From Candidatus Latescibacterota bacterium (lineage in GTDB: Bacteria > Latescibacterota > UBA2968 > UBA8231): a stretch of 64,000 nt of DNA. The position numbers and the translations under genes are program-made. Location: contig OZ242214.1 of NCBI GenBank assembly GCA_965206595.1, positions 6,720,001-6,784,000 of the forward strand, read 5' to 3'. The notes beneath the pieces were generated by a model. The model was not told the DNA's origin, did not search any database, and worked only from the letters and a program-made list of their open reading frames with translations. This document shows positions 1 through 64,000 of the stretch, one piece after another (the first letter of the stretch is position 1; each line of letters opens with the position of its first letter).

Positions 1-666
1 CAGCGTTTCCGCGGACATGGCGACAGCCGCTACCAGCCGCCTGAGGATGGGGTCGAAATCGGCGAGGCCTTGCGCCCGCGCCGACTGCATGGCGGCATGC
101 GGCAGCGAGCAGACCAACCGCAGGCGAGCGGCGGTTTCCTCGAAGAGGGCGTAATCCACGCGCGGGTCGACGTCGACCGCGCACCCGTCGACATCTGACG
201 AGACAAAGGTTTCGGGTGTGATCCGTTTCCAGGTCTCGAGCCGGGCGGCGAACTCCGGGAGCAGCTCGGAATGCGGCAGGCCGCACAGGGCATCGGACTC
301 GCGGCGCATCTCCCGCAACCGCCGAAAGGCGGTTTCGTACCCCTTCCTGCAGAGCCCCGGAAAGTCGGGTTCGGCGAGCAGTTCGACGGCGCGCTCGACG
401 TCGGCACCCGACTCCTGCTCCAGCCCGAGGTCGAAGCAGGTGAAGGCGTGCTCGATACCCTTGCGGATCCCATCCCGTCCGAGGGAGATACCGGTGCGTT
501 GGCGCCCTGCGAACTCCATGCTGCGCAGGCGCAGGAAGGCGGCGAGGGTATCGGCGAAACGGGCGGGCAGGCGGCCGAAACGCCACCCTAACTCGACGGC
601 GCGCGCGGCGAAACAGGTGCGATCCCGCAGCAGGGCGTTGAGATCGGGGTGGGCGAGCTGCGTCAC
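1..666 (-). CDS. hypothetical protein, 3' end outside window
   Basis: Read by hand: GTG at 666-664 overlaps the TGA of the upstream ORF (GTGA coupling); open to the window edge (VTQLAHPDLNALLRDRTCFAARAVELGWRFG...). Confidence 0.7.
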   Translation of the reverse strand, partial: MTQLAHPDLNALLRDRTCFAARAVELGWRFGRLPARFADTLAAFLRLRSMEFAGRQRTGISLGRDGIRKGIEHAFTCFDLGLEQESGADVERAVELLAEPDFPGLCRKGYETAFRRLREMRRESDALCGLPHSELLPEFAARLETWKRITPETFVSSDVDGCAVDVDPRVDYALFEETAARLRLVCSLPHAAMQSARAQGLADFDPILRRLVAAVAMSAETL

Positions 667-1415
667 GACGGCGTTGCCCCGGCGCGTTCCCAGGCGTTGC
701 GGATGGCGCGGGCAAGCAGCCCAGGCGCGGCGGCGTGCAGGGCGTGAATCACCTCCTCCTTTTGGGGGTCGTCGATCTCCGGAAGCACCAGACCCCCACC
801 CGATTCGGACACGGTTCTGAAAGCGGACACCCCGGGGTATACCGCCTCGTTCATGGCAAAGCGGTCGACGTGGGGAAGCAGCGCGTCCTCGAGAACCTCT
901 TCGTCCACGGACTCGAGCAGAGAGGCGATCCGGTCGACGTCCGGCAGGGCGGCGACGATCTCGAGCCATTCCCAGGAAACCGCGCCGCGATGGCCGTGGA
1001 AGTAGACCGGATCCAGGGTGTCGGCCACCGTTCGCCGGAAGGTCTCCTCCGACATCGCCGCCAGCAGCCCGGTATTGAAGCGGCCCCATTTGGCGTCGCG
1101 GGGAACCAGCAGCTCGGTCAGTAGGGAGGAGGGCAGTCTGTCCACGACTTCGGCCAGGTACCCGGGGCGGCCCTCCTCGTCCATCGCCGTCAGCGACAGG
1201 ATCTCCTCCGGGTCGGCGTCCACCGCTACCACGGCGACCAGCTCCTCCCGGGACAGCGACCTCAACATCTCCCGCGCCTGCGAGAGGCGGCCGTCCCCGA
1301 GCAGTCCGCGCAGCCGCGCCGACACGGCGACAACCTCCCCGACGTCGGCTGACCAATCGCCGACTACAACCCGGCCTTCGCGGACTGCAAGGGTTTCCCG
1401 ATCCGGATTCTCCAT
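663..1415 (-). CDS. hypothetical protein, probably alpha-helical
   Basis: 250-aa ORF with protein-like composition; GGAG-containing SD upstream; translationally coupled to the next gene. Confidence 0.75.
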   Translation of the reverse strand: MENPDRETLAVREGRVVVGDWSADVGEVVAVSARLRGLLGDGRLSQAREMLRSLSREELVAVVAVDADPEEILSLTAMDEEGRPGYLAEVVDRLPSSLLTELLVPRDAKWGRFNTGLLAAMSEETFRRTVADTLDPVYFHGHRGAVSWEWLEIVAALPDVDRIASLLESVDEEVLEDALLPHVDRFAMNEAVYPGVSAFRTVSESGGGLVLPEIDDPQKEEVIHALHAAAPGLLARAIRNAWERAGATPS

Positions 1416-1587
1416 GCCGGCGATTCCTCTCCTGGCTGGCGGACAACGTTTTCTGTGGACGGGACTACGCTATCGGGCAAGGTGTAACACTGTCAACGAA
1501 AAAATTCATAACACGTTAAACTACAGATAGTTACGCATTTTTTCTTGACATTGTGCAGGCTTCGGCTGTACATTGGATTCCACGATC

Positions 1588-1622
1588 AGAAGGCCCCGAT
1601 GCCACCCGGGGCCTTCTTTGTA
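1588..1622 (+). terminator. intrinsic terminator-like hairpin
   Basis: AGAAGGCCCCG/CGGGGCCTTCT stem followed by TTGT. Confidence 0.5.
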
Positions 1623-1848
1623 TCCACCCCTCCGGAGGCGTTCCGGTACCTGGTTTCCCCAGACCGCCTGGCGGTCCGGCTCCTCCCCCGAAACTCGAAG
1701 ATTCCCAGGCCCACTCGAAGCAGTCCTGCGGTGCGCCCGAAATCCCGGACTCGCCTCGGCCCCGGTTTGGCGGTAACCGGGACCGAGGGCTATATTGGCG
1801 CCCTTACGCACCTCCACCTACCCACCCGCTTCCCTGCAGGCAAACCTG

Positions 1849-2115
1849 ATGCGGATAACCGTCAACAACCTCGCCTCCGAGGCGCACGAAGAGGACCTGC
1901 GCACCCTCTTCGAGCTTTTTGGCCGCGTCTCATCGGTGGAGATTCGCAAGACCCAGGGACGGGCCTTCGTCGAGATGCCGAGCAAATCCGCGGGCAAGGA
2001 GGCCATCTCCGGCCTCCACGGTCAGAACCTGCTCGGCTTCGAAATCGAGGTGGCGGAAGCGCACAAGCCTGGCGGCAAGAAGGGGTTTCGCCGCCGCGGC
2101 GGCCGGCGGAGATAG
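1849..2115 (+). CDS. RRM (RNP-1) RNA-binding protein
   Basis: RNP2-like ITVNNL, RNP1-like GRAFVEM, basic Gly/Arg tail; 88 aa. Confidence 0.9.
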   Translation: MRITVNNLASEAHEEDLRTLFELFGRVSSVEIRKTQGRAFVEMPSKSAGKEAISGLHGQNLLGFEIEVAEAHKPGGKKGFRRRGGRRR

Positions 2116-2299
2116 CTTCCCCGGCCTTTCCGCAACCCCGTCCTCGACGGGGCGGCCTTCCGCAGTTCGCGCAGGCCACCGACATTCAGCAACCACCCCA
2201 TTCACACCGGCAGGCCGAACCTCCCCCCTGTTGGCGCGTCGCAAACTCCGCAACACCCTCGACCACCGAAGCCCGGCTCCATACTTGGCGGTCGGCCCC

Positions 2300-3715
2300 C
2301 TATCGGCCGGGCGCGGACTCCCCGAGAAGGGCGTTCCAGCGCTCGGCATACCGCCCGAGGGCGGGATCGTCGAAGGGGTCGACGCGGACCAGGCTCAGCG
2401 GCCACGTCGCGGTTTCCTCCTCCCAGACAGCCAGCATGCCGGCGCCGACCGCGGTGCCTTCGGTCTGGTGGTTGGCGAAACAGCTTTCGCAGCCTGCCAG
2501 GGCGGCGAGCAGGCGGCAGTAGAGCTCGTTGTTTACGAAGCCGCCGTCGATGACGAGGTCTCCGTCCGCCTCGAGCAGGCACAGACTGGTCGCCGTCATC
2601 AGCGCCGCGTACAGGGTCGCCCGCGCGATGATCTCGCCGTCCGTCTGCGGCTCCGGTCCCCAGGTCGTACCGGCGCGCCCCATGAACGGGCCCCCCGGCG
2701 CGAACGAGGGCAGCAGGAAGCTCCCCCCGGCGAGCACCCTGCGCAGATCGGCCTCGGTGCAGGACCTGCTCCCGGTTCCGGCGCTCAGGATCTCGAACTC
2801 GCGCCCCCCCATGTAGCGGGCCGCTGGGACCGGGCGCCCCATCAGGTCGACGAGGGCGAGGGTGTCGCGCCCTTCGTCCAGCCTGTCCAGGGGAAGGCGC
2901 GGGCTGAACATCACCACCCAGGTTCCGGTCGAGACCAGGCTGAAGGGCCGGGAACGGCCGCGCAGGTAGAGGCTGTACGCGGCGTTGCTGTCGTGGATGC
3001 CGCAGTGGACGCGGCAGTGCGTCGATAGTCCGGTGCGCCGCGCGATCCCGGGGCGAATCTGCCCCAGGGCCGCGTGCGCCGGCCGGATGGGGGGAAGCAG
3101 CCTCTCCCATCCTTGCCGCTGCACGAGGGAGGAATAGCGCCGCTCCCGGGGATTCCACAGGTGGCCGTGGCAGCCGATCGAGGTCAGCTCGCTCGCCGAA
3201 ACCCCGGACAGCCGCCAGGACCAGTACTGCGGGTAGGCGAGGACGCGGTCGGCGCGGGCGAACTCCCGTGGGAAAGCGCGCTGCAGCCAGAACAGCTGGC
3301 GGCCGAGGTTCATCCCCGCCGGCAGGGTTGGGCAGCAGGTCTCGGCGAACGCGGGAGCGGCCTCGGCGAAGGCTTTGGCGGTCGCCTCCGGCGGCTCGGC
3401 CTCGTAGTCGAGAATCGGCAGGGCGAGCCGGTCGCCGTTCATGAGGGCGGCGGTACAGCCATGGGTCGTCGGCACGATGGCGTCGATCTCGTAGCTCGCC
3501 GAGAACCCGGCCGCGGCCTGCAACAGCCAACTCCAGACCTTTTCGGTGTCGAGATGGGGAAAGGGCGGACCGTCGAGACTGCGGTTTTCGAGCCGCTCCA
3601 CGGCGAGAATCTCCCCGCCCTTTGCCATCACCAGGAGCTTGACGTTGGTCTTGCCCACGTCGAGAACAAGCGTTGCGGAGGGTTTGTGGGATCGCACTTC
3701 GATCGCAGCCGGCAT
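2300..3715 (-). CDS. FGGY-family carbohydrate kinase (fuculokinase/rhamnulokinase-like)
   Basis: LDVGKTNVK phosphate loop, GIHDSNA, VSTGTW, IDGGF motifs. Confidence 0.85.
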   Translation of the reverse strand: MPAAIEVRSHKPSATLVLDVGKTNVKLLVMAKGGEILAVERLENRSLDGPPFPHLDTEKVWSWLLQAAAGFSASYEIDAIVPTTHGCTAALMNGDRLALPILDYEAEPPEATAKAFAEAAPAFAETCCPTLPAGMNLGRQLFWLQRAFPREFARADRVLAYPQYWSWRLSGVSASELTSIGCHGHLWNPRERRYSSLVQRQGWERLLPPIRPAHAALGQIRPGIARRTGLSTHCRVHCGIHDSNAAYSLYLRGRSRPFSLVSTGTWVVMFSPRLPLDRLDEGRDTLALVDLMGRPVPAARYMGGREFEILSAGTGSRSCTEADLRRVLAGGSFLLPSFAPGGPFMGRAGTTWGPEPQTDGEIIARATLYAALMTATSLCLLEADGDLVIDGGFVNNELYCRLLAALAGCESCFANHQTEGTAVGAGMLAVWEEETATWPLSLVRVDPFDDPALGRYAERWNALLGESAPGR

Positions 3716-3765
3716 GGCGGCAGATTAAAGGGGATCGGTTACCGGGCAATCAAGCGGAATGAGCG

Positions 3766-4644
3766 CTACTGCGCCGTGGCGATCAGCATGGCGCCGGCGA
3801 AGATTACGATCGACGCCGCCAGGCGGATTCCCTGGAAACGCTCGCCGAGCAGCTTCCCGCCCATCACCACCGCCATGACGACGCTGATCTGCCTGAGGCC
3901 GACGATGTAGCTGACCCGTTCCAGCTGAAAGGCATAGAGGATGAGCACGTAGCTGGTCAGCCCGAACATACCGTTGAGAATCACCGCACGCCGGTTCTGC
4001 CGCCACTCGTTCCCGATGGCGCTCCTGTCCTTGGTGAAGGCGACGTACCCGCTCAGCATGAGGACGGTGACCAGGAAGTAGCTGCAGATGAAAACCACCG
4101 GGTGGATGATGGCAACGGCGAGCTTGTCGACGATGGAATAGGCGGCGACGGTCAGCATCGTCAGAACCGCCAACTGCAGGTGTCTCTCCTTCCAGTGCGC
4201 GGCCACAGGCTCGATGAAGGCGGACGGACTGATCCCCTTCAAGTTGATCGAATACGCTCCCAGCACCACCAGGGCGATGCCGACCCCGCCCCGCCAGGAG
4301 ACGTATTCCCCGAGGAAGAAGATGGCGACCAGCAGGACGAGCGCCGGGGCCGAGCGCATGATCGGGTAGACCTGGGAAAAATCGCCCCCTTCGTACGCCT
4401 TGGTGTAGAAGATGACGTAGAAGAAGTGGATGACACCGGAGAGAGTGCCGTAGAGCAGGACCGCGGCGACATCTACATCGGTGTAGATCGATAGGTACGC
4501 CGCTGCCGGAAGGTAAAGCGTCATACCGACGAGCAGTCCCAGCCAGGCGAAGATCTGCTTGTCGATCGCCCGCTTTACCAGGAGGTTCCGCAGGGCGTGA
4601 AGAAACGCCGACCCCAGTGCCAGCGCGACCGCGAGGAGTTCCAT
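3766..4644 (-). CDS. DMT/EamA family transporter
   Basis: About 10 hydrophobic helices in two repeats; GDFSQVYPI and LGE motifs. Confidence 0.9.
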   Translation of the reverse strand: MELLAVALALGSAFLHALRNLLVKRAIDKQIFAWLGLLVGMTLYLPAAAYLSIYTDVDVAAVLLYGTLSGVIHFFYVIFYTKAYEGGDFSQVYPIMRSAPALVLLVAIFFLGEYVSWRGGVGIALVVLGAYSINLKGISPSAFIEPVAAHWKERHLQLAVLTMLTVAAYSIVDKLAVAIIHPVVFICSYFLVTVLMLSGYVAFTKDRSAIGNEWRQNRRAVILNGMFGLTSYVLILYAFQLERVSYIVGLRQISVVMAVVMGGKLLGERFQGIRLAASIVIFAGAMLIATAQ

Positions 4645-4865
4645 CTATTTATTCTCCTTCTCCCTGGAATTTACAGCGCGGCATATCGGCTGCCCGGCAC
4701 TTTTTTGAAAAAACGGGATCTGGGAATCCTTGACAGACGGGGACGAACCATGAGGCCGAACCGAAGCTCTCTCTCAGGTGCGGTCAAAACGCATGCCATG
4801 AAACAAGACTCGGGTACGCAGGCTGCGGATGCCCATTCGGGGGGATCACAATGCGGAATATATAG

Positions 4866-5759
4866 ATGACAATCGGTCTGCTTGCAGTCAATGCATCCTT
4901 GTGTTCAGCACACGTCGGGGACCGCGTCGTGCCCGTATTCGAGATTTCGGACACGGCGCTCTCCGAGATAGACATTCATGACGGAGAGATAGGCGACTGG
5001 CTCGCCGTGATTGGCGAACCTTCCCTGACAGGCCTCGACCTGACCGCAGATGTCAGCTATGGAGAGGAGTACGATCCAAGCGACCTCGACTTCCGCATAT
5101 GGTTGGCGTGGCACCAAGGGCTCAACCGGATCTATATAGCGGCGGAAGGAGTCGACGATGTAATGGTGGACCGGGATGATGATGGTGAATGGTATTGGGA
5201 CGGCGTGATCGGATTGGAGATCGACGGCGATCATTCCGGGGGAATCTATGTTTTCAAAGATGGAGACGAGAGCCAGTGGCAGGGGGTCCAGCATTTTGTT
5301 GGCGGGCCCCTCGGCTACTTGGAAACCGCCGTAAACACACCATCCACGGTGCGGCCCGAGTACTGTACAATTGGCAGCCCCGACATCACGTGTTGGTTCA
5401 CAGTGCCTCCCTTTGCCGACGTGGGCGGGGCAACCTATGGCGAAAACCCGACTGTCTGGATGACGGAGATGTACGTTACCCCTTTCGACTGGTTGGTTGA
5501 CGACGACAGGGACGAAACGGTGATCTCGGAACTGCGGCCGGATGGTATAGTCATATCAGGGTTAAGGGTGGCGGTGCACGATGACGATGACCCTCAGAAC
5601 CGGGGTGGTGACGCAGCCTTTCTTTTCCCGGCCATAGACCACGATTCCGCGCATGGGCCGGATCAGTTCGCCGACGGCCTGCTTGTGCCTGTTGGTGGAA
5701 GGGATAGCGCCAAAGAGTCCGTCTCGTGGGGACGCATCAAAGCGTCGCTACAGCCCTGA
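4866..5759 (+). CDS. secreted protein, CBM9/DOMON-like, with C-terminal SWGRIK motif
   Basis: Signal-like N-terminus, IDIHDGEIGDW and IDGDHSGG motifs, ends ESVSWGRIKASLQP. Confidence 0.65.
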   Translation: MTIGLLAVNASLCSAHVGDRVVPVFEISDTALSEIDIHDGEIGDWLAVIGEPSLTGLDLTADVSYGEEYDPSDLDFRIWLAWHQGLNRIYIAAEGVDDVMVDRDDDGEWYWDGVIGLEIDGDHSGGIYVFKDGDESQWQGVQHFVGGPLGYLETAVNTPSTVRPEYCTIGSPDITCWFTVPPFADVGGATYGENPTVWMTEMYVTPFDWLVDDDRDETVISELRPDGIVISGLRVAVHDDDDPQNRGGDAAFLFPAIDHDSAHGPDQFADGLLVPVGGRDSAKESVSWGRIKASLQP

Positions 5760-5935
5760 CACTACAACCCTCGCGTCCCCTTAGCGTCTGGTTGGTTGGC
5801 CCGCAGGAACAGTTCGGAAGGCCCCACTGCTTCTCATCCCACCAGCCCAGGCATCGATCCCCACCAAATCGTTTTCAGCCCTTGGGAGGCGTCTCGCTCC
5901 TGAAGCTTGCGGCCGCCTGTGGACCCATTGGGTAC

Positions 5936-5968
5936 AAAAAGAAAGGAGGCCCTTGAAAGGACCTCCTC
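5936..5968 (-). terminator. intrinsic terminator after tRNA-Asp
   Basis: Minus strand GGAGGTCCT-TTCA-AGGGCCTCC followed by TTTCTTTTT. Confidence 0.8.
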
Positions 5969-5973
5969 GAAAC

Positions 5974-6052
5974 TGGCGGGATCGACGGGACTCGAACCCG
6001 CGACCTCCGGCGTGACAGGCCGGCGTTCTAAACCAAACTGAACTACGATCCC
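5974..6052 (-). tRNA. tRNA-Asp(GTC)
   Basis: Cloverleaf: GGGATCG/CGATCCC acceptor stem, anticodon loop CTGTCAC, TTCGAGT T-loop, encoded CCA. Confidence 0.97.
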
Positions 6053-6111
6053 GTTATATTCTTGCGTGACCTCCGAAAGCTACGGGAGGGGTCGGAGGTT
6101 GTCAATTTCGC

Positions 6112-6648
6112 TCAACCCCCTGCCGCATGCTCCCGGTCCCACGCCTCCCCTTCCTTCCTGATCCGCTTCAGGGCCCCGCGCAAGAGGTTGCGTTTGAGCG
6201 CCGGCAGGTAGTCGATGAACAGCTTGCCGTCGAGGTGGTCTATCTCGTGTTGCAGCACGCGGGCGTAGAACCCCCCGGCCTCGAACCGGTAGGGCTCGCC
6301 GTTGACGTCGATGCTGTCGATCTCGACCTCGGTGTAACGGGAAACGTCGCCGTAGAGCTCCGGTATGCTCAGGCACCCCTCCTCGGCGACGGCCTCGCCG
6401 GAGGCCTCGACGATGGCGGGGTTGATCAGCGCCAGGGGGGGCTTGTCGGGCTCCACCGCGGAAACGTTGACGACGATCACGCGCCTCGAAACCCCGATCT
6501 GCGGGGCGGCCAGCCCGACCCCTTCTGCTTCCGCAAGCGAGTCGAACAAGTCCTGAACGAGACCGGCGACCTCGCTGTCGACCGCCGCTACCGGGGCCGC
6601 GGCGCGGCGCAGGACCTTGGCGCCGAACTTGACGATCTCGCGCTTCAC
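6112..6648 (-). CDS. def: peptide deformylase
   Basis: GVGLAAPQIG, EGCLS and QHEIDHLDG signature motifs. Confidence 0.97.
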   Translation of the reverse strand: MKREIVKFGAKVLRRAAAPVAAVDSEVAGLVQDLFDSLAEAEGVGLAAPQIGVSRRVIVVNVSAVEPDKPPLALINPAIVEASGEAVAEEGCLSIPELYGDVSRYTEVEIDSIDVNGEPYRFEAGGFYARVLQHEIDHLDGKLFIDYLPALKRNLLRGALKRIRKEGEAWDREHAAGG

Positions 6649-7712
6649 TCGGGGAGAGGATCCAGGTCGACGGAGACGTAGCGGGCGCCGGCAACTTCCA
6701 GCTGCCCGACAAAGGCGGAACGCGCACCCTCCGCGGCGAAGCGGCCGGCGCCGGATGCGCTCATGCGCACCAGGGTGACCTCCCGGTGCACCTCCACCTG
6801 CCCCACCCCGATTCCGGCCTGCGCCAGGGCCGTACCTGCCGCTCCGGCCAGGCCACTGCCCCCGGGGGCGAGGCCGCCTTTCTTCTTCAACACCTCGTTG
6901 AGGCTGCCGGAGCGGAAGCCGCGCAGGTCCGCAGCCGCGGACCGGTAGCCGATCCCGGTGAGGGCGCCATGAATCCTTGCGCGAAGCTGTGCGTCGGCGA
7001 GCAGCCGGTCGAGGTCGGCCGCGGGCAGCTCGATGCGGGCGACCTCGGTGTGGTGGCGCACGCGCAGCTGCTCGAATCCGAGCCCGCGCAGAAAGGCCTC
7101 GGCGCGGTCGACCATGCGCAGGCCGTCAGCGGTGACCGGGGTGCCGTAGGGAAAGCGGGAGGAAAGACAGGCCATGGCCGGCCGGTCCCAGACCGGCAGC
7201 CCCCACGCCCTGGCGAGGTCGCGGACGTCCTGCTTGCCGAAGCCCGCCTCCTGCAGCGGAGCTCGCACTCCGTACTCCCGGGCGGCCTGCGCTCCGGGAC
7301 GGAAGTCACCGACGTCGTCCCTGTTCTGCCCGTAGATAATGGCGTCGGCCTCGAGCTCTTCCGCCATGCGCCGCATATGGGTGAAGAGCTCCTGCTTGCA
7401 GAAGTAACAGCGGTTGACCGGGTTGCTCGCGTAGTCGGGGTTCTGCAGCTCGCCGGTGCGCACCACCTCGTGACGGATGCCGAGGTCGCGCATCAGCTCG
7501 CTGGCCGCCTCGAGCTCCCCGCTCGCGTAGCTCTCGGAATCGGCGGTTACCGCGATGGCGTTCTCCCCCAGGACGCGGTGCGCGGCGACGGCGAGAACGG
7601 CGCTGTCGACGCCGCCGGAATAGCCGACCAGCACCCTGCCCAAGGGGCGAAGAACGGCCTCCAGCGCCTCCTGCTTCTGCTCGATGGTGCGGGCGGTTTC
7701 TATCTCGATCAT
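6645..7712 (-). CDS. larE: LarE-like ATP-dependent sulfur transferase
   Basis: PP-loop YSGGVDS, RCYFCK, RPG, ACLSSRFPYG, GFRSGSLN; extra C-terminal domain of about 70 aa. Confidence 0.9.
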   Translation of the reverse strand: MIEIETARTIEQKQEALEAVLRPLGRVLVGYSGGVDSAVLAVAAHRVLGENAIAVTADSESYASGELEAASELMRDLGIRHEVVRTGELQNPDYASNPVNRCYFCKQELFTHMRRMAEELEADAIIYGQNRDDVGDFRPGAQAAREYGVRAPLQEAGFGKQDVRDLARAWGLPVWDRPAMACLSSRFPYGTPVTADGLRMVDRAEAFLRGLGFEQLRVRHHTEVARIELPAADLDRLLADAQLRARIHGALTGIGYRSAAADLRGFRSGSLNEVLKKKGGLAPGGSGLAGAAGTALAQAGIGVGQVEVHREVTLVRMSASGAGRFAAEGARSAFVGQLEVAGARYVSVDLDPLPE

Positions 7713-7825
7713 GTCGGAAGCAACGGATCGTCAGCGGTGGCTGTGCGTGGCGTGTAAAGTCGCCTTGCCGCCGCGGACGGGCAATGAGGGCCGGCGGCGG
7801 TGCGGTCCCGTGTGGACTTCCACGG

Positions 7826-9259
7826 CTAGCCTTCGCGCACGGCGCACGGCACCAGCACCGCGTCGACCATGCCGTGCAGAACCTTCTTGTCGGCCGGGCA
7901 GACCAGCGCCTGGATGCCGCCCAGCCTGGTCTCTTCCTCGCCGGTGACGAAGTAGTACGGGCGCAGCAGCACGCGGCCGTGCATGTGGCGGAGCTCGCCG
8001 GCGGAGAAGTCGTAGTAGCTCGCCTCGAGCCGCGCGCCCTTGTGGAACTCCTGCAGGATGCACGGGTTCGTGTCGAAGCGCTCGAGCGCGACGGCGACGG
8101 CTGCGGACCACTCCTCTTCGGGCAGGTCGTGGCCGATGGAAACACCGCGGCTGCCGTAGGCGTCGGGGGCAAATCCGGAAGGTTTCACGACCAGCTCCCG
8201 CTCCTTCTTCGTCAGCGTCCCGAGCTCCTCCCAGCTGCTGACCTGACGGCCCCCGATCTGCATGCCGGAGACCGTGGCGTGCGGAGGAATCGGCGCCGGA
8301 TCGAGGATCCAGGTGCGCGGAACCAGCTCGCGCAGGGTGTCGTGGCCGCCGCCTCCGAGCTCGCGGGTCCAGAACCCCTCCAGACCGGGATAGTGCAGGA
8401 AGGCCATCCACATCTTCTCTTCGAGGAAGGCCTTCAGGGGCGGGGTGATGCGCACGGCGTTCTTCTTGCCGTGATAGGTGATCAGCTCCGCCTTGGGAAT
8501 GTTGGGCAGGTCGAACAGCTCGAAGAACCGGTAGACGACGTCGATGCGGCGGTCGCGGCCGTCGCGGGGGAGCAGCAGCCCCTCGTCGTCGACGGAAAGC
8601 TCCCTCGGATGGCAGCAGTACACCGGCCTGCCGGAGCGCTCCAGGGACTCGGCGAGAAAGCACATCTCCTCGCGGTACTCCTCCGACTCGTCCGACACGA
8701 CGACGGCGATGGTGGGATCCTCCCGTTCCGACGTCGCCGCGACCGCCTCGTAGAATCCCTTGATCAGACCGTGGGGGCCGCCGATGAGATCGTACCCTTC
8801 CCCGGCGTAGAGGGCGTGGATCTGCCCGGTGAAGCCGATGCCCCCGGGGACGGAGTCGAGCTCGGTTATACGCACCCCGTCCGCGGTGAGGACGAGATCG
8901 GGGCGGATGACGACGGGCAGCTGCGTCCGCGAGCGGTTCATGCGGCCAAAGTCGACGACGCGCTCCGGCTTGCCGCGGTCGAGGTAGCGGTGCAGCCAGG
9001 AGGGCTGCAGCCCCTTGACGCTCTGGTGATACAGCAGGTTGCAGGCTTTCTGAAACTTCAGGAGCTGGGGGCCGAGGGACTCGAGGAACTGGTGCTGGCC
9101 GCGGGTGAGCCAGAACGGTTCCGGCGAGATGCGCCACGGCAGCCTGCTGTCGGGATGCAGCTTCGTCCGGTCGCCCTCGAAAAGCCCTCCGCGCGGAGAG
9201 CTTTCGTTGATGCGCAGACAGATCGCCTTGGGGGATGACTCGGTCGAGGTGACAGCCAT
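7826..9259 (-). CDS. ATP-grasp amine ligase (glutathionylspermidine synthase / circularly permuted ATP-grasp-like)
   Basis: IRPDL, ITELDSVPGG, VYRFFE, EEK, VVKPSG, GSRGV motifs; start set at ATG 9259. Confidence 0.75.
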   Translation of the reverse strand: MAVTSTESSPKAICLRINESSPRGGLFEGDRTKLHPDSRLPWRISPEPFWLTRGQHQFLESLGPQLLKFQKACNLLYHQSVKGLQPSWLHRYLDRGKPERVVDFGRMNRSRTQLPVVIRPDLVLTADGVRITELDSVPGGIGFTGQIHALYAGEGYDLIGGPHGLIKGFYEAVAATSEREDPTIAVVVSDESEEYREEMCFLAESLERSGRPVYCCHPRELSVDDEGLLLPRDGRDRRIDVVYRFFELFDLPNIPKAELITYHGKKNAVRITPPLKAFLEEKMWMAFLHYPGLEGFWTRELGGGGHDTLRELVPRTWILDPAPIPPHATVSGMQIGGRQVSSWEELGTLTKKERELVVKPSGFAPDAYGSRGVSIGHDLPEEEWSAAVAVALERFDTNPCILQEFHKGARLEASYYDFSAGELRHMHGRVLLRPYYFVTGEEETRLGGIQALVCPADKKVLHGMVDAVLVPCAVREG

Positions 9260-9737
9260 GGAGGGGGGTGTCGCGGCGTGTGACAAAAGGGTGAAATATC
9301 GGGCACCGCGACGAGCAGTCAAACCCGGATGGGGCCGGTTTTCCAGACCGATGGGGCCGCCGTACCTGGGGAAACCGCGGCTGCGAAGAGGTTCGTGCCC
9401 TCACGGGAGCAGGGAAGCGGCCACCCCATCGACGATGAGCAACCGAGAAATAGCGCCTGCCCAGGCCGGCGATCCTTGGAAGGCACGCCTGCCGAAAGGG
9501 CTCCGATGAAGTCCTCGGGCGCCAGGAAAGCCCAGCTTGGGGAAGGTTCGCGTGAAAAGGCTGGAGGTTGTCCGAACCAACAGAGCAGCGGACCGCACAC
9601 CGCCCCGGATGCCGCAGTTATCGCCTCGAAGGCCGGCTCCTTCTGCAGTACCTTGGCCTGGTCAGATTGACCGCCGACACGGTCCTCGAGATTCCCGACG
9701 GCCCTGCACTGCCTCCCGTTTCCACAGGTATCCTACC

Positions 9738-12700
9738 ATGGCGCCATTCTTCCGCTGCCGCTTCCTGCTCGCAGTCGCGCTCCCCGCAATCGCCGCCCTC
9801 CCGTCGAACGCCGGCGGCAATACCTACCTCGAGATGATGACGGTTCATCTCGATGCCCCGGTGACGCGGCTGCCGCCTCCCGCGGACGCCGGGGCGCGCA
9901 GAGAGACGTTCTCCCGGCGCCACTCCCCCGAACAGGCCGAGCAGCTCGCCCACCGGCTGTTCGCGCTCTGGGACCGGGAGCAACGGCGCAGCAGCCCCCT
10001 GCCGGTCACGCGGCGGCTCGACGCGCGCAAGGCCGCGGTCGTCGAGCTGTACGAGCAGGGGAAGTACCAGGAGGCCCTCGACGCCTTCCGCGCCTACTTC
10101 TTCGCCAAGGTGCTGCTGCTGTGGAACGACGAGAAGGGCCTGGTTTCGAGGGAGTTCGAAATGCGTTTCGCCCGCGACTGGGCTACCCGGAACTTCGAGG
10201 ACAACGTCACCCTGCTGATGGAGAACACCTACCAGGCGCGCACCACCAAGGAGACCGTGCACCTCGGTGAGATGGGGGCCCTGCGCTGGGACTGGCAGCC
10301 CGAGGGATTGCAGAACCCCTGGTACACTCCGCTGGTGTTCGAGTACTTCGCCTCGGAGCACAACCTCCGCACGCTCTGGTGGAAGTTCGTCGACACCGGG
10401 GACCGCAGGTACCTCGACAAGTACCTCGAGTACTACGACGACTACACGATGAACTGCCGCGTCCAGGAAAACCTCAACCCCCTCAACCTCGACTACGGCA
10501 AGCAGGGACACGGCAACTGCGAGCATTTCATTCACGCGCTCTCGGAAATCGCCCGCGTGCTGCCCCCCGGAGGGGAGGGTTTCCCCTCGACGACCCTGGC
10601 GCGCATACTGGTCCGGCAGCTGACCGTCCTGCTGCCGCAGTCGCTCTACTACAACCGCGAGCAAAGCGGCAACCACTCCTGCGGGGCCGTCCACGTGCAG
10701 CAGTTCCTCAGCTATTTTCTCTACGACTTCAGGATCGCCAGGCTGCTCGAGAACGAGTCGCGCCGCCAGTTCGAGATCTACAACGCCCTCATCGACCTGC
10801 CGGACGGCTCCATGTACGGACGCATGGCCGGGTACAGCCGCCACGAGCTCACCGAGAACTCCGTCTACCTCGACAGGATCAGGGAAGCCGACCCCGAGTG
10901 GCTCACCCCCAGCCGGGAGCTGGAGTACGAGGACCGCCTCGCCGAACGCGTGTTCTGGTACCTCAACCTCTTCGAAGCCGGCGGCGAGGTGCTGAACGGC
11001 GTATCGACCGACCGCCGCAACGCCGACTTCAGCACCCGGGTGAACCTCGTCGCCCGCTCCCAGCCCCGGGCCCTGATGGATCCTTCCCTGCAGGCCATCG
11101 CCGCGACCATCCTGCGCAACCAGACCGGTCCCGACTGGCGCGGAACCACCTGGACCGATGCGGACAATCCCCTGCTCAAGGGGGGCCTGTTCGCCGGCGA
11201 GGCTCCGCCCTACACCTCGATCAGCTTTCCCTACAACCACATCAGCATCATGCGCTCCGGGTGGGACGCCCGCCGAGACCAGGCCGGCTTGTTCCTGCAC
11301 TCGAGCGGCCGCGGCCTCGACGGCGGCCTGTTCCTGCGGGCCAAGAACTGCAACTCCCTCACCCTCAGCGCCTTCGACCAGACGCTGCTCGTCCAGGGCA
11401 TCCCCTACGCCTACCACTACGTGCGCAGCCCGATTCAGGTCGACGGCCAGGACCAGTTCGCCCGCGCCGGCATCACCGGACACGGACGCAAGGGAGAGCA
11501 CCAGCCCGGGCTGGCGCCTCTCTCCCCCTGGCGCACCCATCACAGCGCCGCCTTCGACCTCGCCGAGGGGAAGTACGACGGGATCTACAGCGACTCTCCC
11601 GATCACGAGCCCATGCTCTACCACTACGACGTCAACCTCGAGATCCTCGCCGGCGCCCTCGAAGGGGAGATCTCCCACCACCGCATCGTCCAGTTCGCCA
11701 AGGAGCAGGGGGTCTGGTTCCTCCTCGACATCATGGAAGCGGACCGGGCGCGGAGCTACCGGCAGCAATGGTGGATGCCGAAGCTGACGGAGAAGAACCC
11801 GGAGGGGTACGAGAAGGAGTGGGTCTCCGCCGATCCCGGCAGAGGCATGTTCCATTCCCATGCCGGAGAAAAACCGAACCTGTCGATGTACCACGCCGGC
11901 CCCGTGCTGCTGGAAACCGGCGAGAAGCAGGCCCTGAGCTACAACCCGGTGAAGACCTACACCCTGCAGGAGGAGTGGTACAAGGGGTACCGCGCCGACC
12001 GCAGGCCGGGAGGGGAGTTCCTCCACCTCGCCGCTGACTGGGAGAGCGGGCCCGGCAGGAGTCAGCTCATCACCGTCATCCACCCGCGGCCGCAGGGGCA
12101 GTCCGAAAAGGAGCTGCGGGTCGAGCGGAGCCACGGCGGCAAGGGAGTCTCCGTGGTATTGGAGAACGGCGACCGCATCGATTTCGTCGCCGACGGCCTC
12201 GAGTCGAGCCTGACCGTGCGCAAAGCCGGAGAAGAAACCGAACGCGGCCTGGTACTCGGGGAAGAGGAGAGCTACGAGTTCGCGCGGGACGGCCATGCCG
12301 AGGAGCGCTTCCCCATCCTTCGCGCCATCGGCGAGCTGGCGATCCGGCCGGACATATCCGCCTTCGCCGAGGAAGTCACCGTGACCATCGCCTGCCCGGA
12401 CGAGGACGTCGACATCCGCTACACCACCGACGGCAGCGATCCCACCCTCGCGTCCGACCTGTACACGGGAGGACTCACCTTTTCGGAATCTCTTACCCTG
12501 AAGGCGCGCGCATTCAGGAACTGGCTGACGGAGATGCCGGCGAACCGGGCCGGCAACACCTTGATGAGCCGCGTCTACCGGGCAGTGTACGTCAGGGAGT
12601 CGCCGCACGAGCCCCTGCCGGATTCACTGGCGGAAAGCCTCGAGCCCGGGCTCAGGTACAGCTACTACGAAGACCAGTGGCCGAAGCTGTTGTTCGGGGC

Positions 12701-13220
12701 GCCCCTGACCGAGGCGGCGAAAACCGGGACGGTAGGTTCCGCTTTCGACACGGGGCCCCGCTCAGGCAGAGAGAAGCAGGCTTTCGCCTTTCGCTACAAG
12801 GGGTTCTTCAGGGCCCCCGAGGACGGGATCTACACCCTGTTCGCACCGGAGGAGTTCGTCAGGTACGCGCCGCTGGCCGGGTACGATCTCGACGTCCGCC
12901 TCGGGTACGAGAACAGGTGGGAGGGTGGTTCAAAGGCAGAGGTCGGGCCGGGGTCGCCCCTGCAGCAGTGGTATCCGGGCACGCGGCGGCACGCCCTCGG
13001 CAACTGGTCGATTTATCTGAAGGAGGGGTACCACCCGATCGAAATCTATTTCGCGGACATCCGCCCCGGGGGGTACCTCGAATACATGCAGTTCGACTAC
13101 GACGGCGTCAACGTCCCGGGGCTGATCGAGCGCTACTGGACCGGGGAGGTTCCGGAACTCGAGATCGCCGGCCCCGGAATCGAGCGGCAGCCGATTATGG
13201 CGGACCTGCTGTATCACTGA
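9738..13220 (+). CDS. large secreted heparinase II/III-like protein with FN3-associated and PA14-like domains
   Basis: Signal peptide; helical region with QSGNH and DLPDGS; IMRSGW lyase-type motif; IRYTTDGSDPT; PGLRYSYY...LKEGYHPIEI. Confidence 0.7.
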   Translation: MAPFFRCRFLLAVALPAIAALPSNAGGNTYLEMMTVHLDAPVTRLPPPADAGARRETFSRRHSPEQAEQLAHRLFALWDREQRRSSPLPVTRRLDARKAAVVELYEQGKYQEALDAFRAYFFAKVLLLWNDEKGLVSREFEMRFARDWATRNFEDNVTLLMENTYQARTTKETVHLGEMGALRWDWQPEGLQNPWYTPLVFEYFASEHNLRTLWWKFVDTGDRRYLDKYLEYYDDYTMNCRVQENLNPLNLDYGKQGHGNCEHFIHALSEIARVLPPGGEGFPSTTLARILVRQLTVLLPQSLYYNREQSGNHSCGAVHVQQFLSYFLYDFRIARLLENESRRQFEIYNALIDLPDGSMYGRMAGYSRHELTENSVYLDRIREADPEWLTPSRELEYEDRLAERVFWYLNLFEAGGEVLNGVSTDRRNADFSTRVNLVARSQPRALMDPSLQAIAATILRNQTGPDWRGTTWTDADNPLLKGGLFAGEAPPYTSISFPYNHISIMRSGWDARRDQAGLFLHSSGRGLDGGLFLRAKNCNSLTLSAFDQTLLVQGIPYAYHYVRSPIQVDGQDQFARAGITGHGRKGEHQPGLAPLSPWRTHHSAAFDLAEGKYDGIYSDSPDHEPMLYHYDVNLEILAGALEGEISHHRIVQFAKEQGVWFLLDIMEADRARSYRQQWWMPKLTEKNPEGYEKEWVSADPGRGMFHSHAGEKPNLSMYHAGPVLLETGEKQALSYNPVKTYTLQEEWYKGYRADRRPGGEFLHLAADWESGPGRSQLITVIHPRPQGQSEKELRVERSHGGKGVSVVLENGDRIDFVADGLESSLTVRKAGEETERGLVLGEEESYEFARDGHAEERFPILRAIGELAIRPDISAFAEEVTVTIACPDEDVDIRYTTDGSDPTLASDLYTGGLTFSESLTLKARAFRNWLTEMPANRAGNTLMSRVYRAVYVRESPHEPLPDSLAESLEPGLRYSYYEDQWPKLLFGAPLTEAAKTGTVGSAFDTGPRSGREKQAFAFRYKGFFRAPEDGIYTLFAPEEFVRYAPLAGYDLDVRLGYENRWEGGSKAEVGPGSPLQQWYPGTRRHALGNWSIYLKEGYHPIEIYFADIRPGGYLEYMQFDYDGVNVPGLIERYWTGEVPELEIAGPGIERQPIMADLLYH

Positions 13221-13571
13221 TCGGAGGAGCCCTCCCATACCTCGGGGAAGCATGGGCAATACCCGGTTCGTTCCTGGCGGGAGACCCCGTCGAGCTTGGA
13301 GAGCACCCGGCCCCGAGGGATCATCTTCCGCCTCAACACCAACGGCGAGAAGGGGCCGGGACCGGATCAGCGTTTGCGCGGTTCAACCAGGAGTGGCTGA
13401 CCGGGACCGATGAGCTGTGAGCGCCGCGAACGGGCGCTGGAAAGACGGAACAGAAGGGGCAGGGATGAGCCGGTGCCTTTCCCGGGCATGAAGGTACCTG
13501 GGGTACCCCCATTACAACCCCCCGCAGCGATGATCGCGACCGCCCCGTTGGGCGGCGCTGGCATTTTCCTC

Positions 13572-14515
13572 CTACTTGAGGCAGAGCAGCTTCCGGGACT
13601 GCACTCCATCGGGGTAGTACAGACGTATCAGGTAGACCCCTGCCGCCACCGCGGCCCCCCGCTGGTCAAGGGCGTCCCAGTGGACCTGGTAGAAGCCGGC
13701 GGCCTGGACTTGATCTATCAGCGTGCGCACAGGCTGGCCCAAGGCATTGTAGATCTCCAGCCGCACCGGGCCGGGAGTGGCCAGGCGATAGGCGATCTGA
13801 GTTGTGCTGTTGAAGGGGTTGGGGAAATTGGGCGACAGACCGCTGACGGCTGGTCCCTCCGACGCCGCCCCTTCCTTTGCCGCGTCCAGCCGTTCGACGG
13901 CAACCATCCGTACATCGCCGCCCAATGTCAGTTCCAGGATCTGGCGCCGGTTGCGGTTAAGAGGGATGCTGTTCCATTGGCTCACGATCTCGCCGGCCGG
14001 GTTGCGGGCGCGGGCGCGGTAGAAGCCGCTGACGCCGGGCGGTGCCGGGCTGGTGATGGACAGGGCCGCGCGGCCGGCCGAGTCGGTGACCGCGCTCCAT
14101 GCGTAGTCGGGTCGGCGACCGGAGATGGCGCGGGAAAACTCGACGGTCAAGCTCTCGACCGCGTCGCCCAGGATCGTGGCTTCCACTTCCGTGCGGGAAA
14201 GGGGCGTCGAATCGGGGGTAGCCACCGGTGGGGTTGTGATGTAAGGCGACATGTCCCACAGTAGAACCGTGCCGTCCCAACTCCACTGGCCAGGGTGGTC
14301 CCATCCGGCGAGAAAGCCACCGAAATGACCGCATGCGTATGCCCTTGGAAGGTGGCCTTCTCCTGCCCGCTAGCCAGCTCCCACAACACAACAGTTCTGT
14401 CGTCACTGGCACTGGCCAGGGTGGTCCCGTCCGGCGAGAAAGCCACCGACTCGACAGACGACGTATGCCCTTGTAGGGTGGCCTTCTCCTGCCCGCTGGC
14501 CACATCCCACAACCG
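13572..14515 (-). pseudogene. 3' part of split WD40 + FlgD-like gene (2 WD40 repeats, frameshift near 14282, FlgD Ig-like C-terminal domain)
   Basis: RLWDVASGQEKATLQGH repeats; GGA AGT TGG reduced to GGA GT TGG; NFPNPFNSTTQIAYRL...EIYNALGQPVRTL. Confidence 0.85.
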
Positions 14516-14777
14516 AACCGTATGGAAACCCCCCCTCATCCACTTCCCAGGAGCTTCCAACTCTCTGGGGCCATTCTTCCTGGAAGGGGAAGGCAAGGAA
14601 ACCCTGCCACAACCGCTCCCTCGATCTGGGCCGTAAACACGCGGTGGAGGGCAATCGGAAGGAGGCAGAGTCAGCCTTAGATACGAAAAGGCAGTAGTAG
14701 TCTCAATAACAACGAGGTAGTTAAAGGAGCCCATTTGGAACTACCGTACAACGTCCCTGTGCAACGGTTACCTATCA

Positions 14778-15170
14778 TCATGGCAACAAGGTTCTGTATC
14801 TGATCCCCAGCATCAGACCCGCTTCGCACAAGCGGTGGGTAAGAGAGATGTCGTCATTGCTGAGGGCAGGGTCACCGCTGGGGTGATTGTGGGCAAGGAT
14901 AATACCGTTAGCGCCCTTGAGAATCGGGGCCTTGAACGCTTCCCGAGGGTGCACGATGGAGGCCGCTTGACTGCCGATAGACGTACCTTCGTGCGCTACG
15001 ACCCTGTTCCTTGCATCGAGGTGGAGAACGATAAAAACCTCCCTGTCACAGTTCCGGAAGTCTTCCAGGCTGTTCAGGTAGGTGATGACTTCTCCAGGAC
15101 TGGTAAGGGCTTCGCTGCACACGTCTTGCCATATCTGTCTGATCTTGACTTCGGTCAATTCGAGCTTCAC
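14778..15170 (-). CDS. radC: RadC/JAB domain protein, C-terminally truncated
   Basis: DREVF, VHPRE, IILAHNHPSGDP..S..D motifs; lacks the usual LLDH segment after GI. Confidence 0.8.
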   Translation of the reverse strand: MKLELTEVKIRQIWQDVCSEALTSPGEVITYLNSLEDFRNCDREVFIVLHLDARNRVVAHEGTSIGSQAASIVHPREAFKAPILKGANGIILAHNHPSGDPALSNDDISLTHRLCEAGLMLGIRYRTLLP

Positions 15171-15178
15171 GGTAGTTC

Positions 15179-15230
15179 CTTTCTGGTTAATTGTGGGTAC
15201 TACTCTTTCTGGTTAATTGTGGGTACTACT
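15179..15230. repeat. 26-bp tandem duplication
   Basis: CTTTCTGGTTAATTGTGGGTACTACT twice, just upstream of radC. Confidence 0.85.
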
Positions 15231-15372
15231 GTAGTACTACTCTTAACTGCAGTACAGATATCTCCCCCTCCCAACAGATACCCTCCCCCTCTTGCCCTGC
15301 CGAAAGGGAGTTCGTACCTTGCCCAATTCCAACAATACAAGCGGGTGGTGGATTCCCCCGGAAAGGACTTCT

Positions 15373-17342
15373 ATGGCTCTAAAGAAGCTCGGAAACAGCT
15401 ACCTCGTCGGTGCCAGCGATAGCGCACAGGCATCATTCGACGAAGACATCAATTACCGGGGGTGGAAGGATTTCCTCGTGTGGGTACCTTCGTACGACTC
15501 CGATCAGCAGGCCGTGATTACCGGGTATTCCGACAACCCGGATTCCTGGATAGATGCCTCCCTCTACCGCTGCAGCAATCTCCTGGATGATCCAGGGACG
15601 TTTGTGGACGATGAATCCGTACGATCCCTGACACGGGCAGCAGGAGGAGGGTCCATGACGTTTGAGTTCGGCCCGGAACCAGCTCGCCTTTCCGGGCTGT
15701 TCCGTCTCCGAATCAAGCCAAGAGACAATGATTCGATGTTCACGGTGAACTTTCAGAACCTTCCCTGGTATGCCCTGGAGTGCTGGGAGCCGCGCAATAA
15801 TTTCTACATATTCGGTATCTCCGGTGGCGCTCCCATCGAACAGTATTTCTTCATTCCAAGGCTGACCGAGGATGACGATTATGTTCGGGTGCGGTTGCAG
15901 ACCGGGAACAACATCGAAAACGCACGGCTCGACATATACACGGAAACCGGGGAAGATCCAATTGCTACGGCGATATGCAAAGGTATAAATGCAGCAGGTG
16001 ACGATCACCCCTGGTACGATACCGCCCGGATCGATGGAGACGACCTTCCCTCAGAGTATCCAGGAGGGATATATCGTTTCCGTCTTACGGAAGCTTTAGA
16101 TGATATCGAACAACCTTCCGGAAATACCTGGGTGCGGTTTTCCAAGAACGTAGTTCCGTACTTTTCGGGTAGTGCCGAGCGGTTGATTTATCCGATTCTC
16201 CATCAGAGGATCGATCCGGTTTCATATGTCGATGAGCCGCAGTCTCACCGGCTATACCTGACAGTTCCCCGGACCGTCCCTTCGGGAGAGACGGCTATAA
16301 TTCCCGAAGCCAGTGAACTGAAGTTGAAAACGGGAACGTCGCCGGAATCGGACACGACAACGGGCTTTTCCGTTATCACGACGCTGACCTTGGATTCACC
16401 CCAGAAGATCGAAAGAGGAGCTGATTTTGTCGCGCAACTCCTGGATGGGGATACGGTAGTCGCGGACAGCACCGACAAGGTCGATACTCTTTACGGCATT
16501 CGGGAGCCTGTATACGACAGCGACTTTCCCGAGAAGCTGATACCCGCTTGGGATAACGGGAACGGCAGATATACCTCCCAGGACATGAGTGCCGGACATA
16601 TAAACACGATACAGACGAGTGACGAAACATCCATACCGAACATTGTTGACATATAAACACGATACAGACGAGTGACGAAACATCCATACCGAACATTGTT
16701 GCAACATCCTGGGGTGCTCTGTACACACCTCCAGAGCAATGCAATCCTACAATAAAGGCTTGGTTCAAGACAGAGGTCGAAGGAGAATACCCGAATGCAA
16801 ACAGCGAGAATGTTCGCTTTTGGGCCATCCGAGACGAACCCGACAGCGGCCCTGGGTATTACCGGGCTTCTGGAAAGGTCTATCCGGTAACTGCTCTCAA
16901 GGACTTGTATGATGCGTTTCTATGCTATACGGGTTATACAAGCAAGCCCTTTCAAATCACCATCCAGCACACCATTTTCATCGAGGAATTCAGCCGAGCG
17001 TGCGACATTATTGGCAGCGATCCCTACGTCTGTGCAGTGAAGCATACCGAGAATTACAGGCGAGTGCGGGACTGCGTAGCGGAGCTGACGTACAATCAAA
17101 AGGCTCAACAAAAGCGAATGATTATCATGTGGTGGTGGGACCCGAAAGTAGGGGCGGGAACAGCCGTTGAAGTATCCCTTTTCGAAGACGCATTCGAAGA
17201 AGCAACGGGTATGGAGAGCATAGGCGGATGGAACTTTTCCGCTGGAGGGTATCCGGTGGAGAACCCGCTGAACACTGGTGATCCTGATTTATGGACGGCG
17301 ATAACAAACAAGAACAACGACTGGATCAATCCGACAGAGTAA
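15373..17342 (+). pseudogene. about 638-aa protein with glycoside hydrolase-like C-terminal part, frameshifted by a 53-bp duplication
   Basis: AAGGA SD before ATG 15373; removing one copy joins ORFs 15292-16656 and 16905-17342; FWAIRDEPD and DIIGSDPY motifs. Confidence 0.7.
16595..16700. repeat. 53-bp perfect tandem duplication
   Basis: GACATATAAACACG...CCGAACATTGTT at 16595-16647 and 16648-16700. Confidence 0.92.
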
Positions 17343-17344
17343 GA

Positions 17345-18355
17345 ATGGGGAAGTTTATTCTGGCCGGTGTATTTCTGTTTCTGTCGATTTTCCCGGCAAA
17401 AAGCCAGACGAGCTTGATTACTTGGAAAGGGTGCGGGGGGCTTTGTGCGATGGACCCCGATAAGCGCGGTGCCTCTCCGGCTCCCCTTTTCCTTGGGTTA
17501 GGTCTCGAAGGGTCTATTGCGCAACACGATTGGTCTCTGGATGGAGAAAAAGTCGCGTTTACCGTTTATTCCGGAACGGCACCCAATAGCGATGTATGGA
17601 GCATCCGGACAGACGGAACGAATCTCAAGCAGCTCGTGCGGCAGCGGCGCAAGTGTCCGTTTGGGGGGAAATACGACGGTGGAAATAATGGTTTATGCGT
17701 CCCCGTTTTCAGTGATGGACTTTCCTGGTCTCCCGATGGGTCTGAAATTGCCCTCCTACATGGAAACGGAATCACCTATTTCATACAACCGGAAGAATTC
17801 CAGATAGAGGAACCGTCTGATTTCGCTACGAGGTTCCTTTATTCGAGACAGGCAGGAGAGATAAGGTTCAGCGCATTTCAAATCGACTGGGCTCCCGATG
17901 GTCGTATATACATCGGTAAACATAATGAAGAATGGGAAATATTGTCTTTCAATCGAGACGGATCTGGGGAGGAATTACATGTCCGAAATGGTATATTTCC
18001 GGCAGTTTCTCCAAATGGAGAAAGGCTTGCGTTCCATTGGGCCGGAGGGCGATCCTACCTTAGGAAGGACAGCCTTTTCGTAGCGGACATTGACGGCAGA
18101 AATATTCGGTATCTGACAGAAGGAAGCAGACCTTCCTGGTCTCCTGATTCTCAGCGCATTGTTTTCCTTGAATTCTTAGGAAAAGGACGAGGCGAGGGAC
18201 GAATCGGAATAATTAATGAAGATGGAACCGGCCTGGATATCTTGCATGAGTTTTCGATTTGGCTTGATGATGTTGACTGGTCTCCCTGGCTGAACACACC
18301 GACAGGGGTCTCCCCAGCTTCCTGGGGAGAAGTGAAGCGGGAGTTTTCGGAATGA
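17345..18355 (+). CDS. secreted TolB-like (PD40) beta-propeller with C-terminal SWGEVK motif
   Basis: Signal peptide MGKFILAGVFLFLSIFPAKS; repeated WSPDG-type motifs; ends VSPASWGEVKREFSE. Confidence 0.85.
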   Translation: MGKFILAGVFLFLSIFPAKSQTSLITWKGCGGLCAMDPDKRGASPAPLFLGLGLEGSIAQHDWSLDGEKVAFTVYSGTAPNSDVWSIRTDGTNLKQLVRQRRKCPFGGKYDGGNNGLCVPVFSDGLSWSPDGSEIALLHGNGITYFIQPEEFQIEEPSDFATRFLYSRQAGEIRFSAFQIDWAPDGRIYIGKHNEEWEILSFNRDGSGEELHVRNGIFPAVSPNGERLAFHWAGGRSYLRKDSLFVADIDGRNIRYLTEGSRPSWSPDSQRIVFLEFLGKGRGEGRIGIINEDGTGLDILHEFSIWLDDVDWSPWLNTPTGVSPASWGEVKREFSE

Positions 18356-18552
18356 ATAGGATCTTCAAAGCTCTTTTGATCGCCATTGGAGTTTTTATTT
18401 TCCTCCTGATCATGTGGGCTATTCCATGAGCATCGCCCTGGCTGTTATTGCTGTAACCTCTGTCCTGGTAATTCGTCGTCATTAGTCATCCTCTGGATTC
18501 GATTCATTGGGAGGTGGAAAGGGAGGGGAAGTAGGTTTCCCCTCCCTCACTT

Positions 18553-18846
18553 ATGATCTTCAGAGACAGACTTACAGAAACTCTCCTGAACATCGGCGAA
18601 GCTCAAATTGAGAAAGGGAAGTTCAACTCCCTGGCCGACAGCTTTCTCGTGCGCGAACTGATCCGTCTGGGCCTGGTTCTGTCCAAGGGTCTCAAGGAGG
18701 AAAAATACCGCGACCTGCGGCTTACCAGGCGCGGCAAGGAGTTGTATGTCCGGGAGACGATGAAGAGCCCGGAAACCCTTAGAGGGCGATCAGAGGAAGC
18801 ACTGAGAAAGCTGATCTATCTCGACTTCGAGGAGGAGAATCCGTGA
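18553..18846 (+). CDS. small hypothetical protein, winged-helix-like
   Basis: 97 aa; LIRLGLV...LRLTRRGKEL resembles a wHTH wing. Confidence 0.5.
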   Translation: MIFRDRLTETLLNIGEAQIEKGKFNSLADSFLVRELIRLGLVLSKGLKEEKYRDLRLTRRGKELYVRETMKSPETLRGRSEEALRKLIYLDFEEENP

Positions 18847-19205
18847 CTCGATTTATTGGTTTCATAGCCATGGCAGTCCTGGTTGCTTGCTCGGGGGACA
18901 AGGTGTTGAGCCCTCAGGCTGCTCCCAAGCGCGTCTCAAGCGGTATCATCTTCGGCAACGAAGGACTTGCGAATCCCTAATTCAGGTGTGGAGAATTGAC
19001 GCTCCCCTATGATTCTGCGGGAGCGTCGTCACTGCACTTCTACACCCTCCTTCCCGTTGAAGTGACGTGAAGCTTGACCGCTCGGGTAAGCTCGAACATG
19101 GAAACCTTGTTTCAATCCACCAGGGCGCGAAGCGCGGCATCCGTATGGATGTACGGGGCTTCCCCTTCCAGACCATTCTCGATGATGTAATCCCCCACCA
19201 GCTCG

Positions 19206-20282
19206 ATGATCTTTACCCAGGACAGCGGCACGTCTCCGACAATGACAGACAGCTCGGGGGAGGGTTGGTACAACTCTGAGGGCATTAGGGGCTCCCTTTC
19301 TGTTGGTTATTTTTTTGCATTGATCCTGACTGTCCCTGCACAGGCATGGCTATCCTGGTCGCCACAGGGGGATCGATTTGTGTATTCCACAGGGTCAGCA
19401 CAGTGGGGAGTGCCGGAAGGAGAAGTGTTTGTAGTTAACGCCTACACGAAGCAGTCTGTTGCACTCGGACCCGGGGTAAAGCCCGATTGGTCTCCCGTCG
19501 ATGACATTATTATTCTTCAACGCTTCGATGAGATATCCACCGTAAAGACAGACGGCTCAGGCTTACAGAAGATTGCCGAAACAAGCGGAGATCTAATAGG
19601 CTGGTCTCCAGATGGAAGCCGCTTTGCCTGGTGGAAGGGAAGTCTTGGGAAAGGCGTTTCTGTTTACATCAAGGAAACTGACAGAGACAGTATCCAGGTT
19701 ATTGAGCTTGACGACACCCGCATAGGAATCGGTTCTTGGGAGCCTTCTGGAATAGTCGTCTATAGCAATTCAGGCTGGGGACAACGAGAATCCGAACTGA
19801 CCTATGTGTCGATTTTGGATGTAGAGACCGGGCCAGCGGTATTGATAGACGGACTGAGGTTGTGCACCGAGGGAACCTCGGACTGGACTTCAGATGGCCG
19901 TCCGGCATGTTCATGGTGGGGATACATGGCAGGCGATTATACAGGATGGATCAACGCAGTAACCTTCTACGGGAAAACAATAACCGTTGTGGAAGGCTTG
20001 CTTCGTCCCTCCCATCCCTCCTGGTCTCCTGATGGCAGGAGGCTTGCATTCGACCTGGAGCTCCCTGATTCCACAAACGAGATTTTCATTGCCGAAGGAG
20101 AAGGTCTTGAGGAAATCCGACAAATAACCTTTGATGGACAGGGGAATTACCACCCCAAGTGGAGCCCTGATGGAGACGTTATTGTTTACCAGACTGACTC
20201 GTCTCTTGCGTTCATATCTCCGGAAACGCCTTCAAATGTTGGGCTAATTAGCTGGGGAGAGGTCAAACGCAAAGGAGAGTAG
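19206..20282 (+). CDS. second secreted TolB-like (PD40) beta-propeller with C-terminal SWGEVK motif; start uncertain
   Basis: Hydrophobic signal FFALILTVPAQA; multiple WSPDG; ends NVGLISWGEVKRKGE. Confidence 0.8.
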   Translation: MIFTQDSGTSPTMTDSSGEGWYNSEGIRGSLSVGYFFALILTVPAQAWLSWSPQGDRFVYSTGSAQWGVPEGEVFVVNAYTKQSVALGPGVKPDWSPVDDIIILQRFDEISTVKTDGSGLQKIAETSGDLIGWSPDGSRFAWWKGSLGKGVSVYIKETDRDSIQVIELDDTRIGIGSWEPSGIVVYSNSGWGQRESELTYVSILDVETGPAVLIDGLRLCTEGTSDWTSDGRPACSWWGYMAGDYTGWINAVTFYGKTITVVEGLLRPSHPSWSPDGRRLAFDLELPDSTNEIFIAEGEGLEEIRQITFDGQGNYHPKWSPDGDVIVYQTDSSLAFISPETPSNVGLISWGEVKRKGE

Positions 20283-20772
20283 TAATGCGTCTTGCTCACA
20301 AACCTGCTTGCCTGAAGGGACAGACTTCTCCCGCGCATCAGTGAACGCTGGATGCAATTCCCAGGCTGTTTCCGCCTGCCTCCTGGCAGAGAACGAGGGT
20401 CGTGCCGTTTCAACTGACCTGCGGCTCCATAGATAGGGTCCCCCCGCTTCAGAGCGCTGCCTTTTTTTTCTGCAGTAATTGAAGTCCCACCCCCCGCTAC
20501 CGCCTTTCTCCAACTAAAGTTTCAGGCCATTTTGGTTTTAGTTTCAACCGGTTATAATAAAAGGTAGAAGGAGGCAGGCAGCATCCGCTGCGGCTTCCCT
20601 GTCCCTTCTGTCGGCGGACACCGACGGAGTCACTATCCCTCTGAAACCGAAAGGAATTATATGGGAGCGTGAATCACAATATTTATTTGAGAGCCCCTGG
20701 TATTCAAGTACGGTATTCCACGGCTCGAAGATAATCCAGATCATTTTCGATCCCTTTTGAAGGTGTATAGCA

Positions 20773-21708
20773 ATGACAGCTACTCCGAAGACACAATATT
20801 TAAACACCCCGTCTGAACAGTCACAACCTTCCATACTCGGACCTCCCGTCCCGAACACCCTGTCCCTGGACGAATTCTACAGCATCTTCCCCGACGAGAT
20901 ATCAGCAGAGAGGTGGTTTGAGGATCTACGATGGAGCAACGGCATTACCTGCCACAGGTGCGGAGATAACAGGTTTACAGAAACTAAATCCGAAAGTCGC
21001 TCCGCTGTGGTGCCGTACTGGTGCTACACCTGCCGCAAACGCTTCAGCGTTCGCACTGGAACCCGCCTTCAAGGCACCAACCTTCCTCTGAAAAAATGGG
21101 CCTTGAGCATTTACCTGTCCGTCAACGGACCGATAAGCTCCACAGGTCTAAGCGGCTATCTCGGAACGGAGGCGCATACAGCATGGTCCGCCTTGCAAAA
21201 TATCCGCCAAGCCTGGGGAGATCCTGAACCGCTCCACGCCACCGTCGCAGAAATAGACGAAACCCCCTTCGGAAAGGTGCGAGGCGCTTCAGGACAGATA
21301 ATCGTCCTGGGAATGAAAGACCGGAACACCGGAAAAATCGCGGCAAAAGTCATCCCCAAAAAAGACCTGGCCACCATAGAACCCTTCGTCCAACTCCACA
21401 TGCAGGATAACCAGGGCACCCTCTACAGCGACGGGGCCAAGGTCTACAGGGCGGTAAGGTGCGTCGCAGACCACCAGTATGTCGTTCACAGCAAGGGGCA
21501 ATACGTCAATGGCAAGGTGCACACTAATGGAATTGATTCATTCTGGTCCTCTCTGAAGGAAGCATATCTTCACACCTATAGACAGAACATATCCGCAAAA
21601 TACTTTCCTCTGTACGTAAACGAGATCGTCGGACGACATAATATCCAGGACAAGGATACAATGGGGAAAATGAAATGGCTCGCCTCCAGGTTGCTGGAAC
21701 CGAAATAG
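20773..21708 (+). CDS. IS1595-family transposase
   Basis: Zn ribbon CHRC..CYTC, FSVRTGT, EIDETPF, LYSDG, VVHSKGQYV, HTNGIDSFW. Confidence 0.92.
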   Translation: MTATPKTQYLNTPSEQSQPSILGPPVPNTLSLDEFYSIFPDEISAERWFEDLRWSNGITCHRCGDNRFTETKSESRSAVVPYWCYTCRKRFSVRTGTRLQGTNLPLKKWALSIYLSVNGPISSTGLSGYLGTEAHTAWSALQNIRQAWGDPEPLHATVAEIDETPFGKVRGASGQIIVLGMKDRNTGKIAAKVIPKKDLATIEPFVQLHMQDNQGTLYSDGAKVYRAVRCVADHQYVVHSKGQYVNGKVHTNGIDSFWSSLKEAYLHTYRQNISAKYFPLYVNEIVGRHNIQDKDTMGKMKWLASRLLEPK

Positions 21709-22197
21709 ACAGGGTCGGGACGCAAGCAGCCGGTCCTCCGGGAGGCTGGAATGAGGCCAGGAAGAAAGGTGCCGACTGGCTCCCCGTCCCTCCTCGAAGT
21801 CGTGCAGATAGACCCTCGTAAAGCCCCATAGACGCTCGACGAAGCCTTGTCCCTCCCTACCCTCCACCCCCCGGGGCCTGCTCCCCTGCAGCCCGGTCTG
21901 AGCACGATCTATGAATCTCTCAGAGGATTGAAAGGGAAGGTGGAGCCGGTGAGATTCCGGTCTGCCTATGTATTACGGGATGATCTCGAAGAATAATCTT
22001 CCAGTTCTGAATCTCCTTCCATCTCCCGGGTAAACAGTGGACGACGAGGGGTGTCCATTTCTCTGTATTCTTTATCATATAGTTATACCATAATTTCTTG
22101 AAATTCGCGGGAAAGTCTCTCCTTGATCGACGTAAGGAATCCCTGGGGAAGACAAGGCGACTCTTCGGCAGCCCCCCCGAAAACAGGGAGAAATTCT

Positions 22198-22845
22198 ATG
22201 CCAAGGACAGCTTGTCTGATTGCCCTCTTACTCGCCGCTCCTCTACAGGCAAGAGAGTGGAGCTTAGGCGTGGATCTTCCATTGGATCAGGGTGGCACGA
22301 GCTTATGGAATACAGGGGAACAGGGAGGCTACGTATGCCCCTTGGAGGACCTACAATTAATACCTTCGCTTCAGGGTCCTCTCACGCTACAAAGGTGGGG
22401 GAACAATGTTCTTCCCCGGAGAGATGAGATGAGACCCGGAGCTGGCATTTCCAGAGGGTATAAAGATTTCGGAGTTTTCCTATCCTATGAGTTTGGATAT
22501 GAAGGATGGGATGGAGATGGCATATACGAGAGAGTAGGACTGGACGCTTACCCCCGAGAGTAGTTGTCTACTGGACCCTCCGATGAGTCCAAGGTTCTTG
22601 ATCTCGATCCTCCCCTTGAAATGCGTTATGCGCTCGTGGTATCCAGCGAAGGACTCACTGAGTTCCCCAGGACCGTCGAGAATGACCTTGCTGTTGGTTG
22701 GAAGAATACTGTCAGGTGTCGAATAACTCCTCCTGCCATTCCATCGCGTAACCTGTTACGGGAGGGTGTCCCTAAGGTGATGTCTTTTCGAGGGATACAT
22801 CGAACTTTATATTTCTCATCAGTTTTTGCGCAGTATTCGATATAA
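22198..22845 (+). pseudogene. fragment of a secreted protein with in-frame TAG at 22561
   Basis: GGGAG SD, signal peptide MPRTACLIALLLAAPLQA; the same frame continues after the stop. Confidence 0.5.
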
Positions 22846-22850
22846 GTCCC

Positions 22851-23951
22851 AACCGTATTGTCCCAACTTCCACTGGCCAGGGTGGTCCCATCCGGCGAGA
22901 ACGCCACCGAACGGACCCAAGATGTATGCCCTCGGAGGGTGGCCTTCTCCTGCCCGCTGGCCACATCCCACAACCGAACCGTTTCGTCATAACTCACACT
23001 GGCAAGGGTGGTCCCATCCGGCGAAAACGCCACCGAAGTGAGCCCGGTCGTATGCCGGAGGGTGGCTGTCTCCTGCCCGCTAGCCACCTCCCACAACACA
23101 ACCGTGCCGTCCCGACTCCCACTGGCCAGGGTGGCCCCATCCGGCGAGAACGCCACCGAATAGACCACATATATATGCCCTTGGAGGGTGGCCGTCTCCT
23201 GCCCGCTCGCCACATCCCACAACACAACCGTGCCGTCTCGACTCCCACCACTAGCCAGGGTGGTCCCATCCGGCGAGAACGCCACCGAACGAGCCCAATC
23301 CGTATTCCCTTGGAGGGTGGCCTTCTCCTGCCCGCTGGTCACCTCCCACAACACAACCGCATAGTCCGGCCAACCTACACTACTGGCCAGAGTGGTCCCA
23401 TCCGGGGAGAACGCCACCGAAAGGACCCTCCCCGTATGCCGGAGAGTGGCCTTCTCCTGCCCGCTGGCCACATCCCACAACCGAACCGTTCTGTCCTCAC
23501 TTGAACTGGCCAGGGTGGTCCCATCCGGCGAAAACGCCACCGAAAGGACCCCATCCGTATGCGCTTGGAGGGCCGCCTTCTTCTGTCCGCTGGCCACATC
23601 CCACAGCACAACTGTGGAGTCGAAACTACCACTGGCCAGAGTGGTCCCATCCGGGGAGAACGCCACCGCACGGACAAACCTTGTATGCCCCGTGAACAAG
23701 GCGATTTCAGCACCGGTGCCAGCATTGTAGAGCCAGATACCGATGCCACTTGCCACGGCCAGCCGTATGCCATCGGGGGAATAGGCCACCGCTCGGTCCC
23801 CACCACCGATGCCGCCTTTGCCCAGACGGGCGAGGGCCCCTTCGGGCAGATTCCAGCGGGGATAGTCCTGGGCACGGCCTTCCCGCACCAACAGGACACA
23901 GGCCAACAAGAAGGCGACATTGAATATTCGGGGCTGTTTCATCTGATTCAT
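22851..23951 (-). pseudogene. 5' part of split secreted WD40-repeat gene (about 8 repeats)
   Basis: Signal peptide, WNLPEGALARLGKG, tandem VAFSPDGTTLASG repeats cut at the insertion. Confidence 0.9.
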
Positions 23952-24016
23952 TGATTCATGTCTTTTCTTAGGAAGGGATGGGCGGCCCGGCCCAGGCGGC
24001 GCAACTCGGGTGAGAG

Positions 24017-24346
24017 TCAGTCTTCGGCCACGGCCCTCTCCAGGATCTCCTGGAGATAGGCGTTCATGCTCAGCCGATGGCGGGCGGCCTGCAGGGCGAC
24101 CCTCCGATGGAGGTCGGGCGTCGTGCGCAGCATCATCTTCCCGGAAAAAGGCTTCTCCGGCGGACGATCCTGCTCCCGGCAGAAAGCCAGGTACTCCTCG
24201 ACTGATCGACGCATCTCCCGGCGCAACTCGGCCACCGAGGAGCCGTAGAAGGAGATGACGTCGTTCGTGTTGACCACGGTCCCGTGAAACGAGCCGGTAT
24301 CGGGCTCGAAATCGAAGACACCGAGAAAGCCCTTGTACTCGATCAT
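24017..24346 (-). CDS. hicB: HicB antitoxin
   Basis: MIEYKGF..., VEEYLAFC, PEKPFSGK and a C-terminal RHH (LHRR..SMNAY). Confidence 0.92.
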   Translation of the reverse strand: MIEYKGFLGVFDFEPDTGSFHGTVVNTNDVISFYGSSVAELRREMRRSVEEYLAFCREQDRPPEKPFSGKMMLRTTPDLHRRVALQAARHRLSMNAYLQEILERAVAED

Positions 24347-24594
24347 GGTGTCACCCCCGCATTCTCCAGGAATCGGCGCAGGTCCCTCACCGCCCCCCTG
24401 CTCATCTCGGGGCCCGGATGGGGCCGGTGGAAGACCGCGACTCGATCGTTCAGCAGAATCGCCACTCTGGAGCCCGCTCGTTCGCTTACGATCCCGCCAA
24501 GCCCCTTGAGCATGAACTCCACATCCCGCCAACGAACGGCGCCGGGCGGATGGGCGAAGATCGCCTCGAGCGTTCTGCGATGGCGCCGGTTCAT
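24343..24594 (-). CDS. hicA: HicA mRNA interferase toxin
   Basis: 83 aa; GSRV and FHRPHP motifs; 4-nt overlap with hicB. Confidence 0.92.
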   Translation of the reverse strand: MNRRHRRTLEAIFAHPPGAVRWRDVEFMLKGLGGIVSERAGSRVAILLNDRVAVFHRPHPGPEMSRGAVRDLRRFLENAGVTP

Positions 24595-24600
24595 TCGCTG

Positions 24601-24629
24601 ATGATATCATTCTATGATAGCAAAGTCAA
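24601..24629 (-). promoter_or_regulatory. sigma70 promoter of hicAB with palindromic operator; probably leaderless
   Basis: TTGACT-17 bp-TATCAT ending 7 nt before the hicA ATG; inverted repeat TGATATCAT-TCT-ATGATAGCA at 24602-24622. Confidence 0.75.
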
Positions 24630-24645
24630 TCGGAAGCTGTGACCC

Positions 24646-26046
24646 ATGCTGCTGACGATCGCGACCACTTCAAAGCCGGCTACCGATCTCGGGTACCTGC
24701 TGGTGAAGAACCCCGCCCGCTGCCAGTCGTTCCCCCTGCCGTTCGGACAGGCGCACGTCTTCTACCCGGTGGCCCGCGAAGACCGCTGCGAAGCGGCGCT
24801 GCTGCTCGACCTCGATCCGGTCGGTCTCGTGCGCGGCCCCCGGGGCGCCAACCCCGGCGACGGCGGGGCCCTGAAGCAGTACGTCAACGACCGCCCCTAC
24901 GTCGCCTCCTCCTTCCTCAGCGTCGCCATCGCCCGCGTCTTCGGCTCGGCTCTCAAGGGCAGCAGCAAGGACCGGCCCGAGCTCGCGGACACGCCGCTCC
25001 CCTTCGAGGCGGAGGTCGCCGTGCTCCCCTGCCGCGGGGGCGAGCCGTTCCTGCGGCGCCTCTTCGAGCCGCTCGGGTACGCGGTCGAGGCCCGGCGCCT
25101 CCCTCTCGACAGCAACTTCCCCGAATGGGGGGAGAGCCCGTACTACCGGGTGCGGCTGGCCGGAACCTGCCGGCTCCGCGACCTCCTCTCCCACCTCTAC
25201 GTCCTGCTTCCGGTGCTCGACGACGACAAGCATTACTGGGTAGGGCAGGAGGAGCTCGACAAGCTGCTGGCCCGGGGGGAAGGCTGGCTCTCCTCGCACC
25301 CGGAGCGGGAGCAGATCGCCCGCCGCTACCTCAAGCACCAGCGCTACCTGGCGAAGGAGGCGCTCGCCCGGCTCGTCGCCGAGGAAGACCCGGACGCCGA
25401 TGGCGAACCGGCGCATGAGCAGGAGGAGGAGGGTCTCGAGCGCGCGCTCAGTCTGAACGACCAGCGCCTCGCAGCGGTCAGGGGGGCGCTCCGGGAGGCG
25501 GGCGCGCGCAGCGTCATCGATCTCGGCTGCGGCGAGGGCAAGCTTCTCAAGGCCCTGCTCGACGACGGGGAGTGCGGCCGCATCGCCGGCATGGACGTCT
25601 CCCACCGCGCCCTCGAGATCGCCGGGGAGCGCCTCGGCCTCGAGCGCCTCCCGGCCGGACGGCGGCAGCGCCTCGAGCTCTTCCAGGGCTCCCTCACCTA
25701 CCGGGACGAGCGCCTCTCCGGGTACGACGCCGCCTGCGCCGTGGAGGTGATCGAGCATATCGATCCGCCGCGGCTGCCGGCGTTCGAGCGCGTCCTCTTC
25801 GAGTTCGCGCGGCCGGCGACGGTGATCGCGACCACGCCGAACGCCGACTACAACAGCCGCTTCGAGTCCCTTCCCGCCGGCCGCTTCCGCCACCGCGACC
25901 ACCGCTTCGAATGGACGCGGAAGCAGTTCCGCGACTGGGCGCAGGCCGCGGCCGGCCGCTTCGGGTACTCCGTCCGCTTCCTGCCGGTCGGCGAAGAGGA
26001 TCCGGAGCTCGGCCCGCCGACGCAGATGGCGGTGTTCTCGTTATGA
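24646..26046 (+). CDS. hen1: 3'-terminal RNA ribose 2'-O-methyltransferase Hen1
   Basis: PATDLGYLL.KNP, YVNDRPY, DLGCGEG, EVIEH, TTPN, RHRDHRFEW. Confidence 0.96.
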   Translation: MLLTIATTSKPATDLGYLLVKNPARCQSFPLPFGQAHVFYPVAREDRCEAALLLDLDPVGLVRGPRGANPGDGGALKQYVNDRPYVASSFLSVAIARVFGSALKGSSKDRPELADTPLPFEAEVAVLPCRGGEPFLRRLFEPLGYAVEARRLPLDSNFPEWGESPYYRVRLAGTCRLRDLLSHLYVLLPVLDDDKHYWVGQEELDKLLARGEGWLSSHPEREQIARRYLKHQRYLAKEALARLVAEEDPDADGEPAHEQEEEGLERALSLNDQRLAAVRGALREAGARSVIDLGCGEGKLLKALLDDGECGRIAGMDVSHRALEIAGERLGLERLPAGRRQRLELFQGSLTYRDERLSGYDAACAVEVIEHIDPPRLPAFERVLFEFARPATVIATTPNADYNSRFESLPAGRFRHRDHRFEWTRKQFRDWAQAAAGRFGYSVRFLPVGEEDPELGPPTQMAVFSL

Positions 26047-28589
26047 AGCTGACCGTTCCCGAGCCCTCGCTGGTCGTTCTCGCCGGCCCTTCGGGGAGCG
26101 GCAAGACGACCTTTGCGCGCCGGCACTTCCGGCCCACCGAGGTGATCTCTTCCGACTACTGCCGCGGCCTCGTCGCCGACGACGAGAACGACCTGTCCGC
26201 CACCGGCGACGCCTTCGATCTCCTTCACTACATCGCCGGCAAACGGCTCGCCGGCCGCAGGCTCACCGTGATCGACGCGACGAGCGTGAAGCCGGAGGAC
26301 CGCGCCAGGCTGATCGCCCTGGCCCGCGAGTTCCACCTCCTCGCCGCGGCCATCGTCTTCGACCTGCCGCCGCAGCTCTGCCAGCGGCGCAACGAGGAGC
26401 GCGCCGACCGCGACATCGACCCCCACGTGGTGCGCCGGCAGAGCCGCTCCCTGCGCCGCTCCCTGCGCGGCCTCAGGCGGGAGGGCTTCCACTCCGTCAC
26501 CGTGTTCGGCAGCCCGGAAGAAGCGGATGCCGCCTCCATCGAGCGCCAGCCGCTGTGGCCGGACCGGCGCGGCGAGCGCGGGCCCTTCGATATCATCGGC
26601 GACGTCCACGGCTGCTTCGACGAGCTCTCCGAATTGCTCGGCTCCCTCGGCTGGGAGGTCGGCTCCGGGTCCGCGGGGCCGGTGGCGCGCCACCCGGAAG
26701 GGCGCAAGGCGGTCTTCCTCGGGGATCTCGTCGACCGCGGCCCCCGCTCTCCGGAGGTGCTGCGCCTGGTCATGGGGATGGTCGAGGCGGGAACGGCTCT
26801 CTGCATTCCGGGCAACCACGACGTCAAGCTCCTGCGCAAGCTGCAGGGCAGGGATGTGAAGATCTCCCACGGCCTCGCCGAGACCCTGGAGCAGCTCGAG
26901 CGCGAGCCGGCCGAATTCTCCGACGAGGCCGCGGCCTTCATCGGCCGCCTGGTCAGCCATTACGTGCTCGACGGCGGCGAGCTCGTCGTCGCCCACGCCG
27001 GCCTCGAGGAGGCCCTCCAGGGACGGGCGTCGGGCCGGGTGCGCGAGTTCGCCCTCTACGGCGAGACCACCGGTGAGACCGACGAGTTCGGGCTGCCGCT
27101 CCGCTGCGACTGGGCCGCGGCCTACCGCGGCGGAGCGACGGTTGTATACGGCCACACCCCGGTGCCGGAGCCGGAGTGGGTGAACCGCACCGTCAACATC
27201 GACACCGGGTGCGTCTTCGGGGGCAAGCTGACGGCGCTGCGCTATCCGGAAAGGGAGATCGTCCAGGTCCCGGCGCGGCAGGTCTACTGCGAGCCGGTGC
27301 GGCCGCTGCCGTCCTCCGGAGAGGCGGAAGGATCACGGCCGTACGGGGACCTGCTCGACATCGGCGACGTGCTCGGAAAGCGGCTCATCCCCACGCGACT
27401 GAACCGCGGCGTCGCCATCCGCAAGGAGAACGCCGCGGCCGCTCTCGAGGTGATGAGCCGCTTCGCCGTCGACCCGCGCTGGCTCGTCTACCTGCCGCCG
27501 ACCATGGCCCCGTCCGACACCGCCGCGGAGGGAGAGTACCTCGAGCACCCGCGCGAGACCTTCGCCCATTTCCGGGGCCAGGGGATTTCCCGGGTGATCT
27601 GCCAGGAGAAGCACATGGGGTCGCGGGCGGTAATCCTGCTCTGCCGGGACGAAGCCGCGGCGCAGCGCAGGTTCGGAGCCGGCCGCGGCGAGGCCGGAGT
27701 GGTCTACACCCGCACCGGGCGCCCCTTCTTCAGCGACCCGGAGCGCGGCTCCGAGGTCGTGGCGAGACTGCGCGCCGCGGTCGAGCGCGCCGGGTTCTGG
27801 CAGCGGTTCGACAGCGACTGGGTCTGCCTCGACGCCGAGATCATGCCCTGGTCGGAGAAGGCGCAGGAGCTGCTGCGCAGCCAGTACGCCCCGGCGGGGT
27901 CCGCGGCAGGGGCCGCCTTCGAGGCCGCCCTCGCCGCCCTGGGGCAGGCCGCGGAAAGAGGAGGCGGCAACGAAGAGCTGGAGGCCCACCTGCGGCAGCG
28001 GCAGGGCTGCATCTCCCGCTACGTCGACGCCTACCGTCGCTACTGCTGGCCGGTCAACAGCCTCTCGGATCTCCGGGTCGCCCCCTTCCACCTGCTGGCG
28101 ACCGAGGGCCGCGTCCACGTCGACCAGGACCACCTCTGGCACATGGAGACCCTCGCCGGGCTGTGCCGGGCGGACGCAGAGCTGCTGCTCGAGACGCGGT
28201 ATCTCCTCGTCGACACGGGGGATCCGGACAGCGAGGAACAGGGAACCCGCTGGTGGCTGGAGCTCACCGAAAGCGGCGGCGAGGGCATGGTGGTCAAGCC
28301 CCTGGACTGGCTCGCCCGGGGCAAGCGGGGGCCGGCGCAGCCGGCGCTCAAGTGCCGGGGGCGGGAGTACCTGCGCATCATCTACGGCCCCGAGTACACC
28401 CTCCCCGGGCAGATCGAGCGCCTGCGCCAGCGCCGGTTGTCTGTCAAGCGCTCGCTGGCGCTGCGGGAGTTCGCCCTCGGCATGGAGGCCCTGCACCGCT
28501 TCGTCGAGGGGGAGCCCCTCTACCGCGTGCACGAGTGCGTCTTCGGAGTGCTCGCCCTGGAGAGCGAGCCGGTCGACCCGAGGCTGTGA
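26043..28589 (+). CDS. pnkp: polynucleotide kinase-phosphatase-ligase Pnkp
   Basis: P-loop GPSGSGKT; calcineurin-like GDVHG/GDLVDRG/GNHD; ligase EKHMGSR, EGMVVKP; ends VDPRL. Confidence 0.96.
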   Translation: MKLTVPEPSLVVLAGPSGSGKTTFARRHFRPTEVISSDYCRGLVADDENDLSATGDAFDLLHYIAGKRLAGRRLTVIDATSVKPEDRARLIALAREFHLLAAAIVFDLPPQLCQRRNEERADRDIDPHVVRRQSRSLRRSLRGLRREGFHSVTVFGSPEEADAASIERQPLWPDRRGERGPFDIIGDVHGCFDELSELLGSLGWEVGSGSAGPVARHPEGRKAVFLGDLVDRGPRSPEVLRLVMGMVEAGTALCIPGNHDVKLLRKLQGRDVKISHGLAETLEQLEREPAEFSDEAAAFIGRLVSHYVLDGGELVVAHAGLEEALQGRASGRVREFALYGETTGETDEFGLPLRCDWAAAYRGGATVVYGHTPVPEPEWVNRTVNIDTGCVFGGKLTALRYPEREIVQVPARQVYCEPVRPLPSSGEAEGSRPYGDLLDIGDVLGKRLIPTRLNRGVAIRKENAAAALEVMSRFAVDPRWLVYLPPTMAPSDTAAEGEYLEHPRETFAHFRGQGISRVICQEKHMGSRAVILLCRDEAAAQRRFGAGRGEAGVVYTRTGRPFFSDPERGSEVVARLRAAVERAGFWQRFDSDWVCLDAEIMPWSEKAQELLRSQYAPAGSAAGAAFEAALAALGQAAERGGGNEELEAHLRQRQGCISRYVDAYRRYCWPVNSLSDLRVAPFHLLATEGRVHVDQDHLWHMETLAGLCRADAELLLETRYLLVDTGDPDSEEQGTRWWLELTESGGEGMVVKPLDWLARGKRGPAQPALKCRGREYLRIIYGPEYTLPGQIERLRQRRLSVKRSLALREFALGMEALHRFVEGEPLYRVHECVFGVLALESEPVDPRL

Positions 28590-28888
28590 TGGGCCGCCAC
28601 AGCCTGGCCGGCCGCTGACAATCTTCGCCGGCTCGATGACACTACTCGACGTCGACTGTCTGAAGGGGAAGTTTCAGCCGGTGAAGCCGGAATTGGTCAG
28701 ATGGGCATCGGGCGAAACTGGTAGGGGCTTGGCCATGGCTCGGCCTGCAACGGAGAGCGGCCGAGGACAAAGCGGCCCTGGTATGTGGAGACGAAATCGT
28801 GGTCGGCGAACTTGCGGGATTGTGTAACGCGATCCCGGTGAGACCGGACACCCATGCGCACGCGCCGGCGTTCGCACGCAAACCGGGA

Positions 28889-29725
28889 TCAGAGTGTCTG
28901 ACGGACCTGCTCGGCGTCCTTGAACAGGATTTCGCGCACCGCGGTGGTCGCCTGCTCGTGAAACTCGACAGCGACCGGATCGTAGTCGGTCCCGGGCCGC
29001 GGGGTATGTTTGAAGTGACCGTATCGGTCAGTGCCGCGAACGAGCGCGGCGCTGTCCCATTCGCCGACGATCTGCCGGGTGCTCGTCGGCATGAAATGCA
29101 GCGACAGGCCGATGCGGCGGTCATGCGACTGGTTGGGACTCGATGCGTGCGCGAGGCGCACGTTGTGGAGTGAGATTTCACCCGGTTGCAGCGGCATGTC
29201 CACCGCATCCGCTTCGTCCACGTCGACGGAAATCTCCTGACCCCGGGTGAGCATGTTGTTCTGTTGGTACTCGTCGCTGTGGGGCAGGAGGTCGCCGACG
29301 TGACTGCCGGGCAGGACGCGCATGCAGCCGGTTTCGGGTGTCGCCGGCGAAAGAGCCAACCAGACGGTCACCAGGTCGCCGCTGTCGAGGCCCCAGTAGC
29401 GGAGGTCCTGATGCCACGAGACGAAAGTTTCGCTCCGGGGTTCCTTGATCCAGAAGAAGGTATTCCAGCACAGGATGTCGGGACCGATCAGGTCCTCGAC
29501 TGCATCGAGGATGCGATCGTGGCGCATAAGGTCGTCGATCCAGGTGAACAAGAGATGGGACTTGCTGCGCTGTGCCCCTTCGATCGGATGACCCTGAGAA
29601 GCCTCGAAGGTCTCGAGCAACTTCCGGTTGGCGGCGACTTCGCCGTCGTCGAGCATGCGGACCGGGAAATAGTACCCGTCTCGCTTGTACTGGGCGATGG
29701 CCTCTTCGCTCAGGATTTTTTGCAT
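28889..29725 (-). CDS. phytanoyl-CoA dioxygenase family (Fe/2OG)
   Basis: WHQD, GCMRVLPGSH, HASSPN..RR motifs. Confidence 0.9.
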   Translation of the reverse strand: MQKILSEEAIAQYKRDGYYFPVRMLDDGEVAANRKLLETFEASQGHPIEGAQRSKSHLLFTWIDDLMRHDRILDAVEDLIGPDILCWNTFFWIKEPRSETFVSWHQDLRYWGLDSGDLVTVWLALSPATPETGCMRVLPGSHVGDLLPHSDEYQQNNMLTRGQEISVDVDEADAVDMPLQPGEISLHNVRLAHASSPNQSHDRRIGLSLHFMPTSTRQIVGEWDSAALVRGTDRYGHFKHTPRPGTDYDPVAVEFHEQATTAVREILFKDAEQVRQTL

Positions 29726-30177
29726 GGTCGGCCTCCGGGTCGATTACGGGGACAGGTGCAGAAAAGCGCGGAAGCTGTACTTCATTTCTTCATCCATCGA
29801 TTCGTCGGAAGCAACTTCAGTGATCAGGATGTCGATGTCCATCCTCCCCAACCCACTTGCCCGGCAGCGATGGGCAACCCAGGACCGCCGCTTTTCACCC
29901 GGAGGTCAACCCGGCGGCCGGGCTCGCGCCTCGCGACCGGCCATCTTCTCCTCACTGGACGAGATGCTGCGATTTACTTTGTCGAGCGCAGCCACCGGTC
30001 GCGGTCGTAACACCCGGGAAACCCCCCGGCCAAATTTCCTCGAGCGGCCGAAGCCTTTTATTGCCTTGCCGATGGAGAGCCGCTGTATTTCGAGAACGAG
30101 TGCGTCTCCCGAGCCCTGGCTCTGGAGAGCGAGCCGCGGCCCGAGGCTGCAAGCGCACTCGAGAAAAGGCGAGAGAG

Positions 30178-31137
30178 ATGGAAAAACGGATCCTGGGACG
30201 CACCGGGTACGAGGTCACGCGCATCGCACTGGGCACGTACCGGTTCACCAGCGAGTTCGGCGTCCCGCGCGCCGACGCCCTGGCCCTGCTCGAGCGCGCC
30301 GTGGACCTCGGCATCAACTACATGGACACCGCCCCGTCGTACGGCTGCGGCGAAAGCGAGGAGCTGATCGGCCGGGTGCTCGCCCGCCGCCCGGAAAGCC
30401 GGGTCTTCGTCAGCTCGAAGATCGGGCAGCTGCAGCGGTCGATCGTCCCCTACCTCGGGGCCGAGGCGTACCGCAGCGAGGACTGCATCCGCCGCGTCGT
30501 CGACCACACCCTCTGGCTGCTGCGGAGGGACCGCCTCGACATGCTGTTCATCCACGAGCCGGAGGAGGAGACCTGGGGATGGGACGACAACCTCGAGGCC
30601 CCCGTGCTCCGGGTTCTCGAGAAGCTCCGGGAGGAGGGGGTCATCGGCGCTATCGGGATCGGCAGCAACCGTGCGGAGTTTCCCGCGCGCCTCGCCGAGA
30701 CCGGCCGCTTCGACGTCGTCGAGATCGCCAACGGCTACACCCTGCTGCAGCAGCCGATAGCCGAGCGGCTGCTGCCGGCCGCGGCCGCCCACGACATCGG
30801 CATCGTCGCCGGAGGCCCCTTCTGCAACGGCATGCTGTCCGCGGTGCAGCGCGCCCGCCTGGAAGAGCTGAAGAAGAGCCCGGGAGTCCCCGGCAGCCTG
30901 CTCGACTCGCGCGCCCTGGAGCTGATCGGCCGGTTCTACCGGCTCAGCGAGGAGACCGGCATCCCGATGAACGAGCTGGGCCTGCGCTACATCCTCTCCA
31001 ATCCCGCCATCCACACCGTCATTCCCGGGGCGCAGAACCCCGGGGAAGTGGAGGCTAACTTCCGGGCCGGCCTGAAAGGGCCGCTGCCCGGCGACATCCT
31101 CGGAGTGATCCGGAAAATTCAGGAATCGGTGGGGTGA
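30178..31137 (+). CDS. aldo/keto reductase
   Basis: LGRTG, GINYMDTAPSYG, SEELIG, IPGA..EV..N. Confidence 0.9.
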   Translation: MEKRILGRTGYEVTRIALGTYRFTSEFGVPRADALALLERAVDLGINYMDTAPSYGCGESEELIGRVLARRPESRVFVSSKIGQLQRSIVPYLGAEAYRSEDCIRRVVDHTLWLLRRDRLDMLFIHEPEEETWGWDDNLEAPVLRVLEKLREEGVIGAIGIGSNRAEFPARLAETGRFDVVEIANGYTLLQQPIAERLLPAAAAHDIGIVAGGPFCNGMLSAVQRARLEELKKSPGVPGSLLDSRALELIGRFYRLSEETGIPMNELGLRYILSNPAIHTVIPGAQNPGEVEANFRAGLKGPLPGDILGVIRKIQESVG

Positions 31138-31300
31138 TGGTCCGGTGCGGGGCACTGGCAGGTCCTCCGGTGATCTTCCCCCACGCCGGGGAGGGGGCCG
31201 AAATTCCATCTCCCTTCCTTCACCGCGCCGCCGTTTCGAACACGGAATTGCCCCCTGAGCCGTTGAATTACCGGACACTTGCCACCCAACGAAAAAAAAC

Positions 31301-31330
31301 GGAATGAAGCGGGAACTGCGGTTGTCCAAT
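31301..31330 (+). promoter_or_regulatory. putative ECF autoregulatory promoter
   Basis: GGAATGAA-N12-GTTGTCCAAT, repeated with identical spacing at 46162-46191. Confidence 0.65.
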
Positions 31331-31904
31331 GGGTGCGGAACTGCCGTCTGACCTCGACCTGACGAGGCGTGCACGCGACGGCGACGACGGGGCCTTTCGC
31401 ATGTTGGTCGAGCGCTACGAATCGCTGGTCGCCGCGACCGCAGTCGGCATGCTGGGACCGGGACCGGATGCCGAGGACGTCGGCCAGGAGACGTTCATCC
31501 GCTTTCACGCCGCTCTCGGACGCTTTCGCGGCGAGTCGGCGGTCGGCACCTATCTTACCCGGATCGCCATCAACCTGTCGCTGAACGCCTCGAAGAGCCG
31601 GCAGCGGTCCCGGTGGCGATTCTGGAGCCTGGACAGCGACGAAGACCCGGCTCCCGCCCCGTCGACGGACGGAGCGGCGCTTCGGGACCAGGCCGACACC
31701 AGGGCGGAAGTGCAGAGGGCGCTGCAACAGCTCAAACCGGATCATCGCGCCGTCGTGGTGCTGCGCATGATCCAGGAGTACTCGACCCGGGAGACCGCGG
31801 AGGCCCTGAACATACCCGAAGGAACCGTGCTGTCGCGCCTGTCGCGCGGCATGGCGAACTTGAAGCGGATTTTGCAGCGGAGATTGGACCATGAAGAAGA
31901 GTGA
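31329..31904 (+). CDS. ECF RNA polymerase sigma factor
   Basis: AEDVGQETF, FRGES..TYLTRIAIN, region 4 IPEGTVLSRLSRG. Confidence 0.93.
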   Translation: MGAELPSDLDLTRRARDGDDGAFRMLVERYESLVAATAVGMLGPGPDAEDVGQETFIRFHAALGRFRGESAVGTYLTRIAINLSLNASKSRQRSRWRFWSLDSDEDPAPAPSTDGAALRDQADTRAEVQRALQQLKPDHRAVVVLRMIQEYSTRETAEALNIPEGTVLSRLSRGMANLKRILQRRLDHEEE

Positions 31905-32310
31905 ACGCGAACGCCTGCTGGCGCTCGCCCTCGGCGGCGAGCTTGGAGAAACGGATAAGGCCCGTTTCGAGTGCCTGCTGTCGTCGGACCAAGGTTTCCG
32001 GGCCGAATGGGAGCAGATGCGCCAGGTCGGGGACTTGGTTTCCGAGGCGAAGGCCGAGGGCTTCGACCCGTTCTTCTCCACCCGCGTCATGGCGCGCCTC
32101 CGAGGCGAGCGCAGCGAAGCGGGCAGCTTCGCCGACGGCTTGGTGCGCGCCTTCCGCCCCCTGATCCCGGTCACCCTTGCCGCGGCTGTTTTCCTGGCCG
32201 TGCTGAACTGGCGCGACCGCGACCTGATGTCCGAAGGGTCTTCCTTCCTCGAGATCACCTTCGCCGTTCCGACGGTTTCGGTGGAAACCGCCGAAATCAT
32301 GGAGATGTGA
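31891..32310 (+). CDS. putative membrane anti-sigma factor
   Basis: Overlaps the sigma gene; anti-sigma-like N-terminal helices, DPFFSTRVMARL, one TM segment. Confidence 0.75.
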   Translation: MKKSERERLLALALGGELGETDKARFECLLSSDQGFRAEWEQMRQVGDLVSEAKAEGFDPFFSTRVMARLRGERSEAGSFADGLVRAFRPLIPVTLAAAVFLAVLNWRDRDLMSEGSSFLEITFAVPTVSVETAEIMEM

Positions 32311-32717
32311 CCGTGTCCTCCGCCACTAGGAGCGCCGCCATCCTCATCGCCACCCTCGTGATCGGAATGGTGCTGGGGGCGCTCGGATTCAGCGCCTACC
32401 AGCGCCATCGCTTCCGCGACGCCCTGAGCCTGGCGCGGCCCGCCCACTTCACCGCCGGCATCCGCCGGGCCATCGCCCCGATCGACGAGACCCGGCGCGC
32501 GGAAATAGCCGCCGTCCTGCGCCGCATCGACGAGCGCATGCGGGCCAACCGGATCGCCAGGAACCGGGAGCGGCGGGCGCAGCTCGATTCGGCAAGGGCC
32601 GAGCTGGAACCGCTGCTGACCGAAGATCAGCGCCGGCGGCTGAGGCGCCACCTCGAACGGCACAAGCGGATGGTGAGACGCGGGGCCCGGCCCCATCACG
32701 GGGGGAAGCGGCACTAG
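32307..32717 (+). CDS. membrane-anchored periplasmic helical protein (Spy/CpxP/heavy-metal-sensor-like)
   Basis: GTGA coupling; N-terminal TM; LLTEDQRRRL motif. Confidence 0.7.
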   Translation: MTVSSATRSAAILIATLVIGMVLGALGFSAYQRHRFRDALSLARPAHFTAGIRRAIAPIDETRRAEIAAVLRRIDERMRANRIARNRERRAQLDSARAELEPLLTEDQRRRLRRHLERHKRMVRRGARPHHGGKRH

Positions 32718-32839
32718 CCGGAAGCTGGGGTTTTGTCGGTCCGGCGAAGGTGGATGGTAATTTAAGCCGGTAAGGCAAGGGGAGGGATACACAAACGACT
32801 GAGATTGCCGAAAACACTGTGTTTCCTGAAAACAGGGAA

Positions 32840-33866
32840 ATGGGGTATTCAGTTGACTCAGGTTCCCCTCGGCAGAGCTTCCAGGAACATGGAGGACTAT
32901 CCGCAAAACCTTCAGGAGTTGGAGGCCCGGTTTTCGACCGAGGACGTCTGTCGCCAATACTTGGTTCAGCTGCGTTGGCCGGACGGGTTTGTCTGCCCTC
33001 GCTGCGGTCACGAGCAGGCTTGGTCTGTAGGGATCCGGCTGGAGTGTGGTCAGTGCCACTACCAAGGGTCGGTGACGGCGGGGACGATCTTCCAAGGGTC
33101 CCGCAAGCCCCTGGCCCAGTGGTTCAGGGCGATCTGGTATGTCACCAGCCAGAAGAACGGCGCCAGCGCCTTGGGCCTGCAACGCATCCTGGGCCTGGGA
33201 AGCTATGTCACGGCGTGGAGCTGGCTTCACAAGCTGCGCCGGGCCATGGTCCGACCGGGACGGGACGGTCTTCGGGGCCGCGTCGAGGTCGACGAAGCCT
33301 ACCTGGGGGGTCTGGAGGAAGGCGTGTCGGGTCGAGAAACCGAGACCAAAGCGCTGATCGCGGTGGCTGCCGAGGAACAGGGACGAGGGATCGGTCGGAT
33401 TCGCCTCATGCCCATCCCGGACGCCTCGGCGAACAGCCTCGAAGCCTTCGTCCGGGCCAGCATCGAGTCCGGTAGCCGGGTCCATACGGACGGCTGGGAA
33501 GGCTACGGGGCCTGACCAGCCTGGGGTACCGGCACCGAGTGACGGTCCTGCGGCACAGCCGCAAGCAGCCGCATGAACTGATGCCGCGAGTCCATCGGGT
33601 CGTCTCCCTGCTGAAGCGTTGGCTTCTGGGGACCCACCAGGGAGGTATCAGCAAGGAGCATCTGGAGTACTACCTCGACGAGTTCACGTTTCGCTTCAAC
33701 CGTCGCACCTCACATCATCGCGGCAAGCTGTTCTATCGGCTGCTCCAACACGCCATGCAGACCGAACCGGCACCGTATTCCCAGCTGGCGAAAGGGATCC
33801 GCCCAGGGCCCAAGCGCCAAGCGGCGGCGACATAAAACTGCAACCTGAGCGAACTAAATACCCCAT
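32840..33866 (+). mobile_element. IS1595-family insertion sequence
   Basis: TIRs ATGGGGTATTCAGTTGACTCAGGTT / ATGGGGTATTTAGTTCGCTCAGGTT; flanking AACAGGGA at 32831-32838 and 33867-33874. Confidence 0.92.
32889..33835 (+). pseudogene. IS1595 transposase, frameshifted near 33510
   Basis: CPRC..CGQC, VEVDEAY, VHTDG; C-terminal LLKRWLLGTHQG..YLDEFTFRFNRR is in another frame. Confidence 0.88.
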
Positions 33867-33928
33867 AACAGGGATTAACTTTCCACCAATCTTCCTGAGA
33901 CTAACTCAGCCTCCCCACCTTGTACCCT

Positions 33929-34782
33929 GAACCTATCTCAAAACAGGCAAACTTAAACTTGTTTTCGAAATGACAGTGATGTACCATTGGTGTATGGTCA
34001 ATCTGACCGACATGCAATGGCAACGAATCCGCCATCACTTTCCTGAAGAACTTCGTCCCAAGAGGCATCCGGGTCGCAAACCGGTTTGCACCCGTGATGT
34101 TTTTGAAGCCGTCCTTTGGATTCTAAACACCGGGGCTCAATGGCATATGTTGCCGCCGTGCTATCCGAACTACAAAACCGTGCAGCGCCGTTTTCAAAAC
34201 GGGTGTCGTCAAGGGGTGGTACGCGAAGTTCTCATGGACCTGGCCCAGACCCTTCACGAGCAAGGGGGCCTGGACGAATCGGAGGCTTTCATCGACGGCA
34301 TGTTCTCGGCGGCCAAGGGTGGAGGTGCCGATATCGGCCACACCAAGCGAGGTAAGGGGGTGCGGGTCATGGGGATCGTGGACGGCAATGGGCTTCCCTT
34401 GTCGGTGAGCACGCATGCAGCGAACCATCATGAAGTGACGCTGGTTCAGTTGACCTTTGACTTTTACCTCATCGAAGACCAACCTGACAACTTGATCGGT
34501 GACAAAGCGTACGACAGCGATTCGTTGGATGAAGAACGTAAGAAAGACGGGTTCGAGATGATCGCCCCGCATCGCCAGACTCGGACCAAGAAAAAGACTC
34601 AGGACGGACGGCGATTGCGGCGTTATGTGCGGCCTTGGATGGTTGAGAGATTCTTTGCTTGGCTTCAATGGCAGCGTCGAGTGATCACTCGCTGGGAATT
34701 GTATCCGGAGAATTTTCTTGGCTTCGTCCAACTTGCATCCATTTTGATTTTGCTTAAACAATTTCAATTTTGAGATAGGCTC
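33929..34782 (+). mobile_element. IS5-family insertion sequence
   Basis: 15-bp TIRs GA(A/G)CCTATCTCAAAA; CT duplicated on both sides. Confidence 0.9.
33994..34773 (+). CDS. IS5-family transposase
   Basis: LTDMQW, TGAQW..LP, FIDG, GDKAYDSD, VERFFAWL. Confidence 0.9.
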   Translation: MVNLTDMQWQRIRHHFPEELRPKRHPGRKPVCTRDVFEAVLWILNTGAQWHMLPPCYPNYKTVQRRFQNGCRQGVVREVLMDLAQTLHEQGGLDESEAFIDGMFSAAKGGGADIGHTKRGKGVRVMGIVDGNGLPLSVSTHAANHHEVTLVQLTFDFYLIEDQPDNLIGDKAYDSDSLDEERKKDGFEMIAPHRQTRTKKKTQDGRRLRRYVRPWMVERFFAWLQWQRRVITRWELYPENFLGFVQLASILILLKQFQF

Positions 34783-36078
34783 CTCACAATTGCCTCAAAG
34801 TTGGACGCCTCATGCGGCAATCGCTCACGCCATTCATCAATACCCCTTTGAAAACCATAACAGTCAAGAATTACAAGAATTGCTGGCTCTGGAACCTTTT
34901 TGAGTTTATCCGATTTTTTCTGAACCGCACCTGTCAGGAGTTTCCTGGAGTTGATCTTCTCCGTTTGTGATAAATGCCCCTGTGGGAAGAGCCGCTGCTA
35001 CTAACCCACTTTCCTTTTCAGATAGCTTCCAAACGGAAATTTCTCTGCCTTTGGATTGAAGAACGACATGCGCAGACATCCAATCACCCTTACATGCTTC
35101 TTTGTGGAAGAATAAGGTGAGAATCCGCACAATTTCATTTTGTTGATTTTTTAAATCTGGGATCGATGGGAAGCCAATGAGATAACAGCTATGGACTCTA
35201 ACCTCCGACTTAATTTTTTCACATACATCGGCTCCGAAAGACAGTAGGTTTTTGTCAAGTTCAATCCAAGAGTGTCTCCTACCATTGAGATCTGTTTCTC
35301 CGTGGATACTTGTGATTTCGACTGCAAAACGGCGACCCCTAAAGTTCAGAAAATAATCCGGTGGTTCCTTCCCTTTGGTCCACTCTGGGTCGTCTCCATA
35401 CTCTTTCAAAAGCGAGTCCAGAGCTTTACGACATAGTTCTTCATCTGCTCTCATTGGCTATCGGCACTCCAGAAAAAGAAAGCATAGCTTTCGTCTGTAA
35501 TTAGTTGCAGTTTCCGAAACTGCGGCACTCCCTACAGGCTGGGGTCGGCATCAAACAGACCACGGCCGGCTGGCTATCCACCCGAGCCCCTGGTTTTTTC
35601 AACTGAAAATGGGATCTGCCTTTGGTGTAACAATTCAATTACTAGTCAGTGTCTGCTGTCCTGTCAACTGGGTGCCATTCCTTCGGGGTGGAATGTCGTT
35701 TTTCGCTCAGGGCGACCGTGAACGTCAGCTCGCCAGTGTCCTCGTCCGCGTAATCGCGGCCGCCGCCCGAGTGCGTAAGCGTCACCGGCGGGTCAGCCAC
35801 CACCTCCGCGTCCGGGAGGCCCGCGCGTCACCGTCTACGACTCGCTCCAATTTTTCCGCGGTGAAGATCATCGCCGGCCCAGCTCATTTTCTCTCGATCC
35901 GTGGTTATCACATCCGGGTTTGGTTTGCCAACCCGGCCGACCTTACCTGACCTTTGCTTGCACTCAACAACGGCGAAGGGTTATGAACCATGTCGGCTGA
36001 CAGTCGGGGTTGATCCGTTGTCTAGTGAAGTGAAATAGGATGGTGCCGGAAACGAACCCATGAAATGGAGCAAGCAAG

Positions 36079-36681
36079 GTGGCTATCGAACGGAACGAGG
36101 TCGACCCAAGCAGGTTCAACCCAGAGGCAGACCTTCCATACGAGCTACGCCTCAAGGACTTCGAGATGGCGATGCAGGATGTCTACGACTTCTTCTACGA
36201 CGTCAACTCCCACCTCGCAGGCAAGGGACTACAGCGTCTCGGCGACATGCTTCGCCCCGCAATCATGTCCGGGGTCCTGTCGGACATGATTACTGCAAGT
36301 CTCGCGAAGCACTCGAGGACCTTGACAGAGAACCGGTATTTCAACGGCCACCCCGACTTGGTTGTTCAGGGAAGATATCCGGACAATGCCGTCAAGGCGG
36401 GGGAAGACGGCATCGAGATCAAGACCACCCGGAAGGCGGGAGGTGCGGTAGACACTCACGGGGCGCGCGAGCAGTGGATGTGCGTTTTCGTCTATGGCGT
36501 GGATACCGAGAGGGAACCTGCTGTAGATCGAGCGGCGATGTCGTTCAGGGAGGTTTACCTGGGGCACGTGATGGCGTCCGACTTCCGCAAGAACCCGCGC
36601 AGCGAGCTCGGCACCAGGACGGCCACTCTGCACAAGGATGGGGTGAAGAAGCTGCGCGCGAACTGGATATACAGGCTCTAA
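36079..36681 (+). CDS. putative type II restriction endonuclease
   Basis: HPDL...GIEIK PD-(D/E)XK motif; convergent with and overlapping a DNA methyltransferase. Confidence 0.65.
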   Translation: MAIERNEVDPSRFNPEADLPYELRLKDFEMAMQDVYDFFYDVNSHLAGKGLQRLGDMLRPAIMSGVLSDMITASLAKHSRTLTENRYFNGHPDLVVQGRYPDNAVKAGEDGIEIKTTRKAGGAVDTHGAREQWMCVFVYGVDTEREPAVDRAAMSFREVYLGHVMASDFRKNPRSELGTRTATLHKDGVKKLRANWIYRL

Positions 36682-37814
36682 GGGCGTCCGTTCGGTTCGA
36701 AGGCGCAGAGTGCGGGAACGGCGCGAACCCCTACGTCGAAATAGTGGGAATCCTTCTCGATGCCGATGCTTTCGTACCCGACCGTTTCGGCCGCTGCAAG
36801 GGTGGAACCGGCGCCGGCGAACGGGTCTAGGACGACACCCTCTCCCAACGGCAGGACTCCGCGGACCAGTTGCCTGAGAAAGGCTTGCGGTTTCAGGCTC
36901 GGATGCGGTGCGAGGGCCCGCTCGTTCTTCCGGGTAGGGGCGGACTTGATCACGTCGCCGAACGGTTTGTCCTCGGATGGGCGCCGGAAACCGCCGGTCT
37001 TCCACTTCCGCAGATTGTCCTGTACCCGTCCCTCGACGGGCCTTCTGAAGACGATCCAAGGCTCCCACATCGAACGCGGCATCACGCTGACATCGCTGAA
37101 CTCCTCATGAGCGGCCTTCGGCCTGTCGCCGCCTCGCATGGTCATGACCAGTCTGGTGATGCTGCCTCGGCACTCCATGCCGGCTTCTTCCAGCGCGCCT
37201 GCCACGATATGGACGAGGAGGGGGTTTGAAGCGACAACGACGTTCGCACCAGGTACGAGCTTGGGCAGCAGGAGCCGACCCCAGAGGGTGAAGAACCGGC
37301 CCAGCTGACCCCGTTGCTGGTCGGTAAGGATGGTGAACCGCGGCAACGGGGAGCGCGCATGGCCATCGAAGGAGGGTGGAATCCGCCACACGCCCCCCAT
37401 TCCCTGGCGCATCTTCAACTGCTGCTGGGGCGTGTACTCATGCAGTCCGTACGGAGGGTCGGTGACGACGGCATGAATGCTGTTGTTTCCGCGCTCCTCC
37501 AGCCAGGCGAAGCAGTCACCGTGAATCAATGTCGTTCGACCGAAGAAGAATGGCTGCCGCCATGGCTCGGCGTCGATCTGGAGGTCGCCCTGAAAGTCCG
37601 CCAGGACTTCGGGCCTCACCCTGTAGACGCCGCGTTCTTCCCTGATGAAAGTTTCGGGCGTCTTCAGCCGCAGGCATGACCTTATCGAAGACCCGGGGGT
37701 CGGCCCGATTGACTGGGTTACCCTTTTCTCTATCTGGCTGACAGGCAGTCCTTCGGGCGAGGTGGCAAGAACCTGCAGGATGGCGTCGCGGACCCGTCCG
37801 GGTGCATATCTCAT
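36678..37814 (-). CDS. N4/N6 DNA methyltransferase (beta class) with N-terminal HTH
   Basis: HGDCF, TDPPY, HPSLKP, VLDPFAGAGST; about 80-aa N-terminal wHTH-like extension. Confidence 0.92.
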   Translation of the reverse strand: MRYAPGRVRDAILQVLATSPEGLPVSQIEKRVTQSIGPTPGSSIRSCLRLKTPETFIREERGVYRVRPEVLADFQGDLQIDAEPWRQPFFFGRTTLIHGDCFAWLEERGNNSIHAVVTDPPYGLHEYTPQQQLKMRQGMGGVWRIPPSFDGHARSPLPRFTILTDQQRGQLGRFFTLWGRLLLPKLVPGANVVVASNPLLVHIVAGALEEAGMECRGSITRLVMTMRGGDRPKAAHEEFSDVSVMPRSMWEPWIVFRRPVEGRVQDNLRKWKTGGFRRPSEDKPFGDVIKSAPTRKNERALAPHPSLKPQAFLRQLVRGVLPLGEGVVLDPFAGAGSTLAAAETVGYESIGIEKDSHYFDVGVRAVPALCAFEPNGRP

Positions 37815-37997
37815 GGGGTTCTTTCCTTATTTTCTGTGACCATCCACTATAGACAGCCCGGACGTCCCATGTCAATAAAAACCTGCATAAAGACGTCTCT
37901 CCCCGTCCTCCGGCCCCTTGGCCGACAGGGACCAAACCGAAATTCGCTGTCCCGTGGAATCGTCGCCCAGCTCATTGGGATCATGTAGATTCAGGGT

Positions 37998-38333
37998 ATG
38001 GACCGCGGCACTTTGCTCAATCACATCCGGGCTACTCACTTCGAGTCCGGCGACCGGAAGCTGGCGTTGGCAGATGCGCAACGCATTGCGGCCTATCTGG
38101 TGAAGGAGGGGGCGCGCCGGGTCGTCGGCATCGGATCCGTTTTCGAGCCGTCCCGGCCGTTTACGGATCGCTCCGATATCGATCTCGTCGTGGAGGGAAT
38201 CGAACCGAGCCGTTTCTATTCCGTGTCCGCCGGCGCAGCGGCCATGACCGATTTCAGGCTGGACCTCACCGCCCTGGAAGTGGCCACGACCTCCCTTCGT
38301 CGCGTCGTAAGCAAAAGCGGGGTCGAGCTGTGA
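37998..38333 (+). CDS. minimal nucleotidyltransferase (MNT) antitoxin
   Basis: IGS..SDIDLVVEG motif; paired with a HEPN gene. Confidence 0.85.
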   Translation: MDRGTLLNHIRATHFESGDRKLALADAQRIAAYLVKEGARRVVGIGSVFEPSRPFTDRSDIDLVVEGIEPSRFYSVSAGAAAMTDFRLDLTALEVATTSLRRVVSKSGVEL

Positions 38334-38800
38334 AGCTGGAAGAGGTGTTGGCCAGACGGCTTGCCGCGGAAGTCGAATCCGAGCTTGCGAGCCTGGCAGC
38401 GCTGGACGAGGAGCTCGCCAATGCCCCACAACAGGACGACATCTATTCCCTGCGGGCTCGCGGCTCGATTCTGCACGATTTCTACAACGGTGTTGAACGC
38501 GTCTTCGTGCGCATCGCACGCGAACTCAACGGGGGTGTTCCTCGAGGAGACCAGTGGCACCGGGATCTGGTCGACGACATGACGCTCGAAATCTCCGAGG
38601 TCCGACCGGCTGTTATCGACCGGAGTCTCGCCCAGGCTCTTGGCGAGTACCTTCGGTTTCGGCATGTGTTCCGCAATGTCTACGGTGGCGTATTGGAGGC
38701 GGAGCGGATGGCCTCCCTGGAAAAGCGGTTGCCCGAGACTCTCGCGGCATTTCGCGACCGCGTCCAAGCGTTTGTCGCCTGGATGCTGAAACCAGGCTGA
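38330..38800 (+). CDS. HEPN (HepT-like) RNase toxin
   Basis: LHDFYNGVE, WHRDL, RP.VI, FRHVFRNVY. Confidence 0.85.
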   Translation: MKLEEVLARRLAAEVESELASLAALDEELANAPQQDDIYSLRARGSILHDFYNGVERVFVRIARELNGGVPRGDQWHRDLVDDMTLEISEVRPAVIDRSLAQALGEYLRFRHVFRNVYGGVLEAERMASLEKRLPETLAAFRDRVQAFVAWMLKPG

Positions 38801-38861
38801 ACGGGCCTTGGCACCGCGAACTCCTGCTCCGGGAAGCTGATCCTTACCTGACCCAACCCAA

Positions 38862-38946
38862 CGCCGAATCACCCGCTAGCCATCCGCCGAATCACCTGCT
38901 AATAACCCGCCGAATCACCTGCTGATAACCCGCCGAATCACCCGTT
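38862..38946. repeat. four direct repeats with 23-bp period
   Basis: Core CGCCGAATCACC at 38862, 38885, 38908 and 38931. Confidence 0.9.
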
Positions 38947-39011
38947 GGGACTTGCGTTGCTAGCTTGGCCGGGCTACTGTACTCCCGAACGCCTTGCTTG
39001 CCGGCAAACCC

Positions 39012-40262
39012 ATGCCATACCTGTCACGAATCGTCGATGCCGAACTTGCGGAGCTGCTTGGAGTCACCGGTGCGGTCCTTGTGGAAGGGCCCAAGGCATC
39101 CGGGAAGACAGCTACCGCCATGCAGGCGGCCCAAAGCGAGGTGCTGCTGGACGTCGACGACAACGCCCGGCGCATGATCGGCGCGGATCCGGCGGCCGTA
39201 TTGGACGGAGACACGCCGCGACTGATTGACGAGTGGCAACTCGAACCCGCCATCTGGAACCATGTGCGCAGGGCCGTCGACCGGCGGGCTGCGCCCGGCC
39301 AGTTCATCCTCACCGGTTCGGCGGTTCCCGCCGACGAAATCACCCGCCACACCGGCGCCGGCCGCTTCGCCCGGCTGCGCATGCGCCCGATGTCGCTGTA
39401 CGAGACCGGACAATCCACCGGGGAGCTCTCCCTGCAGCGGCTCCTGGACGGCTCCGAACAGCGGGCGAAGCAATCCGAGCTGCCGATCGCGACCGTCGCC
39501 GAGCTTGTATGCGCCGGCGGCTGGCCGGCCAACATCGGCAAGGCCCTGCCGCAGACCTTGCGCGCGAATCGCGCCTACCTCGACGAAATACGCCGCACCG
39601 ACGTATCGACGGTCAGCGGAAAAACACGGGATCCGGTCAAGGTGGAACGCCTGCTGCGGTCGCTGGCGCGCAACACTGCTACGCCCGTGGCCATGTCGAA
39701 GCTGACCGCCGAAGTCGGCGACAACAGCGCGCCCCTGAAGGCGGACACTGTCGCCGCGTACCTCGACGCCCTGGACCGGCTCATGGTGGTGGAAAACCAG
39801 CCGGCATGGTCGCCTCACCTGCGGTCCCGCACGACCCTTCGGGAAGCGCCCGTCAGGCACTTCGTCGATCCTTCGCTGGCCGTTGCGGCGTTGCGAGCCA
39901 CGCCCCCCCGCCTGACGGTGGACCTGGAGTTCCTCGGTCTTCTGTTCGAGTCCATGGTCATCCGCGACCTGCGAGTGTACGCCCAGGCCGCGGACGCGCA
40001 GGTGTTCCACTACCGGGAGAAGGAGGGGCTGGAAGTGGACGCCATTGTCGAGGCCGCGGATGGGCGCTGGGCAGCGTTCGAGATCAAGCTGGGCGAACGC
40101 TGGGTGGAAGAAGGCGCGAAGAACCTTCGCAAGCTGACCGGCCGGATGGAGCACAGCGACCACGACAGGCCGTCAGCCCTCGCGGTAATCGTCCCCAATG
40201 GGTACGGTACCGCCGGAACCGGGGACGTGGGAGTGATCCCCATCGGCACGCTGGGGCCCTGA
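39012..40262 (+). CDS. AAA+ ATPase with DUF4143 and C-terminal PD-(D/E)XK domain
   Basis: GPKASGKT, LIDEWQ, FILTGS, EVDAIVE..AFEIKLG; upstream TTGCGT-17-TACTGT. Confidence 0.9.
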   Translation: MPYLSRIVDAELAELLGVTGAVLVEGPKASGKTATAMQAAQSEVLLDVDDNARRMIGADPAAVLDGDTPRLIDEWQLEPAIWNHVRRAVDRRAAPGQFILTGSAVPADEITRHTGAGRFARLRMRPMSLYETGQSTGELSLQRLLDGSEQRAKQSELPIATVAELVCAGGWPANIGKALPQTLRANRAYLDEIRRTDVSTVSGKTRDPVKVERLLRSLARNTATPVAMSKLTAEVGDNSAPLKADTVAAYLDALDRLMVVENQPAWSPHLRSRTTLREAPVRHFVDPSLAVAALRATPPRLTVDLEFLGLLFESMVIRDLRVYAQAADAQVFHYREKEGLEVDAIVEAADGRWAAFEIKLGERWVEEGAKNLRKLTGRMEHSDHDRPSALAVIVPNGYGTAGTGDVGVIPIGTLGP

Positions 40263-40311
40263 CGGTTGTCAAAACAAACTCCTTGAAACTCGACCAACGA
40301 AAAGAGCCCCC

Positions 40312-41112
40312 ATGGAGAACAGAACCCCGCCCCTGAGCAATCGCCTCGGCAAACTGTTGGAGCAACACGAAGCCCTGTACGGAGTGATCTGCCGCGACGC
40401 CACCCTCACCGATATCGAGTTGATGGCGCAGGCCGGCTACCACGTCGTCTGGCTCGACATGGAGCACGGCCCCCAGTCCACGGCGAAGACCCTGCGGCTG
40501 GGCCGGACCATCACCCACCTCGGCATGGTGCCGCTCGTGCGCATGCCGGAGCTGTCGCGCACGCAGGTGCAGCGCCTGCTCGACGGGGGCATACAGGTTC
40601 TGGCACTGCCCGACGTGAGGAACGCCGGGGAAGCCGCCCGCTTCGTCGAGCTGGGCAAGTACCCGCCACTGGGGCAGCGCGGCGTCTCCAGCTCCAGCGC
40701 CGGCACGGACTTCACCATGGGTCCGGACCCGCGGCAGAGACTGCGCGAGGCCAATGACGCCACCCATCTGATGGTGATGATCGAGAGCGACGAGGCCTGC
40801 GAAGCACTGGACGGGATCCTGGCGGTCGAAGGCATCGACATGGTCACCGTCGGCCCGATGGACTGGGCCGTCGGTCTCGGGCTCTTCGGTGACGAGGCCA
40901 GGGCGCTCCAGGCCCCGAAGATCGAGCGGGTGTTGAGAGCCGCGGCCGCGGCCGGCAAGATCACCACGGCCGGCGCATTCAGCATCGAAGAGGCGGGGTA
41001 CTACCGCGACCTCGGCGTCCGGGTCTTCTTCGTCGGGGTCGACCTGGTCCTCAAACGCCAGGCCCTGACGCAAACGCTGTCTCGATTTCAGGACGCGCTC
41101 GGGACCTGCTGA
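40312..41112 (+). CDS. HpcH/HpaI aldolase family
   Basis: WLDMEHG, YPPLGQRG, VMIES, VGPMD. Confidence 0.9.
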   Translation: MENRTPPLSNRLGKLLEQHEALYGVICRDATLTDIELMAQAGYHVVWLDMEHGPQSTAKTLRLGRTITHLGMVPLVRMPELSRTQVQRLLDGGIQVLALPDVRNAGEAARFVELGKYPPLGQRGVSSSSAGTDFTMGPDPRQRLREANDATHLMVMIESDEACEALDGILAVEGIDMVTVGPMDWAVGLGLFGDEARALQAPKIERVLRAAAAAGKITTAGAFSIEEAGYYRDLGVRVFFVGVDLVLKRQALTQTLSRFQDALGTC

Positions 41113-41222
41113 CCGGCGGCGGTGTGAGCGGGGGCATGGGAGACATGGACAAGGCCAACCGAGGACAGGTCGATTTCCGGTCCTGACACATTTCGTCGTC
41201 GACTGTCACTCGAAGGTGAGGG

Positions 41223-42233
41223 ATGAAACTCGGCGTGATTTCACAGAACCTGGAGCAGTTCGAGTTCGAGGAAGGTCTGCAGTACGCCAGGAACATGGGA
41301 TTCCAGGCAATAGAGGTGGGTGCCTGCGGACTTTGGGGCCGGGGGTACTGCGATCTCGCGAAGCTCCTCGCCGACAGGGGAGAGATCGAGCGCTGGCTCG
41401 ACGCCTTCGCCCGCCATGACCTCGAGATCAGCGCGCTCGGGGGACACGGGGCGCCGCTCATGCCCGACAAAGCGGTCGCCGGAAATTACTCCCGCGAGTT
41501 CCGGCAGACCTGCGAGCTCATGGAGCTGGCCGGCCTCCGGCGCATCACCTTGCTTGCCGGCCTTCCCGAAGGGGCCGAGGGGGATACCGCACCCAACTGG
41601 GTGACCTTCGCCGAGTGGCCTTTTTTGCGCGATACCCTCAAATGGCAGTGGGAGAAGCGGCTGCTCCCGTACTGGCGCGAGCACGGGAAGATCGCTGCGG
41701 ACCACGGGGTGACGCTCTGCTTCGAGATGCACGGCGGCGACATGGTCCACAACCCGGTGACACTGAAGCGGCTCCGCGAGGAGATCGGCCCTGTCGCAGC
41801 CTGCAACTTCGACATTTCGCACATGTGGTACCAGGGAATCGACCCGGTCGAGGCGCTGCATTTCCTGGGTCCCCTGGTCCAGCACGTCCACGCCAAGGAC
41901 ATCCTCGTCTCCCGGCACAACGCCCGGGTGCGCGGCATGATGGACGGCACCTCCTCCGAGCAGTTCGCGGACCGCTCCTGGACCTATACGCTGGCCGGCT
42001 GGGGCTATGACGAAGCGACCTGGCGCGAGTTCATTTCAACGCTGCGCCTCCTCGGCTACGATCACGCGATCTCGATCGAGATGGAAAGCGAGTACTTCGA
42101 GGTGGAAGAGGGCCTGGAAAAATCGGTGTCGTTTCTCAAGCCGCTCGTGATCGAGAGGCCGTCCGGCGCCAGGTGGTGGGAGATCGCCGGCATCGACGGG
42201 GCCGGCGGCCTGACGCAGAAAGGGGGAGACTGA
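41223..42233 (+). CDS. sugar phosphate isomerase/epimerase (xylose-isomerase-like TIM barrel)
   Basis: FEMHG, NFDISH, HVHAKD, SIEME. Confidence 0.9.
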   Translation: MKLGVISQNLEQFEFEEGLQYARNMGFQAIEVGACGLWGRGYCDLAKLLADRGEIERWLDAFARHDLEISALGGHGAPLMPDKAVAGNYSREFRQTCELMELAGLRRITLLAGLPEGAEGDTAPNWVTFAEWPFLRDTLKWQWEKRLLPYWREHGKIAADHGVTLCFEMHGGDMVHNPVTLKRLREEIGPVAACNFDISHMWYQGIDPVEALHFLGPLVQHVHAKDILVSRHNARVRGMMDGTSSEQFADRSWTYTLAGWGYDEATWREFISTLRLLGYDHAISIEMESEYFEVEEGLEKSVSFLKPLVIERPSGARWWEIAGIDGAGGLTQKGGD

Positions 42234-42237
42234 CAGC

Positions 42238-42960
42238 ATGGCCGTGCATCTTCAGTGGGTTGGCCTCGCATGCTTTCATCTGAGGCAGGAGGAGGGTCCG
42301 ACCATCGCCATGGACCCCTACAATCCCGAGGTCGTTTCCGCGGCCTGTGGAATAGCCGATCCCGCCGTACTCGACTTCCGGCTGCAGGCGGACTTAGTCA
42401 TTGTCAGCTCGCTGACGGACGAGGGGCATTCACACGTCCAGGCTGTCGAGGGAGAGCCCCGGGTGATCGACGCCCTCGACGTCGCCCAGGGCCGGCGCCA
42501 GGTGCACATCGACGGAGAGCCGATGGTTGCCGTGCAGGCGGCCGAGGCACCTCACCACCCTGAAGGCCCGGACGACAACGCGCTCTACGCTTTCAAGGCC
42601 GGCGGCCTCTGGTTCCTGCACATGGGCGACCTGGGGTACGGGATCGGCGAAGACGAGCTCGCCCCCTTCGCCGGCCGCTGCGACGTGTTGCTGGCCCTTG
42701 TCGGCGAGAATCTGACCCTGCGGCTGGAGGAGCTCGATCCGATGATCGACTTCCTGAAGCCGGCATGGATCGTGCCCATGCACTACAACCTGCCGCCGCT
42801 CACCGCGGGGATGACCACGGTCGACGCGTTTCTCGAGCGCCGGCCCCGCGATCCCGTCATCTACCCGCGTCACCACACCGTGGGGTTTCCCCTGCCTGCG
42901 GTGGGGCCGGGCCGCCCCTCCATCGTCGTGCTGGAGCCCTCCGCCTATCAGCCTGTCTGA
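42238..42960 (+). CDS. MBL-fold metallo-hydrolase (atypical metal motif)
   Basis: MDPY, LHMGDLG, IVPMHY. Confidence 0.8.
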   Translation: MAVHLQWVGLACFHLRQEEGPTIAMDPYNPEVVSAACGIADPAVLDFRLQADLVIVSSLTDEGHSHVQAVEGEPRVIDALDVAQGRRQVHIDGEPMVAVQAAEAPHHPEGPDDNALYAFKAGGLWFLHMGDLGYGIGEDELAPFAGRCDVLLALVGENLTLRLEELDPMIDFLKPAWIVPMHYNLPPLTAGMTTVDAFLERRPRDPVIYPRHHTVGFPLPAVGPGRPSIVVLEPSAYQPV

Positions 42961-43074
42961 AAAGAGGGAGTGCAACTCCTCACATCGAGAACGGCTTGGA
43001 ACCCCCGGCGCCAGCCCTGCGCAGTTCTCATGCAGTACTTGCCGCATCAGCATCCCCGGTTCACCTGAACTGTC

Positions 43075-43848
43075 TCAGGTGAACAGATCCCGGAAACGCC
43101 CCATGGCCTCGAGGTCGCCGGCTTCGGGAAACGCCTCCATGCCGATCACCCCTTCGTAACCCACCTCGCGCAGCACATCCGCGATTCGCCGGTAGTCGAT
43201 CTCCCCCGTACCGGGTTCATGCCGGCCCGGTACGTCCGCCACGTGCACGTAGCCGATGTATCCGCAGTAGTCGCGGATCGATTGGACGACGTTCCCCTCC
43301 TCGACCTGGATGTGGTAGATGTCGCACAACAACCGGATGCGCGGGCTGCCCACCTGTTCGATCAGCCGCACCACGTCTTCCGTGTGATTCAGGGGGTAGC
43401 CGGCATGGTCCACCTTGGTGTTCAGCTGTTCCAGGCTGTAGACGACACCGTGCTTTTCGGCCAGCTCCGCCATCCGGGACAGGCACTTGTACGCGGTGAT
43501 CCACATCGTGGCAGGATGTCCGGCGACGGCGTGAACCATTTGCCCCTGCGCGTCGAGCGCGCCGGTGGTGATGCTCAGGTTGCGGCACCCGAAACGTTCG
43601 GCAACGGCGAGGTTCTGCTTTGCCCCGGCGAGGTAGGCCTCGACTCCGTCCGGGTGAACCATGCTGCCCCCGACCCAGCCTGGCATGGCGCAGATTTCGA
43701 TATCCGGATCCCCGGCAATCGCGTCGATGGCGCTCTCCTCCCAGCCCCACAGGTCGACCCCGAATCCGGCCCGGGCGATGGCGCGCACGCGCTCCAGGAA
43801 AGACAGACTGCGCAACACGGTGCCTTCGCAAACCGACAGTCGGAACAT
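43075..43848 (-). CDS. hydroxypyruvate isomerase (Hyi) family
   Basis: LEQLN..DH.GY, DIYH, ADVPGRHEPGTGEIDY. Confidence 0.88.
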   Translation of the reverse strand: MFRLSVCEGTVLRSLSFLERVRAIARAGFGVDLWGWEESAIDAIAGDPDIEICAMPGWVGGSMVHPDGVEAYLAGAKQNLAVAERFGCRNLSITTGALDAQGQMVHAVAGHPATMWITAYKCLSRMAELAEKHGVVYSLEQLNTKVDHAGYPLNHTEDVVRLIEQVGSPRIRLLCDIYHIQVEEGNVVQSIRDYCGYIGYVHVADVPGRHEPGTGEIDYRRIADVLREVGYEGVIGMEAFPEAGDLEAMGRFRDLFT

Positions 43849-43999
43849 TTCCCACCTTCTCAAGATTCGGACCAAGCTGCTGTCGCGGGACTCTCGCCCC
43901 GGCGCACAGATTAACTGGTTTGGATTGAAACCGCGATTCCCCCCCCCCCCCTCGAGATGCAGCGGCGGCCGAATTCACGCGGAATTGCGCGCGCGGGAA

Positions 44000-45991
44000 C
44001 TACACCCAGTAGAGGCCGTGGCCCTGGGCGCCCGTCACCAGGTCGACGGCAAGCCAGAAGGCGATGGCGGTGAACTGCCCGAGGATCAGCCCCAGGAAGA
44101 AGGGGCGCACCCGCAGCAGCAGGTTCGGTCCGCCGTAGCGGATCAGCGCCGCCTTCACCAGCCAGACGAGGAAGACGCTGAACCACATGTGACGGGTCAG
44201 CATCATCTGCGACACGGCCAGCCCCATCGGGTGGACGGGAAACGACAGCACGTGCCCCCGTACCCAGTAGAGGCCGAGCATGATCGCCCCGCCCAGACCC
44301 ATCAGGCCCAGCCCGGTCAGGTCGGGGCCTACGGGGGTGCGCAGGAAGTTGGCGGCGAAGTCGATGGTGTAGCGCGGGCCGTTCAGGAAGAACCAGGAGT
44401 TGGCGTTGTTGGCGCCTGACTGGTAGGCGTAGAAAAGGGTCGTCCAGACCGACACCCCCACCCCCAGCAGCACCGCGATGATCATGCTCCAGAGGACGAC
44501 CCCCTTGCGGGCGACCGACTCGGTCACCTTCAGGCCGTTGGCCGCCGAGGCCATGACGAAGGTGCGCACGTCGCTCATCCAGACCTGTCCCATGGCGATC
44601 ACTCCCACCGCCCCGGGCCCTCCCAGCACGGAAGTGCCGTAGATGGTGCGCACGACAGTGGGGGTGATCAGCTGGGCCCGCGTCGCCGCCAGGCCCGACT
44701 CGCAGAGGATGCGGGTGATGCCGAGGAAGGTGGCTGCGGCGACCAGCACGAAGGTCGCCGACGCCCACCAGGGCACCCCCGCGGCGATGAACCACCCCGT
44801 CATCAGCACCAGGCCGAGGATCAGCTGTGCGTACACCTTGCGCATGGAGAATTCGCCGCTGCCGCTCCCTTCGCCGTCGACGGCCGCCCTCCAGCTCTTC
44901 CGCAGGTACTGCCGCGCCGTCCACAGGGTGTAGCCCGTGAGCGCCATCAGGGCGCCGAACTGCATGTAGGAGAGGATTGGACCGCCGTCGCTCTGGGCGT
45001 AGATGTCGAGGTTGAGGCTTCGCGACAGGCCGATGTAGGTGAAGTACCCCTTGAGGGCGTACCCGAGCAGGTAGAACAGCCAGATGCTCAGGGTCACCTC
45101 CTGGGGGGTCAGGTAGGCGAAACCCATCATGGGAAAGCTGACGTTGACGGAGAGGTGCTCGAGGCTCCGCAGAACCGGGATGCCCGCCGACAGGCTCACT
45201 CCCGGGATGTAGTTGAAGTAGGCGTGCAGTCCGTTCATGGAGGTGATGAGGAAGGGCACGGCGAACCCCGACCACATCACCGGGTTGCGGAGAAAGCGGT
45301 TCAGCGCCCTGCCCGGCTCCTGCGAGCAGATCACCAGCGGCAGCTGTGCCAGGGGGTAAGCAAGGCGCTCGTGTTCCATCCACTGGCGGCGGAACAGCAC
45401 CGCCAGGGAGATCATCACCAGGTAGAGTCCGAGAAGGACCGGAACCCACCCCAGCAGGGGCTTGATCCACGCCATCCAGGGAACCGGCTCGCCCCGGGCA
45501 ACCCCCTCGTAGAAAGCGCGGATCGCCTCCTCTCCCTGCGGCACCAGCCAGTGCGGCACATGGGGATGGATGTCCTGGGCCCACTCGTTCTCCGGGGTCG
45601 CCAGGTAGGAGATCGCCGGCAGGATCGGGACCAGGTACAGGGTCAGTCCCATGGTGCAGATCGAGCAGGCGATGGCCGCCATCAGGTAGGTGATCGACAG
45701 CTCTCCCGCGGACAGCGACAGGCCGGGGAGCAGGCGCCGCAGCGCCGCGTTGACGAACAGGGCGGCGACGAAAAGCAGGAAGATGGCCGCGGCGGTGGTG
45801 AAGTCGATGGTCATGTAGGAGCCGCGCACGACCAGGCAGTTGTAGGGCCCCCAGAAGGCGACCGCGGCGCTCATCACCGAGCCGGCCAGCAGCGCCCGCG
45901 CCGGACGCACGTACCCCGGGTTTTCCGCGTTGTCGGGGGAGTGGGGGCTGAAATCGGCCTTGCCGCTGGGATGGATGGGATTCGTCATCAC
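44000..45991 (-). CDS. polytopic membrane protein (DUF6785/DUF6784-like, putative transporter)
   Basis: Many TM helices; RRQWMEHERLAYPL, PVHPMG, RYGG, PFFLGLILG. Confidence 0.75.
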   Translation of the reverse strand: MMTNPIHPSGKADFSPHSPDNAENPGYVRPARALLAGSVMSAAVAFWGPYNCLVVRGSYMTIDFTTAAAIFLLFVAALFVNAALRRLLPGLSLSAGELSITYLMAAIACSICTMGLTLYLVPILPAISYLATPENEWAQDIHPHVPHWLVPQGEEAIRAFYEGVARGEPVPWMAWIKPLLGWVPVLLGLYLVMISLAVLFRRQWMEHERLAYPLAQLPLVICSQEPGRALNRFLRNPVMWSGFAVPFLITSMNGLHAYFNYIPGVSLSAGIPVLRSLEHLSVNVSFPMMGFAYLTPQEVTLSIWLFYLLGYALKGYFTYIGLSRSLNLDIYAQSDGGPILSYMQFGALMALTGYTLWTARQYLRKSWRAAVDGEGSGSGEFSMRKVYAQLILGLVLMTGWFIAAGVPWWASATFVLVAAATFLGITRILCESGLAATRAQLITPTVVRTIYGTSVLGGPGAVGVIAMGQVWMSDVRTFVMASAANGLKVTESVARKGVVLWSMIIAVLLGVGVSVWTTLFYAYQSGANNANSWFFLNGPRYTIDFAANFLRTPVGPDLTGLGLMGLGGAIMLGLYWVRGHVLSFPVHPMGLAVSQMMLTRHMWFSVFLVWLVKAALIRYGGPNLLLRVRPFFLGLILGQFTAIAFWLAVDLVTGAQGHGLYWV

Positions 45992-46161
45992 TGATGCATC
46001 AGGTATGAGATTGCCTGCCGCCGCTTCCGGCGTCCACTATGACGATCGAAAGGGCCCTGTCTCGCACACCGGGCGAGGGCACGCGCATGTGCGCGGGCCT
46101 CCCCTCTTCCGGGGCGGCCTTGCACGGATCTCCCATTTTTTTCGACATGGCAATAAAAAGG

Positions 46162-46191
46162 GGAATGAACGGCCAATCCGCGTTGTCCAAT
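46162..46191 (+). promoter_or_regulatory. putative ECF promoter of the Spy-like gene
   Basis: GGAATGAA-N12-GTTGTCCAAT with an upstream A-tract, as before the ECF sigma gene. Confidence 0.65.
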
Positions 46192-46256
46192 CGCGTGAAA
46201 GCTGAACAACGGCACGGAATCAGCCGCGCCGAAACCCACACGATTGGAGGAACGCC

Positions 46257-46664
46257 ATGAAGGCCATCACACCCATCGCCGCCGCCGCCGTCCTGATCCT
46301 GGGGACGCTTCCGGCCACCGCCGACTCGGAGACCGAAGACAAGGAGACCCGGCGCGGGAAAGGGCACGCCGCCCTGTCCGAGGAACTGGACCTCAACGAA
46401 GAGCAGAAGACGCAGGTGGAAGCGATCCTGGGAGCCCAGAAGGAGAAGCGCAGGGAGCTCTTCGCCGAGCACCGCGAGACCCGGCGCGAAGGGCGGGAGC
46501 AGATGAAGGCGCTGCGCGAGGAGACCCAGGCGCAACTGAAAGAGGTGTTGAGCGAGGAGCAGTTCGAGCGCCTGCAGGAAATGCGCGAAGAGCGACGGGA
46601 CCGCCCCGGCAAGCGAAGCGGCGGGGGGCACGGAGGCGAGCGCGGCAGGGGCCGGCACCACTAG
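46257..46664 (+). CDS. Spy/CpxP-like periplasmic protein
   Basis: GGAGG SD, signal peptide, two LTxxQ-like motifs (LNEEQ, LSEEQ). Confidence 0.8.
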   Translation: MKAITPIAAAAVLILGTLPATADSETEDKETRRGKGHAALSEELDLNEEQKTQVEAILGAQKEKRRELFAEHRETRREGREQMKALREETQAQLKEVLSEEQFERLQEMREERRDRPGKRSGGGHGGERGRGRHH

Positions 46665-46829
46665 GCCCGGGGGCATCGGCAAACGTGGCGGCGCCGGTTC
46701 AACGGATCGGCGCCGCCCCTTCTTTTGTGGAAGCCCTCCCTCCGGGTCCGGCGTCGGCAAACCGGACCCCCTCCGGCACAGGAGAAGCCAACCCGGACTG
46801 CGTTACTCCGAAGCCTCTCGAACACGACC

Positions 46830-47861
46830 CTACATGTACCGTTCGTCGAGAATCCGCTTCAGCACAGGCTCGAGCGCGTTCGCCATGCGGCTGGCGCCCA
46901 AGTCGTTCGCGTGCGACCCGTCGTTGGTGCCGTCGCCGTCGATCCCCAACAGCCCTTCCCCCTCGATATAGTGAAATGGGCCCGCAGACTCGGTGAGCAA
47001 CTCGGCGAATGCGAGCTTCAGCGAGCGGCGGCGGTCGATGTTTTCCTGCCTGCTGCCCGGGGTTATCCAGCCGGCCGGGTAGCCCCTGTCCTCGACGAGA
47101 ACGATCGGAGTCCGGGGATGGGCCCCGCGGATGATCCGGACGAACTCCCTGGCAAAGCCGTCGATCCGCTCCGCCGGCATGTTGGGAAGCGGATCGAGGA
47201 CGTAGGCCACCACATCCAGTTCCGCCAGGAACCGGGCGACCTCCGGCTCCATGATGGCGTTGCCGGAGAATCCCAGGTTGAGGATGGGATAATCGAGACG
47301 GCGTCCGAGGATGGCCGCATGAGTCATGCCGGGGCGGGAGGCGCCGGCGCCGTGGACGATGGAGGTCCCGTAGTAAGCGATCGGCCGCTCCGGACGGGGC
47401 GCTACCGTCGCGATCGACGCGGTTGCCGGCACGCCGATTTCGAGAGAGGTCACCGCGTTGTATACGGGCAGATAGAGACGGAACTCGTGAGGGTCGCCGT
47501 CGAGGTTCCCGTACGGATTGAGTATGGATTCGGCGTGCTCGGAGATCGCCGGGGCCTGCCCGACCCAGCGCCAGCTTCCCTCGGGGGTTTTCGCATACAG
47601 ATCCAGGCCGCTGTGCGCGTAGATCGGCGTGTGGTTGGCGCTGAAGACGGGATCTTTCAGGGACCACCGCGCCCGGATGGCGGTTGCGTTCGATGAAAAC
47701 CGCACCGTGATCCCGGTAGTATGGCGGCTCAGGTCCCAGATCTCCGGGCGCACGATGGCTTCCGCCCGCGCCGGGAGCCGGTTGAAGAACTCCTTCGTAT
47801 CCTCCCAACCGCGTCCCTCGACGCAGAGCTCGCGCGCATCCATCCACTTCCACTGACTCAT
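46830..47861 (-). CDS. SGNH/GDSL hydrolase with GxDLY N-terminal domain
   Basis: SGLDLY, YGTSIVHG, NLGFSG, DGSHAND. Confidence 0.9.
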   Translation of the reverse strand: MSQWKWMDARELCVEGRGWEDTKEFFNRLPARAEAIVRPEIWDLSRHTTGITVRFSSNATAIRARWSLKDPVFSANHTPIYAHSGLDLYAKTPEGSWRWVGQAPAISEHAESILNPYGNLDGDPHEFRLYLPVYNAVTSLEIGVPATASIATVAPRPERPIAYYGTSIVHGAGASRPGMTHAAILGRRLDYPILNLGFSGNAIMEPEVARFLAELDVVAYVLDPLPNMPAERIDGFAREFVRIIRGAHPRTPIVLVEDRGYPAGWITPGSRQENIDRRRSLKLAFAELLTESAGPFHYIEGEGLLGIDGDGTNDGSHANDLGASRMANALEPVLKRILDERYM

Positions 47862-47908
47862 GGTTTGCCCCCCTGTTACGTCAGAAACCTGCAACTATGC
47901 CGTGCGCC

Positions 47909-47957
47909 GGTGCCCGGGGCAAGGGTGCCCCCGGGGCAAGGGTGCCCGGGGCAAGGG
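47909..47957. repeat. three quasi-palindromic 15-17 bp repeats
   Basis: GGTGCCC(CC)GGGGCAAG x3 in the intergenic region. Confidence 0.75.
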
Positions 47958-47973
47958 ACCCTGCCCGCCTTCG

Positions 47974-48951
47974 TCACCCTGCGTACACCGCCTCGCGCAG
48001 CCCCTTGATATAGCCGATGGCGAACAGGCGCCCGATCGACGAGTAGCCCGGGCTGTCGTTCCGGTCCCCTTCCATGGTCGGCACGTGGTCGGGGCGCAGG
48101 ACCCCCTCGAAGCCGATGTCGCGGTAGGCTTCCATGCAGGCGCGCATGTCGGTCTGACCTTCGTCGTGGAAGGTCTCGACGAATTTTTCGGGCGTGCCGC
48201 GCACGTCGCGGAAGTGGACGAAATGGATGCGCTCCCCGAAGTGGCGGATGACTCCGGGCAGGTCGTCGGTCATCAGGGTGAAGTTGCCCTGGCACAGGCA
48301 GATGCCGTTGGCCGAACTCGGCACCAGGTCGAGGAGCTTCTGGTAGTTCTCGACGCTGCGCATGATCCGCCCCATGCCGCGCAGCGGGGACAGCGGCGGA
48401 TCGTCGGGGTGCATGGCGAGCCGGACCCCGGCTTCCTCGGCGACCGGCACGACCTTTTCCAGGAAGTATTTCAGGTTGTCCCAGAGCTGCTCCTCGGTGA
48501 CGACGCCGGCGTCGGTCAGGGGCGCGTTCTTCATCAGCTCGTTGTCGAAGCCGGTGACCATGGCGCCGCCTCGTCCTGGAGCCGCCATCGACGTTCGGGT
48601 CCAGTTGAGCACCGGCATCCACTCCGTGCACCAGACCGGAATGCCGAGCTTGCCCATGTTGCGGATGAGCTCGCAGGCGTACCCGATCTCCTCGTCCCGG
48701 TCCGAAAGACCCAGCTTCGCCTTGTCGAGGGGCGGGCGGCTCTCGATGACGTCGAGGGAGAAGCCGCCGTCGTTGAAGGCGGTCTTCATTCTCACGAGGT
48801 TGGTGTAGCTCCAGGGCCGCTGCTCGGGGTGGACCCCGGCGCCATCCCCGGGGATGGCGAAGCTGCCGACCACGTGGTCGACGCCGCATTGCTTTGCCAT
48901 CCTCCAGAGCGGCGTCGGGTGGGCGGGCAGGACTTCGGCGATCTCGATCAT
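47974..48951 (-). CDS. uxuA: mannonate dehydratase
   Basis: WTRT, LAMHPDDPP, FVHFRDV, RPDHVP, GRLFAIGYIKGL. Confidence 0.92.
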   Translation of the reverse strand: MIEIAEVLPAHPTPLWRMAKQCGVDHVVGSFAIPGDGAGVHPEQRPWSYTNLVRMKTAFNDGGFSLDVIESRPPLDKAKLGLSDRDEEIGYACELIRNMGKLGIPVWCTEWMPVLNWTRTSMAAPGRGGAMVTGFDNELMKNAPLTDAGVVTEEQLWDNLKYFLEKVVPVAEEAGVRLAMHPDDPPLSPLRGMGRIMRSVENYQKLLDLVPSSANGICLCQGNFTLMTDDLPGVIRHFGERIHFVHFRDVRGTPEKFVETFHDEGQTDMRACMEAYRDIGFEGVLRPDHVPTMEGDRNDSPGYSSIGRLFAIGYIKGLREAVYAG

Positions 48952-49163
48952 CTCGTTTCTCCTCGAATCGATGTCCCGTGAATGTACCGGAAAAAGCGGA
49001 AGGCAGTCGGGCGGCGTGCCCGCGATTCAGAAGATCGGAATCGAGCAGCCGCCAAGGCCTTCTTCGAACGCTTCCCCGGCACCCGCGTACCGGCCTGGAC
49101 CGGGCAAACCTCCATCCGGCGCGCCATCGAGCCGGATACCGGCCATCCACTTCGAGACAGCTG

Positions 49164-49850
49164 TCAGTCCTCGTCGATTTCCTTGATCAGCGCCGACAAC
49201 CGATTCAGGCAGACGGTCAGGAAAATCTCTTCGACAGCGGGGGAAGCATCCCTGGGGGGACTGTTGATGAAGTTGCCGATGGCGATGAGGACCACGTACA
49301 CCGAAAGCACACCGTACGCCTGGTCCCCGGTGGCCCTCAGTCCGTCGCGCACGGTGCGCGTTATCTGCCGCATGGACTCGACAAAGGCCTCGGACCTTTC
49401 CTCTTCGTAAGCTGCGGCTGCCTCGCCGCACAGGTCCTTCAGCCGCGTGCGGTATTCCGCTTCGATGCAGCGGGCTTCCCCCAGGGAGGCGGTGGCCCGC
49501 CGCAGCAGGCGGGTAATGGCGGCGACCCGGTCGGTATCCTCGCGCGACAGCAGGCGGTAGAACTGATCGCCGGCGCCCAGTGCCCGGCAGACCCCGTTGA
49601 GCAGCTGCAGGCGCACCGCCTCGGAGGAGAAGTCGGTAAGGCGGGCAAGCGCCGGTTTGACTATACGGCGATCCTGGCGATCCCCGAGGACGTCGACCAG
49701 GGTCGGAAAGGTCAGGGGGTCGTCCTGCGCGGGCTTCCGCTGCTGGTTCCCTTCCTGGTCCCGGAGCAGAGTACCGGCTCGCGGCCCTGGTCTCCATGGT
49801 TTCCGGTTTCGCGGTCGGCCAGTTTCTCGATCTCTTTCCCGGAAAAATCG
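49164..49850 (-). CDS. hypothetical helical protein or gene fragment; start unclear
   Basis: The C-terminal ~190 aa look protein-like; the upstream part of the ORF does not. Confidence 0.4.
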   Translation of the reverse strand, partial: RFFRERDRETGRPRNRKPWRPGPRAGTLLRDQEGNQQRKPAQDDPLTFPTLVDVLGDRQDRRIVKPALARLTDFSSEAVRLQLLNGVCRALGAGDQFYRLLSREDTDRVAAITRLLRRATASLGEARCIEAEYRTRLKDLCGEAAAAYEEERSEAFVESMRQITRTVRDGLRATGDQAYGVLSVYVVLIAIGNFINSPPRDASPAVEEIFLTVCLNRLSALIKEIDED

Positions 49851-49995
49851 GCTTTTCCTGGGTTTTTGCGGCCGGGGCGGTCTTCGGGTTCCGCATCGCC
49901 GTGGTGCGTTATTTCGATTGGGTGCGTTATATAGTGACTGCGCCCGGTCCCGGGCGCAGGTACAGAATCGACCGCCATTACCGGAGGATCTTCCG

Positions 49996-51579
49996 ATGAC
50001 CGACAGCAACAGCGACAGCGACAGCAAGGACCCCAGACGACGCCCGCCACGCATCCGCCTCAACTCCGGCGCCTGGAGCCCCCTGGTCGACATGATCGAC
50101 GTCTTCCCCGGGCACCGCGGCTCCAGCCGCCATGGCGAGATCGAGCTCTACGACGCCCCGCTGGGGATCCGCTTCGAGATCGAGGAGGCGCTCAAGTCCG
50201 AGCCGATCCTGCAGGCGGAGAAGGAGTGGGAGGGCATTCACCTCTCGCCGCTCTACGTCTGGAAGCGGGACGGGCGCCTCCACATGCTCTACGGCAGCGA
50301 GGCGGGCCAGTGTTACGCGGTCAGCGACGATGCCTACAACTGGACGCGGCCCGAGCTCGACGAGGTCGAGTTCAGCGGCTCGACCGCGAACAACCTGATC
50401 TCCAGCCCGTGCGAAGGCACCACTGGGATCTTCGAGGATCCGAGCGCCCCTCCCGAGGAGCGCTTCAAGGCGATGGGGGGCCGCATGTACTGGTGCGACC
50501 CGGAGACCGGGGAGGAGCTCTCCGGAGAGGAACCCTCCCGGCGCATCAAGGCGGAGCAGGAGCAGGCGGATTACGCAGGTCCCAGGGCGGAAATCGCCGG
50601 CGACATGCTCGCCTGGACCTCACCCGACGGCCTGCACTGGACGCCGCTGGCCGAGCCGCTGGCGAGGCGACCCGTCAACGGCGGCATATCGGCGCGTTAC
50701 GACGAGCACCGCGGCAACTACTTCGCTTACATCCAGCTGATGGGGTACCCGGCCGGACTCCTCGACGGCATCGGCGTCAACCGGCTCGAGCAGGGGATGC
50801 AGATCCGCACCATCGGCTTCTCGCGCACCGACGACTTCACCCGCTGGCCCGCTCCCAAGCTGGTCCATCACCCCGACAGCGAGGATCCGCCCGACATCAG
50901 CTTCTACGGGGCAAACTACTTCCCGTACCCGGGCCGCGACGACCTGCACGGCATGCTCATCCCGGTCTACCACCAGATCGCCAGCACCATCGACGGCCAG
51001 ATCGCCTTCAGCCGCGACGGCCTCTACTGGTCCCGCCCCGAGCGCCGGCCGATCCTGCCGCTGGGCGCCGAGGGGGACGGCGACGAATGCATGGCCCACT
51101 TCTGGCGCAGCGGCATCGTCGAGCTGCCCGACGGGTACTGGGCCTGTCCGTACGCGGCCTTCTCGGTCATCCACGACTGCCCTGAAGCGAAGTTGCCCGA
51201 GCTCTTCCCGTCGCGGCAGCCGCAGCAGATCCGCTGGGCGCGCTGGCGCCCGCACCGGTTCTGCGGGATCCGCGCCGAGACCGAAGGCAGCTTCTCCCTG
51301 CCTTCCCTGTTCCGCGTCCACGACGAGCTGCGCCTCAACTACCGCTGCGAACCGGGGGGCTGGATTCAGATCGAACTGCTCGAGAAGCTGCCGTCGCTGA
51401 TGCTCCCCGACGCCGACCCGCTGCCGGGGTTCACCTTCGACGAGTGCGACCGCCTGACGGGCGACTGCGAGGACCGGGTGGTGACTTGGAACGGCCGTTC
51501 CGACATCTCCGCGGCCGGCGAGGCGGTCGGCATCCGGGCGCGCATGCTCGGGGCCAAGCTGTTCGCCTACCGGGTGTGA
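49996..51579 (+). CDS. five-bladed beta-propeller glycoside hydrolase-like protein
   Basis: GGAGG SD; SDD..WTRPEL, FEDPSAPPEERFK, SPDGLHW, FSRDGLYWSR; beta-sandwich-like tail. Confidence 0.75.
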   Translation: MTDSNSDSDSKDPRRRPPRIRLNSGAWSPLVDMIDVFPGHRGSSRHGEIELYDAPLGIRFEIEEALKSEPILQAEKEWEGIHLSPLYVWKRDGRLHMLYGSEAGQCYAVSDDAYNWTRPELDEVEFSGSTANNLISSPCEGTTGIFEDPSAPPEERFKAMGGRMYWCDPETGEELSGEEPSRRIKAEQEQADYAGPRAEIAGDMLAWTSPDGLHWTPLAEPLARRPVNGGISARYDEHRGNYFAYIQLMGYPAGLLDGIGVNRLEQGMQIRTIGFSRTDDFTRWPAPKLVHHPDSEDPPDISFYGANYFPYPGRDDLHGMLIPVYHQIASTIDGQIAFSRDGLYWSRPERRPILPLGAEGDGDECMAHFWRSGIVELPDGYWACPYAAFSVIHDCPEAKLPELFPSRQPQQIRWARWRPHRFCGIRAETEGSFSLPSLFRVHDELRLNYRCEPGGWIQIELLEKLPSLMLPDADPLPGFTFDECDRLTGDCEDRVVTWNGRSDISAAGEAVGIRARMLGAKLFAYRV

Positions 51580-51730
51580 CGGACCAGTTGGCCCGTGTTG
51601 TTGGCTGATGGAACGTAATGGGCACTTCGCCCACGCTCCCTGACTTCAACGAGGCCTTTCGTTCCCCAGGGGGGGCGTATGAGCCTGCGACAAGGGTGGA
51701 TCCCTGGGTGCCGTCGGCGTCGAAATACTC

Positions 51731-56158
<4,428 letters not shown>

Positions 56159-56343
56159 TCTTGCAAGGCAACTCGTTGTGTAGCAATACGAAAAAGGGGG
56201 GATGGCGCGAACCGTATCCAACTCCTGTTGTATAGAGTCCCTTTCGCCACACCGCGGCTCAAATCTCGTTTAACTTCAATCAGTTAAGCGGTGCGCGAAC
56301 CTCCCCGTGTTTACCTGACCGCTTATGGTTCGCACCATCTTTC
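56159..56343 (-). promoter_or_regulatory. CRISPR leader
   Basis: Lower-GC segment between cas2 and the first repeat; GCGAACC...GGTTCGC inverted motif at 56295-56333. Confidence 0.8.
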
Positions 56344-56634
56344 TCAGACGATCAATGTTCCGTTCAGGTCGGCAGTTGGCTTAGCCCCAACGTGCTCTAC
56401 ACGCCTCTTCCAATTTGCACCGAGGAAATAATACCTGAGACTGTCGGTTTCTGGATTGATGATGTCCTCAAGCTGCACCTTCAGGGCGGCCCATTGCGCC
56501 GGCTCCACCTCGATCTCAAACACTGAAAACTGCACTCGTTGTCCAAAATCGCGGCACCTCTTAGCGACACGTCTTAACCGGCGTACGCCGCCATCGGATG
56601 TCGTCGAGACATCGTACGTAACGAGAACCATCAT
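56344..56634 (-). CDS. cas2: CRISPR-associated Cas2
   Basis: VLVTYDV, RRLRRVAK.C, QRVQFSVFE, DSLRYY. Confidence 0.96.
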   Translation of the reverse strand: MMVLVTYDVSTTSDGGVRRLRRVAKRCRDFGQRVQFSVFEIEVEPAQWAALKVQLEDIINPETDSLRYYFLGANWKRRVEHVGAKPTADLNGTLIV

Positions 56635-56689
56635 GGCTGTTTATTTTCCTCACGGGGCGAATATGGTTCTGAAGGGTACGCTAGTAGTC

Positions 56690-57724
56690 CTATTTCCATA
56701 ACCAAGGCGGGTGAGCGTCTAAGTCGCCTCGAAGGTGCCGAGCCAGTAACTGCGCTTGTAGGTACGCGACCAATCCGAGGGGTGCCTGTTCCCCAAGAAA
56801 AGGATGACGACGCTCTACGCGCTTTCGCTCCTGCCAAGCACTGAGAACTGTCTTGCGAGCGCCGTCGCTCATTAAGACGCTGCCGCCTTCTCGGGTTTGG
56901 AAGTCTCTGGTGCGTACTTGCCGACGATTGATTAGCGATAGCGCGAGCCGGTCAGCCAAGACTGGCCGCAGCTCTTCCATAAGATCTAGCGCGAGACTCG
57001 GACGGCCGGGCCGATCTCTATGAAAGAAGCCTACGGCCGGATCCAAGCCCACGCTTTCGGCGGCCGATCTGCAATCGTGGACGAGAAGGGTATAGAGAAA
57101 CGAGAGCAGGGCATTCATCGGGTCACGCGGCGGCCGGCGGTTGCGGCCGGCGAATGCCATCTCTGGGTCGGGTACGCGGATCAGGTGGCCAAAGACGGAG
57201 AAATAGAGCCGTGCGGCCTCGCCTTCAAAACCGCGCAGCCTATCGATACTGTCGTGGCCGTCGCTGATGCGTTGCACAATCTGCCGAAGGCGATTCGTCG
57301 CGGCGGACATGGCTTCGCGGCCAGAAGGCTCAAGCTCGTCGCCGTAATCTCGCTGCGCTCTTTGCAGGACGCTTCTCTGATTGGAGATCTTGCCGACGAG
57401 AATGCTGCGGACGATCTCTTCTGGGTCGTCGCTGGCTCTATATTGGGCGCGACGCAGCAGCACGTTGCCAGAGACCGGTCCCTCGACCCGGGCTTGGAAT
57501 CGGCCGAATCGACTCAAGAGTACAAAGACGATGCCACCGGCGGCACATGCCTGGATCAGGGATGGAGATATATAGATGCTACCAAACACCACTACGGATC
57601 CCAGCATATGGAAGGGCACCCTTATACGTTCTTCATCCTCAATTTTCGCGACCAGATTCTCGCCGTCCTTGGTCAGACGTGCTTCAGGCGTAGTAACGTA
57701 TAGCGTATTAAGCAACCGCCTCAT
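56690..57724 (-). CDS. cas1: CRISPR-associated Cas1 (I-C)
   Basis: LNTLYVT, GNVLLRRAQY, LRGFEG, RNRRPPRDP.NALLSFLY, SLALDLMEE. Confidence 0.97.
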   Translation of the reverse strand: MRRLLNTLYVTTPEARLTKDGENLVAKIEDEERIRVPFHMLGSVVVFGSIYISPSLIQACAAGGIVFVLLSRFGRFQARVEGPVSGNVLLRRAQYRASDDPEEIVRSILVGKISNQRSVLQRAQRDYGDELEPSGREAMSAATNRLRQIVQRISDGHDSIDRLRGFEGEAARLYFSVFGHLIRVPDPEMAFAGRNRRPPRDPMNALLSFLYTLLVHDCRSAAESVGLDPAVGFFHRDRPGRPSLALDLMEELRPVLADRLALSLINRRQVRTRDFQTREGGSVLMSDGARKTVLSAWQERKRVERRHPFLGEQAPLGLVAYLQAQLLARHLRGDLDAHPPWLWK

Positions 57725-58419
57725 GGGTTTTCTCCAGGCTCGGCAAGGTGCGATGCCAGGGTACGCATTCGCCATGCGAGAACCGACCGGTCCATCGCCT
57801 TCGGGCGACACTGTTCGAACAGAGAACACCCACCGCACTTGGCCGCTTCGTATTCGGCTGGGGGTGTGCGGTTTTGCGCAAAGAGTGTCGCTACCTGCAC
57901 GACTGTCGTCTCGGTCAGGGTGCGGAGCTCGGCGTCAAAAGACACTTCCTTCCGCCGTTTGGTTTGGCCGTAGTAAAAGGCCCCCATCGGCACTTCTGTA
58001 CCGGTCATTTCCTCAAGGCACAGTGCTTGGGCGCAGAGTTGCACCTCGTCGGCGCGATGCACTTTGGCCTTGCCGCGTTTGAACTCGACCGGGAACGGGG
58101 TCGGACCTGTCCGGCTTTCGCGGAACTCGACCATATCGGCGACGCCTGTAAGATTGAGCCGAAGGCTGTAGATCGGGAGCGACATTACTTGGCGCACACC
58201 TGCCCTGCGCCGACGCCCTGCTTCGTCAATGACTTGATGCAGTACTCGACCTTCAGCGGTAAACCGATTTTCCTCCCAAAGCCGTTCCAAGTGGATCAGA
58301 GCGCATTGCCTCATACAGTACACCGCATGTTGCAGTGCCGACACGGGTATCGGCTCCATTCCATGGTCCGATCCATCCCCCTCCCTAGGGGGGGACCGCC
58401 CGAACTGCGCTTCACTCAT
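57721..58419 (-). CDS. cas4: CRISPR-associated Cas4; start may be 58425, 58419 or 58359
   Basis: SALQH..YC.RQ, GVADMVE, PVEFKRG, QLCAQALCLE, C..CSL...C. Confidence 0.95.
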   Translation of the reverse strand: MSEAQFGRSPPREGDGSDHGMEPIPVSALQHAVYCMRQCALIHLERLWEENRFTAEGRVLHQVIDEAGRRRRAGVRQVMSLPIYSLRLNLTGVADMVEFRESRTGPTPFPVEFKRGKAKVHRADEVQLCAQALCLEEMTGTEVPMGAFYYGQTKRRKEVSFDAELRTLTETTVVQVATLFAQNRTPPAEYEAAKCGGCSLFEQCRPKAMDRSVLAWRMRTLASHLAEPGENP

Positions 58420-58468
58420 CGTCATCTCCGCTCCGTTTGTTTCATTCCGTGCCCCGCACAGGGGCGTC
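58366..58468 (-). CRISPR. degenerate repeat - 42 nt - degenerate repeat mini-array at the cas7/cas4 junction
   Basis: GACGCCCCTGTGCGGGGCACGGAATGAAAC (58468-58439) and GTCCCCCCCTAGGGAGGGGGATGGATCGGAC (58396-58366) both resemble the array repeat. Confidence 0.65.
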
Positions 58469-59412
58469 TATGTGATCGGCTCGACGACCTCGACATTTGC
58501 CGGCATATCGTCCAAGTCGAGCTCTACGCGATAGTCAGCAAAGCTGCGGGCAGGCGGCAGGGTGCCTTCGCTACCATCCGCTTCTGCACGCTGCACACTC
58601 ACCCGCTCAAAGAGCCTATGCGCGGGCGCGTTGCCCAAGGCACTGGCGTGCTTAAAGGCAATGAGCCGACGAGCAACCATTTCGCCGCGGGCGGCCGAGT
58701 GGTCGTGCTCGAACATCTGCGTCAAGGCATTCCAGAGGACGTCGAGATCGTCCGGCGAAAAGCCGGTGCGTTCGGCGAGCTTGGCGGAGACAAAGCCGTG
58801 CGCCCGATACAGCCCGTAGGGCACAATATGTTTGCGACCCATGGTGCGGTGCTCGGTCCGCTCGTCGCCCGCGTTTTCATCGCTGGCATCCTCGCGCTCC
58901 TGCTTTTCGTTTTCGTTGGTCGCTGCCATGCGCGTAATGGACACTTCGAGTGGCACGATCTGATCGATGGACCGCGCAAAGGTCATCTGTACCGGCCCGC
59001 GGACCTGGCCGCAGTTGATGCCGGTACTCATTACCGCACCGAAGGTGCGCACATCAAAGAAATTGTCGCACATGAAGCCGCGCAGTTTATCCATCTCCTC
59101 GTCGCTTTGAGGGCTTAGTTTCTTGCTGCTCTCGACCTTCTTGTCGTTGGGGCGCACAACCCGATACGCCTTCCGGTGTTGCTCGTTGAGCAGAGCACCT
59201 TCCTGGACGTAGATCGCGTAGCCGGACTCGTCGCCCTTAGCCAGTTCGACGAAATTGCGCACCTTGCGCTTGAGGCAGACATCCGTGACCAATCCTTGGT
59301 TCGTTTCCGGGTCGAGGCGCGGGAGGTTTCCTGCATCCGGGTCGCCGTTGGGGTTGCCGTTGTTGACGTCGAACAGATAGACGAAGTCGTAGCGATGGTT
59401 GAGTGCGGTCAT
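58468..59412 (-). CDS. cas7: Cas7/Csd2 (I-C)
   Basis: NGNPNGDPDAGNLPR, TDVCLKRKVRN, FFDVRTFGAV, GQVRGPVQ, YGLYRAHG, HDHSAARG. Confidence 0.97.
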   Translation of the reverse strand: MTALNHRYDFVYLFDVNNGNPNGDPDAGNLPRLDPETNQGLVTDVCLKRKVRNFVELAKGDESGYAIYVQEGALLNEQHRKAYRVVRPNDKKVESSKKLSPQSDEEMDKLRGFMCDNFFDVRTFGAVMSTGINCGQVRGPVQMTFARSIDQIVPLEVSITRMAATNENEKQEREDASDENAGDERTEHRTMGRKHIVPYGLYRAHGFVSAKLAERTGFSPDDLDVLWNALTQMFEHDHSAARGEMVARRLIAFKHASALGNAPAHRLFERVSVQRAEADGSEGTLPPARSFADYRVELDLDDMPANVEVVEPIT

Positions 59413-59819
59413 TCTTCGTTCTCCTTTTCTTCTTTGCCCTCCTCACTGGGGGCGGACTTGGTGTAGAAATCGTTTTTCTGGTGGTAGTAGCCGATGGCGA
59501 AGAGGGCCTGACGCTCCATCGTCAGCGTCGCCACGAACAGCTCATCGGGCGTGGCGCACCCATAGATCTGGGCGATTGCGTTGTCGATATAGCGATGAGT
59601 TGCAGGCCGGTCTTTCCGCAGACGCGACAGGTGGTTCATGGCGTTGCGTTGCAGGAGGGGAAATACAGACCGCGGCGTCGCCGAAGCCGCCCCGTAGTAC
59701 TTATCGCATATCGTGGCGTTGACCTTGCCACCGAGGGCCTGCGTTTGCGCGTACTCAAAGCAGGCAAATAGCCGGCCCAGCAAATAGCCGGGGTCGGCGT
59801 TTGTGGGATCGAGGGACAC
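59409..59819 (-). CDS. cas11: Cas11c small subunit from an internal in-frame start in cas8c
   Basis: AAGGAG SD before in-frame GTG (VSLDPTN..GYLLGRLFA); 136 aa. Confidence 0.75.
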   Translation of the reverse strand: MSLDPTNADPGYLLGRLFACFEYAQTQALGGKVNATICDKYYGAASATPRSVFPLLQRNAMNHLSRLRKDRPATHRYIDNAIAQIYGCATPDELFVATLTMERQALFAIGYYHQKNDFYTKSAPSEEGKEEKENEE

Positions 59820-61232
59820 GATAAAATTCTCCTTTGTTAAATGGTCATCCTTGCGCCTATTTCGGCAGACCACGGCTTTGAGTAAGGCTACGCGCAGGTC
59901 CGTTATGGCCTTATCCGACCGCAGTCGCATGAGAATCGTGGATAACAACGTCTGCGGATAACGGCGACCTGTCAGGATGGCGCGTAGCATATCCCCAGCG
60001 AGTTGGGGAGGGATATGTTCGTATCGGTTTTTTACCTTCGTCGTGGCGGTCTCAAGTAGGCAGCGCCGAACGCTTGGCTGCTCTTGGCGCGGCCGCGGGT
60101 CGAGGCGCATATCCCGATAGTGCCAGAGGATATGCTCGGCAAACGTCGCAAAGTCGTCCTCCAGCCAGAAGCGAATCGAAATACGCGCTGCATTGGGGGC
60201 CAATCCCAGCACGTGGAAGCGCACACCTTGGGGCAAATCCGGGCGGATTTCCTCCATGGGACGGCCCCTTGCCATTTTTTCGAGAATGGGCTTGATGGCC
60301 TGCTCGCTTGTCGCGTCGTCTGTGTCATTGGTGTCATTGAAGGCGAAGGAAAATATTGCCTCGCTTTGCGCCACTGCTTCTGCCTCCGAGCCATCGGCCC
60401 AGAATACAGTCGAGGCGTCACCGAGCTGCACTTTGTTCTCGTTGGTACGGAGAAGGTGGTTGAGCACAGTCGTATAGGCGGCGGCAGCGTCCTCGCTTAC
60501 GGGTGCATTATCGCCCTGTTTGTGCCCATAAGACTCAAAGGCGTCGAGATTGAAAGAGACGATGGATGCGCCGGAAGACTGTGCGCCACGCACCCCCTTG
60601 ATCGCGGGATGCAGCCGGGCGATAGGGGATCTCTCTCCGGTCACCAAGCAAACGGCTTTGCCCGGTTCGTGATCCTGATTCATCTGCAAGGCCCAGAGTT
60701 GACGTGCGGCCTCGCGGTCGTGTATGAAGTTGTGCTCTCCCTCCAGCCGGAACACCACATTGGCCCCCTTCATTTCGTCTGGCCAGCCACGCGCGTCGAA
60801 GTACTCTGGCTTCCACCATTGCAAGAAACGATAATAAGCCACAAGTCCTGCGTCGCTTTCGTTTTGCAGAGCAAAGTGCCTGTTCTGAAAAGCCTCGTAC
60901 TGATTCTCTACCCGCTCGGCACGCCGCTCTCTGGTGTCTGGGGTCTCGCCTTCCAAGTCTTCCATTGCACCAAGCGAATACGATGCCTTGTCCCAAAGGA
61001 AGTTCGGCACAATTTTGACCGTCCGCTTCTCTGGTCGCGGAACTGAGTGTCGCGGGGCTACGGGTTTCTTCCCTGAGTGGTCTCGTAGGTCCACAGGCGG
61101 ACCATCGGACTGGCCATCGGCCTTCAGGACGACGCAATAGTCGATCCGCTCATTGGAATAGCCAATCGGCGGCACTTTGTTCTCTGTTGCGAGCCGGTGA
61201 TAGGCCCGCTCAAGAGAAGCCAGAATGCTCAT
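59409..61232 (-). CDS. cas8c: Cas8c/Csd1
   Basis: PNFLWDK, CLVTGE, HPAIKGV, IVSFN..AFESYG, LGLAPNAARISIR, GYLLGRLFA. Confidence 0.96.
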   Translation of the reverse strand: MSILASLERAYHRLATENKVPPIGYSNERIDYCVVLKADGQSDGPPVDLRDHSGKKPVAPRHSVPRPEKRTVKIVPNFLWDKASYSLGAMEDLEGETPDTRERRAERVENQYEAFQNRHFALQNESDAGLVAYYRFLQWWKPEYFDARGWPDEMKGANVVFRLEGEHNFIHDREAARQLWALQMNQDHEPGKAVCLVTGERSPIARLHPAIKGVRGAQSSGASIVSFNLDAFESYGHKQGDNAPVSEDAAAAYTTVLNHLLRTNENKVQLGDASTVFWADGSEAEAVAQSEAIFSFAFNDTNDTDDATSEQAIKPILEKMARGRPMEEIRPDLPQGVRFHVLGLAPNAARISIRFWLEDDFATFAEHILWHYRDMRLDPRPRQEQPSVRRCLLETATTKVKNRYEHIPPQLAGDMLRAILTGRRYPQTLLSTILMRLRSDKAITDLRVALLKAVVCRNRRKDDHLTKENFIVSLDPTNADPGYLLGRLFACFEYAQTQALGGKVNATICDKYYGAASATPRSVFPLLQRNAMNHLSRLRKDRPATHRYIDNAIAQIYGCATPDELFVATLTMERQALFAIGYYHQKNDFYTKSAPSEEGKEEKENEE

Positions 61233-61891
61233 CGCAGTACCTCCGGCGAATTGGGTGAAGGAATTTCGACAACCCCCTGTTTCATTTCGGCGCGAAAGAA
61301 AAGCGGCTGTCGCTCGTTTTCGTGGTCAATATCGTAGAGCATCCAGCCCAAGTCACGGCTTTCATCAATCGCTGGCGGTAGGTCGTCTTCGTGCTCAATG
61401 AGTGTGTAGTCTGCAGCAAATTCTCGCGTTCCAAGACAGGGCTGGTGAAAGCACTGCCCGTTCCTAGCGCGGCGATTGAAGATGTCGAGGTGTTTGCCCA
61501 CGTTATCGCTTTCGCCCGCTTCGTCCGTCATGTCAAAGTGCGCTTCAATGGCGTACTCAACGTTGACCAAGACGGTTGCGGCGCGTTGCTGGCGATCATC
61601 CTCAACTTTGGTGTAGAGGGTCTCAATGGAGCCCCTGTTTTTCGCCGTGCGGACAGACCCCATGGGAATTTTCTTGCCGACTTCGTTGCGCCGGATCGAC
61701 TGGAACCGAATCGGCTTGAGAACGTGAAGGCGGTCAATGCGCCAGACGATGTCCGGCTTCCAGTGAATGGCCTCCAAGATGCCGCGTGCCGCCGAAGGCG
61801 TCATTACGTCGTAGGATACGCGCTCGACTTTCATTTCCGGCCGAGTGAAACAGGCGTATTCGCCTCCCACGCGCAGACGTATTCCGAACAT
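61229..61891 (-). CDS. cas5: Cas5d (I-C crRNA processing endoribonuclease)
   Basis: ACFTRPEMKVERVSY.V.TPSAARGILEAIHWKP, IRRNEV, PCLGTREF. Confidence 0.97.
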   Translation of the reverse strand: MFGIRLRVGGEYACFTRPEMKVERVSYDVMTPSAARGILEAIHWKPDIVWRIDRLHVLKPIRFQSIRRNEVGKKIPMGSVRTAKNRGSIETLYTKVEDDRQQRAATVLVNVEYAIEAHFDMTDEAGESDNVGKHLDIFNRRARNGQCFHQPCLGTREFAADYTLIEHEDDLPPAIDESRDLGWMLYDIDHENERQPLFFRAEMKQGVVEIPSPNSPEVLR

Positions 61892-61921
61892 GGACGAACT
61901 CCTTTTCTGTGGTATTGTGGT

Positions 61922-61949
61922 ATTTCAATACCCTCCGCACGGGGGGCAC
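61922..61949 (-). repeat. solitary degenerate CRISPR repeat between cas3 and cas5
   Basis: GTGCCCCCCGTGCGGAGGGTATTGAAAT versus the array repeat; hairpin and TTGAAA tail retained. Confidence 0.75.
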
Positions 61950-61957
61950 CCCTACCA

Positions 61958-64000
61958 TTATATTAGCATCACCTCATCGCCGAGCGCATCCGCGTCCTCC
62001 CAAAGGAGGCCGACATCTTCTTGATAGAGGCTTTGAGTGAAGAGAACGGCGAACTGGTCACCGAAGCGTTCCTGTGCCTCAAAATAAACGTGATTATTTT
62101 TTACAAGTTGTTCTCGGAAGCGAGGATAAACTTGCACAATATAAGGTTGGAGCCGTCGCGCCACCCCGCCAACTCGTTCAACATATGCGAGATCACGCAT
62201 GGCCTTACGCGCTTCCTCTTCTCGGGCGACGATCACCGGCTCAAGTCCACTCTGAATCAGGCGAAACGTCTCGCCAACTTCGCGGAAGGAGAACGAAGTG
62301 CCGTGCTTACTCATCTTGAACTTTTGCAAGAAGTCATCGCCAAGCCCCTCTCCTTTGCGCCAGTACACCTCTTGGAAGTAGTCTTCCATAGCCTCTGGCG
62401 ACAGCAGGTCGTCGTGGCGACCCATGATGCGCTCCATATCTCCGGCAAGCTGGCGCAGTTCAGGCGGACTTTGATGTTCCTCGGATTGGAACGCGGTGAC
62501 AATGCTGTTTGCAACATCTCGTCGACCCTCCCTATTACACCGCCCAGCAGCTTGGGCAATCGAATCAAGCCCTGCCTCGGCCCGCCAAACCCTCGGAAAA
62601 TCCAAATCAACGCCTGCCTCAACCAGCGAGGTAGCAATCAATCGGCACGGCTTGCCTGCCTTTAACCGCTGGCGCACATCCGCAAGGATGCGGCGGCGAT
62701 GCACTGCGTATTGCCGCGTACTCAGATGCACGACGCCCTCAATGTCTGCTTCACGGGCTTGCCGAAAGAGGTCCAAGGCATGTTTCCGACTGTTGACAAT
62801 AACCATGCCTTGCACCGTTTGCGTGAGAGCGGCGCATAGGCTCTCGTCGCTTAGTACGCCCTCGTGGGCGATGGTGACGCGGGCAAGCCTCTGGTGCAAG
62901 CGCGGCGGGTCAGGTGCGAGTTCGCGGACTTGGTCAAAGCCCCCTTCGAAATCAGGTGCCTTGAGTGCCGGTTGGGTCGCGGTGCATAATACTATTGAAG
63001 AACCATAGTTACGAGCTAGTTCATCAAGAACAGCAACCGAAGGCCGTAGTACATGTAGGGGGATAGTCTGCGCTTCGTCGAGGACAATGACCGCACGAGC
63101 CAAATTATGCAGCTTGCGGCACCGCGACGGCCGATGAGAAAACAGGCTCTCAAAGAGCTGGACGTTGGTGGTCGCGACGATGGGGGCCGCCCAGTCCTCC
63201 ATGGCGAGCCGCAGTTTATCGGCTCCCTCCCGATTTGTGGACTTACTTTCGTCAATAGACGAATGATGTTCTAGGACGACGCCCTCACCCAGCACATCGC
63301 GGAAAATCGCTGCGGTCTGGTCAATCACTGAAGTAAAGGGAATAGCATAGATGATGCGCTCAAGCCCGTGTGCTTTGGCATGGTCGAGAGCAAAGGCGAG
63401 GGAAGTCAGCGTTTTGCCGCCGCCGGTCGGTACATTGAGCGAGAACAGGCCCGGAGAGTAATGGGCTTGAGCCCGAACATGCTTCAGAATTTCGCGGCGT
63501 AGGTGATTGACCTTCCCTTTGCTATCAAATCCTGCGAGGTGATCATTGAGCCTATCGCGTAGCGGATCAACTATTTCTGGGAGCGTCGGCCAGTCGCGGT
63601 CAACGGCCTCGCCTTTTGCATCAGCGTAAAAGCCCTCGGTGTCGCGGAAGTCTGCGTCAACGAGGCACGAGAAGATCATCCGTGTCAAAAAGGAGAGCTG
63701 AAACACCGTCGTCTCACGGTCTTTCCCTAATGTGAACCCTTCGGGCCAAAGACCAGTAGCATCTGGCCGAATTTCCAGATCCCAAGTCGAGTCAAGCGGG
63801 TCGAGTGTCTTTTTTAGCCGCTCGTCAAGCGAATTGAGTGAACCGGTCCCGCTTTGCATATCCGGCAGGCCAGCGTGGTGCCCGGCGATGGCATAAGCGA
63901 TGAGTTGCGCCATTGCCCGATCCATATCTGTTTCTACCACGGTGTTGACAATTTTTGCGCCAGCGGTCGCGTGATCCACCGCTGGGCCGCCGTGCAGGCG
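61958..64000 (-). CDS. cas3: Cas3 HD nuclease-helicase, 5' end outside window
   Basis: IAGHHAGL, LVDAD, PTGGGKT, LDEAQ, CTATQP, EAGVDLD, QAAGRCNR. Confidence 0.97.
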   Translation of the reverse strand, partial: RLHGGPAVDHATAGAKIVNTVVETDMDRAMAQLIAYAIAGHHAGLPDMQSGTGSLNSLDERLKKTLDPLDSTWDLEIRPDATGLWPEGFTLGKDRETTVFQLSFLTRMIFSCLVDADFRDTEGFYADAKGEAVDRDWPTLPEIVDPLRDRLNDHLAGFDSKGKVNHLRREILKHVRAQAHYSPGLFSLNVPTGGGKTLTSLAFALDHAKAHGLERIIYAIPFTSVIDQTAAIFRDVLGEGVVLEHHSSIDESKSTNREGADKLRLAMEDWAAPIVATTNVQLFESLFSHRPSRCRKLHNLARAVIVLDEAQTIPLHVLRPSVAVLDELARNYGSSIVLCTATQPALKAPDFEGGFDQVRELAPDPPRLHQRLARVTIAHEGVLSDESLCAALTQTVQGMVIVNSRKHALDLFRQAREADIEGVVHLSTRQYAVHRRRILADVRQRLKAGKPCRLIATSLVEAGVDLDFPRVWRAEAGLDSIAQAAGRCNREGRRDVANSIVTAFQSEEHQSPPELRQLAGDMERIMGRHDDLLSPEAMEDYFQEVYWRKGEGLGDDFLQKFKMSKHGTSFSFREVGETFRLIQSGLEPVIVAREEEARKAMRDLAYVERVGGVARRLQPYIVQVYPRFREQLVKNNHVYFEAQERFGDQFAVLFTQSLYQEDVGLLWEDADALGDEVMLI

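Follow-up and report, generated by a model that had tools for sequence, protein, structure and literature searches.

A precise 8,327-bp insertion with an IS1595-family transposase and one recognisable terminus in a WD40 gene of a Candidatus Latescibacterota bacterium, and its possible origin by one-ended transposition

The inserted element and its target site

The window analysed in the present work is a 64,000-nucleotide stretch of contig OZ242214.1 from a Candidatus Latescibacterota bacterium, in which a WD40 gene is interrupted by an 8,327-bp block that contains one transposase gene and a number of passenger genes. The features of this locus, with positions counted from the first letter of the window, are as follows.

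13630..14523, minus strand: host WD40 gene, C-terminal part (3' limit approximate)
14516..14523, no strand: target duplication AACCGTAT, left copy (single copy in the G001 empty site)
14524..22850, plus strand: inserted element, 8,327 bp, GC about 52%
14524..14801, no strand: unique left-terminal segment starting GGAAACCCCCCC; no inverted repeat, no other copy
14778..15170, minus strand: radC-like JAB gene, 130 aa; Pfam match to 2-101 of 121 profile positions
15179..15230, no strand: exact 26-bp tandem duplication
15292..17342, plus strand: GH2-like gene of a rare family, split into ORFs 15292-16656 and 16905-17342
17291..18355, plus strand: PD40 (TolB-like) beta-propeller protein 1, hydrophobic N-terminus
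18553..18846, plus strand: 97-aa ORF; no family match, 54% identical paralogue in island f
19206..20282, plus strand: PD40 beta-propeller protein 2
20570..20736, plus strand: conserved leader ahead of the transposase, with a promoter-like TTCAAC..TATAAT before it
20773..21708, plus strand: IS1595-family transposase, 311 aa (D162, D220, D255 replacing E, K262)
22123..22563, plus strand: 146-aa ORF, signal-like N-terminus
22564..22845, plus strand: 93-aa ORF reaching the right terminus
22793..22806, plus strand: inward-facing second copy of the terminal motif, GGGATACATCGAAC
22824..22850, minus strand: right terminus, read from outside GGGACTTATATCGAATACTGCGCAAAA
22851..22858, no strand: target duplication AACCGTAT, right copy
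22851..23951, minus strand: host WD40 gene, N-terminal part (signal peptide and repeats)

The two copies of AACCGTAT, an octamer that has 3 occurrences in the 64-kb window and, in the 7.05-Mb genome, 36 (with a further 61 as its reverse complement), bound exactly 8,327 bp (14524-22850). The GC content of this block is about 52% versus 64-67%, its range being about 47-57% inside and 59-67% in the flanks, and the genome contains a single full-length copy of it. The N-terminal part of the host gene stops with ...SGSWDNTV at 22851 and its C-terminal part starts again with TVRLWDVASGQEK at 14521; the two halves meet in frame and, hence, excision of the block together with one octamer restores the WD40 frame. 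In the congeneric genome G001, the orthologous locus (flanks 92-93% identical) carries an uninterrupted WD40 gene, with an open frame of 773 codons and a Met 38 codons in, and a single ATACGGTT, and it is identical to the window over the compared 54 nt on one side and at 49 of 52 nt on the other. This colinear, uninterrupted locus with one octamer represents an empty site, and the window thus contains a precise insertion accompanied by an 8-bp target duplication, which is the duplication length given for the IS1595 family (PMC8101967). Both the exact direct repeats and the restoration of the host frame on removal of the block, as described in a first-pass annotation of this DNA, are therefore borne out. 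The host WD40 gene is dead after the insertion, and, compared with the G001 orthologue, its C-terminal part has an apparent frameshift near 14280; 1-nt differences at 14277/14282 are present in some run contigs.

Logan contigs of public runs, one of which may be the source sample, are assembled contigs that cannot show rare forms; those of X1 span both junctions and those of X3 and X5 the right one, with 31 letters or more on either side, whereas across the left junction the X3 and X5 contigs extend by only 30 letters. Some joints leave out about 8.4-8.8 kb (e.g., 14522 to 22965 in X3/X5); these were not counted as empty-site alleles, their sides being 21-28 letters long, matched at 90% likeness and placed in repeat DNA. 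The first-pass annotation had pointed to empty-site or circular-junction reads as informative; in these contigs the junctions of the inserted form are spanned and no circle junction is seen.

The same data bear on whether the block could have arisen without a transposase, viz. by recombination between WD40 repeats, by capture of foreign DNA at a break or as an assembly chimera, with the octamer as a by-product of the repeats. The host gene does consist of near-identical repeats among which ACGGTT (Thr-Val) is recurrent, their number differs between the G000 and G001 orthologues, and run contigs show local assembly errors or variants inside the element, among them breaks or differences at the 26-bp duplication (15179..15230). 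However, both flanks are colinear with the G001 empty site, in which the octamer stands once, a family-type terminus abuts the duplication to the base, 8 bp is the family duplication length, and independent contigs bridge both junctions, so that an origin of this kind is largely refuted and we regard it as very improbable.

The transposase, the termini and the passenger genes

The catalytic domain of the IS1595 family is present in the transposase, which matches DDE_Tnp_IS1595 (Pfam PF12762) with 74.4 bits (cut-off 27) and NCBIfam NF033547 with 123.5 bits (cut-off 75), and no second copy of the transposase, p146 or p93 was found by tblastn within 14524-22850. The N-terminal zinc ribbon PF12760 (Zn_Tnp_IS1595) scores 20.7 bits, under its cut-off of 25.4; the residues C60, C63, C84, and C87 are invariant or at least 90% conserved among 10 aligned homologues. 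D162, D220, and K262 are invariant in this alignment, and residue 255 is D in the window versus E in 9 of 9 other sequences, so that the family pattern of D, D, E and then K seven residues on is departed from at its third residue. The presence of a single IS1595 transposase, and of TNGID in place of the usual TNxIE, had both been noticed in the first reading of the sequence and are confirmed by these matches and by the alignment. A transposase query against the genome-contig collection found no relative, and the closest full-length relative, with 49% identity, is that of G001:C2, which has no recognisable terminus within 19 kb.

Rfam and tRNA scans over the element were empty, and an Rfam scan of the leader gave no match. 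The leader has an RNA fold z-score of -2.0, and its RNAalifold covariation term is -0.06 with 3 of 32 pairs compensatory; on these values, a leader structure is not established. Within the leader, at about 20651, the sequence GGAATTATATGGGAGCG is loosely like the terminus and could be read as the left end (near 20653) of a small IS1595-type IS that lies within an older island and has inverted repeats and a duplication of its own near the transposase. However, conservation of the leader extends about 85 nt upstream of this motif in 14 copies and, therefore, the motif is not a boundary. Further, no octamer repeat is found at 20651, the island and the module share one duplication, and an inverted terminus is absent from 14400-22900 at up to 11 mismatches in 27, bar two chance-level matches. 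Since there is no inner repeat near the transposase, the element is not a nested IS, a reading which we consider scarcely credible. The two findings that the first-pass annotation had named as threats to its own proposal, a nested IS and recombination between WD40 repeats, have thus not materialised, in view of the missing inner inverted repeat and of the G001 empty site.

At the right the element has a true transposon end (GGGACTTATATCGAATACTGCGCAA...), which recurs at one and the same base in two other contexts and variants of which bound other elements. Island e of this genome shares it to the base, with 76% identity across the final 223 bp, as does G001:C9 (82% identity); the flanks are different in both cases, and a diverged copy bounds island f. 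The window terminus scores 12-21 against four other variants (2-25 over all pairs). Together with its inward-facing copy it forms a palindrome of about 58 bp, which is kept in the island e and G001:C9 copies. A metagenome scan with the 19-nt terminus core retrieved 6 stretches, none of them similar to the element.

Searches with the left end, one of the tests suggested for this element, gave a different outcome from those with the right end. No second copy of the left 257-278 bp is present in its own genome or in 75 further genomes of the order, where just two marginal matches of 38-40 nt were obtained, and a whole-element search in 40 relatives also yielded no second copy of this end. The left 40 nt score 0-5 against five terminus variants, within the range of shuffled sequences; a hand count finds 6 of the first 27 positions matching the right terminus, which is the chance level, and 5'-GGAAAC shares with that terminus only the terminal GG and one A. 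Terminal inverted repeats were sought between the two ends and upstream of the transposase, and none was found, in agreement with the earlier remark that the ends are not obvious inverted repeats. GG is the dinucleotide conserved at IS1595/Merlin ends according to PMC8101967; of the inverted repeats starting with GG that the family has at both ends, only the right one is seen here. The left end further contains two direct copies of GGAAACCC..CC, 75% similar, at 14524 and 14597.

These observations are relevant to the possibility that the block is a genuine two-ended transporter IS (tIS), with a real, reusable left end (5'-GGAAAC...) that the transposase recognises, so that the 8.3-kb unit could move again. 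The 8-bp duplication, the clean ends, a left end starting with GG like family termini, the similar copies at 14524 and 14597 (putative binding sites), and the occurrence of passenger-carrying tIS in the IS1595 family (TnCentral preprint) are consistent with it; yet the left end resembles shuffled sequence when compared with the terminus variants, and has no second copy in any of the genomes named above, and the four paired elements with this terminus type described below all have two matching termini. We consider the two-ended reading unlikely. A tIS is defined in this preprint by two inverted repeats and a direct repeat with passengers between them, and the window element has the passengers and the direct repeat and lacks the second inverted repeat. 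The proposal of a large transporter IS in the first-pass annotation thus stands as regards a single transposase-type event involving an IS1595 transposase and passengers, and is not supported as regards the build of a transporter IS, since the second inverted repeat is absent.

The passengers include a radC-like gene whose likeness to its paralogues stops at residue 123; as both this likeness and the profile coverage end early, its 3' end is truncated or replaced. The GH2-like gene is split in this assembly by an exact 53-bp tandem repeat (16595-16700), and its paralogue L091:5046-6980 is one ORF of 644 aa; the ESM Atlas gives only a 0.76 match to an unnamed cluster, and the GH2-like assignment would hold at the fold level only. 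The 146-aa ORF is conserved beside the terminus in island e, island h, and G001:C9. RadC and two beta-propellers, named as cargo in the initial annotation, are confirmed by profile matches, the propellers as PD40 proteins, and its GH-like gene is upheld at the level of the fold. Its suggestion that the element moves secreted proteins is not sustained as an observation, since signal-like N-termini are recognised by eye only, in the 146-aa ORF and in both propellers, and no second movement of the unit was seen.

Paired modules and islands in related genomes

In two sister genomes, a module consisting of the conserved leader, the transposase, about 1 kb and the terminus is arranged in inverted pairs, with a terminus of the type GGGAATTAT.TAGATAACT.CGCAAG. 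These pairs bound four transposons of 26-49 kb with perfect 8-bp duplications.

G002, 34.4 kb: paired transposon, target duplication GAACGAGG
G002, 44.9 kb: paired transposon, target duplication CTCGTAGC
G002, 48.5 kb: paired transposon, target duplication CGACGCGA
G001, 25.9 kb: paired transposon, target duplication AACGCCAC

Single-copy empty sites are present in G000 for two of the four, and the paired transposons carry restriction-modification and other defence-like genes as well as arrays of WD40 proteins. The names and size ranges of tIS subgroups and the ISNwi1 end consensus ggnnatTAT are those of ISfinder, and we take GGGAATTAT of the relatives to fit this consensus. All other resolvable elements of this terminus type (4 of 4, the paired ones) are bounded by matching termini on both sides, and the window element differs from this architecture in having one module versus two. 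An ungapped scan of G002 covered 8 module loci, of which 2 are without such a terminus, and none of the 6 modules carrying it has the terminus a second time, inverted, on its inner side (with up to 9 mismatches in 27 allowed). The modules, having no inner end, are thus built with one end only and depend on a second end located elsewhere.

Single termini are also found in islands. In island e (7,093 bp), one side has a terminus and the far side is ragged; there is no duplication and 145 bp of host DNA are lost, which fits a later deletion equally well. The G001:C9 copy lacks its 5' part, and host DNA is missing there too. No credible duplications were found around islands e, f, a/b, and s1; a match to GATGCGGC, 11 kb away from the island f end, falls within an uninterrupted helicase-like ORF and was set aside as chance. 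Island h was considered as a circle junction (p146 then p644 order) and rejected, as the spacing does not fit. Likewise rejected as a relative's terminus was the 'GGCTATATCC' end of a 6,228-bp duplicated segment (89371-95598 = 423989-430216), which is part of an unrelated multicopy IS of 1.46 kb, by which another IS1595 transposase is truncated.

The relatives suggest a further reading, in which a canonical two-module element inserted and later lost its left module, e.g., through transposase cleavage at the terminus followed by end-joining to a point in the inner cargo. Such a loss would leave the duplication intact beside non-terminal DNA, paired modules are the norm in congeners, decay or one-sided loss of modules is seen in island e and G001:C9, and the truncation of radC about 278 bp from the left end points to a breakpoint nearby. 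However, the outer breakpoint would have to fall exactly between the duplication and the terminus with all 8 bp intact, the two decayed relatives lost host DNA too, GG at the new end would be a coincidence of about 1 in 16, and the unique 278-bp segment from the junction to radC is left unexplained. We consider this reading improbable.

Possible one-ended transposition and its significance

The explanation that we prefer, and to which we give an even chance, is that one such module carried along about 6 kb of neighbouring DNA by means of a surrogate left end, in the manner of ISEcp1. The block itself is a real transposase-made insertion of an IS1595-family element with a single family-type end. 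The mobile DNA would consist of a terminal module of ~2.3-2.5 kb (the leader, the transposase, two small ORFs, and the terminus starting GGGACTTAT) and of about 5.8-6 kb of upstream donor DNA with radC, the GH2-like gene, the two PD40 genes and the 97-aa ORF. In the sister genomes such modules act in inverted pairs as the two ends of the 26-49 kb transposons; here the transposase may have used, as the partner of its good terminus, a surrogate end that lies in the cargo (5'-GGAAAC), and both ends would then have been joined to an 8-bp staggered cut in the WD40 gene. We infer that the left boundary was picked by the transposase during insertion and that the DNA came from a larger paired element as donor; a donor was not found. 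The unit has the features of a one-ended product, viz. a canonical end beside its transposase, a non-homologous far end and a target duplication of family length. We found no other unit in which the same right module goes with a different surrogate left end and a duplication of its own, and one-ended movement thus has a single case behind it. The window copy now looks inert, being single-copy, with D for the third catalytic E, a truncated radC and a dead host gene.

The known systems resemble this element in different respects. It shares with IS1595 tIS of the ISNwi1/ISNha5 type the family DDE transposase, a putative N-terminal zinc ribbon, the 8-bp duplication, internal passengers, and a GG terminus; it differs in having one family-type terminus with no inverted repeat opposite and in a module without an inner end, and its relatives are 26-49 kb long with a transposase gene at each end. 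One-ended transposition with surrogate ends is established for some ISs (PMC3316993). Elements of the ISEcp1/IS1380 type likewise combine one good end with a poorly similar surrogate, mobilise adjacent DNA in one piece and leave a family-typical duplication around the unit. However, ISEcp1 belongs to another transposase family and bypasses the end downstream of its transposase, whereas the window element keeps the downstream end and has its cargo upstream; moreover, a single unit is seen here, and siblings of variable length are not shown. IS1595-family compound or pseudo-compound transposons have been described for ISEc69 with mcr-2 (PMC7835479) and for ISApl4 (PMC12561309), and the paired elements of G001 and G002 are similar to these in that both ends carry an IS1595-family transposase and a duplication encloses the entire element. 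However, those transposons use complete ISs with inner and outer ends, whereas the Latescibacterota modules have no inner end (6 of 6 in G002 with a terminus), and the window element has one module only.

A broader picture, which we put forward tentatively and as doubtful, is that a Latescibacterota lineage of IS1595-family transposases forms no ordinary ISs, its genes being placed in end-modules with only an outer terminus and a conserved ~165-nt leader, that pairs of them bound 26-49 kb transposons with defence-like and WD40 cargo, that single modules move their neighbours one-endedly, and that the termini favour WD40 genes far above chance. The transposition chemistry of IS1595 elements is little studied and, to our knowledge, one-ended transposition has not been described for them. 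IS1595 is one of only two IS families stated in the TnCentral preprint to form passenger-carrying transporter ISs. The window provides a base-precise integration, with an empty-site control, of a unit with one recognisable end. If one-ended use is not real, this would be an ordinary decaying transposon insertion; if it is true, it would extend the ISEcp1-type capture of neighbouring genes to another transposase family and would help to explain the spread of low-GC islands of secreted propeller and WD40 proteins in an uncultivated phylum.

Insertion of the element into a WD40 gene

Our analyses indicate that the 8,327 bp block located within a minus-strand WD40 gene, whose product has a signal peptide, is a precise insertion with an 8 bp target duplication. 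The block is bounded by the octamer AACCGTAT (14516–14523 and 22851–22858), which is rare (3 occurrences in the window; 36, and 61 of its reverse complement, in the 7.05 Mb genome), and its GC content is 47–57%, against 59–67% in the flanks and 63.7% genome-wide. The N-terminal part of the host protein stops at the right junction (...TLASGSWDNTV) and the frame picks up again at the left junction with TVRLWDVASGQEK. The decisive control is the empty site in the sister genome G001, where both flanks (92–93% identical to those of the window) adjoin each other around a single octamer (...TGGGACAATACGGTTCGGTTGTGGGAT...), with 54 printed nucleotides identical on one side and 49 of 52 on the other, in a WD40 orthologue with an open frame of 773 codons (Met 38 codons in). 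This bears out the claim of the first-pass annotation that removal of an octamer-bounded insert restores the host frame.

Recombination between WD40 repeats is ruled out because the two orthologues, which differ in repeat number elsewhere in the gene, are colinear at the junction and G001 has one octamer. An assembly chimera is likewise ruled out by Logan contigs from public sequencing runs, among which those of X1 bridge each of the two junctions and those of X3 and X5 the right one, always with 31 or more letters per side; the source sample may be among these runs, and contigs carrying the element come from three studies. Non-transposase origins are thus highly improbable. The 3′ part of the host gene seems to be frameshifted, which may be an assembly error. 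An ORF at 14147–14734 (minus strand) begins with an ATG within the left segment of the element and continues in frame through the junction, so that a truncated WD40 protein might be expressed by read-out.

Cargo genes, transposase and leader

Two genes of the element are as follows:
14778–15170, minus strand: radC-like JAB gene, whose similarity to paralogues stops after residue 123
20773–21708: the single transposase gene of the element, matching IS1595-family profiles

The cargo also includes two PD40 (TolB-like) propeller proteins, a GH2-like gene, and ORFs of 97, 146, and 93 aa for which profile searches matched no family; the description of cargo proteins as putatively secreted rests solely on hydrophobic N-termini judged by eye. 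The GH2-like gene is split in the assembly into ORFs of 454 and 145 aa at an exact 53 bp tandem repeat (16595–16700), and a 90% identical paralogue is a single ORF of 644 aa. In contigs from 4 of 4 runs, 16649–16707 is substituted by 18 other letters that replace the second 53 bp copy, and since this version puts the frames on either side in register, with 16707–17342 free of stops, one long ORF results and the gene is probably intact in the population. This replacement, together with small indels at 20535, 21867, and 22041, makes assembly errors or strain variants the likely source of the differences within the element; the assembly also has an exact 26 bp tandem duplication at 15179–15230. 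The GH2-like protein belongs to a rare family, with 14 homologues among 5.8 billion proteins and a name for none of them. Its AlphaFold model (pLDDT 75, pTM 0.82) has GH2 beta-glucuronidases as the top Foldseek match (E 4e-11, TM only 0.28), a predicted resemblance in domain architecture and not proof of an enzyme.

The transposase scores 74.4 bits against DDE_Tnp_IS1595 (cut-off 27) and 123.5 bits against the NCBIfam IS1595 family transposase profile (cut-off 75); the zinc-ribbon profile reaches 20.7 bits, under its threshold of 25.4, and its four cysteines are conserved in the alignment. D162, D220, and K262 are invariant among the transposase and 9 homologues, whereas the third acidic residue is D255 in the element and E in all 9, in agreement with the TNGID motif noted previously. 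The gene is single-copy: the next-best full-length match in its own genome is 47% identical, the best among 76 genomes of the order 49%, and a truncated copy in contig G001:C9 74%. A distant IS1595-like transposase fragment (32907–33512, plus strand; 29% identity over residues 31–227) lies about 10 kb downstream of the element.

Upstream of the transposase is a leader of about 165 nt (20570–20736), aligned with 13 homologous loci, whose core CCGAAAGGA...ATGGGAGCGTGAATCAC is invariant in all 14 copies from four genomes. The core holds a mini-ORF (ATG GGA GCG TGA) and a promoter-like element precedes the leader, which has no Rfam match and whose sequences are too invariant to prove RNA structure. 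The element is present once; its transposase has the E-to-D change, its radC is truncated, and the host gene is dead. The evidence gathered gave no sign of current mobility.

The two ends and the mode of insertion

The right end, read from outside as GGGACTTATATCGAATACTGCGCAA..., recurs with the same last base at island e of the same genome, where it adjoins unrelated DNA, and in G001:C9, where it sits within another WD40 gene; we therefore regard it as a genuine terminus. Its last 58–60 bp form a palindrome, in which the terminal motif is repeated, facing inward, about 45 nt from the end; the palindrome is kept in 3 of 3 copies although their overall identity is 76–82% (window 22793–22850; G000, the window's own genome, 4404458–4404517; locus L021 about 1848–1909). 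A diverged version bounds a further island:
G000 6043118–about 6052700: island f (L091), diverged terminus of the same type

Most cargo genes of the element have paralogues in island f, where they are arranged differently, and the terminus of the island adjoins a HEPN_Swt1-DUF499 gene, in which the Pfam DUF499 match covers only 37–553 of 1024 profile positions.

The left end begins GGAAACCCCCCCTCATCC... and is no inverted repeat of the right end; the first-pass annotation had remarked that the ends are not obvious inverted repeats. Against five terminus variants it scores like shuffled sequence, whereas the right terminus scores 12–21 against the other four. Searches with the left 257–278 bp found no other copy in the genome, nor in 75 more genomes of the order, except for two marginal matches of 38–40 nt. 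A nested IS with its left end near 20653, raised earlier as a possible refutation, was looked for and fails, because that motif is part of the leader, itself conserved across 14 copies in four genomes, and no inverted terminus occurs inside the element.

The element has one module (leader, transposase, about 1 kb, and terminus), and tblastn of its proteins found no further copy inside. The intact duplication implies that the left boundary was attached to the target when the element inserted, or was re-created exactly later. We favor, with about even confidence, one-ended transposition, in which the transposase would have paired the good terminus with a surrogate site in neighboring cargo; that site has just the terminal GG in common with it, a dinucleotide conserved at IS1595/Merlin ends (PMC8101967). 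Such behavior is known for ISEcp1 and others (PMC3316993); the combination of one good and one surrogate end is similar, and unlike ISEcp1 the cargo here lies upstream of the transposase. Counting against one-ended transposition are the single case, the chance-level similarity of the left end to the terminus, this upstream position of the cargo, and the failure to find a donor. It is unlikely that the left end is a genuine but unrecognizable terminus, as the earlier transporter IS interpretation would have it; its transposase-type insertion with an IS1595 transposase, cargo, and 8 bp duplication stands, and a second inverted repeat is absent. Slightly less probable still is that a left module was lost once the element had inserted. 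Parallels are offered by the truncated G001:C9 relative and by decayed island e, which is 7,093 bp long with a single terminus, lacks a duplication, and has lost 145 bp of host DNA.

Related loci and paired-module transposons

Termini of this group adjoin WD40-repeat genes in four cases (G000 423202 and 298310; window 22851; G001:C9 53534), two of them at the same repeat position, LA(S/F)G, although the WD40 DNA that the host protein detects makes up only 0.4% of G000. Preferential targeting is one possible explanation and tolerated nesting within mobile WD40 islands another. At G000 3233153 (plus) and 958103 (minus), 2.3 Mb from each other, are two solo termini that share the flanking octamer ATGCAATC and look as if they were ends of one element parted by chromosomal rearrangement. 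A multicopy IS of about 1.46 kb with no relation to this group (ends GGCTATATCCGGGTTTTT / GGGTCTATCCGGGTTTTT) occurs at G000 89371–90834 and in at least 9 other places, one copy truncating an IS1595-type transposase inside a 6,228 bp segment duplicated at 99.98% identity (89371–95598 and 423989–430216).

The sister genome G002 has six transposase modules with the same leader and a 41% identical protein; their outer ends are razor-sharp (...GCGCAGTTATCTAGATAATTCCC), their inner boundaries ragged and mosaic, and an inner inverted repeat is found in 0 of 6. The 2.5 kb flanks of the outer ends map pairwise to adjacent G000 positions with overlaps of about 6 to 8 bp, and hence the six modules pair up as the inverted ends of three elements. 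Scanning 185,579 species genomes for an exact pattern revealed a fourth pair and, own genome aside, matched 2 MAGs only, G001 and G002.

Paired-module transposons of the sister genomes (TSD, target-site duplication)
Element 1: G002:C3 1304677–1339122, 34.4 kb, TSD GAACGAGG
Element 2: G002:C3 1941107–1986021, 44.9 kb, TSD CTCGTAGC
Element 3: G002:C3 4234635–4283179, 48.5 kb, TSD CGACGCGA
Element 4: G001:C11 1182940–1208810, 25.9 kb, TSD AACGCCAC

These four transposons of 26–49 kb (loci L095–L115) have near-perfect 40 bp termini and perfect 8 bp duplications, and G000 retains single-copy empty sites for elements 1 and 2; the octamer of element 3 is not conserved there. Besides three large WD40 genes, whose products are about 730 aa long, the 34 kb element, the one of the four looked into, has a complete type I R-M system and other defense-like genes; a YgjP peptidase, a kinase/ORC-Cdc6-like ATPase, and two more transposases are also encoded. 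Compound transposons formed by IS1595-family ISs have already been published, and our literature search found none whose modules are without inner ends. The paired inverted modules with duplications in G001 and G002 indicate that members of this transposon group are normally large, with a transposase module at either end. The element in the window belongs to the IS1595 family, has just one family-type end, and is related to these giant paired-module transposons.

Follow-up and report, generated by a model that had tools for sequence, protein, structure and literature searches.

Repeat-derived elements in cas operons

In type I-C systems, solitary repeat units (SRUs) directly before cas5c are described as giving rise to crRNA-like RNAs of 48–50 nt that carry an 11-nt handle and terminate in the loop of a hairpin; those published regulate cargo defence genes between cas3 and cas5c (10.1101/2024.12.27.630466). 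Among 1206 I-C loci, repeat-like sequences are tabulated for 34% and mini-arrays for 7% (PMC10120712 Table 1), and creA-like elements are noted for I-C as well (10.1101/2023.03.10.532045). The latter source demonstrates CreR by experiment for I-B, I-E, and V-A and only mentions I-C. CreR/CreA and the regulatory mini-arrays have a partial, seed-weighted complementarity to a cas promoter, by which Cascade binds without cleavage, and sixth-position mismatches are tolerated (10.1101/2023.03.10.532045, PMC10120712). RacrIC1 is a lone I-C repeat copy in a polycistronic mRNA that acts through engaging Cas proteins (PMC10651486). In the Myxococcus xanthus dev operon, the I-C Cascade subcomplex DevTRS (Cas8c-Cas7-Cas5) represses its own operon, by a mechanism given as unknown in the review (PMC8616872).

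The three repeat-like elements reported here, found in a type I-C operon of Candidatus Latescibacterota, are probably decayed solitary repeat units, i.e. old sense-strand copies of the I-C repeat at three module boundaries. They share with CreR/CreA and the mini-arrays a repeat-derived sequence and a location within a cas operon (10.1101/2023.03.10.532045, PMC10120712).

The type I-C operon

The window, which is the whole 64,000-nucleotide stretch of DNA that was analysed (genome 64% GC), carries on its minus strand an operon in the order cas3-cas5d-cas8c-cas7-cas4-cas1-cas2-leader-array. All seven open reading frames are named by Pfam and constitute the type I-C (Dvulg) gene set; there is no cas6.

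61958–64000, minus strand: cas3 (Pfam Cas3-like_C_2, DEAD, ResIII), extending past the window end
61229–61891, minus strand: cas5d (Cas5c), the crRNA endonuclease (Pfam Cas_Cas5d, E 1.4e-45)
59409–61232, minus strand: cas8c (Csd1) (Pfam Cas_Csd1, E 1.6e-175)
58468–59412, minus strand: cas7 (Csd2) (Pfam Cas_Cas7, E 1.3e-105)
57721–58425, minus strand: cas4 (Pfam Cas_Cas4), with a 22-aa N-terminal extension that is clade-specific by alignment
56690–57838, minus strand: cas1 (Pfam Cas_Cas1, E 1.2e-102)
56344–56634, minus strand: cas2 (Pfam CRISPR_Cas2)
56159–56343: leader
51731–56158, minus strand: CRISPR array of about 66 units with the 32-nt repeat GTCGCCCCCCGCGCGGGGGCGTGGATTGAAAC (repeat search and sequence)

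The cas3 ATG is at genome position 6784180, approximately 180 nt past the window end. Cas5d matches PDB entries 3vzi and 7kha (E about 1e-85) and has the HWK and KH motifs of solved Cas5d proteins. The repeat has the type I-C form, with a 7-bp stem that covaries across 48 I-C repeats, a 5-nt loop, and an 11-nt handle (3′ tail ending GAAAC); a 7-bp stem, pentaloop, and 11-nt tail are features described for Cas5c substrates (PMC8524198). Gaps are found at just three junctions, cas3/cas5 (66 nt), cas7/cas4 (42 nt), and cas1/cas2 (55 nt). The other junctions overlap, and cas8c shares 4 nt with cas5d and 4 nt with cas7 by the ORF coordinates. The original prediction had named the same three junctions as the only ones without gene overlap, with which ORF coordinates and Pfam assignments agree.

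Repeat-like elements at the junctions

61922–61950, minus strand (sense): mimic A (psiR-A), a GC hairpin followed by A[AT]TGAAA[CT]; sequence GGTGCCCCCCGTGCGGAGGGTATTGAAAT
61892–61929, minus strand: conserved cas5 5′UTR block, consisting of ATTGAAAT, ACCACAATACCACAG, and the AAAGGAG RBS
58439–58466, minus strand (sense): mimic B (psiR-B), a GC hairpin followed by A[AT]TGAAA[CT]; sequence CGCCCCTGTGCGGGGCACGGAATGAAAC
58365–58396, minus strand: repeat-like stretch in cas4 codons 11–21, with 21/32 identity to the repeat in an ungapped scan
56639–56660, minus strand: cas1/cas2 relic TCGCCCCGTGAGGAAAATAAAC, the 5′ half of the repeat with an A-rich tail

Mimic A is situated at the cas3/cas5 junction, upstream of the cas5 RBS. 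Its stem GCCCCCC/GGAGGGT, with one C.A mismatch and a GTGC loop, is followed directly by ATTGAAAT. The handle-like tail is 8–9 nt compared with the 11-nt handle of the repeat and stops 31 nt before the start codon. When compared with a Cas5d substrate, the stem runs straight into AUUGAAAU and the UGG after the cut site is missing. Folding shows no 3′ hairpin downstream of mimic A, and no second repeat is found about one spacer length downstream.

The mimic B hairpin is directly 3′ of the cas7 stop codon and has a 5-bp stem GCCCC/GGGGC (58465–58461 with 58455–58451) and a TGTGC loop. Its tail, ACGGAATGAAAC, is separated from the cas4 RBS by 4 nt and from the ATG at 58425 by 13 nt. The stem is followed by ACGGAAUGAAAC, which has a C instead of U at handle position 1; the cas4 coding sequence follows, with no 3′ hairpin or second repeat. 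Thus the claim that the two clear elements are on the sense strand, flank the Cascade module, and lie upstream of the next RBS is borne out by the sequence.

The weak third element that had been proposed at the cas1/cas2 junction is present as a repeat-like 5′ half (56660–56639), but its 3′ stem arm is missing and folding shows no repeat-like hairpin. The cut site proposed near 58376 is not at a junction; it falls inside 58396–58365, in the N-terminal extension of cas4. The reading frame is kept there, as is the FGRSPP peptide, with synonymous substitutions and indels of 3n, and the cas4 genes of two sister loci (L008 and L009) have no internal ATG. The stretch therefore reads as conserved, translated cas4 coding sequence.

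Two other identities were considered and rejected. The elements lie between the cas genes of a chromosomal operon and are far more degenerate, while Racrs are phage- or plasmid-encoded and inhibit a host system (PMC10651486); a lone repeat copy in a polycistronic mRNA and the lack of a spacer target are what the window elements have in common with RacrIC1. CreTA is rejected as well, as junctions of 66, 42, and 55 nt leave no space for a second (toxin) gene.

Comparison with background

A covariance model was built from the 48 I-C repeats and used with cmsearch. Mimic B gives 9.4 bits (E 0.41) on the sense strand and mimic A 7.1 bits (E 2.2) on the antisense (+) strand, in both cases for the hairpin part only. 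In the remaining 51.6 kb of the window, matches reach 15.2, 13.5, 10.7, and 10.2 bits, and the scores of A and B are at noise level. With nhmmer, neither mimic appears among the sense-strand matches that reach 4 bits. The original prediction held that scores no better than those of GC-matched hairpins would speak against it, and by the repeat covariance model the scores (9.4 and 7.1, with 15.2 in the background) are no better.

These scores would fit generic GC-rich intercistronic hairpins without repeat ancestry, whose likeness to the repeat is due to chance in a 64% GC genome. Ungapped 19/32 matches to the repeat are indeed common, at about 1250 per strand genome-wide, and the B and cas1/cas2 regions have fold z-scores close to 0. 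However, a composite pattern, defined post hoc (GC hairpin of at least 5 bp, loop 4–6, no more than one mismatch, 0–5 nt before A[AT]TGAAA[CT]), is rare, with 65 occurrences outside the array in 2 x 7.05 Mb (14.1 Mb). At least 13 of the 65 are found in a second CRISPR array (their score class has 19 members). A and B are its only matches in the window, both on the sense strand and within approximately 160 nt of junction sequence. In addition, the in-register likeness reaches past the repeat into its flank in one array unit: mimic A together with the 3′ end of cas3 matches the oldest spacer plus terminal repeat at 16/23 positions, and the remaining 65 array units at 11/23 or fewer. With the sister loci taken into account (below), chance likeness is already disfavoured and is a quite improbable explanation.

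Repeat copies in sister loci

The operon parts of three sister Latescibacterota loci (L004, L005, and L007) were searched with cmsearch. Full-length sense copies of the repeat are found at the cas3/cas5 junction of L005 (33 bits, E 1e-8) and L004 (28.8 bits), at the cas1/cas2 junction of L004 (30 bits, E 1e-7; ends 12 nt before the cas2 ATG), and at the cas7/cas4 junction of L007 (16.1 bits, E 0.003). Junction alignments put the window elements at the positions of these copies. Mimic A is the positional homologue of the 28.8–33 bit copies in L004 and L005, and the relic at 56639–56660 corresponds to the 30-bit copy of L004. Because full-length sense copies occupy the equivalent junctions, the window elements derive from the repeat, as had been claimed; the alignments show this ancestry as well as the architecture of the sister loci.

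In L004–L006, the cas3/cas5 unit consists of the repeat, a pseudo-spacer of 28 nt whose 15-nt seed is conserved, a terminator hairpin of 13–15 bp that begins GTCGCC (called in 3/3), and then the cas5 promoter region, which contains a TTC-flanked match to the pseudo-spacer. This match, 92–94 nt downstream on the same strand, is the sole TTC-flanked site per 17-kb locus with at least 11/16 identity. It covers 13, 13, and 12 of the 15 non-sixth positions in L004, L005, and L006, respectively, which 0/200 shuffles reach. By our own reading, pseudo-spacer and target differ at positions 3, 6, and 12, and position 1 of the two co-varies (T/T in L004, C/C in L005 and L006). A TTGACA-16-TATATT promoter overlaps the target in two of the three loci (L004 and L006); no promoter is called in L005, where the target adjoins a TTGACA.

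Judged by these features, the L004–L006 element is no cis cleavage site: it is a crRNA-like gene that has its own terminator and acts in trans by targeting DNA. Elements of this CreR/crlRNA kind are known and have been reported upstream of cas5c in I-C systems, and the kinship with CreTA/CreR-type RNAs suggested by the original prediction is found here. The pseudo-spacer, 3′ hairpin, TTC PAM, and partial promoter match are shared with the published SRUs, and the RNA predicted to end in the loop is approximately 49 nt, compared with 48–50 nt; the published units regulate cargo defence genes, whereas those of L004–L006 target the cas5 promoter region (10.1101/2024.12.27.630466). Mismatches at sixth positions are tolerated as in CreR/CreA and mini-arrays (10.1101/2023.03.10.532045, PMC10120712).

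In these loci, Cas5d would cleave the transcript at the foot of the repeat hairpin, and a Cascade complex carrying the resulting RNA would bind the TTC-flanked partial match overlapping the −10 box of the called cas5 promoter (L004 and L006), and its binding would repress cas5-cas8c-cas7, a CreR/crlRNA-type autorepression.

A wider survey covered 161 loci for solitary repeat-like matches of at least 9 bits. The cas3/cas5 junction has 22 sense and 4 antisense matches (141 junctions), cas7/cas4 has 6 and 2 (113 junctions), and cas1/cas2 has 1 (102 junctions); just two are within cas genes. Where a cas3/cas5 unit reaches the handle end, a TTC-flanked match within 1.5 kb (p <= 0.01) is found for 10/18 sense and 2/4 antisense units. 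Well-preserved sense copies at cas7/cas4 (L007, L159, L020, L076) and cas1/cas2 (L004) have no DNA target (p 0.3–0.96), and therefore DNA targeting cannot account for all junction repeats. The existence of such target-less, well-preserved copies at these two junctions also sits less easily with decay.

The short form in the window

Mimic A resembles the published SRUs in position (after cas3, last before cas5c), strand, and a repeat-like hairpin with handle; it differs in that its handle is 3 nt short and that pseudo-spacer, promoter, 3′ hairpin, and convincing target are all lacking (10.1101/2024.12.27.630466). The repeat part is a partial hairpin of 9.4 and 7.1 bits in the window and a full-length copy of 28.8–33 bits in the sister loci. 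The target and the second repeat of CreR/CreA are both lacking.

The window lineage would thus carry a short form of the unit, in which only the first few bases of the pseudo-spacer are left, terminator, promoter, and target are gone, and the handle has lost 3 nt. Such an element would no longer guide Cascade to DNA, and cas5-cas8c-cas7 would be transcribed by read-through from cas3; the operon strand has no called promoter-like site between 56000 and 64000.

Could mimic A still act as a regulatory guide, with a handle-started RNA directing Cascade to TTC + ACCATCATCACGCTGAAC, 68 nt upstream of the cas3 start codon, and repressing the whole operon? This site is the best TTC-flanked match in 22 kb round the operon (11/15 non-sixth positions; 2/100 shuffles equal it). 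However, the four mismatches (positions 5, 9, 10, and 14) extend into the seed, the target has no called promoter-like site, and L001, L003, and L007–L009 have no counterpart (p 0.5–1.0). The handle is shortened, the RNA would lack a 3′ hairpin or second repeat at which to end, and among the matches listed genome-wide, 12–14/15 with other flanks are common. No pseudo-spacer target is found for mimic B, and neither element has a PAM-flanked, seed-weighted match to a promoter. A present guide function of mimic A is thus very unlikely. That the best match of its pseudo-spacer (p about 0.02 in 22 kb) should lie so close upstream of cas3 is nevertheless a point to set against decay.

The most distant sister loci, L007–L009, likewise have the short form of the cas3/cas5 element. 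It may thus be old, which is at odds with a recent decay.

Proposed cleavage in cis

The original prediction proposed that the elements are cis sites for self-processing: on the polycistronic cas mRNA, Cas5d would recognise each hairpin with its handle and cut at the hairpin base. It would then stay on the handle and Cas7 coat the next ~30 nt, hiding the RBS and start of cas5 and cas4 and, through the 4-nt overlaps cas5/cas8c and cas8c/cas7, the starts of cas8c and cas7 as well, so that free Cascade subunits throttle their own translation. All elements are in the sense orientation, and the distances from tail to next start codon (13 nt for B, 31 nt for A, and 12 nt for the 30-bit cas1/cas2 copy of L004) would suit this. 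The target-less sense copies at cas7/cas4 and cas1/cas2 in other loci, the retained KH and HWK motifs of Cas5d, the purifying selection on the ATTGAAAT block, and stem changes tolerated only where sense-strand pairing is kept, G.U included, all point in the same direction. The phage RacrIC1, a lone I-C repeat in a bicistronic mRNA, is biologically active (PMC10651486).

Several observations speak against this. Cas5d cleaves its stem-loop substrate at the 3′ base, where the cognate handle nucleotides U22 G23 G24 follow. Cas5c enzymes are reported to read both the cut site and the handle downstream of it; U22G nearly abolishes cutting by BhaCas5c, and tolerance varies among enzymes (PMC8524198). 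Mimic A, with its 8–9 nt tail, has no UGG, mimic B has a 5-bp stem and a C for U at handle position 1, and the cas1/cas2 element has no hairpin. Repeat covariance scores are at background, and the local mimic A hairpin is absent from the predicted minimum-free-energy fold of the A region. The target-less copies of L159, L020, and L076 are ~55–110 nt from the cas4 start, too distant for occlusion. A scan of related loci, proposed at the outset, gave full-length copies at equivalent junctions, but L009 has lost the A hairpin, L007 has a weak one, and the B hairpin is deleted in L004, L008, and L009, in operons that look intact and where the conserved cas5 5′UTR persists. Cis self-processing in the window is therefore unlikely.

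Present structure of the junctions

If the elements are decayed repeat units, what remains is a drifting yet pairable hairpin and a selectively conserved 5′UTR before cas5, together with the 5-bp hairpin after the cas7 stop. The likeliest present role of the hairpins is ordinary intercistronic RNA structure and translation-initiation context and not guide function.

By hand count from the aligned sequences, the cas5 5′UTR block is identical at 33/38 positions in L008 and 34/38 in L009, compared with an identity of just 0.55–0.62 at four-fold degenerate sites. The stretch from ATTGAAAT to the RBS is thus conserved far above neutral, more than a pure relic would be, and ordinary 5′UTR constraint explains it.

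The A hairpin stays paired through C-to-U wobble and two-sided changes in the window, L001, and L008, and the B hairpin likewise in the window, L001, L002, L005, and L006, with 26/30 pair cells of B paired across 6 loci. In the pairing-retention statistic, based on 6 sequences, 66/500 shuffles do as well. The retained pairing, which also runs counter to simple decay, hints at selection on sense-strand RNA structure.

Organization of the operon and the array

The minus strand at the right end of the window carries a type I-C locus, and Pfam named all seven of its genes.

61958 to beyond 64000, minus strand: cas3
61229-61891, minus strand: cas5d (Cas5c, the crRNA endonuclease of type I-C)
59409-61232, minus strand: cas8c
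58468-59412, minus strand: cas7
57721-58425, minus strand: cas4
56690-57838, minus strand: cas1
56344-56634, minus strand: cas2
between cas2 and the array: leader, ~185 nt
51731-56158: CRISPR array, ~66 units

As the original prediction had stated, the only true gaps are cas3/cas5 (66 nt), cas7/cas4 (42 nt) and cas1/cas2 (55 nt), which is confirmed by the gene coordinates. The array repeat in crRNA sense is GTCGCCCCCCGCGCGGGGGCGTGGATTGAAAC. Positions 3-9 of the I-C repeat pair with positions 15-21 and co-vary among 48 distinct I-C repeats, leaving a pentaloop and an 11-nt tail. A 7-bp stem, pentaloop and 11-nt tail is the geometry of the Cas5c substrate as described in PMC8524198.

The array has irregular stretches (51731-51797, 55873-55985, 56048-56126). 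The terminal repeat is interrupted by a 29-nt insert, with the 5′ part a perfect 24-nt palindrome; three repeats are spaced by 7 and 10 nt only; and the leader-proximal 'spacer' of 79 nt holds a second copy of the 11-nt handle (the repeat tail), TGGATTGAAAC. Two exact duplications (100% identical) are found within the array, 52033-52263 with 52840-53070 (231 nt) and 53375-53443 with 53444-53512 (69 nt). A second CRISPR array, at genome C1 ~2,114,590-2,115,656, consists of 16 copies of a 37-nt repeat, ATCTCCCCTCGCTTCGGTGAGGGGAGCGGATTGAAAC, a lone copy of which lies 2.4 kb off at C1 2,118,040. Non-CRISPR repeats of the window (14261-14595, 22848-23747, 16595-16700, 38862-38942) include ~126-nt-period families at two sites separated by 8.5 kb, a perfect tandem duplication of 53 nt and a run of three 23-nt units in tandem.

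Elements at the three junctions

The element in the cas3/cas5 gap (mimic A, 61950-61922, minus strand) has the sequence GGTGCCCCCCGTGCGGAGGGTATTGAAAT. A stem with one C.A mismatch is followed directly by ATTGAAAT, and the three bases that separate the stem from AUUGAAAC in the repeat are missing. The cas7/cas4 element (mimic B, 58466-58439, minus strand) begins two bases past the stop codon of cas7, and 4 nt separate its end from the cas4 ribosome-binding site (RBS); it consists of a 5-bp stem (GCCCC/GGGGC), the loop TGTGC and the tail ACGGAATGAAAC. At cas1/cas2 (56660-56639) only the 5′ half of the repeat and an A-rich tail are present.

Fold prediction gives no 3′ hairpin after mimic A in the window. 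Promoter calling on the operon strand in 56000-64000, and in the 800 nt across the cas3 start, yields no promoter-like site. The 5′ arm of mimic A is predicted to pair with cas5 codons 5-12 (z = −2.26), but this long-range pairing was set aside since the partner is conserved coding sequence and the L008 arm differs (L001-L009 denote nine sister Latescibacterota loci). Four public sequencing runs were compared, all as assembled contigs, which can neither show RNA ends nor prove transcription. In the RNA-library run X19, a contig of a relative (89% identical) stops at 61926, within the mimic A tail, and another contig from this same single study spans mimic B unbroken (58411-58969).

A third junction cut had been proposed near 58376. 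This site belongs to a 21/32 match at 58396-58365, and the stretch is Cas4 coding sequence. Ten aligned Latescibacterota loci show it to be translated: indels of 3n keep the frame, and synonymous changes such as CGG/AGA/CGA leave the peptide FGRSPP intact; no internal start codon is found in this cas4 stretch in L008 or L009. Thus 58396-58365 is part of a clade-specific Cas4 N-terminal extension of ~22 residues (58360-58425, minus strand, MTMSEAQFGRSPP...), which is absent from alphaproteobacterial homologues. The extension DNA is repeat-like in the closest relatives of the window, up to 10.4 bits (L002). A repeat-spacer-repeat mini-array composed of mimic B, 42 nt and 58396-58365 was rejected, as its second element and 'spacer' are the translated Cas4 N-terminus.

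Repeat ancestry

A covariance model built from 48 I-C repeats and run without filters on 56200-64000 gives partial hairpin matches for mimic B (9.4 bits, E = 0.41, sense strand) and mimic A (7.1 bits, E = 2.2, antisense strand). The other 51.6 kb of the window yields 15.2, 13.5, 10.7 and 10.2 bits, so that by the scoring the original prediction itself proposed, the two are no more repeat-like than GC-matched hairpins. No significant full-length match was found at any junction of the window by covariance-model and HMM scans, and nhmmer at ≥4 bits lists neither mimic on the sense strand. Ungapped matches to the repeat of at least 19/32 number ~1250 per strand of the genome. A composite rule, set after the elements had been seen, asks for a GC hairpin of at least 5 bp with a loop of 4-6 and at most one mismatch, 0-5 nt before A[AT]TGAAA[CT]. 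It selects only mimics A and B in the 64-kb window, both in sense, and across 2 x 7.05 Mb has only 65 matches that lie outside the array. Of the 65, at least 13 sit in a second CRISPR array elsewhere in the genome, and the score class of these has 19 members.

On the minus strand at 19000-19140, the 12 nt GTGGATTGAAAC (19120-19109; 13.5 bits) reproduce the repeat tail exactly and have a GCGC hairpin 5′ of them; a hairpin resembling that of the repeat, GACGCTCCC...GGGGAGCGTC (10.7 bits), follows ~82 nt downstream. These 12 nt may simply be the end of a minus-strand open reading frame (...ALVD*).

The nine Latescibacterota loci (83-99% identity) come from a Cas7 search, which also returned 71 others, mostly alphaproteobacterial. 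Searching metagenomes with Cas5d added 80 loci that are more distant, with no close relatives (≤68% identity) and no further short-form junctions in that scan. Applied to operon parts of three sister loci, the covariance model of the 48 repeats detects sense repeat copies of full length at the junctions in question.

Table. Full-length sense repeat copies at junctions of sister loci
Locus, junction, score, E-value
L005, cas3/cas5, 33 bits, 1e-8
L004, cas3/cas5, 28.8 bits, 2.4e-7
L004, cas1/cas2, 30 bits, 1e-7
L007, cas7/cas4, 16.1 bits, 0.003

In junction alignments the window elements fall at positions homologous to these copies. The window elements are very probably derived from repeats; we regard this ancestry as established, the origin being settled by the relatives. 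The oldest spacer (ATGCG...AATGGTCGG) and terminal repeat of the array (51834-51766, minus strand) match the cas3 end and mimic A (61928-61987) in register, at 16/23 and 22/37, and none of the 65 remaining array units exceeds 11/23 against the same region. No counterpart of the oldest spacer is found in the fetched parts of L001-L009. The likeness suggests recombination between the array end and the cas3/cas5 junction, or a shared origin.

A complete element in sister loci

The cas3/cas5 gap of L004, L005 and L006 is ~190 nt and contains, in that order, a repeat copy, a pseudo-spacer (the sequence 3′ of the repeat copy, the guide part of a CreR/crlRNA-type RNA), a hairpin, a TTGACA box and a target. 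The first 15 positions of the 28-nt pseudo-spacer are conserved ([TC]ACATGTATTACGTA) and the remainder is variable. The hairpin has 13-15 bp, starts with GTCGCC and has a T-run at its end; terminators are called in all three loci. The TTGACA box is followed by TTC and [TC]ATAT[AG]TATTAAGTA. This target is the sole TTC-flanked site with at least an 11/16 pseudo-spacer match in each 17-kb locus. Matches at non-sixth positions are 13/15, 13/15 and 12/15 (L004, L005 and L006, respectively), which none of 200 shuffles equals; guide and target, compared by eye, disagree at positions 3, 6 and 12 and co-vary at position 1. A TTGACA-16-TATATT promoter with its −10 box overlapping the target is called in L004 and L006 and not in L005.

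Judged from its sequence, the element is a predicted regulator with CreR/crlRNA architecture and logic. The predicted RNA is ~49 nt (11-nt handle, 28-nt pseudo-spacer and half stem). Solitary repeat units of type I-C described in 10.1101/2024.12.27.630466 sit directly before cas5c and target promoter sites flanked by TTC or TTA. Their RNAs measure 48-50 nt, carry an 11-nt handle cut by Cas5c and terminate 3′ within a hairpin loop. The L004-L006 element differs from the units described there in that the target is the cas5 promoter region itself, not a cargo defence gene. A promoter-like TCGACA-17-TAAAAT lies in the last cas3 codons directly 5′ of the repeat copy (L004 5373-5401, L006 5315-5343) and would give the regulatory RNA of these two loci its own start. 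The window counterpart (TCGGCG, 15 nt, TATAAT) is degraded and is not called.

L002 keeps the repeat, pseudo-spacer and hairpin and has lost the −10 box and the target. Its cas3 is split by a ~2-kb insertion (L002:2330-4170), apparently transposase-encoding. The short cas3/cas5 junction of the window, L001, L003, L007, L008 and L009 consists of a hairpin, ATTGAAA[TC], ACCAYAATACCACAG and the RBS, and aligns as the long form minus the segment from the early pseudo-spacer through to just before the RBS.

Decayed unit or cis-acting site

The pseudo-spacers of mimics A and B and the cas1/cas2 flank were searched for targets in 25 kb, 22 kb and the whole genome. The best TTC-flanked match for A is 11/15, located 68 nt 5′ of the cas3 ATG and with a seed mismatch; this site has no counterpart in L001, L003 or L007-L009. 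In the whole-genome scan (all PAMs), the lone TTC-flanked match to A of at least 12/15 among the matches listed is at genome position 2678440. Pseudo-spacer B has no match in 22 kb, nor among the whole-genome matches listed, and these searches list no target for the cas1/cas2 flank either. A DNA-guiding function is not supported in the window because there is no 3′ hairpin, no called promoter, an 11/15 match with a seed mismatch for A and no match for B.

Mimics A and B and the cas1/cas2 stub are, in the reading we favour as the probable one, decayed solitary repeat units, with A the remnant of a CreR/crlRNA-type autoregulator; any present effect would be only that of ordinary RNA structure or 5′UTR context. 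In practical terms little follows for the window: its elements do exist, though in degenerate form, and nothing indicates that they work as the circuit first proposed.

In that circuit, Cas5d or Cascade (cas5-cas8c-cas7) would act on the junction repeats of the cas mRNA. It fits the sense orientation, the nearness to the next start codon (13 and 31 nt in the window elements, 12 nt for the L004 cas1/cas2 copy) and the fact that copies without a target exist. The circuit is unlikely; it conflicts with the shortened or altered handles in the window, as Cas5c enzymes described in PMC8524198 read the cut site and handle, and with the loss of hairpins in intact sister operons. The mimic A hairpin is absent in L009 and weak in L007, and that of mimic B is deleted in L004, L008 and L009, which argues against a hairpin-dependent function.

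A completely inert relic is argued against by block conservation and stem pairing. At 33-34/38 positions (counted by hand) the block from ATTGAAAT to the RBS agrees with L008 and L009, loci in which four-fold degenerate sites are 0.55-0.62 identical. The mimic A stem drifts but keeps pairing, with the C.A mismatch in the window, a compensating U-A in L001 and a different stem, UUCCC/GGGAA, in L008. In mimic B, 26 of 30 pair cells are paired and two-sided changes occur in 3 pairs; 66/500 shuffles do as well in the stem-pairing test of six sequences. A clade-wide form of the cis reading would account for the selection on the ATTGAAAT-UTR block and for the pairing-preserving stem changes, as well as for target-less sense copies near start codons (L004 cas1/cas2, L007 cas7/cas4, window A and B). 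Boundary repeat copies would then be sites in cis at which Cas5d and Cascade subunits dock and cleave. Subunits that are free would cleave the polycistronic mRNA and cover the RBS of cas5 (with translation of cas8c and cas7 coupled to it), cas4 and cas2. If true, CreR autorepression would have a post-transcriptional counterpart that does without a DNA target; we consider this form rather improbable.

Survey of type I-C loci

It is now recognised that CRISPR-Cas systems commonly use repeat-derived regulatory RNAs to gauge their own load and regulate nearby genes. Solitary repeat-like matches of at least 9 bits were counted in 161 loci.

Table. Solitary repeat-like matches (≥9 bits) at cas gene junctions
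Junction, sense, antisense, junctions surveyed
cas3/cas5, 22, 4, 141
cas7/cas4, 6, 2, 113
cas5/cas8, 1, 1, 147
cas1/cas2, 1, 0, 102

Inside cas genes there are only 2 such matches, and one of the six sense cas7/cas4 matches is the L002 coding stretch. Units reaching the handle end were checked for a match next to TTC no more than 1.5 kb away (p ≤ 0.01). At cas3/cas5 such a match is present for 10/18 sense and 2/4 antisense units; none is found for the sense cas7/cas4 units (0/5) or the cas1/cas2 unit (0/1), and an any-PAM search of whole loci does no better. Published surveys agree with this general picture: among 1206 I-C loci, repeat-like sequences are listed in 34% and mini-arrays in 7% (PMC10120712, Table 1), and creA-like elements are noted for I-C (10.1101/2023.03.10.532045).

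The kind of element is already known, and its position before cas5c is canonical for I-C. Apparently new are a Latescibacterota clade in which a self-targeting element occurs intact, without its target and as a stub, the target-less sense repeat copies at cas7/cas4 and cas1/cas2, and the in-register likeness of the oldest array unit to the cas3-end/mimic A junction. One clade of a poorly studied phylum displays a series from an intact, predicted self-repressing crRNA-like gene before cas5 (L004-L006) through loss of the target (L002) to a stub (the window). Together with the target-less copies at two other boundaries, the series is useful for I-C annotation and for following the rise and decay of such regulators, and it raises the testable question of a cis role for lone repeats in cas mRNAs. 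Sense cas7/cas4 repeat copies without a detectable DNA target also occur in three further I-C loci of the survey (L159:5300-5400, L020:5370-5400 and L076:8960-8990), and in L159 this junction holds two repeat copies with a 21-nt spacer between them.

Follow-up and report, generated by a model that had tools for sequence, protein, structure and literature searches.

A degenerate repeat-spacer-repeat unit at the cas7c-cas4 junction of a Latescibacterota type I-C CRISPR locus and its probable reuse in cas4 initiation

The type I-C operon and its cas7c-cas4 junction

The 64,000-nucleotide stretch of Candidatus Latescibacterota DNA analysed here (contig OZ242214.1, positions 6,720,001 to 6,784,000; the window) carries a CRISPR-Cas locus of subtype I-C whose whole cas operon lies on the minus strand. 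Profile searches identify Cas7c, Cas4, Cas1c, Cas2, Cas8c, Cas5c and Cas3 as gene neighbours; NCBIfam equivalog or exception models are exceeded at their cut-offs by Cas7c, Cas8c, Cas5c, Cas1c, Cas4 and Cas2, and Cas3 domains are also detected. The locus thus belongs to type I-C by its cas3, cas5c, cas8c, cas7c, cas4, cas1 and cas2 genes and an adjacent array, and its Cas5c, encoded at 61229-61891, is closely related to processing enzymes of known structure (E 1e-85) and is not unusual among them. The features that bear on the junction between cas7c and cas4 are the following:

61922..61953, minus strand: psiR0, third of the degenerate repeats, in the 66 nt between cas3 and cas5c; the remnant of a single-repeat unit that relatives keep intact
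58468..59412, minus strand: cas7c (Csd2) coding sequence, an open reading frame matching TIGR02589 (E 2.3e-114)
58439..58468, minus strand: psiR1, a degenerate CRISPR repeat with hairpin and tail, homologous copies of which occur in relatives
58397..58438, minus strand: putative former spacer of 42 nt, probably now 5' untranslated region and first cas4 codons
58366..58396, minus strand: psiR2, a degenerate distal repeat in frame with the 234-aa cas4 open reading frame
57721..58425, minus strand: cas4, an open reading frame of 234 aa matching TIGR00372 over residues 26-208, most likely starting at 58425 or 58419
56690..57724, minus strand: cas1c, an open reading frame matching TIGR03640 from residue 42 of 382 aa
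51700..56158, minus strand: CRISPR array of at least 64 copies of a 32-nt repeat

The array repeat is a 32-mer ending ATTGAAAC, and the orientation of the array sets the sense strand of the pseudo-repeats. A second array elsewhere in the genome (2.1146-2.1157 Mb), found in an nhmmer scan with the repeat profile, has a different repeat of 37 nt, to which psiR1 is no more alike.

The junction has the structure that a preliminary description had given it. The cas7c stop codon TAG (58470-58468) adjoins psiR1, whose stem-loop (58465-58451) consists of a 5-bp GC stem (58465-58461 with 58455-58451) and a pentaloop; the hairpin is followed by ACGGAATG, a handle-like tail of 12 nt that ends GAAAC. The 42-nt spacer holds two GGAG motifs (58434-58431 and 58429-58426) and two ATG codons (58425-58423 and 58419-58417), and psiR2 then lies in frame, forming residues ~10-20 of the Cas4 leader with an invariant Pro-Pro. 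Two homologues of the cognate repeat thus stand in the same orientation with a spacer-sized gap of 42 nt between them, which is the arrangement of a mini-array. Downstream, the cas4 stop and the cas1c start overlap as ATGA, the cas1c start being the ATG at 57724 (Met39 of the open reading frame, a position computed from its coordinates), and cas1 is likely coupled translationally to cas4 through this overlap.

The unit would be included in the cas operon transcript. An RNA-library contig from a relative runs from cas7 through psiR1 to 58411, which is weak evidence for this, DNA carry-over being a possible source. RNA-library contigs of two studies break between 58382 and 58410 (X16) and near 58375-58395 (X20), but assembled metatranscriptome contigs do not reveal RNA ends, C/G runs and strain mixtures can break assemblies, and no conclusion was based on these breaks. 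A scan of 58000-59000 found neither a sigma-70-like promoter nor an intrinsic terminator; the psiR1 hairpin lacks a T run, and a terminator reading of it was rejected on both grounds. The psiR1 fold alone has -10.5 kcal/mol (z -1.65). The 141-nt fold of the whole junction is no better than that of shuffled sequences (z 0.14), and the psiR1 stem is not used in its minimum-energy structure.

Likeness to the cognate repeat and the start of cas4

In the genome under study (locus G000), likeness to the repeat by itself is marginal. Semi-global alignment of 19 kb on both strands places psiR1 at a tied rank of 4 among non-array places and leaves psiR2 outside the top 8. An nhmmer repeat-profile search of the whole 7-Mb genome gave non-array matches without significance, and neither pseudo-repeat stands among the best 40 of its 313. 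A covariance model built from 51 distinct I-C repeats matches the psiR1 hairpin alone (9.1 bits, E 0.71 in 7.8 kb), likewise the hairpin alone of psiR1 in the related locus L016 (E 0.46), and never matched psiR2 in either the window or L016. The same model gives 25.8 bits (E 1.8e-5) to a genuine single repeat in L016, which is the intact homologue of psiR0.

The case for homology comes from the relatives (loci L015-L023 and G004). The unit can be aligned in all 11 Latescibacterota I-C loci, and in L015, L016 and L017 psiR1 and psiR2 score 14-18 against the cognate repeat (psiR2 alone 16-18), where ordinary background is 7-10; they rank 1-2 among non-array places in L016 and L017 and 3-4 in L015. 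Because of these comparative data the unit is taken, on sequence grounds, to be a true but degenerate repeat-spacer-repeat.

The second half of the unit appears to belong to cas4. A Shine-Dalgarno sequence and an in-frame ATG lie inside the former spacer in 11/11 loci; GGAG stands 5-7 nt upstream of the first in-frame ATG in seven of these and 11 nt upstream in L020, and the remaining three have variants of the motif. Where the window has an internal in-frame ATG at 58359, L022 and L023 have a threonine codon (ACG or ACA), which leaves the upstream ATG as the sole in-frame start of these two loci. Insertions and deletions in the coding part have lengths divisible by three throughout (-18, -12 and -3 nt), as against -11, -5, -3 and +36 in the non-coding part, and none of the 11 leaders contains a stop codon, the frame being open into cas4 throughout. 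The two proline codons inside psiR2 are invariant in every locus, with changes at third positions only. Since the Shine-Dalgarno sequence and ATG are conserved, two relatives have no other start, indels come in triplets and the proline codons vary at third positions, cas4 would start at 58425 or 58419 and psiR2 would be translated; the upstream ATG is most likely the start used in this genome as well. The leader so defined has 20-22 aa in the window (58425-58360), and the Cas4 family profile (TIGR00372) begins only at residue 26 of the open reading frame. Variable columns of the leader fall 10/6/11 on the three codon positions, which is almost no bias, and the argument for its translation is therefore made from the frame, the start codons and Pro-Pro only. 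The proposal that the "spacer" is the cas4 translation-initiation region is thereby borne out, and the alternative start at 58359 that had been offered with it is contradicted by the threonine codons of L022 and L023.

Decay of the pseudo-repeats and possible processing by Cas5c

The pseudo-repeats change as fast as four-fold degenerate sites or faster. Pooled pairwise divergence (21 pairs from seven loci) is 0.262 for psiR1 and 0.233 for psiR2, as against 0.215 and 0.225 at the four-fold sites of cas7 and cas4 in the same seven loci, and the 42-nt spacer, at 0.156-0.194, is the least divergent part of the junction. What is conserved is the Shine-Dalgarno sequence with its in-frame ATG, not the repeats. 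psiR1 is deleted in L018, where the array has 56 repeats, has lost its handle in L019 (41 repeats) and can barely be recognised in L022 and L023, the arrays of these four loci having 25-56 repeats each. Neither conservation beyond the neutral rate nor the processing and handle determinants of a functional crRNA-like RNA gene are therefore found here: G21 and T26, invariant in the 51 repeats, are changed in psiR1, its stem has 5 bp vs 7 bp in the repeat, and the covariance model matches its hairpin only.

The preliminary description had proposed that processing at both sites silences cas4 and perhaps the coupled cas1. In this reading Cas5c, or an assembling Cascade, would cut the messenger at the 3' bases of psiR1 and psiR2, so that the cas4 Shine-Dalgarno sequence and start are removed or masked and a crRNA-sized RNA is freed; expression of cas4 and the coupled cas1 would then drop when free Cas5c or Cascade is abundant. 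The geometry is suitable in G000, L015, L016 and L017, where psiR1 has a hairpin, one unpaired base, CGG and a tail ending GAAAC, and psiR2 a hairpin followed by TGGAT. Both pseudo-repeats of these four loci thus keep a hairpin with the YGG trinucleotide that Bacillus halodurans Cas5c reads after it (PMC8524198), and genuine I-C repeats can also have C at repeat position 22. Recognition by Cas5c depends mostly on the cut site and the nucleotides downstream of it, where some of the enzymes tolerate variation (PMC8524198); for I-C single-repeat units, cleavage of the pseudo-repeats by Cas5c is reported both in vivo and in vitro (bioRxiv 2024.12.27.630466). The psiR1 stem changes on both of its sides among relatives, and the ATGA overlap would carry an effect on cas4 to cas1. 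Against this stand the neutral or faster evolution of both pseudo-repeats and the failure of the repeat model on both, the short psiR1 stem (5 bp instead of 7), the unpaired base at its cut site, the changes of G21 and T26, a GG after the cut site that is broken to TG or TA in G004, L019 and L020, and the deletion or decay of psiR1 in four loci despite their large arrays. The psiR2 helix is paired in 61% of cells across relatives, its variation tracks codon periodicity rather than helix pairing, and in the G000 fold its TGG is buried in a stem. Double-site cutting as a selected silencing device is not upheld by the neutral rate, the failed repeat model, the losses in L018 and L019 and the codon periodicity of psiR2, and the mechanism as a whole is regarded as rather unlikely.

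A different possibility is that the psiR1 hairpin is a generic RNA element independent of Cas5c, e.g. a 3' stabiliser or a partial barrier to exonuclease or read-through at the border of the interference and adaptation genes, the rest of the unit being a relic. The hairpin follows directly on the cas7 stop, and its stem is paired in 28 of 30 cells (six distinct sequences) whereas L019 and L020 show decay of the handle that follows; slid controls are 41-59% paired. Three of the five pairs change on both sides. The observed percentage paired and covariation score were reached by 3-5 of 500 shuffles, and the number of pairs changed on both sides by 19 of 500. These statistics hint at structural constraint of some degree, a hint weakened because every change is a C>T or G>A transition and U can pair with A as well as with G. 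A GC hairpin also stands directly 3' of cas7 in the unrelated locus L083, and some hairpins of CreT RNAs merely protect the RNA (bioRxiv 10.64898/2026.06.02.729485). The missing T run and empty terminator scan, the absence of the hairpin from L018, L022 and L023, the unremarkable 141-nt fold in which its stem goes unused, and pairing statistics that depend on six sequences and wobble-tolerant transitions all speak against such an element, which we consider unlikely.

Cas5c or an assembling Cascade may also still see the pseudo-repeats on the operon messenger, binding or cutting at psiR1 so that Cas7 subunits are loaded over the cas4 Shine-Dalgarno sequence and start. This would throttle cas4 and cas1 in proportion to crRNA-less effector, a feedback between interference and adaptation that needs no DNA target. 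The same messenger would then also be processed at additional pseudo-repeats, located where cas3 meets cas5c and perhaps also where cas8c ends. Such Cas5c-mediated feedback is unsupported and seems improbable; if it were true, it would be a new kind of cas regulation, in which Cas5c or Cascade acts back on cas4 and cas1 at the level of RNA.

A proposed guide function, related systems and the meaning of the unit

The remaining proposal is that cas4 starts at 58359 and that the unit is a CreR-like or crlRNA gene, guiding Cascade to a partly matching, PAM-flanked promoter of cas or other genes. Mini-arrays regulate cas promoters in types I-B, I-E, I-F and V-A and are predicted to do so in I-C (bioRxiv 10.1101/2023.03.10.532045; PMC10120712), and relatives of this locus carry such an element behind cas3. 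A genome search for TTC followed by the seed, including the region upstream of cas3, had been suggested and yields no target: no TTC-, TTA- or TTT-flanked site with 10/10 seed positions exists in the 7.05-Mb genome, and the 25-nt gap before cas3 has no match to the seed. Non-self perfect seeds with any PAM number 21 in the genome, a chance expectation being ~13 by rough estimate. Four of these 21, preceded by CTC, are copies of one IS transposase family in which pairing ends after position 11, and were taken as chance. In six related loci (L021 and G004 were left out of this TTC scan, G004 being covered by the any-PAM scan) the best TTC sites match 8-10 of 15 positions, whereas the same scoring gives 12-13 of 15 to the single-repeat unit behind cas3 in L018, L019 and L020, with the next best sites at 8-9. 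The PAM-flanked seed target of a functional crRNA-like RNA gene is thus missing from the genome and from the six related loci under a scoring that does find one for the single-repeat unit. A comparison of five to six related loci reveals no target in a shared position, and no site was found that co-varies with seed positions 4, 5 and 9, which vary among the relatives. Together with the upstream ATG as sole start in L022 and L023 and the lack of a promoter of its own in the scanned region, these results make such a guide to a promoter of cas or other genes highly improbable.

Other repeat-like units occur in the vicinity of these genes. The relatives carry behind cas3 a single-repeat unit with a clear promoter target, which on sequence grounds is a convincing candidate for an I-C autorepressor, and the genome under study keeps only a stump of it. 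Two Aurantimonadaceae loci (L034 and L090) have a sense-strand repeat-like unit of their own, with a shared spacer, at the cas7-cas4 junction; neither locus has a TTC- or TTT-flanked target for it (best 9 of 15), and these units consequently provide no model of guide function. A metagenome scan with Cas4 retained 80 loci, the best at 67% identity and none a close relative, with short, ordinary junctions in which no repeat-like sequence was seen by eye.

Several known systems resemble the unit in part. In type I-C, single-repeat units and units of two pseudo-repeats between cas3 and cas5c yield crRNA-like RNAs (crlRNAs; bioRxiv 2024.12.27.630466). The crlRNA units share with the present one the subtype, the sense orientation within the cas operon and the hairpin with an 11-nt handle-like tail, and Gabija-linked crlRNA units also have a psiR1 and a psiR2 (bioRxiv 2024.12.27.630466). 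They differ in lying upstream of cas5c, in their conserved handle, in the RNAs seen by small-RNA-seq and in a promoter target flanked by TTC or TTA (bioRxiv 2024.12.27.630466), whereas the unit described here is placed between cas7c and cas4, its handles are degenerate, it lacks a target, and its spacer and psiR2 fall within the initiation region and frame of cas4. CreR/CreA likewise consists of a degenerate repeat-spacer-repeat in a cas intergenic region, but the action of CreR depends on partial pairing with a PAM-flanked site at a cas promoter, and this unit has no such match; degenerated mini-CRISPRs of type I-C appear in that preprint as examples in Figure S7 only (bioRxiv 10.1101/2023.03.10.532045). 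The mini-arrays of PMC10120712 are similar in that the proximal repeat is better preserved than its distal counterpart and the spacer falls within 20-60 bp. Of 1206 I-C loci in that survey 34% have a repeat-like sequence and 7% a mini-array, and some mini-arrays are regarded there as probably degraded and non-functional; its main text contains neither an example from I-C nor a unit placed between cas7 and cas4, and none that overlaps a start codon or coding sequence (PMC10120712). Leaving aside the PMC10120712 supplement and the CreR preprint's Figure S7, no description of a mini-array overlapping the cas4 start was found in the literature. The junction also recalls CreT toxins, including the proline-codon type, in its Shine-Dalgarno sequence, ATG, two consecutive proline codons and GC hairpin near pseudo-repeats, but CreT is a mini-ORF with a stop right after the critical codons and a repressed promoter of its own (bioRxiv 10.64898/2026.06.02.729485). 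A CreT-like toxin was rejected, the frame being open into cas4 in 11/11 loci and no promoter having been found.

The best reading, which we hold to be probable, is that the unit is the fossil of a mini-array, now put to use in starting cas4 translation. The ancestor of this Latescibacterota I-C clade would have acquired a repeat-spacer-repeat between cas7c and cas4, which would since have decayed as a CRISPR unit. The former spacer would have been recruited for cas4 initiation, supplying the GGAG Shine-Dalgarno sequence and the ATG at 58425 or 58419, and the former distal repeat would now serve as codons of a poorly constrained N-terminal leader of Cas4 (~16-22 aa), with cas1 translated after cas4 by the ATGA coupling. 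From the comparison of the relatives we infer both this history of insertion and later co-option and that the pseudo-repeats have lost their importance for Cas5c or Cascade.

Should this reading be true, the junction would be a small, clean example of CRISPR loci recycling their own parts, in which a stray mini-array came to provide an adaptation gene with its ribosome-binding site, its start codon and some of its coding sequence. It would also call for caution in scans where any repeat-like sequence of a cas locus is scored as a regulator, since here it is the translation signal that is conserved and not the repeats.

A repeat-like unit in the type I-C locus

The window's genome (G000; 7.05 Mb in one contig) carries a complete type I-C system on the minus strand of the window, with a Cas5c closely homologous to pre-crRNA processing enzymes that have been solved (E 1e-85). 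Inspection of the sequence found in place, and with the coordinates given, every feature that the preliminary description had listed at the cas7c-cas4 junction, where a former spacer is flanked by a proximal (psiR1) and a distal (psiR2) degenerate CRISPR repeat.

Features of the type I-C locus, read from the sequence
61958 to ~64179, minus: cas3
61229-61891, minus: cas5c
59409-61232, minus: cas8c
58468-59412, minus: cas7c
58470-58468, minus: cas7c stop codon TAG
58468-58439, minus: psiR1
58438-58397, minus: former spacer of 42 nt with two GGAG motifs and ATGs at 58425 and 58419
58396-58366, minus: psiR2, in frame with a 234-aa ORF
57721-58425, minus: cas4
57724, minus: ATG of cas1c, overlapping the cas4 stop as ATGA
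56344-56634, minus: cas2
~56158 down to ~51700: long CRISPR array, 32-nt repeat ending ATTGAAAC

Folded alone, psiR1 forms a 5-bp stem with a pentaloop (-10.5 kcal/mol), and the true array repeat 7 bp with a pentaloop. Judged in this genome alone, the unit resembles the repeat with little statistical support; a covariance model derived from 51 distinct I-C repeats aligns the psiR1 hairpin only (E 0.71) and misses psiR2 in 7.8 kb of G000, and both pseudo-repeats are absent from the 40 best non-array matches listed by nhmmer for the whole genome. Another repeat-like GC hairpin, in the last cas8c codons just 5' of the cas7c SD (59425-59456, minus), is kept in three related loci (L015, L016 and L017; repeat-alignment score 13, rank 3-5 among non-array places) and may be a chance product of a GC-rich gene.

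The first units at the leader-proximal end of the long array (55870-56160, minus) are aberrant, with a partial repeat-tail duplication immediately behind the first repeat and two "spacers" merely 10 and 7 nt long between full repeats. The array also contains two copies, 100% identical, of a 231-nt block comprising three to four units (52033-52263 and 52840-53070), and one repeat-spacer unit is duplicated in tandem (53375-53443 and 53444-53512). Outside the window, a second array (G000:C1:2114574-2115656) has at least 16 copies of a 37-nt repeat, period ~72, that likewise ends GGATTGAAAC, and is adjoined by a second cas7-like gene (~2118311, G000:C1); the genome therefore holds two systems with similar handles.

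The junction in related loci and the start of cas4

At the DNA level, four loci with 88-96% identity across 1 kb turned up in 41 related genomes, and a Cas7c scan with one genome per species gave 9 Latescibacterota loci of 83-99% Cas7c identity, the other 71 loci being 63-72% identical and mostly alphaproteobacterial. Together with G000 and the related G004 the 9 loci make a clade set of 11, all of which have a homologous cas7c-cas4 junction of 79-144 nt; the junction is at most ~62 nt in 55 of 64 other I-C loci, a few of these boundaries being extrapolated from partial alignment. Semi-global alignment of psiR1 and psiR2 of L015, L016 and L017 to the cognate repeat gives scores of 14-18 versus an ordinary background of 7-10, and the two rank 1-2 in L016 and L017 and 3-4 in L015 when all non-array positions of ~13 kb, both strands included, are compared. 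By these scores and ranks the unit is a descendant of a genuine repeat-spacer-repeat.

Directly after cas7, L034 and L090 (Aurantimonas and Aureimonas; Aurantimonadaceae) have an unrelated sense-strand repeat-like unit (5357-5503 and 6948-7065, respectively), whose spacer is near-identical in both genera and has no PAM-flanked target in either locus. An antisense repeat-like sequence occurs at the same junction in four other loci, L044 (found by alignment scan) and L094, L077 and L069 (found by eye). By such sequence comparison the cas7-cas4 junction thus seems prone to repeat capture.

The pseudo-repeats and the start signal between them have fared differently. Divergence pooled over 21 pairs, from seven loci without indels, is 0.262 in psiR1 and 0.233 in psiR2 versus 0.215 at four-fold degenerate sites of the last 600 nt of cas7 and 0.225 at those of the first 600 nt of core cas4, and is 0.194 in the SD-bearing stretch and 0.156 in the leader's first 28 coding nt. 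In L018 psiR1 is deleted; it lacks the handle in L019, is hardly recognisable in L022 and L023, and in L021 contains a 36-nt insert bearing one more repeat-like piece; the arrays of these loci still number 5 to 56 repeats. Most of the 11 loci have GGAG, or a motif close to it, a few nt 5' of an ATG in the cas4 frame (GGAG-ATG spacing 5-7 nt in seven and 11 nt in L020; variant SD motifs in L018, L019 and G004), which supports the earlier proposal of the spacer as initiation region of cas4. A start at 58359 had been suggested as an alternative; in L022 and L023 the position of this G000 ATG is occupied by a Thr codon, and there is no further in-frame start. Length changes, also relevant to translation of the leader, are -18, -12 and -3 nt 3' of the ATG and -11, -5, -3 and +36 nt 5' of it. 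The Cas4 family profile starts at ORF residue 26, and in other I-C loci the tblastn matches start at residues 1-4 of the short Cas4 form. Two proline codons within psiR2 are invariant in all 11 loci, with varying third positions; apart from these the leader is almost unconstrained (variable columns per codon position 10/6/11, versus 27/13/101 in core cas4). We conclude that the cas4 start of the clade would lie inside the former spacer, with psiR2 presumably translated as a loose N-terminal leader.

Guide targets and the cas3-cas5c unit

The unit had alternatively been proposed to be a CreR-like guide RNA aimed at a cas promoter outside the window. The I-C PAM is TTC, and reports of TTA exist as well (PMC8406640; bioRxiv 2024.12.27.630466). 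Targets were scored over spacer positions 1-18 minus every sixth position. No TTC-flanked site in the whole genome matches 10/10 seed positions (three TTC sites match 9/10), and among 21 non-self perfect seeds found genome-wide after any triplet none follows TTC, TTA or TTT. The gap 5' of cas3, ~25 nt only, has no match to the spacer, and scans of 19-kb loci from five genomes, like those of six loci restricted to TTC, give best sites that are chance-level and at differing places. The guide reading is thus rejected for want of a PAM-flanked target in the genome or the related loci scanned, by a scan that did recover, as positive control, the target of the cas3-cas5c unit of L018-L020. CTC precedes four perfect seeds, copies of one IS transposase gene, and pairing ends at position 11. 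These IS-type copies (~510-aa open frame; G000:C1 5962152, 2094850, 991411 and 3853741, outside the window) are linked to the pseudo-spacer only by a conserved motif with a common 11-nt seed.

The cas3-cas5c gap was also flagged by repeat alignment. Directly after the cas3 stop, L018 (~3410-3560), L019 (~3370-3545) and L020 (~3355-3525) have a unit with a near-perfect single repeat, behind which lie a spacer-like stretch, a 15-pair intrinsic terminator with T run and a promoter TTGACA-16-TATATT. A TTC-flanked site over the -10 box of this cas5c promoter matches the spacer at 12-13/15 positions, the second-best TTC site at 8-9/15, and spacer position 1 co-varies with target position 1, L018 differing from the others identically at both. 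The L016 homologue (25.8 bits, E 1.8e-5 by covariance model) has its -10 box and target deleted, and G000, L015, L017 and G004 have a repeat stump only, that of G000 (psiR0; 61953-61922, minus) lying in a 66-nt gap. From its sequence, the unit of the relatives looks like a CreR-type autorepressor of the type I-C system, of the same form as the I-C single-repeat units between cas3 and cas5c described in bioRxiv 2024.12.27.630466 and aimed, like the CreR of 10.1101/2023.03.10.532045, at a cas promoter, here that of cas5c. With the unit intact in L018-L020, partial in L016 and a stump in G000, L015, L017 and G004, the clade shows both gain and loss of such units; all three pseudo-repeats in the window's genome are remnants. 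In L016 (G020; ~2306 to 6001) the distance from cas5c start to cas7c start exceeds that of other loci by ~1.2 kb, which suggests an insertion within cas5c-cas8c, possibly an IS element.

Processing, structure and place among known mini-arrays

The main reading of the preliminary description was that cutting at both pseudo-repeats excises the cas4 RBS and start and so silences cas4; the comparative evidence disfavours this. PMC8524198 places the Cas5c cut at the stem base, behind nucleotide 21; recognition by the B. halodurans enzyme depends mainly on U22-G23-G24 and is affected by stem-base and 3'-tail changes, the S. mutans enzyme being more tolerant. Cas5c feedback acting on psiR1 and psiR2 is a minority possibility that we regard as unlikely: CGG is kept in psiR1 of G000 (C22 is present in real repeats) and TGGAT in psiR2, but A replaces both the invariant G21 and the invariant T26 of psiR1, whose stem is shorter than the repeat's and leaves a base at the cut site unpaired, and the TGGAT of psiR2 is buried in an extended stem of the predicted fold. 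One RNA-library contig spans 58411-58969 with no break at psiR1, being a relative's contig that cannot show ends and may reflect DNA carry-over. Scans of 58000-59000 found no promoter-like or terminator-like site.

A structural role of the psiR1 hairpin independent of Cas seems to us unlikely as well. Its helix is paired in 28/30 cells over six distinct sequences, with both sides changed at 3/5 pairs; its pairing and covariation values are reached by only 3-5 of 500 shuffles. Since every such change is a C>T or G>A transition and pairing survives by wobble, constraint is only weakly hinted. In the psiR2 helix, 61% of cells are paired.

On balance we consider it probable that the unit is a fossil mini-array recruited by cas4 for translation initiation and an N-terminal leader: the former spacer would supply the SD and start codon, and psiR2 would be read as part of the leader. 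Shmakov et al. (PMC10120712) report, for 1206 I-C loci, repeat-like sequences in 34% and mini-arrays in 7%, some of the latter judged degraded remnants; CreR RNAs are described as repressing cas promoters (10.1101/2023.03.10.532045), and I-C units 5' of cas5c as controlling inserted defence genes (bioRxiv 2024.12.27.630466). The cas7c-cas4 unit has ancestry and form in common with these but lacks the three functional hallmarks examined: an intact handle, a target and conservation. Distinctive are its position and the putative building of cas4 SD, start codon and first codons from it, and no published account of a mini-array forming a cas4 start region was found, the supplementary lists of two survey papers aside. 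Repeat-like sequences, single or as mini-arrays, are a well-documented feature of cas loci; it is the position between cas7c and cas4 and the reuse as a cas4 start that would set this unit apart.

Follow-up and report, generated by a model that had tools for sequence, protein, structure and literature searches.

The 66-nt gap between cas3 and cas5c of a type I-C CRISPR-Cas operon from a Candidatus Latescibacterota bacterium contains a 28-nt element that truly descends from the type I-C CRISPR repeat. The element is best read as the counterpart of psiR1, the first pseudo-repeat of a CreR/CreA-type mini-array that is found in many type I-C cas3-cas5 gaps. We regard it, with a probability of roughly 55%, as a single repeat unit derived from CreR which has been truncated, has lost the ability to guide Cascade to DNA and survives in the promoter and leader of the Cascade genes.

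The locus and its repeat unit

The window, that is the whole stretch of 64,000 nucleotides that was analysed, carries a complete type I-C system on its minus strand, as recognized with NCBIfam models and the list of open reading frames. The cas3 gene (61958..64000, minus strand; HD nuclease and helicase, TIGR01587 and TIGR01596) runs past the end of the window, and its ATG was located about 178 nt further on in the upstream genome sequence. It is followed on the same strand by cas5c (61229..61891; TIGR01876, 183 bits), cas8c (61232..59409), cas7 (59412..58468), cas4 (58425..57721), cas1 (57838..56690) and cas2 (56634..56344), the last five identified with the NCBIfam families Cas8c, Cas7, Cas4, Cas1c and Cas2, respectively. 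A type I-C array of about 64 repeats (51731..56158, minus strand) is transcribed in the same direction as the cas genes, and on this strand its repeat reads GTCGCCCCCCGCGCGGGGGCGTGGATTGAAAC. The Cas5c protein matches the Cas5c structures of X. oryzae, D. vulgaris and M. succiniciproducens with E = 1e-85, and shares 65-70% identity with the D. vulgaris enzyme. It belongs to the catalytic type, a pre-crRNA endonuclease; the D. vulgaris chains appear in the PDB listing as pre-crRNA processing endonuclease.

The cas3 stop codon TAA occupies positions 61960..61958 and the gap (61957..61892, minus strand) reads TGGTAGGGGTGCCCCCCGTGCGGAGGGTATTGAAATACCACAATACCACAGAAAAGGAGTTCGTCC up to the cas5c ATG at 61891..61889. 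The -10-like box TATAAT overlaps the cas3 stop (61957..61962, minus strand). It is presumed to be the promoter of the repeat unit and, in the short form described below, of cas5-cas8c-cas7, and transcription would start at this box. A scan for the sigma-70 consensus over 61700-62300 called no promoter there because no matching -35 was found.

The degenerate repeat unit itself, GTGCCCCCCGTGCGGAGGGTATTGAAAT (61922..61949, minus strand), includes an imperfect repeat-like hairpin, CCCCCC-GUGC-GGAGGG, with one C.A mismatch (61931..61946). It ends in ATTGAAAT (61922..61929), the counterpart of the crRNA 5' handle ATTGAAAC, and lacks the GG of UGGAUUGAAAC. At the pseudo-spacer position stands ACCACAATACCACAG (61907..61921), now the cas5 leader, followed by the Shine-Dalgarno region AAAAGGAGTTCGTCC (61892..61906), with AAGGAG at 61904..61899, which extends up to the cas5 ATG. 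Two copies of ATACCACA are placed in tandem at 61923..61916 and 61915..61908. The sequence-only reading of this DNA had described a solitary repeat in the 66-bp gap that aligns to the array repeat with four gaps and three substitutions, followed by these tandem copies and by the AAGGAG of cas5. The alignment was reproduced exactly, and the copies and the AAGGAG were both located as that reading had them.

The four gaps and three substitutions amount to an edit distance of 7 from the 32-nt array repeat. When both strands of the 7.05-Mb genome (14.1 Mb) were scanned with the repeat by a bit-parallel edit-distance search, two sites outside the array were found at seven edits or fewer, namely the cas3-cas5 unit and genome position 4,282,819. 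The latter is an unremarkable site. Nine sites outside the array stand at eight edits, one of them in the cas7-cas4 gap of the same operon and on the same strand. Therefore the resemblance to the repeat is real, yet it is not unique within the operon. Moreover, the psiR1 loop CGTGC is also the repeat loop of related arrays. The unit has the properties of a single repeat unit (SRU), being similar to its own repeat beyond chance, intergenic among cas genes and conserved in relatives. A search of 58300-62200 against Rfam returned no family, and the only match, to CRISPR-DR6, was below threshold and lay inside cas8c on the other strand.

Long and short forms in close relatives

Relatives were searched with the Cas5c family (61) and 168 genomes of the phylum were searched with the Cas5c protein. 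Including the window, 13 close Latescibacterota type I-C loci were obtained, with Cas5c 86-100% identical to that of the window. All 13 carry a sense-strand repeat-derived unit at the cas3-cas5 position, and in every one of them no more than about 25 nt separate the start of the unit from a preceding TATAA(T/A) box, which overlaps the cas3 stop. Near-perfect 3' halves of the repeat (GGGGCGTGGATTGAAAC) were found at this same position in relatives.

Three of these loci (G150, G156 and G146) have a long form, which is a full CreR-type mini-array. The unit ends there in a perfect handle, G(T/C)GGATTGAAAC, and is followed by a pseudo-spacer of about 28 nt and by a hairpin which starts repeat-like (GTCGCC...) and ends in a T-run. 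Downstream of the hairpin stand TTGACA, a stretch of 17 nt, an A/T-rich -10 and the cas5 RBS. Candidate targets were scored over the 15 non-flipped positions among the first 18, with TTC as the I-C PAM. In all three loci the pseudo-spacer finds its best match within about 1.1 kb at a site flanked by TTC (13 of 15 in G150 and in G156, 12 of 15 in G146), and this target covers the -10 of the TTGACA-N17 promoter. In a fourth locus, G020, the repeat, the pseudo-spacer, the terminator and TTGACA are kept and the -10 and the target are lost. The cas3 and cas8c genes of G020 contain insertions of about 1.15 kb. The TATAA(T/A) box precedes the mini-arrays of all four loci, and a second pseudo-repeat or terminator is present in each.

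In the complete form, transcription from the TATAA(T/A) box at the cas3 stop would pass through psiR1 and the pseudo-spacer (about 28 nt) to a terminator hairpin that goes back to a second repeat. The resulting mini-array RNA is probably processed by Cas5c. Cascade loaded with the product would then bind the TTC-flanked, partly complementary site over the -10 of the cas5-cas8c-cas7 promoter and would thereby repress its own synthesis. The sequence-only reading had suggested that cutting within the gap might uncouple cas3 from the Cascade mRNA; the complete relatives point in another direction, as they are read as a CreR/CreA guide gene with autorepression at the level of DNA.

The short form comprises nine loci, which are the window (G000), G023, G010, G004, G134, G110, G054, G126 and G060. 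Their gaps measure 55-70 nt and their repeat units are more degenerate than those of the long form. The handles read ATTGAAAT, ATTGAAT, ATTGGAAT, ATCGAAAT or ATTGAAAC, and the distance from the end of the handle to the cas5 ATG is 30 nt in eight of the nine loci and 32 nt in G134. No terminator, TTGACA promoter, PAM or target was found in these nine loci. In the window and its eight short-form relatives psiR1 appears to have been joined 30 nt upstream of the cas5 ATG. The TATAAT box would serve as the promoter of the Cascade genes and the handle plus leader as their 5' UTR, with the repeat hairpin probably in decay. As there is neither a terminator nor a separate promoter for cas5, and no PAM or target either, the unit of the window is read as unable to guide Cascade to DNA, a function which would have been lost here.

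The change may have gone from the long to the short form. This direction is favoured by the long-form units, which are much closer to the array repeat than the short-form units, and by the fact that only the long form makes up what looks like a working circuit of the kind seen across type I-C. A deletion would have taken out the pseudo-spacer's 3' part along with terminator, promoter and target, after which the former promoter of the guide gene would drive cas5. The 15 nt after the handle gave a simple internal deletion no support, as they resemble the long-form pseudo-spacer no better than shuffled sequences do (the fraction of shuffles reaching the observed score was 0.19-0.88). Homology of this stretch to the long-form pseudo-spacer or protospacer had looked good by eye and was dropped, as the alignment scores were at shuffle level.

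Trees built from cas5, from the last 450 nt of cas3 and from inner cas3 consisted mostly of polytomies, with G020 on a long branch owing to its insertion. In the cas5 tree the short forms are basal, and the short-form G110 pairs with the long-form G146 (support 99/96). Before the region of the cas3 stop codon, ATGCT is found in all nine short forms and ATGAT in all four long forms (G020 included). This split suggests a single origin for each form and a later exchange between loci.

Distribution in type I-C loci

The survey was extended to 160 more distant type I-C loci with Cas5c 57-94% identical, 80 of them taken from species genomes and 80 from metagenomes. Both cas3 and cas5 could be placed in 130 of the 160. 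A metagenome scan for closer relatives reached at best 68% Cas5 identity, with none in the close clade. The handle-like 8-mer [AG][TCA][TCA]GAAAC is present in the cas3-cas5 gap of 35 of the 130 loci, where about 6.2 would be expected. The same 8-mer is at or near expectation in the other gaps, that is cas5-cas8 (2/150), cas8-cas7 (2/129), cas7-cas4 (7/110), cas4-cas1 (3/84) and cas1-cas2 (1/97). Conservation in other I-C loci, proposed as a check in the sequence-only reading, was thus confirmed, and a sense-strand repeat unit before cas5 is common in this subtype.

For 42 handle-like sites the best nearby partial match was sought with the 34 nt that follow the site. A score of at least 11/15 was reached by 29 sites, of which 22, in 22 distinct loci, are TTC-flanked (about 1/64 expected by chance); among the 13 sites scoring below 11/15 two are TTC-flanked. 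A separate count of TTC-flanked matches gave 10/12. Scores of the accepted targets range between 11/15 and 15/15, with at least 12 reached by 17 of the 22. The mismatches recur at positions 6 and 12 of the guide-target pairs, which are positions that Cascade does not read in type I systems. Most of the targets are on the opposite strand and adjoin the cas3 stop. In several gaps the target and the repeat unit are separated by a short ORF that has an RBS of its own, and these ORFs may encode CreT-like toxins.

Two further arrangements were found in this sample. In L029, L038 and L032 the repeat unit and pseudo-spacer run into the cas5 RBS without a hairpin or terminator, so the Cascade (cas5) mRNA itself must supply the guide or substrate in these loci. 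Good handles with no detectable target are present in other loci, for example L033/L108, L068, L144, L160 and L171, which indicates that orphan units are not confined to the clade of the window.

Conservation of the unit and its suitability for Cas5c

Conservation was measured as the mean pairwise identity among the nine short-form loci, and the 4-fold degenerate sites of cas5 (76 sites, identity 0.69) were used as the neutral yardstick. TATAAT, which is partly coding, reaches 0.96. Identity is 0.51 in the spacer segment before the hairpin and 0.63 in the hairpin, where 33 of 162 cells are gaps. It is 0.85 in the 9-nt handle segment, 0.81 in the next 15 nt and 0.86 in the RBS region. Handle and next 15 nt taken together give 0.825 against 0.69 at silent sites (bootstrap p ~0.004), and a pure relic is not expected to show such conservation. 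As the hairpin does not exceed the silent sites and the handle and leader do, the part needed for a Cas5c cut is not maintained.

The folding of the unit can be compared with that of known substrates. According to the available part of PMC8524198, the Cas5c repeats studied have a 7-bp stem and a pentaloop. The unit of the gap resembles the canonical I-C repeat, the Cas5c substrate of that paper, in having a stem-loop followed by AUUGAAA(C/U). It differs in the C.A mismatch of its stem and in its handle, which has 9 nt where the canonical one has 11, is without G23-G24 and has U and not C as its last nucleotide (PMC8524198). The stem has 6 bp including the mismatch, and U-A is found at that place in G023 and G010. 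The minimum free energy of the gap RNA is -12.4 kcal/mol in a 59-nt context, no better than that of shuffled sequence (z = 0.07), and -15.1 kcal/mol was obtained for the array repeat. The C-run can pair instead with GGUAGGGG, an alternative that competes with the hairpin. A scan of the gap found no intrinsic terminator, and no U-run follows the hairpin. Among the nine short forms the hairpin is absent in G060 and G126 and almost absent in G134.

The handle of the window, ATTGAAAT, agrees with ATTGAAAC at 7/8 positions, and the UGG that precedes it in the 11-nt handle is reduced to U. In the available text of PMC8524198, the Cas5c of B. halodurans recognizes its repeat mainly through U22-G23-G24, just 3' of the cut, and that of S. 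mutans tolerates more at these nucleotides. U-G-G is not present 3' of the Cas5c cut position in the window unit, which has U-A-U instead. The sequence-only reading had supposed that Cas5d could cut its own message about 40 nt before its start codon. Against such a cut stand the hairpin, which is mismatched, faces a competing pairing, is no better conserved than silent sites and has gone, or nearly so, from three of the nine short forms, and the replacement of U-G-G by U-A-U. Self-cleavage or self-loading of Cas5c at this unit is possible but unsupported.

Transcript data were also inspected. Six of the 24 runs are RNA libraries, each with 5-7% of the sampled words. Four RNA libraries were examined, and contigs from relatives 90-95% identical were obtained from three of them and nothing from one. 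One RNA-library contig ends inside the handle without a loose end, an observation that comes from a single study and from contigs instead of reads, with DNA carry-over possible, and it was not used as evidence for transcription, RNA ends or habitat.

An action of the unit in cis, as an RNA switch in the cas5 leader, would be a more specific version of the proposal in the sequence-only reading that Cas5/Cas7 could load over the RBS, and we judge it unlikely. Once Cas5c had cut at the base of the hairpin or bound the AUUGAAAU handle, Cas7 subunits would polymerise over the following 30-35 nt and so cover the Shine-Dalgarno sequence and the AUG. Translation of the Cascade genes would in this way be repressed by free Cas5/Cas7 and released when crRNA is abundant. 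The conservation of the handle and next 15 nt above the silent sites agrees with such a switch, although conservation adjacent to an RBS can have ordinary translational causes. The handle stands 30 nt from the ATG in eight of the nine short forms, within the footprint of a crRNA spacer, but its sequence varies in close relatives (ATTGAAT, ATTGGAAT and ATCGAAAT). Cas5c is of the catalytic D. vulgaris type; nevertheless the hairpin that it would cut is mismatched here, evolves at a neutral rate and has disappeared or nearly so in G060, G126 and G134, and U-A-U replaces the U-G-G that is the main determinant for the B. halodurans enzyme (PMC8524198, available part). The units of L029, L038 and L032, which run into the cas5 RBS with no terminator, would suit a switch. 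A literature search directed at other questions returned no report of Cascade assembly on an mRNA leader.

Other repeat-derived sequences in the operon

The placement of further repeat-like units in front of cas genes is also relevant to an action in cis. A second repeat-derived unit, ACGCCCCTGTGCGGGGCACGGAATGAAAC (58439..58467, minus strand), with 8 edits, is placed in the cas7-cas4 gap, 13 nt before the cas4 ATG. In the 12 related loci it is well preserved in four (G000, G020, G023 and G010), eroded with its handle-like end kept in G004, G146 and G110, more heavily eroded in G156 and lost in G054, G126 and G150. In the cas7-cas4 gap of G134 a less decayed repeat stands next to the old remnant. 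No convincing target for the sequence that follows the cas7-cas4 unit of the window was found in the whole genome. About 42 nt downstream of the unit, the variable first 22 codons of cas4 contain a repeat-like stretch (58370..58401, minus strand; 10 edits here, 7 in G023 and G010), and the region therefore resembles a repeat/42 nt/repeat mini-array that includes the cas4 RBS and ATG.

A repeat-like hairpin, GTCCGCCCCCAGTGAGGAGGGC (59436..59457, minus strand), was found at the 3' end of cas8c, upstream of the cas7 RBS. It is present in four loci, with more than 10 edits here and 9 in G020, G023 and G010. In addition, the cas1-cas2 gap of G150 contains a repeat only three edits from its own array repeat. 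Apparent remnants were seen by eye in the cas1-cas2 gap of other loci. Over the 13 operons, matches at 10 edits or fewer number 26 on the sense strand and 1 on the antisense strand. The bias in favour of sense-strand units just upstream of the cas4, cas7 and cas2 starts is in line with a switch acting in cis, but is only suggestive because the matches are homologous copies of perhaps 4-5 elements.

It is also conceivable, and in our view rather doubtful, that the short form is a rewired circuit. With a crRNA-type handle exactly 30 nt ahead of the AUG, any excess of Cas5c and Cas7 would assemble there on their own message and block the RBS, resulting in a translational autorepression that senses crRNA. 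The units upstream of cas4, cas7 and cas2 would then extend the same logic, or a Cas5c-dependent processing of the mRNA, to the whole operon.

Search for a DNA target

No TTC-flanked match of 13/15 or better to the sequence after the handle was found in the whole genome. Over the 14.1 Mb there are 27 TTC-flanked sites at 11/15 and one at 12/15, and a local search of 10.6 kb for a target of the sequence after the handle gave nothing convincing. CreR/CreA elements have a partial target next to a PAM, placed at a cas or toxin promoter; such a target is present in G150, G146 and G156 and was not found in the window. Nor was a second pseudo-repeat or terminator found in the window, where the RBS and ATG come within 30 nt.

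One of the 11/15 sites is placed 37-70 nt upstream of the cas3 ATG (at about 64248 in window numbering). This match, unlikely by chance (about 6e-4 for a 300-nt zone, given the 27 + 1 sites in 14.1 Mb), could mean that the unit is still a functional CreR acting in trans, with Cascade guided to a target that was missed, be it one with a non-TTC PAM, one of shorter complementarity or the cas3-upstream site itself. However, the site is mismatched at positions 5, 9, 10 and 14 and is not conserved. G023 and G010, whose leader sequence is identical, have no TTC site above 8/15 in their 14-kb loci, and the score of 11 is at the lower end of the targets accepted elsewhere. Moreover, there is no second repeat or terminator to define a 3' end of such a guide. 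We therefore hold a functional guide to be improbable. Were the resemblance due to chance, or the element a common intercistronic hairpin or terminator with no relation to CRISPR repeats, this would account for a folding energy no better than that of shuffled sequence and for the lack of an Rfam family matching the gap, but such a reading is hardly credible in view of the only two genome sites this close to the repeat outside the array, the near-perfect repeat 3' halves at the same position in relatives and the missing U-run after the hairpin.

Relation to known elements and significance

CreR/CreA has been demonstrated for types I-B, I-E and V-A and was noted for type I-C by manual search, as stated in the available part of 10.1101/2023.03.10.532045. 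Like the unit of the window, CreR is described there as a degenerate sense-strand repeat in a cas intergenic region. Its best-preserved part is the stretch giving the 5' handle, which the window unit retains in part. Its full arrangement, with a PAM-flanked partial target at the effector promoter, is matched by G150, G146 and G156 (10.1101/2023.03.10.532045). In contrast, neither a second pseudo-repeat or terminator nor a separate effector promoter is present in the window, a PAM-flanked target could not be detected, and the position of the pseudo-spacer is taken by the leader, the RBS and the start codon of cas5.

Among 1206 type I-C loci, repeat-like intergenic sequences were reported in 34% and mini-arrays in 7% (PMC10120712, Table 1). 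In the SRU terms of that paper the window unit fits an isolated single repeat, the distal repeat of which may have deteriorated. The available text of PMC10120712 has no I-C specifics; the present analysis is the source for the pre-cas5 position and for the distinction between a short and a long form. The per-locus tables of that paper aside, no description of the cas3-cas5 position or of the short form was found in the accessible part of the literature on CreR and repeat-like sequences.

Solitary repeat mimics able to engage Cas proteins are likewise known from the Racr, phage solitary-repeat RNA anti-CRISPRs (PMC10651486), and from the viral Cracr RNAs (10.1101/2024.10.29.618823), going by the available parts of both papers. 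Unlike these, the window unit is encoded inside the host cas operon and not on a mobile element. Viral mimics of the I-C CreR have also been predicted (10.1101/2024.10.29.618823, available text).

Type I-C is one of the commonest subtypes, and CreR-type self-regulation in it is only briefly mentioned in the literature accessible to us. The present analysis adds at least 22 I-C loci with predicted guide-target pairs, which have a TTC PAM, about 17 nt of PAM-proximal identity and gaps at positions 6 and 12. The window and its relatives form a natural series, from a complete circuit through a target-less circuit to a truncated unit fused to the cas5 leader, and this series shows how CreR-type circuits are dismantled or rewired. 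Should the short form act on the message in which it stands, this would amount to a new kind of Cas autoregulation; otherwise the unit is an ordinary evolutionary remnant of a known element.

Repeat-derived elements within the cas operon

The gap between cas7 and cas4 holds a second unit derived from the repeat (58467..58439, minus strand), and about 42 nt separate it from a further repeat-like stretch downstream (58401..58370, minus strand), which falls in the first 22 codons of cas4, a variable region. Taken as a whole, these two pieces resemble a mini-array that encloses the RBS and ATG of cas4. A search of the genome found no target flanked by TTC, the type I-C PAM, for the sequence that follows the cas7-cas4 unit. 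Elsewhere among type I-C loci, an intact two-repeat mini-array occupies the same gap in L180, an isolated case.

In the cas1-cas2 gap of a related genome, G150 (locus L206), a solitary repeat differs by 3 edits from that genome's own array repeat and is followed 12 nt downstream by the ATG of cas2. Inspected by eye, the cas1-cas2 gaps of other loci seem to hold eroded repeat remnants in the same place, and so does that of the window, at about 56662..56635. The coding 3' end of cas8c carries a repeat-like hairpin, GTCCGCCCCCAGTGAGGAGGGC, upstream of the cas7 RBS (59457..59436, minus strand). It has a GGAGGG arm in common with the degenerate repeat unit between cas3 and cas5, and it is deleted in the related genome G004. 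A full repeat inside the 378-nt cas5-cas8c gap of another I-C locus, L044, is also an isolated case.

The array, its surroundings and related loci

At the leader-proximal end of the array (55872..56158) the spacers are abnormally short (7-10 nt) and the repeat handle is partially duplicated (TCCGATGGATTGAAAC). The array also contains an exact duplication of a 231-nt three-spacer block (52033-52263 and 52840-53070). Upstream of cas3, past the window end (about 64206..64178 and beyond) and on the same strand, is a membrane-protein-like gene whose stop lies only about 25 nt before the cas3 start; this short interval has no evident RBS or promoter. Within the window, 126-nt tandem repeats with one common consensus occur at 14284-14513 (1.8 copies) and 22860-23675 (6.5 copies). 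The genome probably has a second CRISPR-Cas locus, because it contains an additional, more distant Cas5c-family match outside the window (C1:2121098-2121682, 116 bits).

Several I-C loci of relatives are damaged. L018 (G020) has insertions of about 1.15 kb in both cas3 and cas8c, and L016 (G060) breaks off within cas8c and continues into repeats. Apparent frameshifts affect cas3 in L019 (G004) and L021 (G010), cas1 also in L021, and cas7 in L205 (G110).

Possible toxin and guide pairs

The cas3-cas5 gaps of seven proteobacterial I-C loci (L029, L038, L032, L084, L087, L100 and L046) measure 280-460 nt, and in each of them a TTC-flanked target adjoining the cas3 stop is followed by a short ORF and then by a repeat unit. 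These ORFs have their own RBS and some are hydrophobic. The short ORF and the repeat unit may constitute pairs of a CreT-like toxin and CreA, the crRNA-like regulatory RNA of a degenerate mini-array.
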